Notes under the pieces: model-generated
Databases searched by the model: none
What the model was told of the DNA's origin: nothing
Seen by the model: the letters and a program-made list of their open reading frames with translations, nothing else
Made by a program: the position numbers and the translations under genes
Shown: piece by piece, positions 1-64,000 of the stretch
Numbering within the stretch: the stretch's first letter is position 1
Layout of the letters: the number at the start of each line of letters is the position of its first letter
DNA from: Octopus vulgaris
Taxonomy: Eukaryota
Direction of reading: 5' to 3'
Assembly: GCA_951406725.2 (NCBI GenBank)
Contig: OX597825.1
Location: 5,270,001-5,334,000, forward strand
DNA: 64,000 bases

Positions 1-624
1 CCATGGGTGTATCTAGGAGAGCCTAAGAAATCTTCAGCCGACCGCCGTGTGTATAAGCGTTTGTGTGCTTATATATGTGTATGTGGGTGTTTATGCGTGT
101 ATGTATGCATATATAGGAAAGTGTGAAGGCACTTAAATACATCGCATGTTCGTGTTCCTGTAGAAGTGTTATTATACAGCTAAGACATAATGGACTTTTC
201 CAAAATATAACATTATGTTAATATACATTTAACTAGGAATACATATTGAATATTTCAATTGACTAAGAAAACAATATTTTGAGGATGTGTGTGTGTGTGT
301 ATGTAGGTTTCACTAGATTTGTGGATGTGTACGTGGCTGTGTGTTCGTTGAGTGTTTATTTTACTGATTTGCATTTCAATGAAAAGCAATTATTCATTAA
401 TGAAATTATTGTTTGTATTAAACAACTGCCAAGTCTGCGGCACCGCCAACATTCCCCACTGCCTTAGTCTAGTCTCCGTATTGTTTTCTTCTTTCGAAAT
501 TAATATTCACACCATTTTTCATATTTTTGTCGCAGGTTTTTCTTCCTCTCCTTCTAGCTCTTCTTACTACTATATCTCTGTCTCTCTCTCGCTCTCTTTC
601 TCTCATTTTCTTGCCACACATACA

Positions 625-677
<53 letters not shown>

Positions 678-791
678 CTAAATTTAATTATTTAATTGTT
701 ACAGTTAAAAAATTCTCAGTGACTGAAACCGGTACTGAAATGATTTTTATAAAATTATTTTAGCATTTTCTATCTTGACTTTTTTCCATAC

Positions 792-851
<60 letters not shown>

Positions 852-853
<2 letters not shown>

Positions 854-1137
854 GCGCAATAGCCCAGTGGTTAGGGCAGCGCACTCGCGGTCGTAGGATC
901 GCGGTTTCGATTCCCAGACCGGGCATTGAGCAAAAACACCTAAAGCTCCACGAGGCTCCGGCAGGGGGTGGTCGCGATCCCTGCTGTACTCTTTCGTCAC
1001 AACTTTCTCTTACTCTTTCTTCTGTTGGTCTGCTCGCTTAGCCAGCGGGGTGGCATCATTTGAAGGCTAAATTAATGCGAAGCGCATTGTGACCAGCGAT
1101 GTGTAGCAACATCTGATAGCCTCGTCGGTCACGGTGA
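852..1137 (+). mobile_element. tRNA-derived SINE (family A)
   Basis: Pol III-like head (TAGCCCAGTGG A box, GTTTCGATTCC B box). The first ~130 bp are shared with 63324-63460. Inserted next to (TG)n. Confidence 0.8.
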
Positions 1138-1151
1138 TATATACTTATATA

Positions 1152-1258
1152 TCCCTTCGCAGAGTGTCAAATTACTAATACATTTCTTGTGCCCGTCCTC
1201 GTGTCGTCCGTTTTTATTCGTTTATTTGAATTGTTTGTTTATTTGAATTAACTATATA
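1152..1258 (+). mobile_element. 3' tail fragment of a (TA)n-associated hammerhead element
   Basis: The ending TTTGTTTATTTGAATTAACTATATA matches 6751-6775 and resembles the tails at 41700-41750 and 3120-3186. Confidence 0.45.
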
Positions 1259-1611
1259 TAAGTATATATGTATGGCATGTGTGTGTGTGTGTGTGCATGA
1301 ATATATATACAGGAACGTGGGAGCACCAGAGTTTCTTGTGTATGCGAGTAACTACAGACGTCTACTAAAAGGTATTCTAATCGGAATAGGATTAACAGTG
1401 ATTAAAATCGAGGTACATTTTGACAAGTCCCCTGACGAATCACGTCAGCATCAATGATGCACTACATACAATACGGGCTTCCACAAAAAGTGCAAGTAAC
1501 GAATTCATTCACAAGGTTATTAGTCGGCTCGGCACTTGAGCAGAAACCCTTATTTAAGTGTCTATGTGTTCATGAACCTGAAACTATGCGAAACTGTGTG
1601 GTTGTAAAATT

Positions 1612-1780
1612 AGCTCGGGGGATGGGAAATTGACTACCCCGACCTCAATGCTTTGCTGGTACTTATTTTATCGACCCTGAAAAAAATGAAACGTTCAGTC
1701 GGCGGAATTTGAACTCAGAATATAAAGCGGGACAAATTGGCGCTAAGCAACAAACGATCGATTCTGCCAGCTAACGGCCT
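1612..1780 (-). mobile_element. SINE family M (decayed copy)
   Basis: Contains GGTACTTATTTTATCGACCC and CGGCGGAATTTGAACTCAGAA, shared with many copies in the window. Confidence 0.7.
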
Positions 1781-1880
1781 TAAAGATATATGTTTATAGG
1801 TGTAGAAATATATATAACATCTATAGATATGTATTACATACACACACACACACATATATGTATATGTATATATGTAAGTA

Positions 1881-1924
<44 letters not shown>

Positions 1925-2693
1925 ATTCTTCTTGTTTTCACTGCCAAACATCCATGCATATAGTGAAACCTTTTCAACCCAATTTCGATAGTTTTTTATA
2001 TACTTTTATTAGTTTTGTTTAGTTCATATATTAATTTATATTTTTATTCATTTTATCTTCTAAACATTTGTTATCATTTCTTATATTTCTCTTCCGAAAT
2101 ATCAAATATTAAAAAAAAAATCGTGTTATAATAATAAAATGCATTACAACCCAATTTCAATTCATCGATTTTTATAATTTCCATATTTTTGTTCCATTAA
2201 CTTTTTTCTATTCATTTTCCCCTTTCACCGTTATTATTTTTCTTTTTTCCGTCTTTTTCTTAATTTCATTTTCCAGCATCCGGCATCTTTAATTTTTTAT
2301 CATTAGCTGAAAATCAGTTTTCTCTCTCAAACTGTAACTTGTGATCAAAAAGTGTCTAAGAATATTAAAGAGATATTTTGAACTCTTCGTTAAAGTACAT
2401 TAATATCAAATAAATATATAATTGAATATAAAACAAATTAATATAAATTTAATTGCAAATGTTTGATTAATCTATTTCTATATTTGATGCATCATTACGC
2501 CCCTACACTCTCGCACAGTCAGACACGTGTTTGCCTTCTCTTGTGTCTCCAAATATCCTGTCCATAATTATTCCCGATTGCTCTATTAACAACATCATAA
2601 ATCTAATATTTCTTTGAATCAGCTGTATTGTTATATATATATATGTGTGTGTATGTGTGTGTGCTCAGGTGTGTGCGCGACTGTGTGTGATCA

Positions 2694-2851
2694 GGCGCAG
2701 ACGTGGTGAAAAGCTTGTTTTCCAACCACGTGGTTCTGCGTTCAGTTCCACTGCGTGGGTCCTTGGGCAAGTGTCTCCTACTATAAACCTCGAGCCAATA
2801 AAAGTCTTCTGAGTGGAATTAGTACATGGAAAGTGAAAGAAGGCCGTTCTA
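2694..2851 (+). mobile_element. SINE family B, 5' half
   Basis: CCAACCACGTGGTTC...CCACTGCGTGG..CCTTGGGCAAGTGTCT matches the complete copy at 56243-56645. Confidence 0.75.
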
Positions 2852-2868
2852 TACATACATACATACAT

Positions 2869-2905
<37 letters not shown>

Positions 2906-2922
2906 TAGACAGACAGACAGAC

Positions 2923-3005
<83 letters not shown>
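2852..3005. repeat. (CATA)n/(GACA)n/(GATA)n compound microsatellite
   Basis: Read directly from the sequence. Confidence 0.95.
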
Positions 3006-3006
<1 letters not shown>

Positions 3007-3183
3007 CGCTAGCCACTAAACCTTTTTCATTTTCTTTTCCTGTTTATTTCTGTGTTCCTTTCTGACGAAGAGCGTAGGCTCGAAAGGTAAAAGACTTTCT
3101 CACTTCCCGAGCGTTAAACTAATACATCTTTTTGGTGCTTACATACACGTCTTCGTCTTTTGTGTTTTTTTGTAAACTATCAC

Positions 3184-3186
<3 letters not shown>
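3007..3186 (+). mobile_element. Short non-autonomous Penelope-like element with minimal hammerhead
   Basis: Pyrimidine-rich body with a hammerhead core, ending in (TA)n. Homologous to 36003-36088, 40635-40826, 41556-41748 and 55707-55898. Confidence 0.65.
3058..3093 (+). ncRNA. Minimal type I hammerhead ribozyme motif (one core-adjacent substitution)
   Basis: cttt-CTGACGA-a-gagc(gtag)gctc-GAAAg-GTA-aaag. Stem I cttt/aaag, stem II gagc/gctc. Confidence 0.7.
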
Positions 3187-3227
<41 letters not shown>

Positions 3228-3289
3228 AATATGTGTGTGTACGTGTGTGTATGGGTGGGTCTCCGTGGGTGTGTCTGTATATGTGTGTG

Positions 3290-3525
3290 TCTTTGTGTCT
3301 GTATTTGTCCCCTACCACTACTTGACAACTGATGTTGATGTGTTTACGTCCCTGTAACATAGCGGTTCGGCAAAAGAAAACGATTGAATAAATACCAGGT
3401 TTGAAAAATAAAGTACTGGAGTCGACTAATTCGGCTAAAAATTCTTCAAGGCAGTGCCCCAGCATGGCCGCAATCTAATGACTGAAGCAGCTAAAATAAT
3501 ATATATACATTATATATGTATATAT

Positions 3526-3608
<83 letters not shown>

Positions 3609-3812
3609 CGTGTCTGTGTTTGTCCCCTTTCCCCCAATATCTCTTGACAACCGAGGCTTGTGTGTTTACATCACTGTAACTTAGCGGTTCGGCAAAGAGA
3701 TCGATGGAATAACTACTAGGCTTACAAGTCCTAGGGGCGATTTGCTCGACTAAAGGCGGTGTTCCAGCATGGCCGCAGTCTAATGACTGAAACAAATAAA
3801 AGAATAAAAAAG
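3290..3812 (+). mobile_element. Two SINE family B 3' halves (3290-3497, 3612-3812) separated by microsatellite
   Basis: CTTGACAAC...AGCGGTTCGGCAAA...CCAGCATGGCCGCA..CTAATGACTGAA occurs twice. Confidence 0.75.
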
Positions 3813-3824
3813 AAACCATATATA

Positions 3825-3860
<36 letters not shown>

Positions 3861-4685
3861 TGTATGTATGTATGTATGTATATGTCCTGTTTTCCATTTT
3901 CCTCTCAATCCTTACGTATCAAACTCATGTTGTTTGTTGTTGGTGACATCCTGTACCCATATATGCATATATATATATTATTTATATTATGCATATATAT
4001 TATGCATGTATATATATTATTTATATATAGAGAAAGAGAATGGGGGGAGAGATGCATTACAATAGAAAGTGTAAGAATGCACAATGGAAATGAAAGCACG
4101 ACATTCGTGCATCCATGCATATGAACATAATTAATGGCAAATGGCAAATTCAAATACAAAACACAGGGAAAGTCTGTGGCGCGTTCACAGCTGATATTCT
4201 TCGGCGGATTGCCCGAAGAAGGAAAACGTTATAAAGCAAATGTCATGGAGGGGAAATGTAGGATTTCGGGTAGAGTCACTTGTTGGATGTATAAGAAAAA
4301 CTCCGAGAGAGAGAAGAAAGCCAGGAGAAAAAGACATAAGGAAAAGGGGAGGAAAAGAGAGGAAAGAAAAAAAACGCACGTAGATAACTGACGTTTTGGA
4401 TAGTGTGTGTGTGTGTGTGTTTTTTTTTAAATATACATACATATATATGTATACTTGATTTTGAATAAAGTTAGTCGTTCGTCATTTTCTATCGTTTATC
4501 CATTTATATACAGAATACGGGTACTATGGAATTCTTGATGTATACAGAGTAAAGGATCGTTTCCGCCATACGATGACCTCAGGTAGCCAATAGCTATGGA
4601 TGAGCTTTCCACAGCATTCGACAAGTTACTTTTGCCAGTATCGTATTTGACTACATACATATGTATGTGTGTGTGTGTGTAGATA

Positions 4686-4746
<61 letters not shown>

Positions 4747-4747
4747 A

Positions 4748-4780
<33 letters not shown>

Positions 4781-4831
4781 ATGTATGTATGTATATGTAT
4801 ATTATATTTATATATATACGTATATATATAA

Positions 4832-5335
4832 AATGCAAAATGGGACAAGAACGCAAAACATCCAGGCAGTTAGGTGATACAGGAAAGGGAAAACAAAACA
4901 TCCAGATAGACGATACAAAGAAAAAAAGGACGGGTCATTCGGAGATTTCTTTCCTCAGTCGAGTTCCAGGTTATCTTTGCAGTTTCGGCTGGTTATACTC
5001 GTGATTGCTCCAATCTGGCCAGCCCCAAGGAAAAACTAAGCTAATGTATACGAAAACAAGGACGAAAAAAAACGGAGAAGTTTACACAAATACAAATAAC
5101 AGGACATAACAACAGGTGTCTTTCGACTAAGGACGAATTAAATTAAACTGGGATACAAGTTTTCACAGGCACAGAGAAGAATATAGATGCTGCATGGACA
5201 GCGGCTGAACCAAGAATGAAAGATCAGGCTTGGCCGAACACTGGAAGAGAGAGAGGGGTAGAGGCAGAGGGACAGAAGAAGTAAGGAGGGGCGAGAAAAA
5301 ATGACATTTAGACAGTGAAGTGAAAAGAGGAGGGA
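4832..5335 (-). mobile_element. (TA)n-flanked non-coding element, diverged relative of 25158-25942
   Basis: Shares colinear blocks with 25158-25650 (GGACGGG.CATTCG, TTTCGGCTG, GATTGCTCC, TCTTTCGAC..GGACGAATT, CAGCGGCTG). Confidence 0.65.
4952..5024 (-). ncRNA. Scrambled-order hammerhead-like motif
   Basis: Minus strand: ggctgg..gcaa-TC-acgagt..ccagcc-GAAA-ctgc..actcga-CTGAGGA. Stems II ggctgg/ccagcc and I cgagt/actcg pair; stem III has one mismatch. Confidence 0.5.
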
Positions 5336-5389
5336 AATACACAGGTACTGTTGGCCATTTTTTTACCTTCTTTGGATGTTTCTCTTTCT

Positions 5390-5427
5390 CTTTTCTGACG
5401 AAGAGGCATACCCGAAACGTCAAAAAG
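5390..5427 (+). ncRNA. Minimal type I hammerhead motif in an element (about 5340-5478 plus 6736-6775) interrupted by the mariner
   Basis: ctttt-CTGACGA-a-gaggcataccc-GAAAC-GTC-aaaaag. Stem II is imperfect. Confidence 0.6.
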
Positions 5428-5480
5428 TCTTTTTACTGAATGACAAACATTCTTCGTGTTCATCCACTAGTTGGCTGCTA

Positions 5481-6733
5481 CGAGGGGCGTTCAATAAGTA
5501 ATGCCCCTGACCCACTTCCCATAGCAGTAGAGCAACGAAACTTGGCACAGTTATTAGTCTTTTTCTACATAGCAACCACCCAGAGTTACGCATTTCTCCC
5601 ATTGTTTGATGCAGCTCTGGATACCGTTTTTATAGAAGACCCCAGCTTGGTCCTCCAACCTGAACGCGACTTCAGAAATCAAGGCTGCATCATCTGGGAA
5701 ACGCTTTCCTTTCAAAAACAACTTCATGACTGGGAAGAGGTGAAAATCAGAGGGTGCAAGGTCAGGAAAGTAGGGGGATGGGGGAGGAGTTCATAGCCAT
5801 ACGCCTGTGCTTCTGATCTGGCGATAAGCGAGTTGTGGACCGGAGCTTTGTCCTGCAGGAGGAGGAGGCCTTTGCTGATCTTGCCCCACCTCTTGATTTT
5901 GATAACTTCTCTTAATTTCCTCAAAAGTGAAGCATAATAGGCTCCTGCAATTGTGGTACCCTTTGCCAGGAAATCTGTCATCACTACTCCGTCCTGGTCC
6001 CAGAAGACTGTGAGCATGACCTTGCCAGCGGAGGGCTGCACCCTTGCCTTCTTTGGAGGGGGTGAGTCACGGTGCTTCCACTGCATTGACTGGGATTTGG
6101 TCTCTGGATCATTGTGATGGACCCAGGTTTCATCCTGTGTAATCAGTCTTTTGAAAAATTTTGACTCATCTTCTTGGCACATCTCTAAATTCACCCTCGA
6201 GCACTCGACGCGTTCTTGCTTCTGGAAAGGCGTAGGCAACCTGGGAATCCATCTGGCAGATACCTTTTGCATATGCAAATGGTCATGAATGATAGTTTCC
6301 ACAGACCCGGTACTAATCTTGACCTCATGGGCTATTTGGCGAATAGTTATGCGTCGATCTTCCAAAATGGCAGCCTCAACTTGACGAATGGGAGCTGTTT
6401 CCACAGAGTTCCGACCATGTTTGAATTCACGATGCCAGCGTTTTACAAGGTCATATGATGGGGCATCATCACCATAAGTTACTTTCATTCCATCAAAAGT
6501 CTCCCGTGGTGTGCGTCCTTTCAAATACAAAAACCGGATCACTGCTCGACACTCAACAGGCTCCATTTCACACTTGACTCGGTTCAAACACCTGTAAATC
6601 AGAAACCACAATTACTTCAGAGCTGTAATTTGCCACTTACTCTATAGAGATATAAACAATTGCACATGCAAAATTTCAGGTAGATCAAACAACTGCAAGT
6701 GGGTCAGAGGCATTACTTATTGAACGTCCCTCG
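5481..6733 (-). mobile_element. Mariner (DD34D) DNA transposon, near full length
   Basis: 37-bp TIRs CGAGGG(G/A)CGTTCAATAAGTAATGCC(C/T)CTGACCCACTT with 2 mismatches. TA target duplication at 5479-5480 and 6734-6735. Confidence 0.95.
5554..6566 (-). pseudogene. Mariner transposase, frameshifted
   Basis: MEPVECRAVIRFLYLKG...WIPRL...ITQDETW...LLQDKAPVH...HPP then a 1-bp frameshift to YFPDLAPSDFHLF...YVEKD*. 34 residues lie between the second and third D. The expected GRP linker after ETAP is missing. Confidence 0.92.
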
Positions 6734-6780
6734 TATTATTAGTTTTATTATTTGTTTATTTGAATTGACTGTATATATTT

Positions 6781-6987
6781 TTCTTTTATTTCTTTTACTT
6801 GTTTCAGTCATGTGACCGCGGCCATACTGCGACACCACTTTTAGTCGAACAAATCGACTCCAGGACTTATTCTTTGTAAGCCTAGTACTTATTCTATAGG
6901 TCTTTTAAGCTGAACCGCTAAGTTATGGGAACGTAAAAACACTACTATCTGTTGTCAAGCGATGTGGGGGGACAAACATACACCAAT
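6781..6987 (-). mobile_element. SINE family B, 3' half
   Basis: TTTTACTTGTTTCAGTCAT...GAACCGCTAAGTTA...GTTGTCAAGCGAT. Confidence 0.75.
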
Positions 6988-7039
6988 ATATATATGTATA
7001 TATATATACATATATATATATATATACATACATACATGC

Positions 7040-7098
<59 letters not shown>

Positions 7099-7175
7099 TG
7101 TATGTATGTATATATATATATATATATGTATATAGATATATATGTATATATATGTATATATATATGCACACACAC

Positions 7176-7245
<70 letters not shown>

Positions 7246-7755
7246 TTGTAATGAGCAACTGTATTTTCGTATTTTTTCTGATCTGACGGGAAAACAACAT
7301 GAGTTATCAACACATTTCCCGACTCGTGTTGTTTACTAATAATTCTATATTTAAATAATTTATAACTGTTTTCCACGTTGTTGTTATCGTTTTTTGTACA
7401 TCATTGTTGTTTTATCTCTTTACCTTCCGTGATCGATTAAACCTAATTAATAAAATAAATACCTTCCTCGCTGACCATCCCATTTTTTTGTATATCTTAC
7501 ACTACACTGCATTGTCTAAAGTATCCAACAAAATTCAAACCGGTCAAATTTGCTGTGATCGAAATTTTGCTGTTATTTCTAGCAGGCTATGATGGTTGCG
7601 TGGCTACAAACACGTCTTCGCTTTACGGAAATTGTTTGGCCACAGCTTTAACTTGGAATTAGTACAACATCATTGAGAACATTGCTATTATTCTATAAAA
7701 GCTAGAGGCAATAAGATGGTCGGGCGTTAGTTCGACAATAACTAAATATACTGCA

Positions 7756-7965
7756 TTCAGATTTTGCCACAAGGCCAGCAATTTCGGGGGAGGGTTAGGT
7801 CGAGCAGATCGACCCCAGTGCTCAATTAGTACTTTTTTTATAGACTGTGAAAGTATAAAAAACAAAGTGGACATCGGCAGAATTTGACTTCAGAAAGTAA
7901 AGGCGAACGAAATGCCGATAACCATTTTGTCCGGCGTACGAACGATTCTGCGAGTTTGCCACCTT
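7756..7965 (-). mobile_element. SINE family M
   Basis: CACAAGGCCAGCAATTTCGGGGG...CGGCAGAATTTGA...AACGATTCTGC. Confidence 0.7.
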
Positions 7966-8319
7966 AGTAAGTGTTGATATTCTGAGCTCACATGATTTCT
8001 TCTCTCTCTGTATCTTTCTCTCTCTCTTTCTCTCTGTCTCTCTCTCTCTCACTCTATCTATATATCTCTATCTCACTCTCTCAATTTCCTTCTCTCACAC
8101 TAACTCTCTCTTTCTCTCTCTCCCTCTCTCCCTCTCGCTCTTTCGCTTTGTACTTATCCATCTATATAGACACATACCTATGAATAAATATATATATAGG
8201 AACGAATATATAAGTATGTATATATATATATACAGACAGATATCCATGAATATTAGCCTATATATGTAAGTACTTTTATACACAAATATATACACACACA
8301 TATATAGAAATATATATAC

Positions 8320-8360
<41 letters not shown>

Positions 8361-8363
<3 letters not shown>

Positions 8364-8475
8364 TACATTTGACGGATATTTGTCCTCGTCTTGTTATACC
8401 CTCCAGCCTTCATCAGGTATCTTGGAGAAACTTCGAAGCTGGGTTCTCCTTCCTAAGGTATTTTTCGATGTTATA

Positions 8476-8510
<35 letters not shown>

Positions 8511-8605
8511 CATTATTCAGGTCACTGAATAATAATTGAACTCGGAATCTTGGAGATAGTGGTCCGCCCTCTTAACCACTACGCCATATGCCCGTGCGCA
8601 TATAG
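8361..8605 (-). mobile_element. tRNA-headed SINE with a hammerhead-like tail, between (TA)n tracts
   Basis: Minus strand: A box TGGCGTAGTGG (8576-8586), B box GAGTTCAATT (8534-8543), internal (AAT)n, then CTGATGA-aggctg (8410-8416) and a terminal (TA)n. Confidence 0.55.
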
Positions 8606-8623
8606 AACTGTATATATATTATG

Positions 8624-8680
<57 letters not shown>

Positions 8681-9271
8681 CATATATATATATATACAGT
8701 ACATATACGTATGTTCAAGCGTAATTTAAACAATACCAGTGCTATCTCTTTGCTATCTATTTCCGGGTGAGTATATCATGTGAACGTCACTCCCGGAAAC
8801 ATGATACTAATGATATGCAGTTTTATTTTTGGAACTAATAGGGTAAAAAGGGCACGCCTGACATATGGGATTGGTTGGTCGTGTTATAGGATTCTTCGTT
8901 GAAATATTCCTGGAATTTTATAGAGAATTCCGATTTATTTCTTATCGTATGTGTTGTAAAATAACTGTTTATGTGATATTAGTTTGGTTTTAGCATAAAT
9001 GAAAGCAAGACTCAGAATTAGCGCAGATATAGTAAACATACACTGCGTACATGTGTGTCTATGTATATCTGTATGTATAATAATGTGTATGTGTTTGTGT
9101 GTGTATGTGTGTGTGTGTGTGTTCGTAGTCCAACAGCCTCGTCTACATATATAGAAATTACGAGTGTATTAAAGGAATTCTAAAATATTAGTCTTCAAAC
9201 GGATTTTAAGCGACAAACTCTCAACATTTTCATGATTTGTAACGACCTAATGGTTTATAAACATCTAATTA

Positions 9272-9455
9272 TTGGTTTCAAATTTTGGCACAAGGCCGGA
9301 AATTTCGAGGGAAGGGTATGTCGTGTAGATGAATCACGGTGCTCAACGGGCATTTATTTTATCGACTCCGAAAGGATCAAAAGCAGAATCAACCCTGATG
9401 GAACTTGAACGAAAAGACGGACGAAATGCCACGAAAACTTGCTAGCTCTCTGCCC
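9272..9455 (-). mobile_element. SINE family M (decayed)
   Basis: TTTCAAATTTTGGCACAAGGCC...TTATTTTATCGACTCCGAAAGGAT. Confidence 0.65.
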
Positions 9456-9677
9456 TATTGACACCTAATAATTCAAACTAGCGGGACCCGTGAATATTTC
9501 AGGGAATTAATAGTAAATCTATTGGGTTATTTTTGAAAACTTTATCCAAAAAACTCGAAAGCTTCGCCTGTGTTTTGTCTCTATGGAAAGATAGTCGCTC
9601 GATTGCCAATCATTGAAAAGTGAAAGAAATTGGAATACAATGATTACTTAATGCCCTTTATATATACTGTCTATATA

Positions 9678-10140
9678 TTGGGTTGTCCGGAAAGTTCGTG
9701 CCGATTTTTAAAGGAAAAAAAAAGGCCAATAAATACTTGCCATTTTATTTTTAATCAACCAAATATGGACCATTTTGGTGCACAATGCGTTTCCATCTTT
9801 CTTTTAATTTGAAAATACTCTCTTCCCAGAATGGAGGGAGTTTCATGGTAAAGAATTCATCAAGCTATCTTTTTACGTCATCCAAGGAATTGAAATTTTT
9901 ACCATTAAGACTATTCTGCAGAGATCTGAATAAGTGGAAATCCGAAGGAGCAATATCTGGTGAATATAGAGGGTGGGCTAACACATCCCAGACGAGCTGC
10001 AACAATTTTGTCTGGTTCCCAAAATATCAAGTGCCGAAAATGAACTTTCTTATCTTCCATTTTAAAAGGATATAGAATTAACACAGTTTATAGGAACATA
10101 AACCTTCTTCCACGAAAAGATAGCTTAAACTGTGCTCTAA
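9678..10140 (-). mobile_element. Internally deleted mariner
   Basis: TIR-like TA|TTGGGTTGTCCGGAAAGTTCGTGCCGATTTT. The minus strand encodes an N-terminus MEDKKVHFRHLIFWE (from 10060) joined near 10017 to a C-terminus WDVLAHPLYSPDIAPSDFHLFRSLQNSL...RWKRIVHQNGPYLVD* (stop at 9751). Confidence 0.85.
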
Positions 10141-10172
10141 ATTTTCTTTTTGCCGTGTACATACACACACAC

Positions 10173-10259
<87 letters not shown>

Positions 10260-10904
10260 CCTGTGTCTACGAACTTCCTTTCGCTGGCGGCCTTATTCAA
10301 GTAAACATGTTTCTTCCTGCGCTCGTGAAAAAATTTTTTGCTCGTCTAGGCTTATAGGCCCTCTTTATTTGTTTTCCTGTCCTGTTTCTATTCCTTCTTG
10401 TACTGTATTTTTTGTAATTGTATTTTTATTTTGTATTTGTTTTTAATTGTATTGTTTTTACGTCCTGTTTTTGTCACATTTTTTTCTTGTTTTTACCCCT
10501 CTGCAAAGGAATTTTATTTAATTCTTTCGCAGGAAGGACTAGTTCGGCGAGACGTGTTCTGTCCTCACCTTCGAAACACGCTGGAGTTGAACTAGGGACA
10601 GCCGATGAAGGGGATTTTTCCTTGTGTAGTTGTCTTGTACTCTGCTTTTCGTTGTTAAAAAAATGGTCCCTTCCATGCTGTTTTTACGTTTTCGTTTCTC
10701 GTTGAGTTCTACGTCTATTTGTGGTGTCCTGTACACACGTATATATATTTATATATGCATGTATATATACATGTAGATGTAGGTACGTACATATATGTTT
10801 GTATGTATGCATATATTTTATCTGTTACACTATTGTATGACTGAGCACCTTCGCGTCGATTCGATTCGTTTGGTTTCGTTTCGTTTCTTCTTCTTCTCTA
10901 AGCT

Positions 10905-10905
<1 letters not shown>
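10260..10905 (+). mobile_element. (TA)n-flanked non-coding element carrying a scrambled hammerhead-like motif
   Basis: T-rich body bounded by microsatellites. Its 3' part is similar in architecture to the reverse complement of 49625-49782. Confidence 0.55.
10533..10608 (+). ncRNA. Scrambled-order hammerhead-like motif
   Basis: gaagg-a-ctagttcggc-gaga-cgtg-TT-ctgtcc-tca-ccttc-GAAA-cacg-ctgga-gttgaactag-ggacag-CCGATGA. Stems II gaagg/ccttc, III cgtg/cacg and I ctgtcc/ggacag are all perfect. Core U4 is C. Confidence 0.55.
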
Positions 10906-10984
<79 letters not shown>

Positions 10985-11163
10985 TGTATGTATGTATGTA
11001 TGTATGTATATCTATATATATATATATGTATACATGTATATATATATGTGTACATCTATATATATATATATATGTATATGTATATATATGTATATATATA
11101 TATGTATGTATATATAAATATATATGTATACATGTATATATATATATATATGTACATCTATAT

Positions 11164-11195
<32 letters not shown>

Positions 11196-11225
11196 GTATA
11201 TATATACATATGTATATATATATAT

Positions 11226-11297
<72 letters not shown>

Positions 11298-11431
11298 ATA
11301 GAAATGGTAAGACAACAAAAGAATGAAAGAGACCTCGATATTACTTAAATAGAGGAATTTATTTGTAAATATAATTATTCGGTAGCCATGATGGGTACCG
11401 AATAATTGCCACATATATTATATATATATAA

Positions 11432-11760
11432 GTGATAATGGTGTCAGGTAATACTGAATAAGTGCTATAGACAGACCATAGTTAAGTTCCAGATTCGGTA
11501 ATATTGCGAATAAAGGGTTCAACGTTGGTTCTATGTCAGCGTGTGTATATAAGACTTTTTTGCGTAATGAGATAAAAAAAAAACCAAGGCTGTATAGATA
11601 TTCGGGCATTTATAGATAGAAGGTCTTACGACTGTTTCTAGGATATTAATTAATAATATCCCTTCATCTGAGGCGGTGTGAGAGGAAAAATTATGTCATA
11701 GTTAGTTTTGATGTGGAGGAAAGAAAATAGATAAATACATCTATAGGTGAAATTTTTCTA
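11432..11760 (-). mobile_element. (TA)n-associated Penelope-like terminal fragment
   Basis: 11550-11745 is homologous to 17283-17500 and contains a hammerhead-like motif. Confidence 0.6.
11623..11674 (-). ncRNA. Degenerate type I hammerhead motif
   Basis: gcct-CAGATGA-a-gggatatt..aatatccta-GAAAC-agtc-GTA-agac. Confidence 0.5.
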
Positions 11761-11986
11761 GTATTATGTATTTAAAAAATTACGTTTTCTTGATTTGTTA
11801 TTTAATAACTTGGCAAATAATTTCCATAATTCTCTACTTTAATATGGATTTTGCTAACATACAGCAACAACTAAGTGTACATATTGGACTCTAATAATAG
11901 AATTAGCAGATCTGTTTCGAAAGGAAACTGCTGTCACCTGCCCTAACTATCAATATAATACCTTGATATGTCTGTATGTTTATGTA

Positions 11987-12193
11987 GGAGAGCGTGCGGA
12001 AAAGTGCCTGGGTTTAGCTAAAAGGAAATACAGGAGGATCAGTTAATTATGATTTTATGCAACATATTCCTCTCTCAGATTCACACATTTAATGCAGAGG
12101 TCTTTCTGTTTTTCTAAAAGAACTCGGAAATCTGGGCCTTCAAGTAAGCTTTTTGCGATACCCTTACAGCCAGGAACTTTTCAGCACCCCTCG
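11987..12193. mobile_element. Mariner-derived MITE
   Basis: The right end AGCCAGGAACTTTTCAGCACCCCTCG is an imperfect inverted copy of the left end GGAGAGCGTGCGGAAAAGTGCCTGGG. No coding capacity. Confidence 0.65.
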
Positions 12194-13057
12194 GATATGA
12201 ACGTATGAACGTATGTATGTATATATGTATGTATGAAGTGGGCAATTTGACATTATTATCGAAGTCACTGACCCAAAGTTCTGTGCGTTGAAATCGAACC
12301 TCGAACTGGTTGGTTGTTAAGCAAATCATCTTACTCGTAACCACACGAGCAAACTTGCAACTATAATTATTCTCTTCGCACATTTTTCTGTTCATAAAAT
12401 AAAAAAAAAAATGAACGCTACAAAACACAAACATATGCCATAATATGTGATTGATTATGTCTGATATTTTAATAGGTTTATAAACAGTCTGGTATTAAAG
12501 GAGACGAGTGGACGTTTGCGTGGGCGGAGGTGAGCTGCTACGTTCTTCCGTATCATTATTTATGCCGAGTAATACTTGCCATACGTGACATAATGTATAA
12601 TTTTACATAAATTTAATATATGATACTTACATCTATGTCATATTTCATTACAATTCATTTTCATTTTACACGTGTGAGGGGGCGCGTGTTTAGTATCTAT
12701 GCTTAGGTGAGTCTCTGGTTGTAAGAGCATCTCTGTATGAAAGGGTGGGTGCGTTTGTTTTGTGTGTGTGTGAACTCTACATTCATTAATAAGCGACAAT
12801 TTTGCCATGTACACTCAGAGTTCAGCAGAGTTATTGAAGAGATCCATAATTTTTTTTGTCCTTTTAATTTCCATTTATTTTTTGTTTAGATTTTTTTTCT
12901 TACACTTCTCATGAAATAAATGGTATACAGCGTGATACGATAGTCACGTGCAAGTACAAACTAGCATCACCATATGTTAATACCTAAAGACATATACATA
13001 CGTACATACATGTACGAACATACACACACTCATATAGATATACATGTACATATATAC

Positions 13058-13090
<33 letters not shown>

Positions 13091-13484
13091 TGTAGGCATG
13101 TATGTATGTATGTATGTATGTATGTATGCATATATGTATGTATGTATGTAGGTATGTATGTATGTATGTATGTATGTATGTATGTATGTATGTATGTATG
13201 TATGTTTGTATGCATGTATGTATGTATGTATATATGTAGCCATGTATGTATGTATGTATGTATGTATGTATGTATGTATCTATGCATGTATCCTGGAAGC
13301 ATTGAAGACCAGCATTCAATTTTCTCTTTACTGAAGGGTCAACTTAAAATTGATGCATGTCACACGCACCAGTACGTATATATGTACGTGTGTGTTTGTG
13401 TGCTTGTGCGTGTATGCATGTATTCACATATGTATATGTATATACCTCCTTATATCCATTTAGCTATACATAATGCATACATAG

Positions 13485-13547
<63 letters not shown>

Positions 13548-13638
13548 TGGAGGAGAATAGTCAGAGATGATATCATGAACATACACAAACAGTCGTATAA
13601 TTAAACACGCATAGAGAGAGAGAGACATATCGAACTAA

Positions 13639-13678
<40 letters not shown>

Positions 13679-13937
13679 TACACATTCGTTTAGTTATGTG
13701 CGTGGGTGGCGTGGGTGGCGTGGGTGTGGATAGAAGTATTACAAATCCGCCAGTCTCTTTCCCCATTACAGAAGATTGAACTAAATATTGAAGCATGTCA
13801 CACGCACATTTACATATGCGTGCATCGATATATACATATACATATATATATAAATATATATACTTATATATGTATATATATATGTATATATATGTATATA
13901 TATATATATATATACATATATACATATATATATATAC

Positions 13938-14005
<68 letters not shown>

Positions 14006-14277
14006 GTATGCATGCATGCGTGCATGAATTGCATGTGCGCAAATCTCGAAGTTCATAACTGGAAGCCTTTTTCTTTTTGTTTTTCAGAGGTGTGTGTTTG
14101 ACTGTGTTTCCTTTCTGTTCAAATTTCATTATCTTCCTCATCCTTAATCATCATCATCGTCAGCAGCATCACCATCAGCAGCGGCAACAGCCGCAGAGCC
14201 GCAGCACCTGCTGTTGTAGCAACAGCAGTAGCAGCCTTCCCTTTTTACAAGTTTGTAATCTTTGCTATCCGCTTCTT

Positions 14278-14289
14278 GATCATCATCAT

Positions 14290-14367
<78 letters not shown>

Positions 14368-14429
14368 AATTATTGCTGTTTTCGTTGTTGTTGTTGTCGC
14401 TGTTGCTGATGCTACTGTTGCTTCTGTGT

Positions 14430-14461
<32 letters not shown>

Positions 14462-14594
14462 ATTCCCTTTCCCTGTCTTTTTTCACTTTCGTTTTTGTCT
14501 TTGCTTTTTTTCCCTTCGACATACTTCACTATTTCTCGCCTCCAATCTATCTCCAAATTCCTGCATCATTCCTCTCTAGTCATGTACTGCATAC

Positions 14595-14665
<71 letters not shown>

Positions 14666-14744
14666 CAACAACATCATCATCAACAATAATAATAATATTA
14701 ATAACAACAACAACAACAACAACAACAACAGCAACAGCAGCAGC

Positions 14745-14823
<79 letters not shown>

Positions 14824-14837
14824 GAGATAATAATAAT

Positions 14838-14870
<33 letters not shown>

Positions 14871-14970
14871 AAGAAGAAGAAGAAGAAGAAGAAGAAGAAG
14901 AAGAAGAAGAAGAAGAAGAAGAAGAAGAAGAAGAAGAAGAAGAAGAAGAATGATAATAATAATAATAGTA
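14278..14970. repeat. Compound trinucleotide microsatellites (CAT)n, (GTT)n, (AAT)n, (AAC)n, (AAG)n
   Basis: Read directly from the sequence. Confidence 0.95.
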
Positions 14971-15349
14971 AATAGTGTCGTACATTAGTCAACAGAGAAA
15001 AGTAATTAAACAAGTCAGCGTTGCTGCTTGATTTCCGTGTTTGGTTTTCGGAAAGTGTGAACAACACGAAATCTGATCGAGAAGATTGTCCAAGGAAGTA
15101 ATTTGATATAAATAAATACACAGAATAAACGAATATATAAATAAAAGAAAGAAATAATTAGTCAGAGAATGGCTTAGAGGTATTAAGGTATGCGGGGAAA
15201 AGATCTTTTCATTTACTTTTCCATTTTAAAAAATTTTTTTATCTTTCGAAAATCACGAAATTTCTACCTCCAAATGAGAAGACATTGTGATGCACATACG
15301 GTTCCATAAATTATTAACACTGCAACTTCTGTTGTTTTTTTTAAATTTT

Positions 15350-15845
15350 ATTTCTACTATAGTCACATGACATGAAATTTTCGAAGGCTGGTCCTTGCTG
15401 ATTATATCGACCCCATTGCTGAACTTGTATTTTATTTTATCGAGTTTGAAACGATGAAAGGCAAAAACGACCTCTGCACGATCTAACCCTAACATTTAAA
15501 GAGCTGGAAAGAATACCGCTAAGCATTTTCTCTGACACACCAACGTTTCTTCCAGACTTGCCCAAATTGAAAGGATGCATAGAGCTCACTCAAATAATGC
15601 CCACCACTGAGGAAAAAAATGGGATTGGGTATATTCTTTTCTACTCTAGGCGCAAAATTTTGGGGCAAGAGGGGGACAGTCAATTAGATCGACCCCTGTA
15701 CGCAACTGGTACTTAATTTATCGACCCAAAAATGATGAAAGACAAAGTTGACCTCGGCGGAATTTGAACCCAGAGCGTAAAGACAGACAAAATACTGCTA
15801 AGCATTTCGCCCAGCGTGCTAACGCTCCTGCCAGTTCGCCGCCTT
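15350..15845 (-). mobile_element. Two SINE family M copies (about 15350-15560 and 15633-15845)
   Basis: CTACTCTAGGC...CAACTGGTACTTAATTTATCGACCC...GACCTCGGCGGAATTTGAAC...GCCAGTTCGCCGCC. Confidence 0.8.
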
Positions 15846-15877
15846 CTCTAAATGTAAATATTACTATATAATATAAT

Positions 15878-16176
15878 CCGATGGCCTCTCTGCCAAAGAC
15901 GACATATGAGTGTTCAGCTTTTGCCCAACGACCTGCACAAATGATTTGTTTATAGAGATCAAATGTCCGTGCCGCACGTTAGCTCACTCTCTCCATCAAA
16001 TCGACGTTACCTGAACAGGTGCACAGGTGTATCACAGGTGTATCAGGTGTGGTAGTGATCGCAGAGCAAGGTGAGTTGAAGTGTTTTCCTTAAGAACACA
16101 ACGCACCATTCAGTCTAGTAATTAAAACGACGATCTCCCGACTGGAACATCTTAACTATTAGGTCATGCGTCCTCA
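15878..16176 (-). mobile_element. tRNA-derived SINE (family C-like head)
   Basis: Minus-strand head GGACGCATGACCTAATAGTTAAG and GCGTTGTGTTCTTAAGGAAAACACTTCA, similar to the heads at 28767 and 58422. Confidence 0.55.
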
Positions 16177-16289
16177 TAATATAATATAATATTGTATAAT
16201 AAAGCGGCGAGCCGATCTGATCGAGTGGCCCTTCCCCCAAAATTTCGGGCCCGGTGTCTAAAGTAGAAAAGAATATGTTCTAGTCCAAA

Positions 16290-16505
16290 TGGCGGCAAGC
16301 TGGCAGAAACGTTAGCACGCCGGGCGAAATACTAAACGGTATTTCGTCTGTCTTTACTTTCTGAGTTCAAATTCCGCCGAGGTCGACTTTGCCTTTCATT
16401 CTATCGGGGTCGATAAATAAAGTACTAGTTGCGTACTGGGGTGGATCTAATCGACTGGCTCCTTCCCCCAAAATTTCGAGCCTTGTGCCTAGAGTAGAAA
16501 AGAAT
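16290..16505 (+). mobile_element. SINE family M, near complete
   Basis: GGCGGCAAGCTGGCAGAAACGTTAGCACGCCGGGCG...GAGTTCAAATTCCGCCGAGGTCGACTTTGCCTTTCAT...CCTAGAGTAGAAAAGAAT. Confidence 0.88.
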
Positions 16506-17174
16506 ATTTACTTTTAAAAGCAACAACACAACTGAACCACTTCTCGAAAATCTATCTTTACCAATTCAGTATTAATACAAGTCTCACCTTACCATCCGTG
16601 ACGAACACAAACGACAACGAAGGCCGCCATCAACCTGACAGCACAACCAACCCAACGACATCACGATCATAAACACCAGCATCACTCCTAGCATCACCGA
16701 CGCTACTACCAGTTCCACCATTATCACTGCCAACCCAGAACCATTAGCAGCGCAGTACCACTATTTACCAAACGTCATTCACACCAACAACAACAACACC
16801 AGCATCACCAACATCACCGCCAGCTTAACAGTATCACCCTAACAATATATGGTACACAATAGAAGAAATGTAATTAACAATTAAATTCAATTAAAATGAT
16901 TGTGGTGGTGACGTCACCGGAAGCGAAACTATCCATTTTTGATATTCAATTAGTCTTTTATTGCACACAAATTCTTGATGTCAGCTGCTTATTTCATGTT
17001 AGTTTATTCGCTGAGGGCTTTCAATCTGTCTGAATACGCATCTCTCTCCCTTTTTGCTCCCGACCTCTCCTTTCATCTGCCAAACTCTCTCTCTCTCTCT
17101 GTCTTTCTGTCTTTCTTCTCTCTCCCTACACACATAAACACATGCATACACACACACACATATATACATATATA

Positions 17175-17228
<54 letters not shown>

Positions 17229-17245
17229 CAGAGGTACAACAAGGT

Positions 17246-17282
<37 letters not shown>

Positions 17283-17286
<4 letters not shown>

Positions 17287-17560
17287 AATTTTTTGCGTAA
17301 TAAGCTAAAAAATACCAAGGCTGTGTAGATATTAGAGCATTTATAGATAGAATGTCTTACAACTGTTTCTAGGATATTAATTGATTATATCCCTTCATCG
17401 GAGACGGTGTGAGAAGAAAGTTAAGTCGTAGTTAGTTTTGATCTGATACAAAATATAGAGTGAGGTGGAGGAAAGAAAATAGATGCAAGACATGTATGGG
17501 TATTGAAGTTGTAAATCCATTTTTAGGCATAATGGTATACATGCAATATTCCAATATCCT
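17283..17560 (-). mobile_element. (TA)n-associated Penelope-like terminal fragment
   Basis: Homologous to 11550-11745 and abuts (TA)n. Confidence 0.6.
17354..17405 (-). ncRNA. Degenerate type I hammerhead motif
   Basis: gtct-CCGATGA-a-gggatat..atatccta-GAAAC-agtt-GTA-agac. Stem I gtct/agac. Confidence 0.55.
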
Positions 17561-17773
17561 ATGAGTAAAGTCCAAAAGTCTATCCCTACTGGGAATGACC
17601 AAGTTTAAAAATCTGCTGAATCTCACTCATAAGGGAATCTTACATTGCTTATAAACTCTATATTTGGATGCACTCATATTAAACTCTGTTGGACTTTATA
17701 TTTATATTTATATTTAAACATTATTTATATTATTACATGATCGAACGCCACGCATCCTTTCCCGAATAAGCTT

Positions 17774-17799
<26 letters not shown>

Positions 17800-17804
<5 letters not shown>

Positions 17805-18020
17805 GTGTCTGTATTTGTCCCTCCCCCACCATCGCTTGACAAGTGATGTTGGTGTGTTTACATCCCTGTAACTGAGTGGTTCGGCAAAACGGACCGACAG
17901 AATAAGTACTAGGCTTAGAAAGAATAAATCCTGGGGTCCATCTGTTCGACTAAATGCGATGCTCCAGCATGGCCGCAGTCAAATGACTGAAACAAATAAA
18001 AGAATAAAAAAATAAAAGAA
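17800..18020 (+). mobile_element. SINE family B, 3' half
   Basis: CGCTTGACAA...GGTTCGGCAAAA...CTCCAGCATGGCCGCAGTCAAATGACTGAAACAAATAAAAG. Confidence 0.8.
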
Positions 18021-18334
18021 TGACTGAACGCAGTTTCCACGTCTGAACTTCTCCGTTTTATTTCAATTTTTCATCAAACTTTGTATATTAATATCAATTG
18101 TACCAACAAATTATAAAGCAACTAAGATATTCTATTACAAGCAATAAATTTCATTTATTGTTTCTCAGATACCAATATTTTTGTATTGTGTGAAGCTCTG
18201 TGAGTGTTTTGTGTTTATATACGTCGAAGTCTATTTGCTTGTGATTAATGTTTCTTTTTAAAGTAATTCTATACCGGAAACGAAGTAAGTTATAGAATTT
18301 TACAACACTTAATATTATATTATATTAAATTTTA

Positions 18335-18722
18335 AGGTCGCGAGCCGCCAGAATCGATTAGCACGTCAGGCAAAATGCTTGCCGGTATTTCGACAGCCTT
18401 TACGTTTAGAGTTCAAATTCCGCCGAAGTCGACTTTGCCTTTCATCCTTTCGGGGTCGATTAAATAAATACCAGTTTCGTACTGGGGTCGATGTAATCGA
18501 CTTAATCCGTTTGTCTGTACTTGTTTGTCTCCTCTATATTTAGCCCCTTGTGGTATTTCGTCAGCCTTTACATTTGGAGTTCAAATGCTGCCGTGGTCGA
18601 CTTTACCTTTCATACTTTCGGCGTCCATAAAATAAGCATCAGTCGAACACTGAGATCGATGTAATTCACCAAACGCCATCCACCCCCGAAATTGCTGGCC
18701 TTGTGCCAAAATTTGAAATCAA
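18335..18722 (+). mobile_element. Two adjacent SINE family M copies
   Basis: GAGTTCAAAT..GCCG..GTCGACTTT.CCTTTCAT occurs twice (about 18410 and 18577). Confidence 0.8.
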
Positions 18723-19439
18723 TATCTATCGAATTTGAATTCTCATAAGCTGTTAGTATTTAAGAAGATAAAATGGTGTGAGCGAAAGTTTACATGGATC
18801 AGTTAATAAGCATTTATCTGCATTCACGTAATTTCGTGTGAATAAGTATGATATAATTGTATCTATCTGTCAGTCAGTCGGTCTGTATGTATCCATGCAT
18901 ACGGGAATGCAAATGCGTACGTGTGAATACGAGTATTGGTGTGCAAATATATTAATAGCATGCCGCCAATATCATGCACTTGATTCTTCTATCCAGCGGC
19001 CTCATCCGTTTATGAATTTTATGAATGCCTGACAAACTGAAACATCTCTATACATATCAACCAGGATTAGACGAATGGGTATAAGGAAGGCGGTAAACGT
19101 GGCTTCTGATAAGAAGAGATCACGATATGTTTAAAATAGCAGGGGAACTGTCAAAGAATATTTCATAGATGATAACATTTCATGGATTAATTGGTGCATT
19201 GTTTGGTTTGGAATAAAATATGACGGTAGAAGGGTTGGAGATGAAAACGTAAGGGGTTGTTGGTAAATAAGGGAAAGTACGTGCACGTGAAATAGATGGT
19301 AAATGGAAATAAATGTAGAGGTCATGGTACTTGACAGAAGATATATTGAATGTTTCTGTGTGTGCGTGTGTGTGCATAGATAGTTAAATAGACAGACAGA
19401 TGGATGGATGTATAGATAGACAGATAGATAGACCAACTC

Positions 19440-19549
19440 TGCTGGTCAAACGGTAGTGGGGTACAGACACACACACATACACACACGCATATATATGTAT
19501 GTATGTATGTATGTATATATATATATATATGTGTATATATGTATGTATG

Positions 19550-19584
<35 letters not shown>

Positions 19585-19750
19585 ATATATATATATATAT
19601 AATTTTCCGTCTACCAAATCCACGCACAAGGCTTTGGTCGGTTCAAGGTTATAGGTGAAGACACTTGCCCAAGGTGCCACGCTGTGGGACTGAACCCGGA
19701 ACCACGTGTTTGGGAAGCAAGTTTCTTACCACACAGCCACACCTGCGCCT
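19440..19750 (-). mobile_element. SINE family B with internal microsatellite
   Basis: CACTTGCCCAAGGTGCCACGCTGTGGGACTGAACCCGGAACCACGTG. Confidence 0.8.
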
Positions 19751-20761
19751 AAATATATATATGTTTAACTTAAGTTTAGTATTAAGTAGAAAAATCTGTT
19801 GTATTCTTCTAAAGTCTGTTGCATTGTCACAGTCCACAATAACTTACTTGGCTTTCAAAACTAATGTAATATTTTCCTACCTCAACTTAACACATCCGCA
19901 ACATGTAATATTTTCTGTATATTACAATTTTTACTTACATATATATTTTTCTCTATTACACCACTTGAGGTTGACCCTTATTCTTTCTCTTCAGTTTAGT
20001 TTTAATATTCTCAACTAAAACAATCTCTTTTATATCTAATAATAATAATACAACTGTTTTACATATTAACGTTGTTTCAATAACAACCAATGTTTTACGT
20101 TTATACATTTTATTGATTCAAAACGATTCGGAATAAGACAATATTTTATTTTAATTTTATTTATATTTCACTCAAATACTTTTGACTTAGTGAGCGAAAA
20201 TCACGTTATTATGCTATGAAAGATAATGTATGTTGCTTTTAATATACGTATTAATATATGTATATAAATTTTATATATTTTCTATTAAATATTTATTGTA
20301 ATGTAATACCTCATTTGAATGATTTATGTGTTATGCCCATCGATTTTTATTTGCTTTTGTTTCGATAGATTATGCTACCAGCTCAGAGCCTAAGGTTACA
20401 AATCGTAAAGTTGATCAACCAATTCTGACAGGTAGAACTTCTTACCTAATGAACATTAAAAAGTGTATAATTTTAAAGTATATTATTAAATTTATCTTCT
20501 TTTAATCAGAATAATTAAAGCAACGGAAATTTTGATTTATTGTTAATTTCAATATTTCTACGTTTCTTAAAAACATTTTTATCTGTGAACACTTTTGACT
20601 ATAATTTAGTTTAGTATAAAGACACTATTTAAGACACCAACGAAATTAATTATCATTATTTTTTTCTTTGGTTTCCTGAGCAAATTAAATGTATAATTAC
20701 TACCGCATCTCTCATTCAACTTTAAAGGAATTTTTTTTCGTAAAATATCTTCAAATAAAAG

Positions 20762-20871
<110 letters not shown>

Positions 20872-22336
20872 GTATGTGTGTGTGTGTGTATCTATCTGTG
20901 TGTGTATGTATGTAATAAAACAATAATTGGTCTTGTTCTACGTGTCTTTACTTCGTTTAATCAATCAACTTATTGTAAAATACATTGACTAGCACATTAA
21001 TACTGATATAATTTTCTATTAGATATATAGATTAGGCAGTATATTTAATTTCAATTAAATATTTATCATAATAGAAATTTTGTGATCATTAAATTAAGAA
21101 AATACAAAAGTTTCAACTTAATGATACTTAATGAATTTTTTACGTCTTTGTAATTAAAATTAATTCCTTTATAATTAATAATGTAATAATTTTACCGACA
21201 TTTTATCTCTTATCATTTATTTTCTACTTGTTTCACTCATTGGATTGCGGCTACGCTCGGACACCACCTTCAAGAATTTTGTAGAAATCTTTGCTCGGCC
21301 CGAGTCTATAGATGAAGACACTTGTTCAAAGTTCCACACAGTGGGACTGAACCTGGAACCATGTGGTTGGTAAGCATACTTGGGCTTCTACACAGTTTCC
21401 CTCAGCCAAATTCGAACTTTGCCCAAATGACAATATAAGGCTGATGAGTTTATTAATATCTGAATTTCTGTTGCTACTCCGTATCATATTCGACTAAGAA
21501 TGCGTTTAAATTCCACTCAAGTCTATTGTATCAATAAGAACAGGAATATTCACACGTTTGGCTTAATACAATCGAAGTACATTAAGAAGTCTAGACAATT
21601 AAGTGTTAACATTTCTTTATTGATAGCAGACAATTTATGGCCAAGTCTTCTGGACGCCTGTCAAAAGTTCGTTCTGCTTTGAATATTGGAGAGTTGTTTG
21701 GTAATAACATTGATACTGGAGATTATAGAAACGAAAATGGTTTTAGTCTGTTGGAAGTCGGAGGTGGTTAGTAATGGCGTTAATTGTCGTTGTGGTTATG
21801 GAGCCCGAGTGGTTACGATGATGGGGATGATGGTAGTGTTTGTGATGGTGAAGTTTAGAGACGTTGGTTCGTGGCGATAGGGTTTGGGGTTGTTGTTTCG
21901 GATAATGGGATGATGATGATGATGATGAGGAGGAGGAGGAGGAGGATTACAACGACGACGACAACAAAAGCGATAACGAAAATGATCACGATGACGATAA
22001 ATATGAACATCATGACGACGACAACGATGATGATGATGAGGAGGAGGAGAAGGAGGAGGATGAGGATGATGAGGATGATGATAATTAAGACGATGGTAAT
22101 CATTTCGTCGATGACGCTCATAATGAATAGGATGATGATGCAGAAGGGGAAGAGAGCAGAGACTGGAGTAGGGTGCAGTATGTGTGTGTGTGTGTGCGCG
22201 TGTGTGTGTGTGCGCGCGTGTGTGTGTGTGTGTGTCTGTGTAATGGCGTGTGGCTTAGTGATTAGGTACCAATATAGATAATTAGCGAAAAAGAGGGAGT
22301 GAGTGAGCGTGTGTGTGTGTGTGTATGTGTGTGTGC

Positions 22337-22368
<32 letters not shown>

Positions 22369-22716
22369 TTGTTAGAGTACGAATATATGGAATTGTAAAC
22401 AATGCTTTAGCTCAATCAGTCCCCACCCCCGAATCATCTTCAGTATTAAATACTAAACTACTATTTCACTGTCTCCGAGTAGGTCGGTTAAGTAGATTTT
22501 GTTTCACACATTTAAGGGAGCAGCTTGCAATTGTTTCTTCGCGAGTATGAGAAAATCTCCTGTGGCCTTCGTGTTATGTTATGGTCTTTTTTCCTTTCTC
22601 GCTGCTCCATAAGGGACTGCGATGCGGATGTATTTTCCTTTGTCACGTATATCTTCCAGGCAAACGTCTTCTCATATCCTGATCACGCCTGGCTGTTTGT
22701 TTTATCGCTTAATTCC

Positions 22717-22858
22717 CTGGTTGGAGAGCTCCTTTATGTTGATGATTTAGTTCTTGTTGCTCCCACCGAAGAGGACATGCAGACTATATTGGATCTCTTC
22801 TCTAGAGTTTGTATCGCTTTTGGACTTACGATTAGTATAAAGAAAATAAAGATGATGA
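22717..22858 (+). pseudogene. RTE-clade LINE reverse transcriptase fragment
   Basis: ELLYVDDLVLVAPTEEDMQTILDLFSRVCIAFGLTISIKKIKMM, with the YxDD motif and the FGLTISxKKT-type motif. Confidence 0.8.
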
Positions 22859-23373
22859 AGAAGGCTAAAAGTCAAAATAAAACAAGAAAGAGATACAGAA
22901 GAAAGGGTGAATTCGAAGAAACGACAAACACAGACTCGCAGATGACAACACCATCACAAACACCCACAACAGAATCAGAAATACAACAAACTTTGAAAAA
23001 AAAAATGTCGCTAAACAACCTTCCGCATAGCAGTGGAAGTTCGTGCAAGTAAGGAGGGCCAGTGAAAAGCTGATGGCCGCTCTAGCATAAAACAAGAACA
23101 TCGAAACAGAGGGGGTGATCTGCAGCCCCGACACATTTAGAGTACCGGATAGCCTAATGATGGTGCGAATGACATTAGGGACTTATTCGAGCATTAAGCG
23201 GAGCTACTCATATGACACTGGATCTCCCAGAGTAACGGCCAGCTTTTAAGGGTGTTCCCAGAGAAACCCAAGGAAACAGACAGGGTGGGAGGATCACTCG
23301 AACACAAACAGCACCAGGAGAGTAAGTGACACTCCCTTTTTCCTTTCCTTACTTCCTGACCAGATTGGTCGTT

Positions 23374-23790
23374 CTTAAAGTAGGGTGTATAAATGTCCGT
23401 GGCCTGGGTCGTCGTGAAAACAAGGACACTTGCGCAACAACCCCAGATGGCTAAGTCTGGATGTGAGATCAGTGAGATCAGGATCGCGGACACACGGGTC
23501 TTGGCTCCCATTTTCGATGAATTTAAGATTATCGCATCCCTCAGTCGGCTGGGAGTGGAGGTGGGGTGTCAGTGTTGTTTAGAAAGGGCCTGGATCTCGA
23601 GATACGGTCTATCTTTCTGGACCCGTCCTGGTCGGTAGTGCTGGACGTGAACGATAAGGAAGGCAATGCTTTTAGACTGGTTGTAGTGTACGCACCGACT
23701 GAGAGGGGCAGCCGGAGTTCTTCAGACGCCTGGAAGCTTTTCTAGGGACGTCCATTTTGGATGCACGTGTGGATTGGGTGGGGCTAGCAG
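23374..23790 (+). pseudogene. L1/Tx1-type LINE AP-endonuclease fragment, frameshifted
   Basis: LKVGCINVRGLG...ISEIRI...GGVSVLFRKGLDL...FRLVVVYAPT...EFFRRLEAFL. 22860-23370 may be decayed ORF1 sequence. Confidence 0.75.
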
Positions 23791-23950
23791 ATAGGAAAAT
23801 GGACCTTGCCTATCGTCCTTTCGAGGTCGATAAACTAATGACCAGTGAAATACTGGGGTCCGTGTAATCGACCAGTACCCTCCCCAAAACATTTCAGGCC
23901 TTGCGCTTTTATAGAGAGGATTATTATAATCATCGTCGTCGTCGTCATCG

Positions 23951-24017
<67 letters not shown>

Positions 24018-24099
24018 TATTATCATTATTATTATCATTATTATTATTATTATTATTAGTAGTAGTATTATTATCATTATCATTATTATATCATCATCA

Positions 24100-24157
<58 letters not shown>

Positions 24158-24637
24158 GTTTCCGACAAAAAGGTCGGAGCGTTTAAAAGAAATCCTAAAT
24201 CTTTAATTGGATACATGATCGAAACTCGTTTTCTCACACTTGAAAACAAGGAAGTTCTTAAGTGCAAAACCTTTCCATTTTGCAGAAAGCATTAAATCCA
24301 AACAGAACTTGCAGATTATCTTCATTCATGTCTGTGAGGAAAATTACTAAAGACAGCTGATGAAAACGATAATCCTATTCCACTTGCTTAAAAGGTCAAG
24401 GGAAACTGATGAGCAATTTATAGAATTCCTGGAATACGCTCGTCGTTTCTTCTGACTTCAAGGTAAATCCAATGAATTATAAAATCACACATGAGGGGTA
24501 TTAGTGGAACATGCAGTATACACACACACTGTTAAATACAAACACGTCCTTTCCCATATTTGTGTGAGTGTGTGTGTGTGTATCTATATATACATATCTG
24601 TATACACACACGTACGCGCACGCACGTATACACACAC

Positions 24638-24730
<93 letters not shown>

Positions 24731-25109
24731 GGAGAACAAGAATACTTGAAGCCACTAAAGAGAGATTAGTAGGAGGGAAACCGAAACTGAAATAGAAAAG
24801 TTTTATTCAGGTGTTTTCGTGAACGATTGATATGCACAAAAATTCAAGAAAATAACATAACTGGAAGCGTCTGAGTTCGGTCTTCACTAAAGGCAGCGAT
24901 TCGGAAACAGCTTGAGGAGTCATGTCCTAGGTGGACACGGTGGATCCCTTGAAGTGTCAGGAATCAGCGGGCCGAAATGCATTTGATGAGAGGTTTCCCT
25001 ATGAAGATTTTGCCTGTTGTCCCCTCGCCCCGTAACAATTTTCCACTCAGTACACACAACACACAATTACACATACATGGGCATAAAAACCCTAGCACAT
25101 ACACAGGGA

Positions 25110-25159
<50 letters not shown>

Positions 25160-25245
25160 TAAACAGTAAAAATAATTACAGACATGGACAAGAACATGAA
25201 ACGCCACAGAGACGACACAAGAACCACAGGACGGGACATTCGAAG

Positions 25246-25334
25246 CCCTCAGTCATCAGTCAAGAACCAGATCATCTTAGCAATTTCGGCTGATTAATCT
25301 TGAGATTGCTCCGATATGGGCAGCCCGCCAAGGG
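25246..25334 (-). ncRNA. Scrambled-order hammerhead-like motif (intact core)
   Basis: Minus strand: cccttgg-cg-ggctg-cccatatcgg-agcaa-TC-tcaaga-ttaat-cagcc-GAAA-ttgct-aagatgatctggt-tcttga-CTGATGA-ctgaggg. Confidence 0.6.
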
Positions 25335-26030
25335 AAATCTAAGCCAAGTGCATTAGATCCCCTGGAAGAAAGCTTCGAATGTATACAACACGAGGACGGA
25401 AAACGAACGAAGTACACGAACAAAAATACAGAATACGTGACAACAATAAGAATACAAAAACGTAAAAACAATAACGGTAAAAATAAAGTATAAAAAATAA
25501 ACAACAAAACAAAACCAGGACGTAGGACAAGGGTCTTTCGACAGGACGAATTGAGTATGGGGCTGGCTTATGAAGTTGTGCCTAATGGCCACAGGGAGAC
25601 GAACAAATACGTGTTGCTTCAGCGGCTGCTGGAACGAAAAGAGCGCTCAACAGCGGCTAGCGGTCACGTGAGAACAAAAGACAAGAGAAAGGGACAGATG
25701 AAAAGAGAGAGAAGGTGGACGAGGGAGGAGAAGAAAGAGACAGATCGAGGGGGCTGGAGGTGAGAGAGATAGAGAAACGTAGAAGGGGGGGAAGACGGAT
25801 GGAGAGGGAAAGAAAGGAGGGGGAATAAGGGAGGAGAGAGAGAGAGAGAGAGAAAGAAAGATTAAGAGTCGTATCAATGCTTGAGAAAAAAATATATTTA
25901 TCGTATAAGGACAATTGTGGATACGTAGCCGCCGATTATATAGGTAAACAGTAAAAATAATTACAGACATGGACAAGAACATGAAACGCCACAGAGACGA
26001 CACAAGAACCACAGGACGGGACATTCGAAG

Positions 26031-26119
26031 CCCTCAGTCATCAGTCAAGAACCAGATCATCTTAGCAATTTCGGCTGATTAATCTTGAGATTGCTCCGAT
26101 ATGGGCAGCCCGCCAAGGG
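26031..26119 (-). ncRNA. Second identical copy of the scrambled-order hammerhead-like motif
   Basis: Identical to 25246-25334, offset by 785 bp. Confidence 0.6.
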
Positions 26120-26129
26120 AAATCTAAGC

Positions 26130-26181
<52 letters not shown>

Positions 26182-26189
26182 CAAATATA

Positions 26190-26373
26190 TGCATATATAT
26201 ACATACATATAGGCACAGGAATGGCTGTGGAGTAAGTAGCTTTCTTAAGAACCACATGGTTCTAGGTTCATTCCCACAGCGTGGCACCTTGGGCAAGTGC
26301 CTTCTACTATAGCCTCGGGCAGACCAAAGCTTTGTGAGAGGATTTAGTAGAAGGAAACTGAAAGAACCCTTTC

Positions 26374-26429
<56 letters not shown>

Positions 26430-26620
26430 TTGTGTGTCTCCGTTCGTTCCCCCATCATCGCTTGACAAACGATGTTGGTGTGTTTATGTTCCGTAACTTC
26501 GCGGTTCGGCAAAAGAGACCGATAGAAGAAGTACTAGGCTCACAAAGAATAAGTCCTGAGGTCCACCTGCTCCAGCATGGCCGTAGTCAAATGACTGAAA
26601 CCAATAAAAGAATAAAAGAA
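26190..26620 (+). mobile_element. SINE family B, complete, with internal (TA)/(TG) tract
   Basis: GGCACAGGAATGGCTGTGG...CACCTTGGGCAAGTG...CCAGCATGGCCGTAGTCAAATGACTGAAAC. Confidence 0.85.
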
Positions 26621-26917
26621 TATATATATACACATATATATTTTTTTTTCTATACATCTATATATATATGCATATTACATATATACATATGTATCTACAC
26701 ACACACACACACACATATATATATGTGTATTTATATATCTATTTATATCCATACATACATATATATACATATTATATATATATATATATATATATCATGT
26801 ATATTATATATATATATATGCGTGTATGTATGTATATCTATCTATATATGTGTATATATGTATATATAAATATTACAAATATATATATATATATACATAT
26901 ATAAATATTATATATAA

Positions 26918-26986
<69 letters not shown>

Positions 26987-27259
26987 TATATATGTACTTA
27001 CATACATAAATAGATTAGCCCAGTGTTGAGAAAGTGCCACACCTCTTTTCGCTTGCTTTCCAGCTACTTTCCTGCTGAACATCTGTATGTGTTGCTTCAT
27101 TTATATTTTACTCACTCCTCCAGCAAATTAAGTATATTTTGGTTATGAAATGATGCTGAAAGGCTGCAAAGAAACAAAACAAAACAAAACAAAACATATG
27201 TAGATGATAATATGCTCCTCCGTGAGTACATATATGTGTGCTTTCACATGCATGCATAG

Positions 27260-27294
<35 letters not shown>

Positions 27295-27973
27295 TATATT
27301 CCCAGGCTTATATATTTATCCATCATATTTAATAATAACCCACTTTTCATGGCTTTTGATTTTTTTTCCGTTCCCCACTTCCTCGAACTACTACTACTAC
27401 CTCCACTACTATTACTACTACTACTACTACTGTCTTTTTCTTGTTCACATCCTTTGTAATGTAATCACTTGGCAATGCCTTCAACAGTGTTGGAGACTGG
27501 CATATTAAGTAAGAGAGAGAGATTGCGTGATATGATAATCTAGCGAAGATCAAAGGGATTTATCTGTGTCATAGATATACACATAAATAACAAGTGTCAT
27601 TTAAAGTAATCTCTTGCAGAGGAATGAATTACCAAAAAGACAAAAAAAAAAAAAAAAAGAAAGAAGAAGTGATTAATCTAAAAAAAAAATCTCACGAGAC
27701 AATAGTAGTTGCAGAAACAGAAACTGCGAAAGTGGGACAATTAGACAGAAAGCGAAGAGAAGAAATGTAAATGAAGAATATTACTTTATTTCAAAAATAC
27801 GTATTTGTGTCTTCGTTTGTTATCTCTTCACGTTTCAAGGACGTTGGGAATTAACAGAATAGTTACGAAGCTGGACTGAAAAGTTCATAGGCTGACTATG
27901 AAGGAGTGACAATAAGAGCTGTGAAATCCTGCATGCATCAACTTCAATACGCACTAATAACTGAATTGTTTTA

Positions 27974-28145
27974 AGGCGGCAAACTTGGCACAATCGGTAG
28001 CACGCCGAGTAAAAGTTTTTGGCGGCGTTTTCGTCCATCTTTACGTTTTGAGTTCAAATTCTACCGAGGTCGACGTTGTTTTTCATCCTTTTGGGGTAGA
28101 TAGAATAAGTACCAGTTGAGCACTAGAGTCGATGCAATTGACTTA
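27974..28145 (+). mobile_element. SINE family M
   Basis: GGCGGCAAACTTGGCA...GAGTTCAAATTCTACCGAGGTCGAC. Confidence 0.75.
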
Positions 28146-28384
28146 CCTTTGGTTGTAAGTTTTAGCCTAAAAATATAATTTATATTCCGGAAAATACAGT
28201 AAATTTCATGGCTATCATAAGCAAACGATTGGTATCGTAGAAAAAAAATTTGGAGTATAACTGTCTAAATCACATATGATATCTTCTATGTTCCGAGTTA
28301 CGGTAAAATCAACTTCGACTTTCATTTCAATAGGTTTCATAAAACAGTTGCCATATAATGGTGTCGATTCAATTGACCGGGGTT

Positions 28385-28735
28385 CTTCTGAAAGATCTCT
28401 GGGGTAACGTTGATCAACAGAGTGGGTAGCTCAGAGCTCGGAGAGTTTCTATAGGTCGAGCCGCTACTTAACCGAATCGAAAAGTTACAGGCTCTAGTGC
28501 TATGGACATGTGATTACAATGTCGCAGTAAAAGATTGTAAGACGGATTCTTCAAGCCGAGCCAACCATTCGGGGATCTAGGGTTAAAAGAAGTGCAGGAT
28601 GATTGGATGATATTCATAGTTTTATGTGCTCGCGCTTCGGAATCTAGCAAAAAGTAATGGCGGTTGCTTCCGGTAGGACACTACGGAAAAGATGCCTATC
28701 CCCAAGACCATTCCAGGAATAGCGGGTGGCGAAAT
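28385..28735 (+). pseudogene. RTE-clade LINE 3' end remnant
   Basis: KISGVTLINRVGSSELGEFL*VEPLLNRIEKLQ..CYGHVITMSQ*KIVRRILQAEP resembles the RTE C-terminal region (LRWFGHV-type motif). Confidence 0.65.
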
Positions 28736-28766
28736 AGATTCAATTAAATGCATCTCCTTCTGTCTA

Positions 28767-29020
28767 GTGGAGGCGCATGGTCTAGTCGTTAGGGTGTTAG
28801 ACTCATGATCGTAAAATTACGGTTTCGGTTCCTGGATTGGGCAACTCGTTGTGTTCTTGAGCAAAACATTTCATTTCATATTATTCTATTTCATTCAGCT
28901 GGCAAAAATGAGTAATCCTGCGAAGGACCGGCGTCCCGTCCAGGTGGGGGAGATTATGTACGCCATGGAAACCGGAAAACTGGCCCTTATGAGTCTGTAT
29001 GACTCGGGAAGGTAACTTAC
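28767..29020 (+). mobile_element. tRNA-derived SINE (family C)
   Basis: GGCGCATGGTCTAGTCGTTAGGG head, GTTTCGGTTCC B-box-like sequence, CCTGCGAAGGACCGGCGTCCCGTCCAGG body. Confidence 0.7.
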
Positions 29021-29105
29021 TTGCTTGAATCTCTCTCTTCCTCACAAAGAATTTGTGGACTTGCACCAATAGGAAAAATAAAATCTATCCTCACACACTC
29101 TCACT

Positions 29106-29149
<44 letters not shown>

Positions 29150-29200
29150 CTATCTCTGTCTCTGTCTATAGCGCTATCTCTCTGTCCATTCCTCTCTCTT

Positions 29201-29255
<55 letters not shown>

Positions 29256-30307
29256 TATACTATTCCAAAACATTCAATAAAGTCAACTTAGTCTTTCATT
29301 TAATTGGGATTAATAATATAGTCACACAATCGTGTCGAATTAATTTTCTCTCACCCAAACACAAATTTGTAGATTCACTTCAGTTTTCTTTCTTTCTTTC
29401 TCCCTTTCTTTCTTTATATATTTATTTGTTTATTTATTTATTTATTTATTTATTTCTCTCTATTTATCTATCTTCTATATGAATCTTCTTTGACATTCAC
29501 CCTCTCACTACCACCCACCTATATTGCTTGTTTCACTGTGTTTCTCTTTATTGCTACTCCATCATGTCTCTCTTACTTTTCCCTATTCAACCCTTTTACC
29601 AACAACCAGCATCCAGCGAACACTGGCTCACTTCTATTATTCCCTTCACCACCCTTCTTCTATTCTTATTATCAATCTCTTTCTTCTCCGTATCTGTGGT
29701 ACTGATGCTGGTGCTGGTGTCTGTGTAGGTGATGGTGGCGGTGATGGTGGTTACAGCAGTGGTGATGATTGTAGGGGTGGTGGTAGTGGAGGTAGTCGTT
29801 GCTATACTGACACATCTCAAGCAATTCTGAGTTTCATTTCTCATTTATGGAAATCTGATATGCTCGTGTGCCTCTCTAGCAAAATCTTTCTCAACAGTTC
29901 ATTGGCTTTCCCTTGATATGAAGAGAAAAAATAGCTAAACAAGCCACTCTCAGAATCGTAGGTTGACATTATGTAAATGGTCGGTTAGGTTAGAGTTAAT
30001 GTTCGCTAGATATAAAAAGATATAAAGCAATTCCGAATGTCCCACTTTCTCATTACCATCTCAATTGAGAATACATTATTAATCACATACAGCAGCTTTG
30101 CTTGGCCACAATTTCAGCGTTTATAATAAGTATATATAAATATATATATCTATTAAATGTAATTATATTATCAATGGGAGAGTGACGAAAGGTAACGTTG
30201 CAATTTATATAAACTTAATATAGAACGACTGAATATATTATTAGCTGCGGTTAAATAATCATTTTAGTCAGCTAAAGTACTCTACACCTCCAGATGTCAA
30301 ATAATAC

Positions 30308-30308
30308 A

Positions 30309-30343
<35 letters not shown>

Positions 30344-30652
30344 GACTACTGCTGCTGCTGCTATTGTTGTTGTTGTTAAACAACAAGACGAGTAAGGGTG
30401 ATTAGGTGATGGTCTAGGGCTTAGGGACGGGAAACCAGAGACCTTGGAAAAAAATAACTTTGGTCGTCTTGCTGTTGTCGAGGTTTCTTCGTTGACGCTC
30501 GACACCACTGGGAGGTGGCCCTCGAAGTCGCTGGAAATGGAGATCTCCAGGTCCAAATTCTTGAACGGCTGCTGCTACTACTACTACAACTACTGCTATT
30601 ACTGCTGCTACTACTATTGCTACTATTACTGCTACTACGACTGCTACTACTT

Positions 30653-30723
<71 letters not shown>

Positions 30724-30733
30724 ACTACTACTA

Positions 30734-30771
<38 letters not shown>

Positions 30772-30895
30772 AGTACCACTGCTTCTACAACTGTTACTAT
30801 AACTACTACTACTACTACTACTACTGCTGCTGCTACTACTGCAACTACTACGACTGTCGCTACTAGTATTGCTGCTGCTGCTACTACTACTACTA
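30308..30895. repeat. (CTA)n/(CTG)n trinucleotide tracts flanking a ~180-bp complex island
   Basis: Read directly from the sequence. Confidence 0.9.
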
Positions 30896-31268
30896 TACAC
30901 TTGGCAAAACTCAAGGGCTTTAGTAACCCTGAAACTTTAATATGATTTCCACGAGCTTATCAACTCTCATTACATATATTTAATAACGATTTTTCACTTG
31001 GCTTAGACAAGGAGGCTAACTGCTAAAAAGCGGTAATTGTCATTCACTGGCGCAATTCTAGCGTATAACTGGTACTTGAAATTCCAACAGAGAAGTAATG
31101 ATGGTTGCTTCTGGTAGGACCCTATGGAAGAATAGCCTGAGGACTTTATCCCCCATAACCCTCTTAGGAACATTAGGCGTTAAAAATAGAGAAGAGATTC
31201 AATCAGTTGTATCTTTTCTACCTCACAAAGAATCTGTGAACTTAAAAGAAATTTATCCTCACACACTC

Positions 31269-31327
<59 letters not shown>

Positions 31328-32334
31328 ATATTTCCCCGCTAGCGATATAAACAAGTGTACATTTTGCACCAGAAGATTATATGAGAATTTCCTTTGTGGT
31401 ATCTTTCGCATTATAGTATATTCTAACGGAATGTACTCGTTTAAGTGACGATAAATATTGACTCTGTCGCTAAGATATATTTTTTTAAAAGCTCGCTGGC
31501 TAATCATAGCACTAGTGCCTCTTCTGGCACTGATTTTCTCTTCATCGCTGGCAGGGAGATGAATCGCTGCTATCTGTAGCGGTCGAGCGTCCATCACCGA
31601 TGATACCAAGGAAGGTTGAAATCATGCGATCTGGTGGTCTCGCCGCTGGAGTTGGTGGAGATTTATCTCCCCGCAAGCGATATGAACAAGCGTGCATTTT
31701 GTACCAAAATGAGAGTTTCTCTCTTGATAACTGCCACAGTAAAGTTTGTTTTAACGGGACATCCACGTTAAAGTGGGAATAAATATCACCGCTCGGCATT
31801 AAAACTACCTCTGTCACTAACATATAACTGGTACATGTGATTGAGAGGCAAACTTCTTACCGTGTGTAATGTGGTGTGTGTGTGTGCGTGTGTACACATA
31901 AATGTGTATCTGTGTGTATATGTGTGTGCGTGCGTGTGTGTGTTTGCGCGTGTGTATGCATATATGTGTGTGTATGTGTGTGCATGGGTGCGTGTGTGTA
32001 TGCATGTATGTGTGTGTGTGTGTGCGTGCGTGCGTGTGTATGTTTGCACGTGTTTATGCATGTATGTGTGTATATGTGTGTATATGTGCGTGCGTGTGTT
32101 TGTGTGTGTTTGTCCTTATACTGAAGTCTCATTCCTGAACATGCTTTTATGTCTTAAGAACCAATATATTTGAACTGTTATGTTGGAAGCCATTATCTAA
32201 TCAAGCAATCAGAGAGTTTATACAAGCAACGAGAGATCCGTATCAAAGTATGTCGCATTTATAATTTAATCCTCAACATTTTTCGATATCAGAAATTCAT
32301 ATCTTGATACTTCAGAGTTTCCAATTTATATCTC

Positions 32335-32810
32335 ATGAATGTGAATAGATTGTCATCTCCAAAGATATCAACCTGCTCAGTCATATGGGCACGATTGTTG
32401 TCGAAGTTCGTTGGTGTTTTTATTTCAAAGTTTTATATATATTCTTTTTTACAAGTATTTATTTCCTGGGGAAGACTGTGTATGACACCATCCTTGTTAT
32501 ATTTCAGTCCACACCTCAGTAGTTTCCAAAATATAAATTATCGATTGAATCTCTCAGGAGATGCATCTAATTATTCATAGCAATTTGTTGCACTCAGAAA
32601 TACCCGTGCGTATACATTCTACAAGATCATTTGTTTAGATATGTTCAGAGGCTTATACGAACGTATTTACACACCTCTAGATTTCTATGTATAATGATAC
32701 ATTTTTTTTTTAAATCATATTTCTTCAGGTTTAACCTTTCGCTAGATTCAGCGCGTATGTCACATAGTAACATTAACGCATTCTCCAGTGACATTAATGA
32801 TGTAGAAAAC
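32335..32810 (-). pseudogene. Highly decayed LINE (RTE-like) fragment
   Basis: Weak translated remnants such as LLCDIRAES..LNLKK and ETTEVWT, with many disablements. Confidence 0.3.
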
Positions 32811-32908
32811 TGTATTGGTAGGACACAATGCTACCAGTAAGTGTCGGAAGTTAGCTTGCTGTATCTTTGGCCAAGACACTTTTAACGGTTCTATCAGGCT
32901 TCTAGTAA

Positions 32909-33528
32909 CTCCTTTCTACACTAGACACAATGCTCAAAATTTTGGGGGAGAGGGCCAGTCGATTAGATCAACCCCAATACGCAACTCGTATTTAATTTAT
33001 ATTCCCCGAAAGGATTAAAGGCAAAGTCGATCTCGGCGGAATTTGAATTTATGTATTTCATGCTATTTGCACCGTTGGTGACACCCAGTACCATATTATT
33101 TTCTACTCTAGGCACAAGTCCCGAAATTTTGAGGGAGGGAGCCAGTCGATTATATCGACCCCAGTACGTAACTGGTACTTAATTTATCGACCCTGAAAGG
33201 ATGGAAGGCAAAGTCGACGTCGGTGGAATTAGAACTCAGAACATAAAGACAGACGAAATACCGCTTAGTATTTTGCCCGGCGTGCTAAAGCTTCTTATTT
33301 CTTTACTACCCACAAGGGGCTAAACACAGAGGGGACAAACAAGGACAGACATAGGAATTAAGTCGATTACATCGACCCCAGTGCGTAACTGGTACTTATT
33401 TAATCGACCCCCGAAAGGATGAAAGGCAAAGTCGACCTCGGCGGAATTTGAACTCACAATGTAGCGGTAGACGAAATACCGCTAAGCATTTCGCCCGGCG
33501 TGCTAACATTTCAGCCAGCTCGCCGCCT
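32909..33528 (-). mobile_element. Array of three SINE family M segments
   Basis: Three GGCAAAGTCGA..TCGG.GGAATT.GAA blocks. The array is flanked by TCAGG(C/T)TTCTAGTAA direct repeats. Confidence 0.85.
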
Positions 33529-33542
33529 CAGGTTTCTAGTAA

Positions 33543-33875
33543 ATGTAACAAGGCAAGTATTGTAGCCTTTGACATCGAAAGCATTTGGCATAGTTTAGCA
33601 AAAATGGAGGCCTCCACAATTTTATATCGTATGGAATTTCTGGAAAGGTCTCTGGTACTCTTGAATGTTTATATAGCATTAAAATGTTTTAAACAGATAT
33701 CATTCTTTTAATTACCCCATTTCATCTCATGTTCTGGGTGCAATTCTCTGTCCGACCTTTTTTTCAGTTTTCATAAATAATCTTTCCGATGATGTCATGC
33801 GTAACCCAACCAACTGCAGCTCTGTTGATACTTCTGTATGTCCTTGCTTGAATGAGAAGTCCGGTTTGTTGGACG
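33543..33875 (+). pseudogene. CR1/L2-type LINE RT remnant
   Basis: ASIVAFDI..AF, SYGISGKV, GAILCPTFF..FINNLSDDV resemble RT motifs A-C. Confidence 0.55.
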
Positions 33876-34234
33876 TAACTGGTATTTAACTTATCAACCC
33901 CTCGACTGGACCCCTCCCCCAAAATTTAGGGCTTTGTGCCTAGAATATAAAAGGATATAACTCACCCTCTTACTCTCTTGTTTCATAGAGGCCCTGAAAG
34001 GATCTATGGATGATGTCAATAGTTTGCAGTATCTGTTCCGGCTCTCTACGTTCCGTGTTCAAATATCCCACCGCGGTCTACTTCAACTTACATCCCTCTA
34101 AAATCGAATAAACTAAAGCACTATTCTCAGTACTGGTGCCAAAGTTAAGTACTGATCCAACCCGTTCCTCTCAAAATTATTGGCTTTCCACATAAATCAG
34201 AAATGGTTATGTTAAGCCTGGCAAGGTCTTCAAT

Positions 34235-34454
34235 CTTAATATCCTTTCGACTGGAAGCACAAACCCTCAAATTTGGGGGAAGAGATTAAGTCGATTGCAT
34301 CGACCCAAGAGTTTAGCTGGTATTTATTTTATCGACCCCGAAAGGATAAAAGGCAAAGTCGACCTCGGTGGAATTTGAACTCAGGACGTAGCAACGGGAG
34401 AAGTACCGCCAAACATTTCACCCGACGCGCTAACGATTCTGCCAGCTTGCCGCC
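34235..34454 (-). mobile_element. SINE family M
   Basis: Ends GCTAACGATTCTGCCAGCTTGCCGCC. Confidence 0.85.
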
Positions 34455-34486
34455 TTCTTCACTCTTAATATAATTTACTCTCTCAT

Positions 34487-34700
34487 GGCGGCAAGATGGC
34501 AGAATTGTTAGCACGCCGGACACAATACTTAGCGGCGTTTCGTCCGTCTTTACGCTCTGAGTTCAAATTCCGCCGAAGTCGACTCTGCTTTCATTCTTTC
34601 GAGGTTAATGAAATAAGTACCAGTTGATCACTGGGGTCCATATAATACATTTAACCACTTATCCAAGATTTGTGCCTTTGTACTAAGATTTGAAATCAAT
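34487..34700 (+). mobile_element. SINE family M
   Basis: Begins GGCGGCAAGATGGCAGAATTGTTAGC. Confidence 0.85.
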
Positions 34701-35398
34701 ATGAGTTACTCTCTATTATATTTATAGACACCCTCAAGGCTCTGAAATGACACATGGATGATGTCGATTTTCTGACAAAGCCTTTACGAAAATAAACGAT
34801 AATTGAACAAACCTAGTAGCTCCCTTCTGCTTTTTACTCACCAAAATTTGTCACACTTTACTTCAACTGCAATCTCGTTGCAACTTGGATATTGCTATAA
34901 AAACCTAAGAAATAAAACATTGCATTTCCTCTATTCCATATGTCATGTGACCATTGCATCAGATGACACTAATTGTAAAGAAATATTTTACTTGTATTAA
35001 TTCCGATTTCCTTATTTTCTTTTTCTTTTTACGTTTTTTTTTTTTTTCAATCATTCTTTATAAAACAATACATCCGTCGCACTATGAATTGTTTCACTGC
35101 GATCAATACTTCCGCCTTCTGCAGAAAAGCAGGTTTACAAAAGGTGGATGCTAAATAGGTTTCTATCGGCAAATCAATCAATGAAGTAAGAACGGAAATA
35201 TTTCTAATTTCAAAAATATCACATGCCTCTAGTAATTAAATTATGACACGAACTTTTGATTTCAACTCGGATTTTTATGCATTTTTATTTGAAAAAGAAT
35301 TCGAGAATAAAGGTGCACTTTTAATCGGATATATAGAACATATAAGATACGCTCCTCCCACACACATCTATACCTATATATCAACCGATATATATATG

Positions 35399-35456
<58 letters not shown>

Positions 35457-36037
35457 TATATGACATATATTACGCACGCATATAAATATATGCTTGTGTG
35501 TGGTACATGGTGTGTATGTACTCCATCATGCTGGTAAAACAAAAAATTCTGGATTCTAACCATCTATTTAAAGCAATGTATGTCAGCTCAGAAAATAACA
35601 GAATCATGAGATTCGGCGTATTCTTGGCAATAGGAAACGCGTACATTTATTTTCGCAGCATAAAATTCTAAAGCCTCGAAGCGATGAATTCTTGAAAAAC
35701 TTTTTCAGCTGCTCATTGGTTTTGGAAATCGTTTTTGTAAGAATCTGTCCTGATGCTTCATAAAATGACAATCAATTCAAGAGAGTTATTGGGAATAACG
35801 TGGCAATGGTAGAATATCATAACCCTGTTCATCCAACTTCTTAATACATGCATATAAGCATGCATATATACATACATACACATATGCATGCATACACACA
35901 TACATACATTCAGTCATACATATATATATATGCATGCGCGCGTGTGTGGGTAGATAGATATACACACACACTAACATACATTTTTACATATATTGCCATG
36001 ATAGATTGTTAGCCTCTCCTTGCTTATTTCTGTGTTC

Positions 36038-36073
36038 CTTTCTGTCGAAGAGCGTAGGCTCGAAATGTAAAAG
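36038..36073 (+). ncRNA. Degenerate minimal hammerhead in a truncated element (36003-36088)
   Basis: cttt-CTGTCGA-a-gagc(gtag)gctc-GAAAT-GTA-aaag, near-identical to 3058-3093. Confidence 0.55.
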
Positions 36074-36089
36074 ACATTCTCACTCCCAG

Positions 36090-36246
36090 ACTTTCTACTC
36101 TAGGCACAAGGCCTGAAATTTTGGGGGAGGGGGCTAGTCGATTAGATCGATCCCAGTACACAACTGGTACTTAATTCATCGATCCCGAAAGAATGAAAGG
36201 CAAGGTCGACGTCGGCGGAATTTGAACTCAGAACCTAGACAGACGA
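36090..36246 (-). mobile_element. SINE family M, truncated
   Basis: TTCTACTCTAGGCACAAGGCC...GGCGGAATTTGAACTCAGAAC. Confidence 0.8.
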
Positions 36247-36482
36247 AGGAAACAATGCAGTTATTAATAAGCTGATAAACTTTTCAGCCCACCCTCGTAC
36301 ATGTGTGTGTGTGTGCGTGTATGTGTGCGTGTGTGTGTGCGTGTGTGCGTGTGTGTGTGTGATTCTCTGAAATGAAATCAAGATGACTGCGTCTCAACAA
36401 AAGGACTTAGTAAATACTCATCCTGAAATGGGGATGCAATGAAACAATTGTCCAATTATAAAGTATTTAAGCATGAATCCGG

Positions 36483-36547
<65 letters not shown>

Positions 36548-36859
36548 CGTGTGTGCGCATGTGCGTGTATTCTATAATACGTCACTATGTTCTCATGCGA
36601 AGAACTGGTAGACTTGGCTCTGCTTACATTCAAGAGATAACAGTATGTTTGTGTAATGTATCGTTTCGTCTTCTACTTGTTTTCGTCAGCAGACTGCGGC
36701 AATGCTGGAGCACTGCCTTGCAAATTAATTAGTCGAATGTAAATACCCCAGGACATTTTATTTAAGCCTCGTACTTAATTTACCGCCACCTTACGGAAAC
36801 CTAAACATACAAACAGTACTTACTGCTTGTGAAACGATGATGATGAACAGAGATACACA

Positions 36860-36904
<45 letters not shown>

Positions 36905-37618
36905 GATGGGCTTCTTTCAGTTTCCTCAACCAAAGCCACTCACGAGGCTTTAGTCAGCCCAAGACCATAGAAGGTACTTCCTTAAGGTTCGACACAGTGA
37001 GACCCAACCAGATATCATGTGGTTGGGAAGCGAACTTCTTACCAGAGAGCCACGCTTGCGCGCGTGTATATTTATATATATATATATATATTACAAGATT
37101 CTTACAAGATTCTTACACACCATATGTCTATATTTCCTAGCGGGTGTGTAGTACTGCTGAGAACCGTCTTTATGTATAAGATACAGATATATAGATGTGT
37201 GTGTATGTGAATATGCACAATATATATATATATATATGTGTGTATACATGTATGTATTTATGTATGTATGTATGCATGTATGTACACACACACATACACA
37301 CACACAGTGTGTGTTAGAAGTGTGATGGTGAGGATGGAAGAGAGGGCGACGATAGAGACTGAGTTTCCTACGTATGCATATTTAACCATGAGAAAATGAC
37401 GCCCTTCACTGGAATGCTCGTGTAATAATCTAGTTACCCGGGTTACTGGGACAGACACAGATATATCCAGCCTTGCTCCACAGTGATTACCCTAACCTAA
37501 ACATTGTGAACCAATGTCAGAAGCTTCATTGTTAATTACCAGATACTTTTTTCCTGCATTCTTTATACTTTCTGCTTTCTTAATTTTTACTGTACTGCCT
37601 TTTGTTTTTCCTTATCAT

Positions 37619-37666
<48 letters not shown>

Positions 37667-38112
37667 TCTTTCCTTCGTTCGTCGGTTACTTGCTGAGAGC
37701 TGAGGTTTGCTTTTGCAGTTTTCATACAATGACACTTTCTTTTCCTTGTAAATTAATCTCATCCTTCGTCTTTTTTTGGTTTTTCTGTTTTTTCTTCTGT
37801 ATCTGTTTTCGTTTTATTCTTCTTTCTCTTTCTCCATTTTTCTTGTTTCTCTGCTGTCTTGTTTTCATTTTCCTTTTCTTTTTTTTTCCTTTTCTCTGTT
37901 TTTTTTTTGTTCTATATATATTTTGATTTTCTGTTGTTGTTTTTTTATGTCGCTATTTTTTGGTTCCTGCGAATACTATGCTTATATTATCACGTAGCAG
38001 ATTTCGAAGAAGAACTGAAGAATCTTTTATTCCATTTTTCTTTTACTTTTTCGCTGATTTTTAATATTTTTCAACCAATGTATTTAACTCTCTCTCTCTC
38101 ACTCTTTATACA

Positions 38113-38175
<63 letters not shown>

Positions 38176-38202
38176 TTATCTATATCTATATCTATCTATC
38201 TA

Positions 38203-38243
<41 letters not shown>

Positions 38244-38538
38244 CAGATTTATTAGTGATGGATTTGCCAGAATTGATAATTCTGGCAAAATACTTTATAA
38301 GCTTCTGTTAGTACACCAGGTTGGCAATGTCGCTTAGGTTAGTAAAGAACCCCACGTATTCTTGTGGCAGGGTCCGAAGTTCTAGTTCATCATCATTCCA
38401 TTTTGTAATCTGGGAATGAATCCCAGTTTTACTGGATTTTGCACAGAAAAATAATAAATAATGGTCATTGTAGTGACTATTCTTTATATATTCTCTGGGA
38501 TTGGTGAAATGATGAGGCCCCAATAAGAGTCGAACAAT

Positions 38539-38607
38539 AATAGCTCTTATTAAATAGCTCTTATTAAATAGCTCTTATTAAATAGCTCTTATTAAATAGC
38601 TCTTATT
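38539..38607. repeat. 14-bp tandem repeat (AATAGCTCTTATTA) x about 5
   Basis: Read directly from the sequence. Confidence 0.95.
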
Positions 38608-38845
38608 CAGGGACATTTTGAGCTGGATGTGCTACTCGACCTGAAGAAAATTCTTAGTGGGTCGCACCTGCAAGGTCATGCCCTGTTTATCTTGATATGA
38701 AATCACCATGTCACGGGCATATGGCTGTGATGCATGTGCCTGGTGTACCCTTGTCGAACGGGTAGCCATGATGGGTGTACTGGGCTTTGTATAATTATAC
38801 CCGCACCGTCACTTTGGTGGCATACGCTACTCTCTCACTCAATAA
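38602..38845 (+). mobile_element. 3' end of an (AAT)n-tailed retroelement
   Basis: Colinear homology with 61327-61564. Both end CTCTCTCACTCAATAAT. Confidence 0.7.
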
Positions 38846-38981
38846 TGATAACAACAACAAGGAAGAGTAAGAGGACAAAGAGGAGGAAGGGGAGGAGGAA
38901 TAGGGGTTGGCGGCGACGGCGGAGGCGGAGGAGGAAAAATATTCCTGATAGCAGCATGTAATAATGGTCATGATGTCAGTG

Positions 38982-39200
38982 AATAATGGTTTCTATTTTA
39001 GGCAAAAGATCTGAAATTTTGGGGAGCGATGCTGGTCGATTACATCGATCCAAGTGCTCAAATGGTGCTCGTTTTATAAGCTTCCGCAAGAATGAGAGGC
39101 AAAGCTGGCCTCGGTGGAATTTGAACTCAGAACGTAAAGAGGTACGAAAATGTCGCAAAGCACGTTGTCCGGCGTGCAACACAATTCTTCCAGCTGGCTG
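38982..39200 (-). mobile_element. SINE family M
   Basis: CCTCGGTGGAATTTGAACTCAGAACGTAAAG. Confidence 0.75.
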
Positions 39201-40191
39201 TCTTAATAATGATGATGATAACGATGATCATGATCATGATGATTATGCTGAGCCAAGACAGAATTTTAATATGAATGTAACATTTTCATTTTCTTAGGAC
39301 TTGTAATATGATATTACAGGTTATTATCCAAAGCATTGTGTAAAGTAACAACGCTACAGAATAAGCATGTTAGATAAAAACAAAAAAAAAAAGCAAAAAC
39401 CAATACCACGTGATTTTTGGATATTGACGTCATTGAGGTTTAGTTATAGGTGCTAGTTTTCTTTTGTTATATATTTTTTGTTGTTGTTTTCTTTCCAGTT
39501 TCCTTGTGTTTTTTAACGCTATAAAGCCGGCCTCGAATTACAAGATATGACATGCTGATACGACTGTGAATACAGATTTTTGTGATAAGATAAAATATAG
39601 TGTGATGTTCAGCACACGATGAAGGAGAAGATATTGAGAATAGGTTGAATAAAATTAGCGGGAGAAGAAGGAATGAGGAATGGAGGAATAAGAGTTGGCA
39701 GGAATATTACAATGAAGAAGACTTGAATAATTTTTGACTGGACTTAATACGAAATAACCAGTATTAGGAGGACATAAGATCGGAAACGTGAGTGCTGGGA
39801 AATAACAAAATGGATTTTTATATAAGGAATATATTCAATAGAGAACCATTTTGTTTGTTTCTTTGTATGTTGTTTCTTTATCTTTTACTTGTTTCTGTCA
39901 TTAAACTAAGTCCATGCTGGGGCAACGCTTTGATAATTTTCGTCGAAGTAGTCGACCACCAGTAGTTTTTTTATGAAAGCTTCGTACTTATTATATCGGG
40001 CTCTTTTCGTCGAACCGTCAAGTTGCGGGGACATAAACAACGACACCGGCTGGCAAGTGGTCGTGGTGGTGGTGGTGGGCAGACACAAACCGAAAGATAC
40101 ACACACATACATGGTATCTTCTACTATAGTCTCGGCCGGAGCAAAGCCTTGTGAGTGGATTTGGTAGACGAAAACTGAAAGAAGCCCGTCG

Positions 40192-40225
<34 letters not shown>

Positions 40226-40512
40226 TGTATGTATGTATGTATGTATGTATGTATGTATGTGTGTATGTATGCATTCTTGTGTACGTGTGTTTTGCAATTC
40301 CTTTTTAGGAATGGTAGATCTCGAAGCACAGAGAAGGCTATAATTAATAATGTGTAAAAAGTGGGTAGCAAAACCCTTTCAGATGGAAAAAGTCAAAAGC
40401 TGTCCAATATTTACAGACTATTACTTATAGCTTTATGTGTGCTTGGAGAACCTCTTGAAAAGATAATCATATCTCGTCCACTCACAAGTTTCCGTATTTT
40501 TTTAAGGTCTAA

Positions 40513-40826
<314 letters not shown>

Positions 40827-40936
40827 AGAGTTATTAGAAAGTATTAATATGAATTTGCGCACCTGGTGTACGTGTGTGTGTGTATGTGTGTGTACGTGTG
40901 TGTGTGTGCGTTGTACGTGTGTGTGTGTCTGTGTGT

Positions 40937-40994
<58 letters not shown>

Positions 40995-41555
40995 GTATAT
41001 GTGTGTGTGTGTGTGTGTGTGAGTGTGTGTAGCGCATATGAATATCAATTGACGGAAATACGTCATATTTCCCATAAAATTAATTACGTTTATTAACAAT
41101 CAAATAACGATAAAATGAGATTTCGAATCTGTACACAGTCTGCAAATTCTATTCCCTTCGTTATGATGATTCAGAAACGAAAGAGTCCAGGAAACCGAGC
41201 AAATGACGTTTCTTTCACTTGGCTCAGTTATTGTTCTTAACATCAGAATGATTTATTGCTCGGACACCAAAGCTATATTTTAATGATTGACCGCTTATGC
41301 TCGTTTATGGTCTGACCCAATGGTATCGGCGTATATGTCGCAGTATTTATTTGCTTCCAACATAACAACTCTCCATTAATAGACAGACAGCTTTTCGTCA
41401 TATCGATTTCGGTTAGGTTAAATACTAGTAGAATTCGATGAATAATAATCAGTTCAGTCATACTATCTTGGCACACGCACAACACTTGCGTGTACACAGA
41501 CACTTACACTCATACACACACAAACGTGTGTATATATATATATATATATATATAT

Positions 41556-41742
41556 GACCGCGTGTGTGTCGTTGGCGATTTTTTCTTCCGTCTTCCCTTC
41601 CTTGGATATTTCCTTTTCCTATGTTTCTGACGAAGAGCTCCGCTCAAAACGTTAAATCCTCCTCCTTTCTTTCCTTTCCTGAGCATCCAATAACACTATA
41701 CTTGTTCCACGTTCTCGCGTTGTTCTGTTTTCATGTTTGGAT

Positions 41743-41748
<6 letters not shown>
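41556..41748 (+). mobile_element. Short non-autonomous Penelope-like element with a mutated hammerhead (41623-41657)
   Basis: gttt-CTGACGA-a-gagc(tcc)gctc-AAAAC-GTT-aaat, flanked by (TA)n on both sides. Confidence 0.65.
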
Positions 41749-41799
<51 letters not shown>

Positions 41800-41862
41800 G
41801 ATTTAAATGCACGCTATTACTAGTTACATACCTCTGAATATGCAAGGGTTGGATAAGACTGT

Positions 41863-41943
41863 ATAGGATGCCGTTTATTTTCAGGCAATCATTCATTCAA
41901 TCTCGAGGTCTAAATGATTGCCTGAAAATACACGGTGCTCTGT
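41863..41943. other. Long hairpin (perfect 18-bp core stem, 19-nt loop)
   Basis: TATTTTCAGGCAATCATT (41876-41893) pairs with AATGATTGCCTGAAAATA (41913-41930), extended by CCGT/ACGG and G-U pairs. Confidence 0.8.
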
Positions 41944-42162
41944 CGGCTATGCCTCTAATTGCCCAATTGTTTTCCCCGTCATTTAATCCCACCATATTGA
42001 CAAGTACATATCTTATCAGGTACGAGTCCTATCAAGAGATTTGCATGAAAACAGTTTTAAAAATTGCATCAAGAACACCTTGAACAGAAGTAAACTAATT
42101 CTAAATTAAATAAATTAATACTAAACAGAGATAACAAAATTAGGGCAAACAAGGAAATATAT

Positions 42163-42590
42163 GCTTGTTTGCTCGCTTGTTTGCTTGCTTGATGCGGTTC
42201 TGGTCATCTCTAGTCAGTGGTCCTAGGGACGTGATCATGCTTAGAGCCAACCAGGTTCATCAGTGCTCTCTATCGCTGACGCTCCAGTGCCAACCCCTCT
42301 GTATCCTCCGAGTGGATCTTCTTTAATCACGTCCGTTCATCTTAAGCAGGATCCTGCCATGAGGCCTCTTTCAACCCGCAGCTGCCCCATCGAATGAGGG
42401 TAAAGCCCTTGAAGGATGATCTAGCGAGAGACGAAGAACTTGACCGTACAAGCGCCATCGACGAATAGCTATGAGGTGGAAATTTGCGCCCTGATGCGTC
42501 TGCACATGCTGTTTATTGTGGGAAACATGATGGTACCATTTGATGCTCTCAATGATTCTTAAGGTTCTGCTATCGACAGGGGCTACGTTT
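42163..42590 (-). pseudogene. RTE-clade LINE 3' end with (CAAG)n-like tail
   Basis: LRIIESIKWYHHVSH...IAIRRWRLYGQVLRLSLDHPSRAL...G*KRPHGR, followed by a short tandem tail. Confidence 0.7.
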
Positions 42591-43411
42591 CTTACTCTCT
42601 CTCTCTCTCTCTCTCTGTATATATATATAAATATGTATATATGTTGACAGAGAGAGAGAGAGACGAGGTTGTGTGTTGAGAAGTTAGATTCCCAAACCCA
42701 TGATTCCAGGTTCAGTCCCACTGCGTAGAACCTCGAGTAGGTATCTTGTATTATAGCTTCGATCAAAGCTCTGTGGGTGGACAATGGATAGGCTTTATTT
42801 CGAATGTACTCACAAAACTTTGATAGGTCTTGGGCTATTTCAAAAGCCATTTGGTTCGCCTAGAGCGCCGTGCGGTGCGACCGAACCCAGTACCTCATGC
42901 TTGGAAAGCAGACTTTTTAACGACGCCGCCACGTTTTGCAGTCTGTCAGCTTCTTTATTTGTCAAATATTTCTAGACGCGTCCTTGTTCCAATTCTCTTA
43001 TCTCTGTTGCTTATAGTTTAGTGTTAGTGTTAGTTTACTTAATTTAGTATTCTTTTACTTCGGCTCAAGGTGTTATTGATGCATTTCTAAACCGAAATCA
43101 TGCAACAGTCTCTGCGGAAATCGTGGAAGAATTTGATAATATAAGAGCAATGGAAGGCATAATCAACAGAACATTGGAAACAAATTCTTTGCATTCTGCA
43201 TTCAAATCTATCCTAGGATGAAGTTATCTCTGAAACATTTAGGGAGGATACAAGCAAATACTGGAGTCGAGGGTCGCCTTCTCATAATCCCGTATCTGTG
43301 TGCTTATGTTAGAGAATATTGCTGGCATCAACGTCACCATCACCATCATCATCATCATCGTCGTCGTCGTCGTTGACGTCGTCATCATCGTCATCATCAT
43401 CGTTATCACAG

Positions 43412-43626
43412 ACGACAAGCTGGCAGAATCGTTAGCACGCCGGGCAAAATGCTTAGCAGTATTTCGTCTGCCGCTACATTGTGAGTTCAAATTCCGCCGA
43501 GGTCGACTTTGCCTTTCGTCCTTCCGAGGCCGATAAACTAAGTACCAGTTGCGTACTGAGATCGATCTAATCGACTAGCACCCTCCCCCAAAATTTATGG
43601 TCTTGTGCCTAGAGTTGAAAAGAATA
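43412..43626 (+). mobile_element. SINE family M, near complete
   Basis: AAGCTGGCAGAATCGTTAGCACGCCGGG...CCTAGAGTTGAAAAGAAT. Confidence 0.85.
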
Positions 43627-43955
43627 TTTGGCATGTCGGACAAAATGCTTAGCAGCATATCGGTCGTCCTTGCGTTCTGAGTTCAAATTCCACCGAGGTC
43701 GATTTTGCATGTGTGCTTCGATATGTTTTTCCATGTATACCTGTGATGAGACGATACGTTTCAGAGTGGCAACAAAATACTCTCTGGTCTTTCGTCCACC
43801 GGTTACGTTCCTTGGGCGGACTTGAATATCGACGGTGATTAACAAACTAAGCATGAGACAAGTCAGATCCGCAGTCAGAGGACACATACATACATACATA
43901 CATACATACATACATACATACATACATACATACATACATACATACATACATACAT

Positions 43956-44370
43956 ACTCTTTTACTCTTTTACTTGTTTCAGTCATTTGACTGTGGCCAT
44001 GCTGGAGCACCACCTTTTAGTCGAACAAATGGACCCCATGACTTATTCTTATGTAATCCCAGTACTTATTCTATCGGTGTCTTTTGCCGAACCGTTAAGT
44101 TACGGGGACGCAAACACAGCAGCATCGGTTGTCAAGCAATGCTAGGGGGACAAACACAGACACACAAACATACACACACATACATATATATATATACATA
44201 TATACGATGAGCTTCTTTCAGTTTCCGTCTATCAAATCCACTCACAAGGCTTATGTCGGCCCGAGGCTATAGTAGAAGAATACTTGCCCAAGGTGCCACG
44301 CAGTGGGACTGAACCCGAAACCATGTGGTTGGTAAGCAAGCTACTTGCCACACAGTCACTCCTGCGCCTA
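43956..44370 (-). mobile_element. SINE family B, complete, inside a (CATA)n tract
   Basis: Full-length match to the reverse complement of 56243-56645. Confidence 0.88.
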
Positions 44371-44713
44371 TACATACATACATACATACATACATACATA
44401 CATACATACATACATACATACATACATACATACATACATACATACATACATAAATTCGTATGTACGTACGTGCGTACATACAGACATACATAAGTGTATA
44501 CATACACACATACATACACAAATATATACATATAAACATATATGCAACATACATATGTGCGTACGTAGTTATATACACACAGACAGACATACGTTCATAC
44601 GTATGTACATACACATATACATACACTAATACATACATACACGGATATATACATAAATACATACATACACATACACACACATACACACATACGTATGTGT
44701 GTATGTGCGGTTT

Positions 44714-44750
<37 letters not shown>

Positions 44751-45269
44751 GTGTGCGTGTATGTGAGTGTTTGTGAAAGCTTTAGTCGAACACAATTTTG
44801 TTGCTGGTAATCTATCTCTCTTTGCATAAGTTAAGGGGACGTAAATAGACCGACACCGGTTGCCAGGCGGTGAGGCACAAATAGAAAGTCCGGCACACAC
44901 TTACACACACATACGCAAGTTATTTACACACATATGTGTATATATACATATATACAATACATACACAAACATACATTTATATACACTTATAGTTAAATAC
45001 ACACATACACGCAAACACACACGCATTCCCAAATACACACACACACACACATTTATACATGGGCGTCTTCTGCGCCGTTTCCGTTCACCTATTTCATTGA
45101 CAATGAAACATTCAGCGAGGGCCTAAACGGGAAATATCTATCCAAGGCCAGCTCAGTCGTATAATAACAAACTCACATGGGTGTAGAGAGAATTTCTCAG
45201 CATAACAGCATGTTTACGTTTAACATATGTACACACACACACACACACTGACACACACACACACACAAA

Positions 45270-45304
<35 letters not shown>

Positions 45305-45549
45305 TGACACACACACATATCCATGTATACACTGACACACACAGACATTATAATGATAGATAGAAAGACAGACAGACAGACAGACGGCAAACTGACAGAC
45401 AGATAGATAGATGCATTCATGCATACGTACGTATGTGTGCTGCGTGTGTGTGTGTGTGTGTGTGTGCGTGCATGTATGTTTGTATGCATAGTATATGTAC
45501 GTCAGTACAGGCACATACACGCACACATATACATACATATGTATGTGTG

Positions 45550-45582
<33 letters not shown>

Positions 45583-45761
45583 CGTTTTTGGATTTGGTTT
45601 GCAAGATTCTTTAAGTGAGTTCGTGTGTTGAAGCATATTCTATTGTGTCTTATTCCTTATTTTTATTTTCCTATAATTTTCGTTGCGTCTTGCAACCTTT
45701 TCAATAATCTTGACTATATATACATATCTATATATATATATATATATATATACATACATAC

Positions 45762-45818
<57 letters not shown>

Positions 45819-45823
45819 CATAC

Positions 45824-45873
<50 letters not shown>

Positions 45874-46371
45874 TACATATACATACCTCAGTGTGTGTAT
45901 GCAAATGTGGATGTACATTTACATGCATGTATGTATATATGTATATATATATATATATATATGACAGTGTGTGCGCATATGTATGTATAAATGTTTGCGC
46001 GTGTGTATGCACATATTCAGATAAATATGTATGTATGCACGTATGTATGTATGTATGTATGCATGCATGAATTTATGTATGTATGTATGTATGTATGCAT
46101 GCATGCATGAATGTATGTATTATGCATGCATGTATGTATGTATGTATGCATGTATGTATGTATGTATGTATGCATGTATTTATGTATGTATGTATGTATG
46201 TATGTATGCATGTATGTATCTGGCCGCCAAAGAGCCTGGAAACAACAATAGAATTTAATGTAGCACTGCTTCTATACCGCGATGCATTTTGAACGTGACT
46301 GCAATGCCAAATATATATACAAGCTCACACATCTCCTCCACCATTGCAGTAACACCAACAACAACAGCAGC

Positions 46372-46435
<64 letters not shown>

Positions 46436-46583
46436 GTACCAACAACATTAATAGCAGCAGTCATAATAGCACAGTTGGAGCAGATATCTAATATGTCCAC
46501 AGCTGTTTTCATTTTCCACATATCCCAAGAACACAAATATTTGAAATAAACCGTTACGTACACGCAAACACACGTACCCAGAG

Positions 46584-46623
<40 letters not shown>

Positions 46624-46859
46624 CATCGAACAAAACTTCTCTCCCCTCCCCTCTTGCCATCCGTACTTTACACGTCTTTATACGTAAGCTCACTTCCGCG
46701 CACGCACTGTCCTGCAAATACGCACAGATGTTACTTCTTTGCCCAGTGACCTACTCATACAGTCAGCATTGCTTGTCTGCCCACGCGCCTGCCTTTTTAT
46801 TGTGACGCTTTTTAGCCTCCGTACATAAACATATGGAACAAGACACATCGATCCACGCA

Positions 46860-48075
<1,216 letters not shown>

Positions 48076-48422
48076 GATAGGGAGAAAGATAAGTAGGTAG
48101 GTAGGTAGGACGGTCGGTAGGTAGGCAGGTAGATATATAATGTATATGTACGTCTTTATGTTTATATATATATATATATATAGACCCACACTCACACACA
48201 CATGTACAGACTCTCACACACACACACATATGCACATGTATACACACACACACATAGGGTATAGTACAGCACATGCGTGTATTCGTCTCTTAACCTAGTA
48301 AGGCCTATAATTACAACGACACCGTCGCCGCCAGAATCTGGTATTGTGTCTCTTAGCGTCTTCCGTACACGAGGACTACTTCTGACACATCTACGCATAT
48401 CGCTTGTAGGAGTACGCGCGTG

Positions 48423-48482
<60 letters not shown>

Positions 48483-49075
48483 TGAGTGTGTGTGTGTGTT
48501 TGTGTTCTCGACTAAATGCAGTTGTACATGAAGAGATGTATGTATAAACGGTTATATGCTTTCACTAAATCTTATTCATTTCTTCTATTTCAGTTAAATA
48601 ATGCAGAGCAATGAATGAAGACCCTATCTTCCTATCCCGTCCACAAAGCCAGTTGCATGGAATAGCCACTTATGTTTAGGTATCTGACTGTACCTGTGTG
48701 CATAGATGTGTTTCGTGGGTGTGTATATGAATGCATATGTGTGCGTGGTGTAAGAGCGAGTGTGTACATAAAATGCGTATGGCTACAGATATATAATAAG
48801 ATCTAATGGTCCCTTGTATGAATGAACGCATGTGTGTATTGTGTGCGTGTGTGAGTGTGTGTATCTTTGTGCGTATGTATATGTTCATATGAGAAATTGT
48901 TAATGTGTGTTTGAGCTTGCTTTTGAATGCGTGTTTCCGTGTAGGTGCAACCAAATAGTTCTAGGTTCAGCCCCACGGCGTGTCACCTTAGGCAAATATC
49001 TTCAACTACTCCTCCGGGCTTACCAAAATTTCGTGAGTGGATGCGGTAGAAGGAGATCAAAACAACATACAGATA

Positions 49076-49136
<61 letters not shown>

Positions 49137-49214
49137 TACACGTGCATGCATGCATACATACATGCATGCATACATTCATACACGCATACATACATACATA
49201 CATACATACGTACA

Positions 49215-49245
<31 letters not shown>

Positions 49246-49558
49246 GTATATATGTGTATGTATACATATAGCAATATATACATATTTGTATGTATGTATG
49301 TATGTACGTACGTACGTACGAATGTATGTATGTATTATGTGCATGCGTCCTTGTGTTTTTCCACCACCAGCGGCTTGACAATCTTGGTTTGTTTACGCCC
49401 TCCCCCTCCCCCAAATTAGCGGTTCCAGAAAAAGGATGGATAGAATATATACAAGATTTACAAAAGTAAGTACCTGGCTTGATTCAGTCAAATAAAGCAA
49501 CTCAAGTCGGTCCCAGCTTAGCCGCAGTCCAATGACTGAAGCAAGTTAGAAGAAAAAG

Positions 49559-49619
<61 letters not shown>

Positions 49620-49624
49620 TGCAT

Positions 49625-49782
49625 ATATTGGTATCGGACGTCACCAACTGTGTAAACAACATAAAGTACGAAAACAAACGAGTTAAATACGCAGACAAAA
49701 TGGTAAACAGGACAAGTAACACACAGAATGAACCTTCATCAGTTGTCGGCTGTCTATCTACTCCTCATTTCGAGCATTCAAA
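49625..49782 (-). mobile_element. 5'-truncated element with the 3' half of the scrambled hammerhead-like motif
   Basis: Minus strand: gctc-GAAA, then 25 nt, then CTGATGA-agg, the same spacing as 10573-10608. The downstream tail resembles 10610-10735. Confidence 0.5.
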
Positions 49783-49921
49783 CACACGCACACACACACA
49801 CACACACACACATATGTATGTATATATGTGTATGTGCGTTTGTGTGTATATGTGTGTGAATATGTGTGTGTGTAACAAAACAGGAAGCTGGAAGATTTAG
49901 TGGTATTATTTATTTGTTCAC

Positions 49922-49968
<47 letters not shown>

Positions 49969-50740
49969 AAGAGAGAGGGAGAGAGAGAGAGAATAGGTAC
50001 TATCCCATGCTAGCAAGTAGGATAATAGTTGAAATGCATGGAAAGCGAATAAGAATATTTCTCTATTTTAAACAACCGGTTTCACAATTGTCTGATTTTT
50101 TCATAAGTGCAAGATTATCAAACTTTGATAAGCACTGTCCTTCGAATCTTTCTGCCCATGAGTCACTTGATTCTTCAAGTACTTCTTTCTACTTTAACAC
50201 GTTATATGGCTTCACTCCATTTTACCGAATGTTAAATTCAACCAAACGATGAGGTACTTATAGATCTCAGTATAGTTGTTTCTACAAAGTACAAGGCAAT
50301 GATACAAAATTGCTCATGATTTTATCTACTTATTCATTTTTATATTAATTTTCTTCTTTTTCCAGCGGTCATAACTAGATGTGTTTCACAACACCCTATA
50401 AGAAATTGTTGTCATTCATTAGCTTTCGTAGATCCGTAATTTCACGTTGTGTGTCTGCCAATAACATTGACGTCATTGAGTCGGCTCCGTTCTCTTTCAG
50501 AGTGCGGAAGTCTCCAAAATATAACATCTAAAACGGCCGGTTGCTCATCGTGATAGCAGAAGCCAGCACCATATTTATTTATTGACAGCAGCCACAGCGT
50601 GTATAGATTAAGACCCTAGGCCGGTGGAGCACCAGAACAAATGAATGCACTCGGGCCGAGGGTATTTATTGCCAGCAAGCCCCGGTACACAGAGTTCATA
50701 TAACTTCGAGCAAATCAATACATTGGGCCTTATAGAATTT

Positions 50741-50858
50741 ATAGGTGCAAGAGTGGCTGCTTGGTAAGTAGCTTGCTTACCAACCACATTGTTCTGGATT
50801 CAGTCCCATTGCGTGGCACCTTGGGCAAGTAGTAGACGGAAACTGATAGAATCCCGCC

Positions 50859-50903
<45 letters not shown>

Positions 50904-51168
50904 CAAATATACATACACACACACACACATACACATACACACATACATATATATATATATGTATATATATGTCTGTGTTTGTCCCCACCCCCATTATCGA
51001 GTGACAACAGACGTTGGTGTGTTTACGTCCCCATAACTTAGCAGCTCGGCATAAGTGAGCGATAGAATAAGTCCTGGGGGTCAATTTGTTCGACTAAAGG
51101 CGGTGCTCCTGCATGGTCGCAGTCAAATGACTGAAACAAGTAAAAGAATGAAAGAAAAAAAAAAGAAT
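50741..51168 (+). mobile_element. SINE family B with internal deletion and microsatellite
   Basis: GGTAAGTAGCTTGCTTACCAACCAC...AAATGACTGAAACAAGTAAAAG. Confidence 0.82.
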
Positions 51169-51632
51169 AATGTACATAGATCGAAATTAGGTCCTTAGTT
51201 CCATGAGGGCCCCGGGTAACTGCCTGGTGTTTCCATGTCTTAAGCCGGTAAAAGCACAACTGGGTAGTGTGTGAGAGAATGAGAATTAAAAAGAATTAAA
51301 GACGATTGGTGAATGGCATTTAATAGAAAAAGAACTTAATAGTTTAATGGGGCATAAAACCATGAATGATTGCAAGAGAAGAGACGGAAGGGAAAGCAAC
51401 GTGTTTATGGTTGTAGTGTAGTAATGAGTGAGTCTTTTTCTAAACAGACGTAGATTTCTACATGAATGAGTTCCAACAATGCTGCTGCTGCTAATAGTGA
51501 TCCGAAATAGCAGGTTGACTATTTTAACCTGCCTTGAATGGAATTCTTTTGAAATTATCGGGAAGCTAAGAATTATGAGTCATCACAGACAACAAATTTC
51601 AGAAATTTGAATATACGTGTATATGTGTATAC

Positions 51633-51697
<65 letters not shown>

Positions 51698-51926
51698 AAT
51701 ATATTTGTATGCGTTTGCGTATGTGTGTGCGGGAGGAGTAGCAATGTCTACGTATTTTCAGGAATGTGAAATTTGTAGAAGAAAATTGTTGCCAACTCTA
51801 AATTTACAGATACACATTTATAGACAAATGCTGTTAGCAAACCAAACTTAAGATTTTTCAATGTAAAATACCGGTAGATTGACAGACAGACCGAGACAGA
51901 GCGAGTGAAAGGGAACATGTTACATA

Positions 51927-51965
<39 letters not shown>

Positions 51966-52385
51966 TTGTATGCATGTATGTTTAGAGAGAGAGAGAGTTT
52001 TTGAAGTGATGTGCAGATATTGTATATTTAGAATAATAAGGTAGTCAGAATGTTGAATGACTATATATATTTTTTTATTTACATTTTATTCAAATTTTCA
52101 CCGCCTTCTTCCGTTATCGAATTTATTAAAAAGTGGTTTAAAGTTAGATTTTTTGGCCTCTTTATATATAAATTTTTTTGTGGGGTTTGCCAAGCAAGGG
52201 AGAAGGAAGAAGAAAACTTTTTTGAGAAAGCTGAGGAGGTAAAGAGGAGGGGCTTTGCATTGTCAGACTTGTTTTGTTTAGTACTTAGTGGTTTTTTAAG
52301 GTGGGAAAGTAAAAGAATTTTTTTATATGAATTGGTCATGGTTTTAATTGATAAACCAGATGTTTTTTACTTTATTCCGTAAAAA

Positions 52386-53785
52386 ATTGACTTTCTCAAA
52401 CACATCTCAACTACTATCTCAGAAGATACTACACTTGCAAATTTTTTCGTCACTAACATTTATACGAACATACCACATACCTTAGACCTGGAAGTGGTTA
52501 AACACTGGGTAGAGAAACGCAGAAGATCTATAGATGAACATTTCAAAACAGACTTCATTACCAAAGCCACTCATCTATTACTAAAAGAAAACAATTTCAG
52601 ATTTTATAATAAGATATACAGACAATAAAGGGCACGGCTATGGGTACGAAATTTGCACCCTCGTATGCCAAACTAGTCTTGCGTTACCTAGACGATACAC
52701 TTTACGAGGAAACAGAAAAAACCTTTGATCACAACTTCAAGGAAAACATCATGAAGAAATGGAAGCGCTACATCGATGACTGCTTCATTTTGGGGGATAA
52801 ACCAAAAGAAGACCTACGAACATTTCACAACACCCTCAACACAGTGCACCCATCTATCAAATTCACAACAGAAACCAGACACAATAAACTACCATTCCTA
52901 GACATTCACATCAAAATACACAACTCCAATATTTAAAGTTTTACTCTTGCCACCCCTCACACATCAAAAGGAACATCCCATACAGTCTCGCAAGACGCAT
53001 CTGCACTATAGTAATTGAGCCACAAATACTCCAAATTAGATTTGATGAAATCAAAAACTCCTTGCAAGAACAAAATTACCCTGTGAAACTTATAAATAAT
53101 GGAATCTCGAACGCAGTGAATTTAGACATCACACAACTTAGAACTCCAAATGAAAAAACTAAGGAACAAACTATTCCAGTTATTAATACATACAACCCTT
53201 GAATAACCAATATTTTCCACGTTATACAATCAAACCTACCACTACTCTTACATATCCCCAAAATAAGAAAACTGATAGGCAAAAGCTACCTGCGAAATGG
53301 TAAACGCCAGGAAAAAAAACCTTAAGGAACAACTTACAACAGCAAAATTCACATCAGAGAACGTAACAGAAGTCTTTCTAAATGAATGTGAAGAGACCAG
53401 ATGTGGAATATGCAACAACAACAATAACTACAAATGTATAGACGGGGACACCCACATAAAATTTAAGAGTGGATTCTTATTCAAAGTAAATGCAAATATG
53501 AACTGCAAGACAAAAAACTTCATAAACTACATTACTTGCCCCAAATGCAAGGAGAATTATATTGGCGAAAGCAATAATTCCCTTTCCCAACGCGCAAGAA
53601 TCCACAGACAGCACATCCGACAAGAGCAGGTACGGAAATTTCCACTGAGCAAACATTTGGAAATATGTGGAAAAGAAAAATTCAAAATCTTTCCCATCTA
53701 CAAATGCTCAAGGAACAACCCAAACTTCCGAAAAACAATGGAGCTACACTTCATAAAGAAGTTCTCACCAAAATTAAACGCTTGA
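52386..53785 (+). pseudogene. Penelope-like retroelement ORF (RT plus GIY-YIG endonuclease), 5'-truncated and frameshifted
   Basis: IDFLKH...NIYTNIPH; GTAMGTKFAPSYA; WKRYIDDCF; SIKFT..LPFLD; SCHPSHIKRNIPYSLARRICTI; a Cys-rich linker CEETRCGIC; NYITCPKCKENYIGES...RARIH...ELHFIKKFSPKLN. Confidence 0.92.
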
Positions 53786-55486
53786 AAAAAAAAGGAAACA
53801 TTTGGAAATATGTGAAGGAAATTCAAAATTCCGAAAGATAACGGAAGTATACTTCACAACTCAACAAAAATCAACATAACTATATATTTTTTTTGAAATT
53901 CCATCTATGAGAATTCTATATGAATTTGATTCTACATATGTTAAAGCTGATCTCAAACCATTGCCAAAACCCTTTTACCACAATGCTTTTGAACATTGCA
54001 AAACACTCCAGATTCCGAAATTCTATCAGAACAGCTGCTTTCCCTCTTCTGTACTTGGCTCTCTTTGTCTTTTAGAAAATTCTAGGTTAGAGTTTTAAAA
54101 TATATCAAAAACAAAGCAGCCAACCAGAAACGGATGAATTTGGAAATATAACTGTGACAGCTTTGTGTATTGCTTTCTTAACATTCTATTTTGCAGTCTG
54201 AAGGACAAATACTCGGACAAAAATCAAGAGTTGCGGCTAAAATGACCGAAACTTTCCGAATTTAACTACAGAGATGAATCTAATGTGTACGTACGTATAT
54301 GTGGTGTGTGTATGTGTGCACAAATATTAACATGTACATGACACTTTGTAATTGTGGTTCAAATTGAAAGGGTGAAACTATTTTCACTTACTAATGAAAC
54401 CTGGTCGTTGTAGAGTAGTGTCTTTCAAATAACTTTAGCTGGTTGTTGAGATAACGTAGAAAATATATAAACGAAAATAAAGTTTATTTGGTAGACGAAA
54501 GATTACTGGATCTTTTGATACCCAATACGTCAGCATTGGCATCTGACTTTTTGAATGTATAAGGAACATACGCACACTCACACACAAACTCTCTTATATA
54601 TATACATACATACACACATATATATATGTGTGTGTGAGCGTGTGTGTAAGTGTATATATATGTGTGTGTGTGTTTATATATATATATATGTATATGAATA
54701 CATGCAAACATACAAACATACATACATACATATATTCATAAATACATTCATGCGAACATACATATATACATACATACATACATATATACATACATACATA
54801 CATACATACATACATACATACATACATTATGTATATGTGTAGTGAGAAATTGAGAGATAGAAGTTGTGTATATATTTGTTAGTACTACTTGTGACGGATT
54901 TGAAAAGTAGCGGAGATGTTTCTGATTGGTTAACAAGTTGGATCGAATGTTTGGAAGACAGCTTCGAAAAAGAAGTTAAATGTTTAGGGTACAAATGAGC
55001 AAATATTTTTTGTATGAATGAAGAATAAATGGATGAATGAATGCATGAATGATTGATTAGTTGTTTGTTTGTTTGTTTTTGTTCGTTGACTCATTCATTA
55101 ATTTGTTCACAGTGTCTGTTGAATTAGCGTCAATTGCAATTAAACATCCAGAATGTTAATTGGTTTTCATTATCCTGTTGTAAGAACTGTAAATTTATGG
55201 AGGTGAGTTAATTGGAGTGAGAAGGCAAACTTTTTATTCCTAACAGATAAATGAAATATTCATACGGTTTACTTGTTTATATATGTGTATGTTATGTATA
55301 TACAGCTATATGTGTATATTTAGGTGTTTTTGTATACATACACTACATCTACTTGCACTACATCTATTTGTCTGAAGTATTTAAAACAGTCTGAATCAGT
55401 TCCGCGCTTTGGAAGCCTGAAGGAGTCGAGCTTTCGTTAGGGGCCTGCGAAACTCGTATACTTATTTATATATATACACATTTATA

Positions 55487-55572
<86 letters not shown>

Positions 55573-55706
55573 CTCACGCATACATATATAAATAGCCAAA
55601 ACCACACATTCTCACCACATACCCACACATACCCCCTTCTCTTACACTCTCCTATCTTAGAAAGAACTTTTTCTTCACCCATTCCCTCCGGTCATTTCAA
55701 AATGTA

Positions 55707-56023
<317 letters not shown>

Positions 56024-56242
56024 TGTATGTATGTGCGCGTGTGTGTATGTTTCTGATTGGTTAACAAGTTGGATCAAAGGGTTGGGAAACAGCTTCTAAA
56101 AAGAAGTTAAATGTTTAGGGTGCGAATAGGCGAATGTTTTTGTATGAATGAAGAATAAATCGATCATTGAATGAATGAATGGCGGTGCATCAGCCTAGCC
56201 GCAGCTCGGAGCTGAAACTGCAGAGAAAATATATACATAGAT

Positions 56243-56645
56243 ATGCGCAAGAGTGGCTGTGTGGTAAGTAGCTTGCTAACCAACCACATGGTTCCGGGTT
56301 CAGTCCCACTGCGTGGCATCTTGGGCAAGTGTATTCTGCTATAGCCCCGGGCCGACCAATGCCTTGTGAGTGGATTTGGTAGACGGAAACTGAAAGAAGC
56401 CTGTCGCATATATGTATATATATATGTGTGTGTGTATGTGTTTGTGTGTCTGTGTTTGTCCCCCTAGCATTGCTTGACAACCGATGCTGGCGTATTTACG
56501 TCCCCGTCACTTAGCGGTTCGGCAAAAGAGACCGATAGAATAAGTACTGGGCTTACAAAGAATTAGTCCCGGGGTCGATTTGCTTGACTAAAGGCGGTGC
56601 TCCAGCATGGCCGCAATCAGATGACTGAAACAAGTAAAAAAGAGA
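56243..56645 (+). mobile_element. SINE family B, complete reference copy
   Basis: tRNA-like head (TGGCTGTGTGG, GGTTCAGTCCC), CTTGGGCAAGTG block, internal (TA)/(TG) tract, 3' half ending ACAAGTAAAA. Confidence 0.88.
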
Positions 56646-57221
56646 AAGAGAAGGAGATGTACATACATATGTGTGCGGCAACACACAAACGCATACATTA
56701 GTGTGTGTGAGTCTATGTTTGTGTGTGTGGGGGGTGTTTGTCTGTGTCTTTGTGTAATTGTAAAAGGTACACTCATCCACGACGATCACATTCATCCACA
56801 ACGACCCCGCACGATAAACAGTGACTATAAGAGGAACCCAGGCGAGTAAATCTATACATTGATACTTGGATATTCACCGCCTGAAATTTTTCAGTCTTTG
56901 TTTTCTCTTTATTTACATATATATATATGTATATATATTTTCTATATGTTCATTCCTATAATTGCATGCATATGTATTTATATATATATATATATATGCA
57001 TGTACTTGTAGTTTTGTTTCTTTTTAAATAGTTCTACTTTTTATGCCTCCTCACCTTTTTCTTTTGATCTCTTCGGCGCTTTATACTACATATCATTATT
57101 TACATTCAATTGAATAGTGCAATTTTTACTTAATTTTCCGGTACCATTCATTAATATAATTATTAATAAATGAGTTTATGTTCATTAAGGTATATATAAA
57201 AGCATACGTGTTTGTGTAAGT

Positions 57222-57332
57222 ATGTGTCTGTATGAATGTATGTATATATGCATGTATGCATGTGTGTATGTATGTATGCATGTATGTATGTATGTATGTA
57301 TGTATGTATGTATGTATGTATGTATGTATGTG

Positions 57333-57364
<32 letters not shown>

Positions 57365-57432
57365 TATATGCATGTATGTATGTGTGTATGTATGTATGTA
57401 TGCATGTGTGTATGTATGTATGTATGTATGTG

Positions 57433-57464
<32 letters not shown>

Positions 57465-57702
57465 TGTATATATTTATGTACGCATGTATGTATGTATGTA
57501 TTTATGTATGTATGTATGTACGTATGTATGTATGTATGTATTTATGTATGTATGTATGTATGTATTTATGTATGTATGGATGTATGTATGTATGTATGTA
57601 TGTATGTATGTATGTATGTATGCGCGCATGTATGTATATATGTACGTATATATGTATGTATGTATGTATGTACGCATGTATGTATGTATGTATGTATACA
57701 TG

Positions 57703-57736
<34 letters not shown>

Positions 57737-57756
57737 TGTATGTATGTATGTATGTA
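57222..57756. repeat. Long (TATG)n microsatellite
   Basis: Read directly from the sequence. Confidence 0.95.
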
Positions 57757-58090
57757 TTAGCATGGCCTCTCTCTTTATAAGTATTTGATATTACTGAAAT
57801 GTATAGCGATTAAATATATATATGTTACATCTTGGATTGCATATCGCAAAGATAATAGAACCCCTGTATAGTTCAATACTGCTATAGAAATATTTGCATT
57901 CCATTTCAAAAGAAGTGCTACAACTTTGACATTAACTCGTAATAATCAATAAAACGAAGTTAAACTGAGAGGTTTTTGACGTCCACAGCAATGTTCAGTA
58001 AAGCATATTATAGCTAGGTAAATAGTCCTTGAAACGGTTTAGTTAACCATTGCTAACAGATGTGTTATATAAGTTGTTGCGCTAGCTAGA

Positions 58091-58422
58091 AGACCCCCTT
58101 TGGTCATGAATGACCATGGGAATGCTCCGAGAATGTTACCCTCCGAGGCACGTATCCGGGCAAGGTTAGGTTCTGAAAGACCAACAGTCACCTATGTATA
58201 CCGGCCTCCCCTCTCTATACCACCGATGTTATCCAAGGGAAAGGCAAAGGGGCCGATACAGATTGGCACCAGCGACGTCCCATCTCTACAGCTGAGAACA
58301 ACTGGTACAATGCGAAATAAAGTGTTTTGCTCTGCAACACAACACACACCCCGGTCCGGGAATCGAACTCACTACATAGTGATTGTCATCCCGATGCTCT
58401 ATCCACTGATCCATGCGCCTTC
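58091..58422 (-). mobile_element. tRNA-derived SINE (family C-like head, distinct body)
   Basis: Minus strand: GGCGCATGGATCAGTGG A box, GAGTTCGATTCCC B box, GTTGTGTTGCAGAGCAAAACACTTTATTTC. Confidence 0.7.
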
Positions 58423-58986
58423 AGTGTTGTGGCGCCTATTCATATTCTAAGCTATCACATCGAGCTTTCTTGTTTGTTTATTGCTTACTGTATTTATTAT
58501 CATCTTTAAGTAGTGAAAGAGCCTCCGGGTCGTTGTTCCAGGCCTTCACATTGTCAAACAGCATTTTTGCTTAAATCAGTGGTTCATAAACAGGGTCTAC
58601 ATGCTCCTGAGGGTCCATATGAAAATATGGGGGATCCATGCAAAAAAAAAAAACCCAGTAAACTGCGTGTCCACAATTTTATTTTAAGGGTCAGGCTAGT
58701 TGTCAGACTAATTGGTCAGATATAGTTATCAGAGATCACCAAGAAAAAAACAATGCTTACTAATTGACTTTAGATAAAAAGGGTAGACTAATGGTTTGCT
58801 GTTACTAGGGGATGCAAACTGGGACTCAATCAATCCCTGGCTGGGTGAACTGGTCACAGGTGTCTGGTGTTGAAAGAGCCTAATTTCCCTGACGCATTCC
58901 TGACGATACATTACGGAGCATCCATGAGATGTATCGTAAAATTATTATCTCACAATGGTCTCAATTTTTCAGTTACATACTTGAAT

Positions 58987-59150
58987 CAGTTTCAAATTTT
59001 GACACAAGGCCAGCAATTTCGGGAGAGACGGTAAATTGATTACATCGATCCCAGTGATCTACTGGTACTTACTTTATCGACTCCGGAATGATGAAGGGCA
59101 AAGTCGACCTCGGCAAAATTTGAACACAACGTACAGACAGACGAAATACC
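58987..59150 (-). mobile_element. SINE family M, truncated
   Basis: CACAAGGCCAGCAATTTCGGG...GCAAAGTCGACCTCGGC. Confidence 0.75.
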
Positions 59151-59890
59151 GGAGAGCAAGTTTCATCCCTGAATTAAAAGTTGCATATGAACGAGTAATT
59201 ATTAATTTTACACTGAGTTCACAGATTCCCCAGATATTCGTTCATCCTCTTGTACCCGCGAACCTTATGCTAGAAATTATTGCTCTAGATGGCTCTACGA
59301 TCTACTAAAGATTCGAACTCGGTCTTTCTGAAACCCCCTAAACCCTACAAACTGGACAACATCATCCTAGATACACATTAAGTCTAAATAATAATAAAAA
59401 TGGTAACAATTACAGATGAAAGGCGTTCAATCATAGACCTGTTCTGTTTGGGTTGAACTATGACGATACAATAACAACAACTATTATTGTGCACGATGGA
59501 GACCAACAACATGTAAAAAATACCAGCGAAATCCCTCTGAAATCCCCCACTCCACCATGTTGGAAAATATCATCCCAGATACTATGAATAAAGGATGGGA
59601 TAATCACATGAAACGCATTTGATGATAGCCCTTGTCTGTTAGGACTCAACTGTGACCAAACTATAATAATGATAACTGTTGTTGAGAGCGATACAATACA
59701 AGAGCGAGGAGAGTTAATTTTTCTCCTACCATGTCTAAACTAGAGAGACAAGGCTTGGCTTCGATTAGGAAACACTCTTGTACTTTTTTCATTACAAAAA
59801 GTTAAATATGGTGACAGATGTTTCCTAATGCCTACCGCTGTAGCGCAACCCACGCATGACCTAAATTTCCATTAATATAATTAATAATAA

Positions 59891-59931
<41 letters not shown>

Positions 59932-60037
59932 ATAACAACAACAGCAACAACAAAAACAATAATAATAATTATATTCATAATGATAATAACAACAACAACA
60001 ACAACGATAATAATAATGATAATAATAATAATAATAA

Positions 60038-60068
<31 letters not shown>

Positions 60069-60112
60069 AAGAAGAAGAAGAAGAAGAAGAAGAAGAAGAA
60101 GAAAGAAAGAAA

Positions 60113-60909
60113 GAGACGAAGCAAAACCCCAACAAATACTGGGAGGCTCAGGACTCAAAGCAGAGCCTGAAGGATTTTTAATTGCAGCACAAGACCAAAT
60201 CCTCCTCACCAAAAATTACCAAAAACATATAATGAAAAGAAACATAACAAGTAACTGCAGAATATGTGGAGCTGGACAAGAAACAATAAATCATATTATC
60301 TCTGGCTGCCCAGTCCTGGCTAAGAAGGAATATATTCACAGACACGACAGAGTTGGGATGTATATGCAATGGAAGCTATACCAAAACTATTGAATGACAA
60401 CAGAAAAAAGATGATATAGGCACACACCAGAAAAGGTCACAGAAAATGAGAAAGCAACCATATTCTGGGATATGCCAATACACACAGATAGAGAAATTAA
60501 GGCCAATAGGCCAGATATATTTGTCAGAGATCACCAAAAAATAAAAATGCTTTCTAATTGATGTAACAATATTAACAGATGACAACGTTTCTCTAAAAGA
60601 AACGGAAAAACTTTTAAAATAAAAAAGATTTAGAAACCGAGGTAATTCGAATGTAGCGCCTAAAAACAGAAGCAATTCCTATTATGGTAGGCGCATTATG
60701 TATGATAAAAAAATTTTCAGACAAATACATAACAAAAACACCAGTATATATAACATACAGAAAATAGCACTACTAGGCACCGCATACAGCCTACGTAAAA
60801 CTATTTCAATACAGTGAAAATACGAGCATCACAGCAAACTACAGCACATACTGCTCACAGGTTAAGCTTAGTAGTGCAATGAAAGCACGTGATAAAAATA
60901 AAACTACTG
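60113..60909 (+). pseudogene. R4/Dong-like non-LTR retrotransposon 3' end (CCHC knuckle plus restriction-like endonuclease)
   Basis: EGFLIAAQDQ..TKNY...CRICG..QETINHIISGCPVLA..EYIHRHD; WDMPIHTDREIKANRPDI...FLIDV...EK. In-frame stops are present and the 3' end runs into (AAT)n. Confidence 0.88.
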
Positions 60910-60958
60910 AATAATAATAATGATAATAATGATAATAATAATAATAATAATAATAATG

Positions 60959-60995
<37 letters not shown>

Positions 60996-61029
60996 CAACA
61001 ACAACAACAATAATAATAATTAAAAAAAT

Positions 61030-61067
<38 letters not shown>

Positions 61068-61095
61068 TAATAATAATAATGATAATAATAATTAT

Positions 61096-61182
<87 letters not shown>

Positions 61183-61194
61183 GATATGCTGACG

Positions 61195-61564
61195 ATATGT
61201 GCATCTCTGATCACGAGCAGATGTAGTGGGGGAGCATCATAGCCATGTGTTGAAAGGAATTCTTGGAGGTTTGGATAACTCACCTCTGGAAACTTGGGTG
61301 TTTCGTTCAACATCCTTAAACAATCCTTATTCAGGGACCTTTTGAGCAGGATGGGCTACTCGAGCTGAAGAAAATTCTAACTGGGCCCCCACCTGCAAGG
61401 TAATGCTCTGTTTATCTTGATACGAGACCACCGTATCGCGTACATATGGTTGTGATGCATGTGCCTGGTGTACCCTTATCAGACGGGTAGTCATGATGTG
61501 TATACTGGGTTTCGTATATTTTAACGCAGTGTCACTTTGATGGCATGCAGTGCTCTCTCACTCA
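61195..61564 (+). mobile_element. 3' end of an (AAT)n-associated retroelement
   Basis: Homologous to 38602-38845, with (AAT)n on both sides. Confidence 0.7.
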
Positions 61565-61696
61565 ATAATAATATTAATAATAATAATAACCTTTCCATTA
61601 TTAACCACAAGAGTAAATAAATACCGTACAATATATGACATACTAAAAGGTTTACAAAACACATACACACACACACACATACATACATACATAAAT

Positions 61697-61737
<41 letters not shown>

Positions 61738-61779
61738 CGTGCGTGCGTGTGTAAAGAGTCGGTGAATAAGTTGTATAAA

Positions 61780-62551
61780 TTGCGCTGTGTGGGATGATAA
61801 ATAAAAGCACAACGTCACCATCACTAGTGATCACTCGAAACACCATGATGTTGACTGGACGCTTGATATTTATCACCCTAGGTACATGTTTTGTGTACAC
61901 GGCAGGTTGTATGCACTGCAGAACGGTTGTTCTGCGTGTTCACCATCTGATCCTGACAGAAATTTTTCTCGTCTGAAAAAAAAACAAAGCATGTTCGGAT
62001 GCTTGAGTTTGTTTAAAAGCTTCGTTGCGCGGTCTTTCCTCTTGTCCCTGATAAATTGGGATAAAAATTGGCCCTTTCTCATCTTGTATGAGGAATACCA
62101 AATGTCTTCATGCATTACCTACCTAATAAGAAACTCGGGCACTATGTCCCTGGCGATGGGTCTGATTGACTTGGAGGTATCGTTGTCAATCATGGTGATC
62201 TGGATCTCACCAACAAATTCAGGAGTTCTTTTCTGAACAGAACGATCAGAGTGAGTTTTCCGCGCTGCCGTACCTTCGTAATCACCAGTAAACGCATCCA
62301 ACTCTTTCCAAATCCTCTCTACTGTCCTCAAATTGACATCCACTCTGGAATGTTCATACTGGAGATTCCGGTGCGGATGTCAAGCAGTACAGCATGTCAT
62401 TTCCAAATTTCTGGCAGAGAGAATTGCGTCATGGTGCTGATTTTCCAACAGACGGTGCCCAACTGACCCTACAATACTGTGTAGTCGACAAAAACAAACA
62501 AGGCTCATGCGTTAAATTAAAAATATAAAATGGCGACAATTTACCCATCGC

Positions 62552-62557
<6 letters not shown>
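61780..62557 (-). mobile_element. Tc1/mariner-superfamily (maT-like) transposon remnant, 3'-truncated
   Basis: Frameshifted VNLRTVERIWKEL...KRTPEFV...SKSIRPIARD; YKMRKGQFLS...RATKLLNKLKH; FFSDEKNFCQDQMVNTQNNR; PVNIMVFRVITSDGDV. A TIR-like end lies at 62527-62557 next to (TA)n. Confidence 0.75.
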
Positions 62558-62599
<42 letters not shown>

Positions 62600-63323
62600 A
62601 CGGGCTTCTATCAGTTTCCGTTCTCCAAAATCTAACAAGGTTTGCTCGGCCCGAGACTATAGTAGAAGACACTTGCCCAAGGTGCAAGTAATGCTACAGA
62701 GAATAGGCATTTTTTCCCCATACTTCGTCCATACTTTCTTTTTTTCCATTGTGCAGTTTCATATTGAGGAACCTCTATGAATTACAACATTAGCAAAAGC
62801 TGAGTTTTATTTTTTGTAGCTTTTGCTGTTATTAATGTTTTTATTGTATTTCTCGATTGAGACAACGTGTGTTTTCAGTTCTGTTTGAAGTACTTTTGGA
62901 CTGTAATCATGTTTGCAATAATGATTTTTGTTCAAACGTCATGCTGTCTGACATGTTTTTTAATATATATATTTCTAATGTTTTCGTCTTTGAAAATTAT
63001 TGTGGGGGTGGAGGACCTATTGAATTAATTTCTTTTATTTCTTTATTCAGCATTGTGCTGCATATCTCCACCTACGATCATTGATGTGAGAAAATTCACA
63101 AGTGGCCTTCTAGTTGAAAAATACGCACGCAAAAAAAAAAAGATGTTTTTCCAGCCCAGAAAAACGAGATGGCAGGAGAAATAATCCAAGATGTCCCTTG
63201 TTAGTAAACATAAACAAAAAGGATAACATGTTTATCAACGTGTAACCCAAGAAGAAATCACTTTCTAAGCGAAGCACTGCAAAAAGTTTTTGTTCACCAT
63301 AAACTACTACTGCTACTAGTAGT

Positions 63324-63692
63324 GAAGGTGCAATGCCCTAGACGACTCGCGGTCGTGGGATCGCAGTTTCGATTCCCAGACTGGGCATTTTGAGTGCTTA
63401 TTGAGCAAAAACACCTAAAGCTCCACGAGACTCCGGCAGGAGGTGGTGGTGAACCCTGCTGTATCTGTATTTCAAGTACATGTTCTAGGTACATGCTTTG
63501 TGTACACGACAGGTTGTTTCTGCTGTATCTGTATTTCAAAAAGGGCCAATCTAGTCCCACACTATGTCACGCTGAATCTCCGCGAGAACTACGTTAAGGG
63601 TATACATGTCTGTGGAGTGCTCGGCCACTTGCACGTTAATCTCACGGGCAGGCTGTTCCGTTGATCGGATCGACTGGAACCCTCGTCGCCAC
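63324..63692 (+). mobile_element. SINE with family A head and a different 3' body
   Basis: GACTCGCGGTCG..GATCGC.GTTTCGATTCCCAGAC...AAACACCTAAAGCTCCACGAG is shared with 852-990; the downstream sequence differs. Confidence 0.75.
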
Positions 63693-63693
63693 A

Positions 63694-63783
<90 letters not shown>

Positions 63784-64000
63784 ATTGTACCGTCGTCAGA
63801 AATAACAACAATAAAAATACCAAAAATAATATTAACAACAACAACTACAAACGGATGCTTTGAAATAAACGCTATTCTATCGATTGATGACAGCTGACTT
63901 TGTAAGACAGTCATTTTATACTCGGTTTTGTATGTTCGTCATCAATTTATATAATACTTGATAACCTCCTTTTTAAGACATTTTTACTTTTTCTTTTTCT

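What the first reader, a model, noticed from the sequence alone, without database searches (positions are those of the whole stretch)
10533..10608. Independent-sequence copy of the scrambled hammerhead, with perfect helices but CCGAUGA core and GUU triplet
Three perfect helices (5, 4 plus the core A-U pair, and 6 bp) and a 10-bp linker helix fall in the positions predicted from the 25246 motif, despite almost no primary similarity. This is the best internal evidence that the fold is selected. The U4C change and GUU triplet suggest this copy is dead or a variant. The linker helix ends directly at I', so intramolecular folding would need a sharp kink at the purine-rich internal loop (gaga/cugga) or else pairing in trans.
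Basis: partly seen in the sequence, partly recalled or inferred. Interest (0 to 1): 0.75.

Follow-up and report, generated by a model that had tools for sequence, protein, structure and literature searches.

The report
Split-core hammerhead ribozyme of Naiad retrotransposons
This is one mutated copy of a repeat found hundreds of times in the genome, whose RNA is predicted to fold into a rearranged self-cutting (hammerhead) ribozyme with two extra helices inserted in its core; the same predicted design sits at the tail of Naiad retrotransposons, which were reported to lack canonical hammerheads, and cutting is likely but untested.

Summary
The helices are there as described, but the motif is larger (10496-10613). 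It lies in a 768-nt, non-coding, tandem-unit repeat (466 exact 24-mer matches). U4C is private to this copy (1 of 33); GUU is the family norm (32 of 33). Block order is site-GAAA-CUGAnGA, the published non-circular type SGC. Unlike SGC, the helix II 5' strand lies upstream, not after A9. They would make a four-way junction in place of the A9-G10.1 link. Across eight families of this genome, helices I and III pair 40/40 and 32/32 with changing sequence; upstream helix II pairs 35/35 in seven (one family lacks it); IV+V beats shuffles in seven. One family is the 3' UTR of a Naiad Penelope-like element (12 of 30 RT loci). By eye, published Naiad consensuses from corals, an acanthocephalan, a crustacean and octopus carry this form, and six nematode ones type CSG. 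5' ends of copies are about 4.5-fold enriched just 3' of the predicted cut. Cleavage and monomer versus dimer are untested. Verdict: new variant of a known ribozyme, probably the 'missing' Naiad hammerhead.

The parts
10265..10918 (+). Family A repeat copy: last 571 nt of a 768-nt unit (10265-10833) plus the first 87 nt of the next unit, 5'-truncated, between (CA/TA)n and (TA)n; no coding ORF
10496..10500 (+). Helix IV 5' strand (CCCCT), pairs with 10609-10613
   Evidence: mean pair probability 0.92
10501..10532 (+). Hairpin V (11 pairs, one mismatch); its 3' end abuts G10.1
   Evidence: 0.98; IV+V reached by 1 of 1000 shuffles
10533..10537 (+). Helix II 5' strand (GAAGG; G10.1 = 10533), detached from the core
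10539..10548 (+). Linker helix L 5' strand (equivalent of the I-II interaction helix of type SGC); 10547 is A in 28 of 33 copies
   Evidence: 0.97
10549..10552 (+). L-III joint, 5' side (GAGA); with 10581-10585 a non-standard kink-turn-like loop
   Evidence: sequence; kink inferred
10553..10558 (+). Helix III 3' strand, U16.1 (10557) and U17 (10558); predicted cut between 10558 and 10559
   Evidence: cut site by analogy to hammerheads
10559..10572 (+). Helix I 3' strand (10559-64), 3-nt linker, helix II 3' strand (10568-72); unpaired loop in the nested fold
10573..10580 (+). Core GAAA (10573-76) and helix III 5' strand
10581..10595 (+). L-III joint 3' side (CTGGA, 10581-85) and linker helix 3' strand (10586-95)
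10596..10608 (+). Helix I 5' strand (10596-601) and core CCGATGA (10602-08) with the private U4C change at 10603
   Evidence: T in 32 of 33
10609..10613 (+). Helix IV 3' strand (AGGGG), directly after A9
25158..26132 (-). Family B element (about 780-nt unit plus a 190-nt partial tandem copy); complete motif about 25241-25379 with core at 25259-25253; the second copy (core 26044-26038) starts inside hairpin V
4902..5044 (-). Family C copy with the same architecture (core at 4958-4952), decayed and lacking the upstream IV/V strands found in its family consensus

Best explanation
The sequence is a U4C-damaged copy of a motif predicted to be a self-cleaving hammerhead ribozyme in non-circularly permuted order, carried by a 768-nt non-coding repeat that is likely a non-autonomous Naiad-type Penelope-like retroelement. 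Shown: block order, helices, family conservation, cross-family compensation, and the same motif downstream of Naiad RT in this genome. Predicted: the RNA first folds into a nested rod (IV, V, L, III) that leaves two single-stranded patches; helices I and II then form between these patches and close the catalytic core. Inferred: A9 runs into helix IV and G10.1 comes out of hairpin V, so IV and V stack and hold A9 and G10.1 together as a four-way junction in place of a covalent link. Inferred, weaker (about 55:45): I and II form in trans between two tandem units (double hammerhead) rather than by the rod folding back on itself at the L-III kink. Inferred: cutting after GUU in multimeric transcripts releases unit-length RNA, linear or circularised, which a Penelope-like RT/endonuclease copies into (TA)n tracts. 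This particular copy is single and has U4C, so it is probably weak or silent.
For: Core restored in 32 of 33 family copies; triplet GUU in 32 of 33. Eight family consensuses (family F is one copy): helix I 40 of 40 and helix III 32 of 32 paired, with 2-5 pair types per position. Upstream helix II 35 of 35 in seven families, slid controls 8-18 of 35. IV+V reached by 0-17 of 1000 shuffles in seven families. Nested fold of 10490-10620 has IV, V, L and III at pair probability 0.92-0.98 and leaves the I and II strands unpaired. Family N motif lies on the sense strand downstream of Naiad-type RT in 12 of 30 RT loci; it is in 0 of 25 loci of the GIY-YIG search. Published Naiad 3' ends parse by eye into the same IV/V form (Acropora x3, Pomphorhynchus, Eulimnadia, Octopus x2) or into type CSG (six nematode Naiads). 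5' ends of copies are enriched from the cut onward: family A 10 of 40, rate ratio 4.5, p 0.003; family B 8 of 40, ratio 4.8, p 0.014; two B copies start exactly at the cut. Partial tandems, inversions and (TA)n ends (24 of 30) match Naiad insertions. Type SGC and CSG RNAs cleave in vitro (Eckert 2023).
Against: No cleavage data. No hammerhead with a broken A9-G10.1 link turned up in my searches, and Eckert 2023 assume that block cannot be interrupted. Family G has no good upstream helix II (632 of 1000 shuffles as good; left out of the 35/35 count). Family N's IV+V is not significant (118 of 1000). Per family, upstream helix II alone is reached by 5-160 of 1000 shuffles, and its offset was chosen as the best one. 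The eight families form about three or four related groups, not eight independent trials. Family A shares no sequence with the Naiad 3' end, so its Naiad origin rests on architecture. Its joint is not a standard kink-turn. The 5'-end excess could come from RT drop-off near the 3' end or stalling at structure; partial copies in tandem loci show no such step (10 starts 3' of the cut against 13 in an equal span 5' of it). Paper sequences were parsed by eye only.
Confidence: 0.72

Rival explanations
1. It is an ordinary type-SGC hammerhead: the GGGG after CUGAUGA-A pairs with CUUC as helix II (intact core, one extra A), and the upstream strand, IV and V are an off-state.
For: In families A and E the downstream register gives 4 pairs (G-C, G-U, G-U, G-C). 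An extra A after the core is common in canonical-order motifs of this genome. It needs no new architecture.
Against: Across eight families, downstream registers pair 11-18 of 32; C and G have at most 1-2 pairs. The same GGGG pairs as Watson-Crick helix IV at probability 0.92. Coral, acanthocephalan and crustacean Naiads have 6 Watson-Crick upstream pairs by eye.
Confidence: 0.1
2. The structure is real but not catalytic: a ribozyme-derived RNA element kept for recognition by RT/endonuclease or a kink-turn-binding protein.
For: A broken A9-G10.1 link is untested. Family G has a weak helix II. Bivalve Naiads spread without a visible CUGAnGA in their last ~300 nt. No RNA-end data.
Against: All catalytic-core letters and a cleavable UH are kept in eight families and several phyla while helix sequences change. 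Some copies start exactly at the predicted cut. Nematode Naiads keep intact CSG forms of the same strand ring.
Confidence: 0.13
3. The helices are chance pairings in a repeat that happens to hold core-like words.
For: The 76-nt stretch folds no better than shuffles. No Rfam hammerhead match.
Against: Same order and spacing with compensated pairs in eight families. 6 descriptor hits against a mean of 0.3 in shuffles. IV+V reached by 1 of 1000 shuffles for this copy.
Confidence: 0.02

Closest known systems
Type-SGC / type-CSG hammerheads (HRIMA-1; Eckert et al. 2023, PMC10085705; read: abstract, sections 7, 13-15, first part of 18, term passages; supplement term-searched only)
   Same: Block order site-GAAA-CUGAnGA; 3-nt link from the helix I 3' strand to the helix II 3' strand; an extra helix tying helices I and II; the same geometric worry about joining that helix to helix III.
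   Different: Here block C is split between A9 and G10.1 by helix IV and hairpin V; both strands of the linker helix run into helix III through a kink-like joint; the carrier is a genomic retroelement of animals, whereas their first motif came from metatranscriptomes.
Naiad Penelope-like elements (Craig et al. 2021, PMC8557442; read: term passages of main text, supplement tables and 44 consensus 3' ends)
   Same: (TA)n targets, 5' truncation, partial tandems and inversions; family N of this genome is the published octopus Naiad 3' end and lies downstream of Naiad RT.
   Different: The paper reports no canonical hammerhead and marks only 'HHR_core' (10 occurrences) and 'HHR_half_core'. Family A has no ORF and no sequence match to the Naiad 3' end.
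Non-LTR retrozymes (Cervera and de la Pena 2020, PMC7229834, term passages; Li et al. 2026, bioRxiv 10.64898/2026.07.22.740005, first part and term passages)
   Same: Non-coding tandem units of low GC (37%), one hammerhead per unit, derived from Penelope-like elements.
   Different: Those carry type I hammerheads in 150-450-bp units; here the unit is 768 nt and the ribozyme is non-circularly permuted, so type I descriptors would miss it.
[quoted passage not shown]
   Same: Penelope-like host; proposed action as a dimer of two tandem copies.
   Different: Their dimer rescues an unstable helix III in canonical order; here helix III is stable and helices I and II would be the ones formed in trans.
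Kink-turn (McPhee et al. 2014, PMC4382518, abstract; PMC5061560, start of abstract)
   Same: Families B, C, F and N have a 3-nt bulge followed by tandem G.A pairs between III and L; B, C and F have G at 3n, which favours ion-induced folding.
   Different: Family A (this copy) has GAGA/CUGGA, two extra bases on the non-bulged strand and a G-C next pair; family E has a loop-E-like 5x5 loop (motif name recalled).

Membership tests
Hammerhead ribozyme | CUGAnGA, GAAA and UH present | tested here: met
   Family: CTGATGA in 32 of 33, GTT in 32 of 33. This copy departs by U4C.
Hammerhead ribozyme | Helices I, II, III flanking the core, with covariation | tested here: met
   40/40, 35/35 (family G left out), 32/32 with several pair types.
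Hammerhead ribozyme | Site-specific self-cleavage after UH | not testable with these tools
   Only an indirect 5'-end excess; contigs give no RNA ends.
Type-SGC hammerhead | Block order site, GAAA, CUGAnGA | tested here: met
   10557-58, 10573-76, 10602-08; definition.
Type-SGC hammerhead | Block C uninterrupted (helix II 5' strand within 1-2 nt of A9) | tested here: not met
   Downstream registers pair 11-18 of 32, upstream 35 of 35; A9 runs into helix IV.
Type-SGC hammerhead | Helix tying the far ends of helices I and II | tested here: met
   Linker helix of 10 bp here, 4-10 bp in all eight families.
Naiad PLE (family A itself) | ORF with N-terminal GIY-YIG and C-terminal RT | tested here: not met
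   Longest ATG ORF in the unit is 77 aa on the sense strand; non-autonomous at best.
Naiad PLE (family A itself) | 5' truncation, partial tandems or inversions, (TA)n target | tested here: met
   24 of 30 3' ends followed by TA repeats.
Naiad PLE (family N, same motif) | Naiad-type RT upstream on the same strand | tested here: met
   RVT_1 E 1.3e-5, below Pfam's cut-off; motif in 12 of 30 RT loci; upstream peptides match the published Naiad_Obim/Ovul protein by eye.
Naiad PLE (family N, same motif) | N-terminal GIY-YIG in the same copy | not tested
   The loci held do not reach far enough upstream.
Non-LTR retrozyme | Non-coding tandem unit with one hammerhead per unit | tested here: met
   768-nt and about 780-nt units, partial to multiple tandems.
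Non-LTR retrozyme | Type I hammerhead | tested here: not met
   Order is S-G-C, not C-G-S.
Non-LTR retrozyme | Accumulates as circular RNA | not testable with these tools
   Only contigs of runs guessed to be RNA.
Kink-turn (family A joint) | 3-nt bulge followed by tandem G.A and A.G, no extra bases on the other strand | tested here: inconclusive
   GAGA/CUGGA: tandem GA present, two extra bases; standard pattern in B, C, F, N by eye.

The most novel reading that the evidence does not exclude
Naiad retrotransposons do carry hammerheads, missed because they are non-circularly permuted. Nematode Naiads have intact type CSG. Coral, acanthocephalan, crustacean and cephalopod Naiads and their non-autonomous offspring have a new, active form in which a four-way junction (II, the A9.G12 stack, IV, V) replaces the covalent A9-G10.1 link, and it cuts as a head-to-tail dimer of two tandem units.
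Probability: 0.55. Interest if true: 0.87.

Novelty: new variant of a known kind. Interest (0 to 1): 0.78.

Why it matters
It would settle a published puzzle: Craig et al. 2021 found no canonical hammerheads in Naiads and took this to mean the ribozymes are dispensable for Penelope-like elements. It would place non-circular hammerhead permutations in animal genomes at high copy number and give type CSG, known from two sequences, several more examples. It would also break the stated premise behind the six-permutation scheme, that the CUGAnGA block cannot be interrupted, and show that the catalytic core tolerates a helical junction at A9-G10.1, a possible new insertion site for engineered switches. 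Everything is testable with short in vitro transcripts.

Tried and rejected
Rfam: the whole-window scan listed only microsatellite-driven miRNA hits among the 150 of 496 shown; the local scan gave one unrelated sub-threshold hit. Expression: no RNA holder on record was listed. Contigs of runs guessed to be RNA cover families A and B but give no molecule ends or joints; contig breaks near the cut coincide with subfamily branch points, and depth was not used. Loose ends in run X2 resemble a cDNA template-switch adaptor (recalled, not checked). Back-splicing as the way to join A9 to G10.1: family A has a CAG before G10.1, but there is no GT after A9 and family B has no AG, so rejected. My first helix IV assignment (note 1) was wrong: those upstream bases belong to hairpin V. 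mis-oriented minus-strand family B copies and was redone. One search's alignment had wrong coordinates and was not used. One search timed out. The young 781-aa element with C-terminal GIY-YIG does not carry the motif; it remains only a possible helper. Earlier findings of the scan: nothing. Of 44 published Naiad 3' ends viewed, six had a core I could not resolve (Ptep, Smim, 1_Dst, 2_Dst, 4_Dst, Esco), and most bivalve and hemichordate ones showed no CUGAnGA in the part displayed. Lunse et al. 2017 was not held (title seen in reference lists only).

Full report
Observation. The core is CCGATGA and the triplet GTT. There is no blastn similarity to the 25246 motif. Taken alone the 76 nt are unremarkable: folding z -0.24 and no Rfam hammerhead match.

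The carrier. The motif sits in a repeat. A 481-nt query gave 2516 candidates, of which 40 were scored, at about 95-97% identity; a 24-mer from the motif has 466 exact matches, control 0. The unit is 768 nt, 37% GC, with no sense ATG ORF above 77 aa. The window copy spans 10265-10918. Of 30 best copies, 10 end at the unit end and 17 end 87 nt into the next unit; 24 of 30 ends run into (TA)n. Partial tandem and inverted copies occur. Among 33 distinct copies, 10603 is T in 32 and C only here; U16.1 is kept in 33 and U17 in 32. These copies were mostly chosen by similarity; in 40 copies chosen by position, the triplet was GTT in 23 of the 25 that could be parsed. So U4C is a private lesion and GUU is normal. 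Perreault 2011 (passages) state that U4C lowers activity considerably in vitro but still allows viroid infectivity.

Relation to known permutations. The order site-GAAA-CUGAnGA is type SGC of Eckert et al. 2023, which cleaves in vitro. The 3-nt link between the helix I and II strands and the helix tying I to II also match. Their scheme assumes CUGAnGA is never separated from helix II by more than 1-2 nt.

What is different. I collected eight families from this genome (A, A2, E, B, C, F, G, N; F is a single copy; the two-copy B2 group was not scored). Helix I pairs in 40 of 40 cells and helix III in 32 of 32, with 2-5 pair types per position. The upstream helix II strand pairs in 35 of 35 cells in seven families; downstream registers pair 11, 18 and 18 of 32, and slid controls 8-18 of 35. 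Family G was left out of the 35 because it has no good partner (632 of 1000 shuffles as good). The upstream offsets were the best found per family, and alone are reached by 5-160 of 1000 shuffles. In all eight families a hairpin V ends 0-2 nt before the helix II 5' position, and a helix IV starts 0-3 nt after A9 and pairs with the strand just before V. IV+V is reached by 1, 11, 17, 0, 1, 4, 14 and 118 of 1000 shuffles (A, A2, E, B, C, F, G, N). In the window, IV is 10496-500/10609-13 and V is 10501-32. The nested fold of 10490-10620 gives IV, V, L and III at 0.92-0.98 and leaves the I and II strands free (z -2.25; pseudoknots are not modelled). The descriptor finds 6 hits in 120 stretches (1.2 Mb) not chosen for the motif, against 3 in ten shuffled sets together. 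The families fall into about three or four related groups, so the counts overstate independence.

Link to Naiads. Craig et al. 2021 report that Naiad Penelope-like elements lack canonical hammerheads, and flag eight with half a core, including an octopus one. The 3' end of their Naiad_Obim consensus parses by eye into this architecture. A 20-mer from it has 879 matches in this genome at up to one mismatch (family N). Walking upstream reached an RT (RVT_1, E 1.3e-5, under the curated cut-off). Of 30 best loci for that RT, 12 hold the motif on the same strand within the 1.5-kb flank, and peptides upstream match the published Naiad protein by eye. The N-terminal GIY-YIG was not checked in this genome. 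None of 25 loci from the GIY-YIG search, mostly elements with a C-terminal endonuclease, has the motif downstream. I viewed 44 published Naiad 3' ends plus core-word hits (species). By eye, seven have the IV/V split form (three near-identical Acropora, Pomphorhynchus laevis, Eulimnadia texana, two Octopus); Morbakka Naiad-2 has the upstream helix II with IV/V out of view; six nematode Naiads are intact type CSG, one with GUU; six were unresolved; the rest showed no parseable motif in the part displayed. These parses were not computed. Family A has no sequence similarity to the Naiad 3' end, so its Naiad origin is inferred from architecture and insertion habits.

Mechanism. Shown: order, helices, conservation. 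Predicted: a nested rod with two unpaired patches. Inferred: IV stacks on V, II stacks on the A9.G12 pair, and the crossing strands place A9 and G10.1 side by side as a four-way junction (core geometry recalled from hammerhead structures). The L-III joint is a standard kink-turn pattern in B, C, F and N, non-standard in A, A2 and G, and loop-E-like in E. By McPhee 2014 (abstract), the 3n=G of B, C and F favours folding in ions, while A's G-C pair does not. In Eulimnadia the joint is a single bulged base in about 15 stacked pairs, which seems too long and straight for the rod to fold back over 1-2-nt linkers. I therefore lean to a dimer of two tandem units (about 55:45), as proposed for other Penelope hammerheads (Cervera 2014). 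Against this, Eckert's single-unit constructs cleaved, though dimers are not discussed in the passages found. Cutting would release unit-length RNA for copying by a helper RT; a young 781-aa element with C-terminal GIY-YIG has many open copies and is a candidate, untested.

Footprint of cutting. Among 40 position-chosen copies each, 5' ends fell between the cut and the search word in 10 of 40 for A (+5 to +17; rate ratio 4.5 against the 70 nt upstream, p 0.003) and 8 of 40 for B (0, 0, +3 to +27; ratio 4.8, p 0.014). One more A copy is joined to its own inversion at about the cut. This is suggestive only. I lack the rate further 3', RT may stall at the structure, and partial copies in tandem B loci show no step (10 against 13 starts in equal spans). 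Run contigs gave no end information.

Literature. Searches: non-circular permutation + hammerhead; hammerhead + Penelope + Octopus; hammerhead + kink-turn; hammerhead + retrozyme + permut; Naiad + hammerhead; type-SGC; four-way junction + catalytic core + insertion; Penelope-like + ribozyme + Naiad since 2022 (97); extra nucleotide + G10.1 (99). None of the listings describes permuted hammerheads in Naiads or a helix-interrupted A9-G10.1 link. The library lacks most subscription papers. Eckert's supplement was only term-searched (no 'octopus'), figures are not held, and the 2026 preprint's supplements were not seen; any of these could bear on novelty.

Verdict. A real, selected RNA structure; a new variant of the hammerhead that works like type SGC but fails its uninterrupted-core criterion; probably the missing Naiad ribozyme. 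This copy is probably weak or silent. Interest 0.78.

Noticed in passing
window 3062-3090 (+), 5395-5420 (+), 40758-40735 (-), 36689-36660 (-): Canonical-order minimal hammerhead-like motifs (CUGAnGA, short helix II, GAAA) of ordinary Penelope-type repeats; 38 such words in the 1.2 Mb sample.
   Followed up: no
window 5724-6611 (-): 295-aa open frame with mariner/Mos1 transposase domains (Transposase_1 E 3e-23, HTH_48).
   Followed up: partly
L292, L297 (G000:C16) and many similar places: Young Penelope-like element with an intact 781-aa RT plus C-terminal GIY-YIG frame in many copies, with a canonical-order hammerhead-like motif near its 3' end; possible helper for the non-autonomous families.
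   Followed up: partly
L071:2300-4600: Seven identical canonical-order hammerhead motifs at about 355-360-nt spacing, in both orientations: a probable classical non-LTR retrozyme array.
   Followed up: no
Craig 2021 supplement, Naiad-1_Movir 3' end: No CUGAnGA, but words that resemble a twister ribozyme core (resemblance recalled, not tested); Naiads may swap ribozyme classes.
   Followed up: no
Craig 2021 supplement, bivalve and hemichordate Naiad 3' ends: A conserved GC-rich ~70-nt motif without a hammerhead core at the position where other Naiads have the ribozyme; candidate for another structured or self-cleaving RNA. A second conserved motif lies in the 5' region of coral, bivalve and hemichordate Naiads.
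   Followed up: no
window 10834-10918 (+): 17 of 30 family A copies end 87 nt into the next unit, at an internal TA-rich word, and 10 at the unit end: two 3' ends, both at TA-like words, suggesting priming by pairing with the (TA)n target on a multimeric or circular template.
   Followed up: partly
window 8380-8460 (-): Decayed, deleted copy of a very common canonical-order hammerhead repeat whose helix II has the same sequence as that of families B, C and F, a possible trace of shared origin.
   Followed up: no
window 852-900 and 2690-2700 (+): Starts of a repeated element that resembles a tRNA-derived SINE head; ARAGORN finds no tRNA in the window.
   Followed up: no

Follow-up and report, generated by a model that had tools for sequence, protein, structure and literature searches.

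At one Octopus vulgaris locus, the strands of a hammerhead ribozyme are joined in an order that fits none of types I, II or III. This raises the questions of whether the motif is a genuine hammerhead variant, how its interrupted core might be held together, and which element carries it. The locus lies in a window of 64,000 nt, the whole stretch of DNA that was analysed, and all coordinates refer to that window.

Layout of the motif and its place among known hammerheads

The complete set of hammerhead core boxes and helices I–III is found at 25253-25325 on the minus strand (Table 1), in the order II, III', UC, I, II', GAAA, III, I', CTGATGA. A sequence-only reading of this DNA had claimed that order, and the claim is correct, as is its view of a multiply pseudoknotted, hammerhead-like fold outside types I, II and III; the cyclic order is S-G-C. 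CUGANGA, GAAA, an NUH site with A15.1-U16.1 and the G10.1-C11.1 pair are all present in the focal motif and its families. Cleavage is predicted between 25304 and 25303, where that reading had also correctly placed the putative site. The span that it gave for the structure was too narrow, and its inventory overlooked the twin copy, the two clamp helices P0 and Pa, the tandem retrozyme-like repeat and the link to Naiad elements.

Table 1. Features of the focal locus and of related copies (window coordinates)
Feature	Position	Strand	Remarks
Full 785-bp non-coding repeat unit, family F1	25158..25942	-	3' end fixed, abutting (TA)n
Upstream unit, 190 bp, identical, 5'-truncated	25943..26132	-	holds core 26038-26110, without the 5' strands of P0 and Pa
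(TA)n at 3' flank	25113..25157		second (TA)n run 26133-26178 at 5' end
Whole predicted ribozyme: open-core, non-circularly permuted hammerhead with two clamp helices	25237..25381	-	
Closing helix P0, 5' strand	25368..25381	-	14 bp with 25250-25237, -19.2 kcal/mol
Hairpin Pa	25328..25365	-	25365-25353 with 25342-25328; ends 2 nt before G10.1
Helix II 5' arm GGCTG	25325-25321	-	starts at G10.1; not joined to CUGAUGA
Linker (stem I-II interaction) helix, 5' strand	25313..25319	-	partner 25273-25267; weak in focal copy
Block S: III' arm AGCAA, U16.1-C17, I arm TCAAGA	25298..25310	-	UC at 25305-25304
Block G: II' arm CAGCC, GAAA, III arm TTGCT	25279..25292	-	GAAA at 25287-25284
Block C without helix II arm: I' arm TCTTGA and CTGATGA box	25253..25265	-	box at 25259-25253
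Closing helix P0, 3' strand	25237..25250	-	begins 2 nt after A9
Twin core, identical	26038-26110	-	inside 5'-truncated unit
F1/F3 shared GTC-GAAA-GAC hairpin motif	25560-25520 and 5140-5110	-	
F2 copy	10501..10620	+	Pa hairpin 10501-10532; core 10533-10608; helix II GAAGG/CCTTC
Acceptor-like Pa strand	10520-10533	+	F2; also L172
F3 copy, degenerate	4952..5024	-	no Pa hairpin predicted; mismatches in helices I and III
F5 copy	49602..49781	-	5'-truncated 6 nt downstream of predicted cut

Eckert et al. (2023, PMC10085705) described the hammerhead as three blocks, S, G and C, each assumed to be uninterrupted, which yields six permutations. According to the same paper, types SGC and CSG cleave in vitro at 0.004-0.19 per min, SGC being drawn from metatranscriptomes only and CSG from metagenomes only, with two CSG sequences. 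The octopus motif shares with these types (HRIMA-1) the cyclic order, the core boxes, a short I-to-II' linker and a helical stem I-II interaction, and it lacks the C-G-S order of types I–III. It departs from them in that block C is split: the helix II arm does not directly follow CUGANGA, the helix II and interaction arms come first and CUGANGA comes last. In addition, a hairpin and a closing helix flank the A9/G10.1 gap, and the motif occurs in thousands of copies in an animal genome.

The earlier proposal that the topology was undescribed therefore holds in part. Its cyclic order was already known; relative to the literature covered, what is new is the chain break between CUGANGA (A9) and helix II (G10.1), together with the animal-retroelement setting. 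Weinberg et al. 2015 (PMC4509812) is cited elsewhere for hammerheads with additional helices, and an extra helix at the A9/G10.1 junction may have precedent. The article PMC13725137 points to Weinberg 2015, Eckert 2023 and Forgia 2023 on variants that are permuted or have added helices, and the passages available from Forgia 2023 and Perreault 2011 do not contain such a junction. Cervera 2014 describes a single unpaired base between CUGANGA and helix II. The hammerheads of De la Pena and Flores 2001, as cited in PMC4209133 and PMC6155905, likewise tolerate change at A9/G10.1; one base is bulged there, whereas here the backbone is fully opened and two helices are added. Li et al. 2026 (10.64898/2026.07.22.740005), in the portion consulted, used type I descriptors only. 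No description of the open-core wiring, or of permuted hammerheads in Naiads, was found in the literature covered, which lay outside subscription journals and bioRxiv supplements.

A descriptor scan of the window returned four matches: the focal core, its twin, 10533-10608 and a looser one at 18558-18650 (minus strand). Sixty dinucleotide shuffles of the window gave one match in total at the loose setting and none at the strict setting. The looser match has a 43-nt spacing and is probably due to chance; its surroundings resemble what we take to be a common SINE-type repeat. Rfam returned no match at gathering score across the window and none at E<=10 over 25150-26150, as expected if standard models miss the motif. 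When the 106-111-nt cores are given nested folds, their stability does not exceed that of shuffles (z 0.73, -0.65 and -0.34). The two linkers had been said to pair; this stem I-II interaction helix does exist in most families, but the focal copy has a weak one of 6 pairs (-2.9 kcal/mol), and in L114/L119 it is broken.

The same layout had been reported for three further copies in the window. At 10533-10608 it is as described, except that the core reads CCGAUGA, while most F2 copies have CUGAUGA. The copy at 4952-5024, which escaped the descriptor, carries one mismatch in helix I and one in helix III, but its intact relatives in the same genome pair fully. The partial copy at 49736-49781 is indeed 5'-truncated, and intact F5 relatives elsewhere in the genome complete the motif with helix II GAGCA/TGCTC. 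Approximately 200 nt upstream of the ribozyme, F1 and F3 have in common a motif that includes a small GTC-GAAA-GAC hairpin and may be an enzyme recognition site. A stop-free frame of 295 aa at about 5730-6611 on the minus strand is presumably a mariner-type transposase remnant.

Covariation of helix II and the predicted clamp

In an alignment of 19 copies built from sequence only, with two misaligned F6 rows scored where they lay, 91.6% of 95 cells are paired for the upstream helix II arm, in agreement with the proposal that this arm is supplied from upstream. Two-sided changes affect four of the five pairs, 22 such changes in all. None of 500 shuffles paired as highly, slid controls reached 12-45%, and the families contain four distinct helix II sequences. 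When one copy from each of seven families was compared, Watson–Crick pairs were found at 35/35 positions in helix II, 27/28 in helix III and 34/35 in helix I, against cross-family means of 2.43/5, 0.95/4 and 1.76/5, respectively. Of 5040 arm permutations, 12 (II), 2 (III) and 1 (I) equalled the true pairing; these counts are not probabilities, as the families are related, well-formed copies were picked and a pairing scan served to locate the arms.

A perfect arm arises by chance in shuffled upstream DNA in 1-11% of trials per copy. The G10.1-C11.1 pair and the NUH site are retained in all families compared. The same 16-base pattern is accompanied by a matching upstream arm at 30 of 36 sites in the octopus genome versus 2 of 80 metagenome loci; among those 80 stretches, out of 120 reported, the fold was found in none, and the two loci with an arm form no helices I and III. 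The expectation that helices I, II and III covary across aligned family copies, with the core boxes kept, is thus supported, for related sequences and selected copies. Judged by these comparisons, the motif is a real, covarying, further variant of the hammerhead ribozyme.

To survey the flanking helices, 24 copies were folded while the core was kept open. In 19 of them (21 by a looser metric) a clear hairpin is predicted to end within 2 nt of G10.1, with a different sequence in each family, and a P0 of at least 10 pairs close to A9 is predicted in 9; in F2, F4 and F5 a local hairpin competes with P0. Flank energy has a z below -2 in 12 of the 24 copies, and 3-25% of shuffles display both clamp features. 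In the unconstrained fold of the focal copy, P0 and helix II both form. On these models Pa is general and P0 partial among copies, and the two helices appear to clamp the A9/G10.1 gap, keeping the loose ends adjacent.

Splicing was considered as a means of rejoining block C and rejected: only F2 and F4 have an acceptor-like CAG/G site, and the core is not followed by a GT donor. In both families the 3' strand of Pa resembles a splice acceptor, with a pyrimidine tract and CAG, and stops precisely at G10.1; the clamp would be lost if splicing took place there. Introns at the 5' end occur in Penelope-like elements (PLEs).

The repeat unit and its relation to Naiad elements

The F1 unit encodes no ORF with an N-terminal GIY-YIG and reverse transcriptase (RT), and its longest ATG frame has 125 codons. 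Of 2560 candidate matches in the genome, 40 were scored, and the best of them share 96-100% identity with the query along most of its length. Each of the 30 loci examined holds 2-5 sites, nearly all 776-785 bp apart. The 3' end falls on the same base against TA repeats in all 27 loci where it is visible, the 5' ends are uneven, and inverted truncated copies are seen in F2. Insertion into (TA)n, partial tandems and inverted truncated copies are common to other PLE clades as well and are not diagnostic for Naiad. Non-LTR retrozymes (Cervera and de la Pena 2020, PMC7229834; Li et al. 2026) likewise consist of non-coding tandem units with one hammerhead each, are dispersed as young copies and are proposed to depend on PLEs. 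They differ in carrying a type I hammerhead in units of 150-450 bp, whereas the unit here is ~780 bp long and, with no type I hammerhead, would escape type I descriptors.

The pattern GAAA-N24-CTGANGA occurs 26,051 times genome-wide versus 4,852 times for a reversed control, the dinucleotide content of which is not matched exactly. Sixteen of the first 30 loci of this class belong to motif families, which would put this spacing class alone at roughly 14,000-21,000 copies. For AAA-N25-CTGANGA, the raw pattern counts are 60,862 versus 27,943 for the control. Random sampling of the genome yielded 4 convincing sites per 400 kb, below the density suggested by the window. Contigs from four runs, which we guessed to be RNA, cover the unit, and no start, end or level is visible in them. 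Among 50 truncated copies, the 5' ends of three, two of these at a single locus, lie within 2 nt of the predicted cut where ~1.3 are expected, so there is no significant enrichment. Three copies, two at L164 and one at L120, begin at the predicted cut directly after TA repeats, an observation that is suggestive, not significant.

Craig et al. (2021, PMC8557442) reported that Naiad PLEs prefer (TA)n and lack canonical hammerheads, and that cephalopod Naiads have long been inactive. They flagged 10 Naiads as HHR_core and 8 as HHR_half_core, with no structure given; Naiad_Ovul is among those flagged. We surveyed by eye ~300 nt of the 3' tail in 51 consensi and a few core-box passages from the supplement of that paper, covering the series up to entry 165 with the exception of one tail. 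The consensi were compiled independently of the open-core model. The open-core layout is seen in 8 of the 51: a ctenophore (Bfor, in which helix I has only 2 bp), five cnidarians (Chem-3, Amil, Aacu, Anas and Movir-2) and octopus (Obim and Ovul). Pa and P0 are also visible in Bfor, Chem-3, Amil and Movir-2. Seven nematode Naiads (Nbra-1, -2, -3, Hcon, Hpol, Asuum and one Pristionchus entry) have an intact type CSG; these nematode hammerheads are textbook-like, with long interaction helices.

The remaining tails carry other motifs, or none, in the stretch viewed. In the arthropod tails Ptep and Dst, the order is S-G-C and CUGANGA is followed by a short helix to the strand before I', with no G10.1-C11.1 pair obvious by eye; this is possibly a third layout. 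Movir-1 and several bivalve tails have, where other Naiads carry the permuted hammerhead, a motif that we take to be Twister-like. Other bivalve tails and hemichordate tails share a different conserved motif.

The octopus Naiad tail motif occurs 365 times in its own genome versus none in the control, and the loci carry the same fold. One F6 copy has, upstream of the motif, a peptide matching the end of the Naiad_Obim ORF; on this sequence match, F6 is taken to be the 3' region of a Naiad. No BLAST match was found between F1 and F6, and no autonomous element with the F1 ribozyme was found in the genome loci examined. The F1 unit resembles Naiad PLEs (PMC8557442) in its (TA)n target, partial tandems, inverted truncated copies and a motif near the 3' end, but it lacks an RT and any sequence tie to a specific Naiad. 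From topology and target site, we infer that F1 would depend on a Naiad enzyme. F1 is young, whereas cephalopod Naiads are described as long inactive, and the helper may therefore be a different PLE. One young Penelope-like family, which has an endonuclease-like region at the C-terminus, was rejected as the carrier: none of its 26 loci (L126-L151) has the motif behind the ORF, and the sole match is an F5 copy on the opposite strand (L126/L127). Loci L136-L151 hold a very young Penelope-like family with many near-identical copies and intact frames of 776-876 aa (RVT_1 match); no hammerhead was found within ~900 bp behind the ORF, and the family is a candidate helper enzyme.

Predicted activity of the open core

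We consider it probable, on comparative sequence grounds, that the motif is an active, retrozyme-like, self-cleaving processing ribozyme, with the SGC/CSG order and a chain opening within block C, between A9 and G10.1. Its catalytic core would form as usual from helices I, II and III plus the stem I-II linker helix. The hairpin ending at G10.1 and, in many families, the closing helix from A9 would make the ribozyme a large bulge on one strand of a long stem. The motif would belong to the 3' repeat of Naiad PLEs and to short non-coding repeats, which probably borrow a Penelope-like enzyme. Following the cycle that Cervera and de la Pena (2020, PMC7229834) set out for retrozymes, a read-through transcript spanning tandem units would receive one cut in each unit (785 nt), and the monomers would be circularised by the host tRNA ligase. 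The circle would then be reverse transcribed into (TA)n sites, such copying back producing arrays in which the 5' ends are ragged but the 3' end is constant.

It is unlikely, yet worth weighing, that the fold is conserved and does not cleave alone, being cut only with a protein or in trans, or giving the Naiad reverse transcriptase a place to bind or to prime. The break in the core lies at a junction that Eckert et al. (2023, PMC10085705) assumed to be uninterruptible, and known alignments, by their account, contain no insertion longer than 1-2 nt between CUGANGA and helix II, so that the open core may be slow or dead. Minimal PLE hammerheads are reported to cleave poorly in vitro, and the missing enrichment of 5' ends at the predicted cut points the same way. 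The II' arm, furthermore, can pair in part with G8-A9 and the bases that follow (at slide -2, in 68% of cells), a possible off state; in the focal copy, however, this helix is weaker than helix II (-3.1 versus -6.8 kcal/mol). Against a non-cleaving fold stands the retention of the catalytic positions and the NUH site in seven families and three phyla while the helices turn over.

That the motif is an ordinary SGC hammerhead, its helix II formed by the bases after CUGANGA, sometimes with one extra nucleotide, and the upstream arm incidental or regulatory, seems highly improbable. One extra nucleotide at this junction is known from the literature, and a 4-of-5 downstream helix with G-U pairs can be drawn in F2, F4 and F5, but F1, F3, F6 and F7 offer only 0-2 of 5 pairs. 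Overall, this canonical arm pairs in 26.3% of cells, as high as which 432 of 500 shuffles score, and the upstream arm is perfectly complementary in all seven families; a plain SGC with downstream helix II was rejected on these figures. We would give equally little credence to a strand-swapped dimer between adjacent tandem units as the active form, although the element is found in tandem arrays and PLEs and amphibian retrozymes provide known cases of dimeric hammerheads. Known dimers offset a weak helix III, which here has 4-5 pairs, and the clamp helices are intramolecular. Neighbouring copies lie ~780 nt apart, so a strand swap would leave A9 and G10.1 unjoined; the dimer-assembled variant once proposed is not needed, as the two flanking helices of a monomer can hold the ends.

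For the active, clamped open-core ribozyme, the balance of evidence leans towards a wider conclusion: that the six-permutation scheme is incomplete, with this wiring extending from ctenophores and cnidarians to octopus and forming, with the nematode CSG type, the missing hammerhead of many Naiads. If this is true, non-circularly permuted ribozymes would be abundant parts of animal genomes, not metatranscriptome rarities, and the published assumption that block C is uninterruptible would be overturned by a natural, high-copy example. It would give non-circularly permuted RNAs the first genomic home found in named animals. The seven nematode CSG Naiads are a finding in their own right, set against the two CSG sequences reported before. 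Together, CSG and open-core forms in one retroelement clade would offer a natural series for studying how RNA topology is rearranged, as well as a direct answer to the apparent absence of hammerheads from Naiads, in which the HHR_half_core flags become testable structures.
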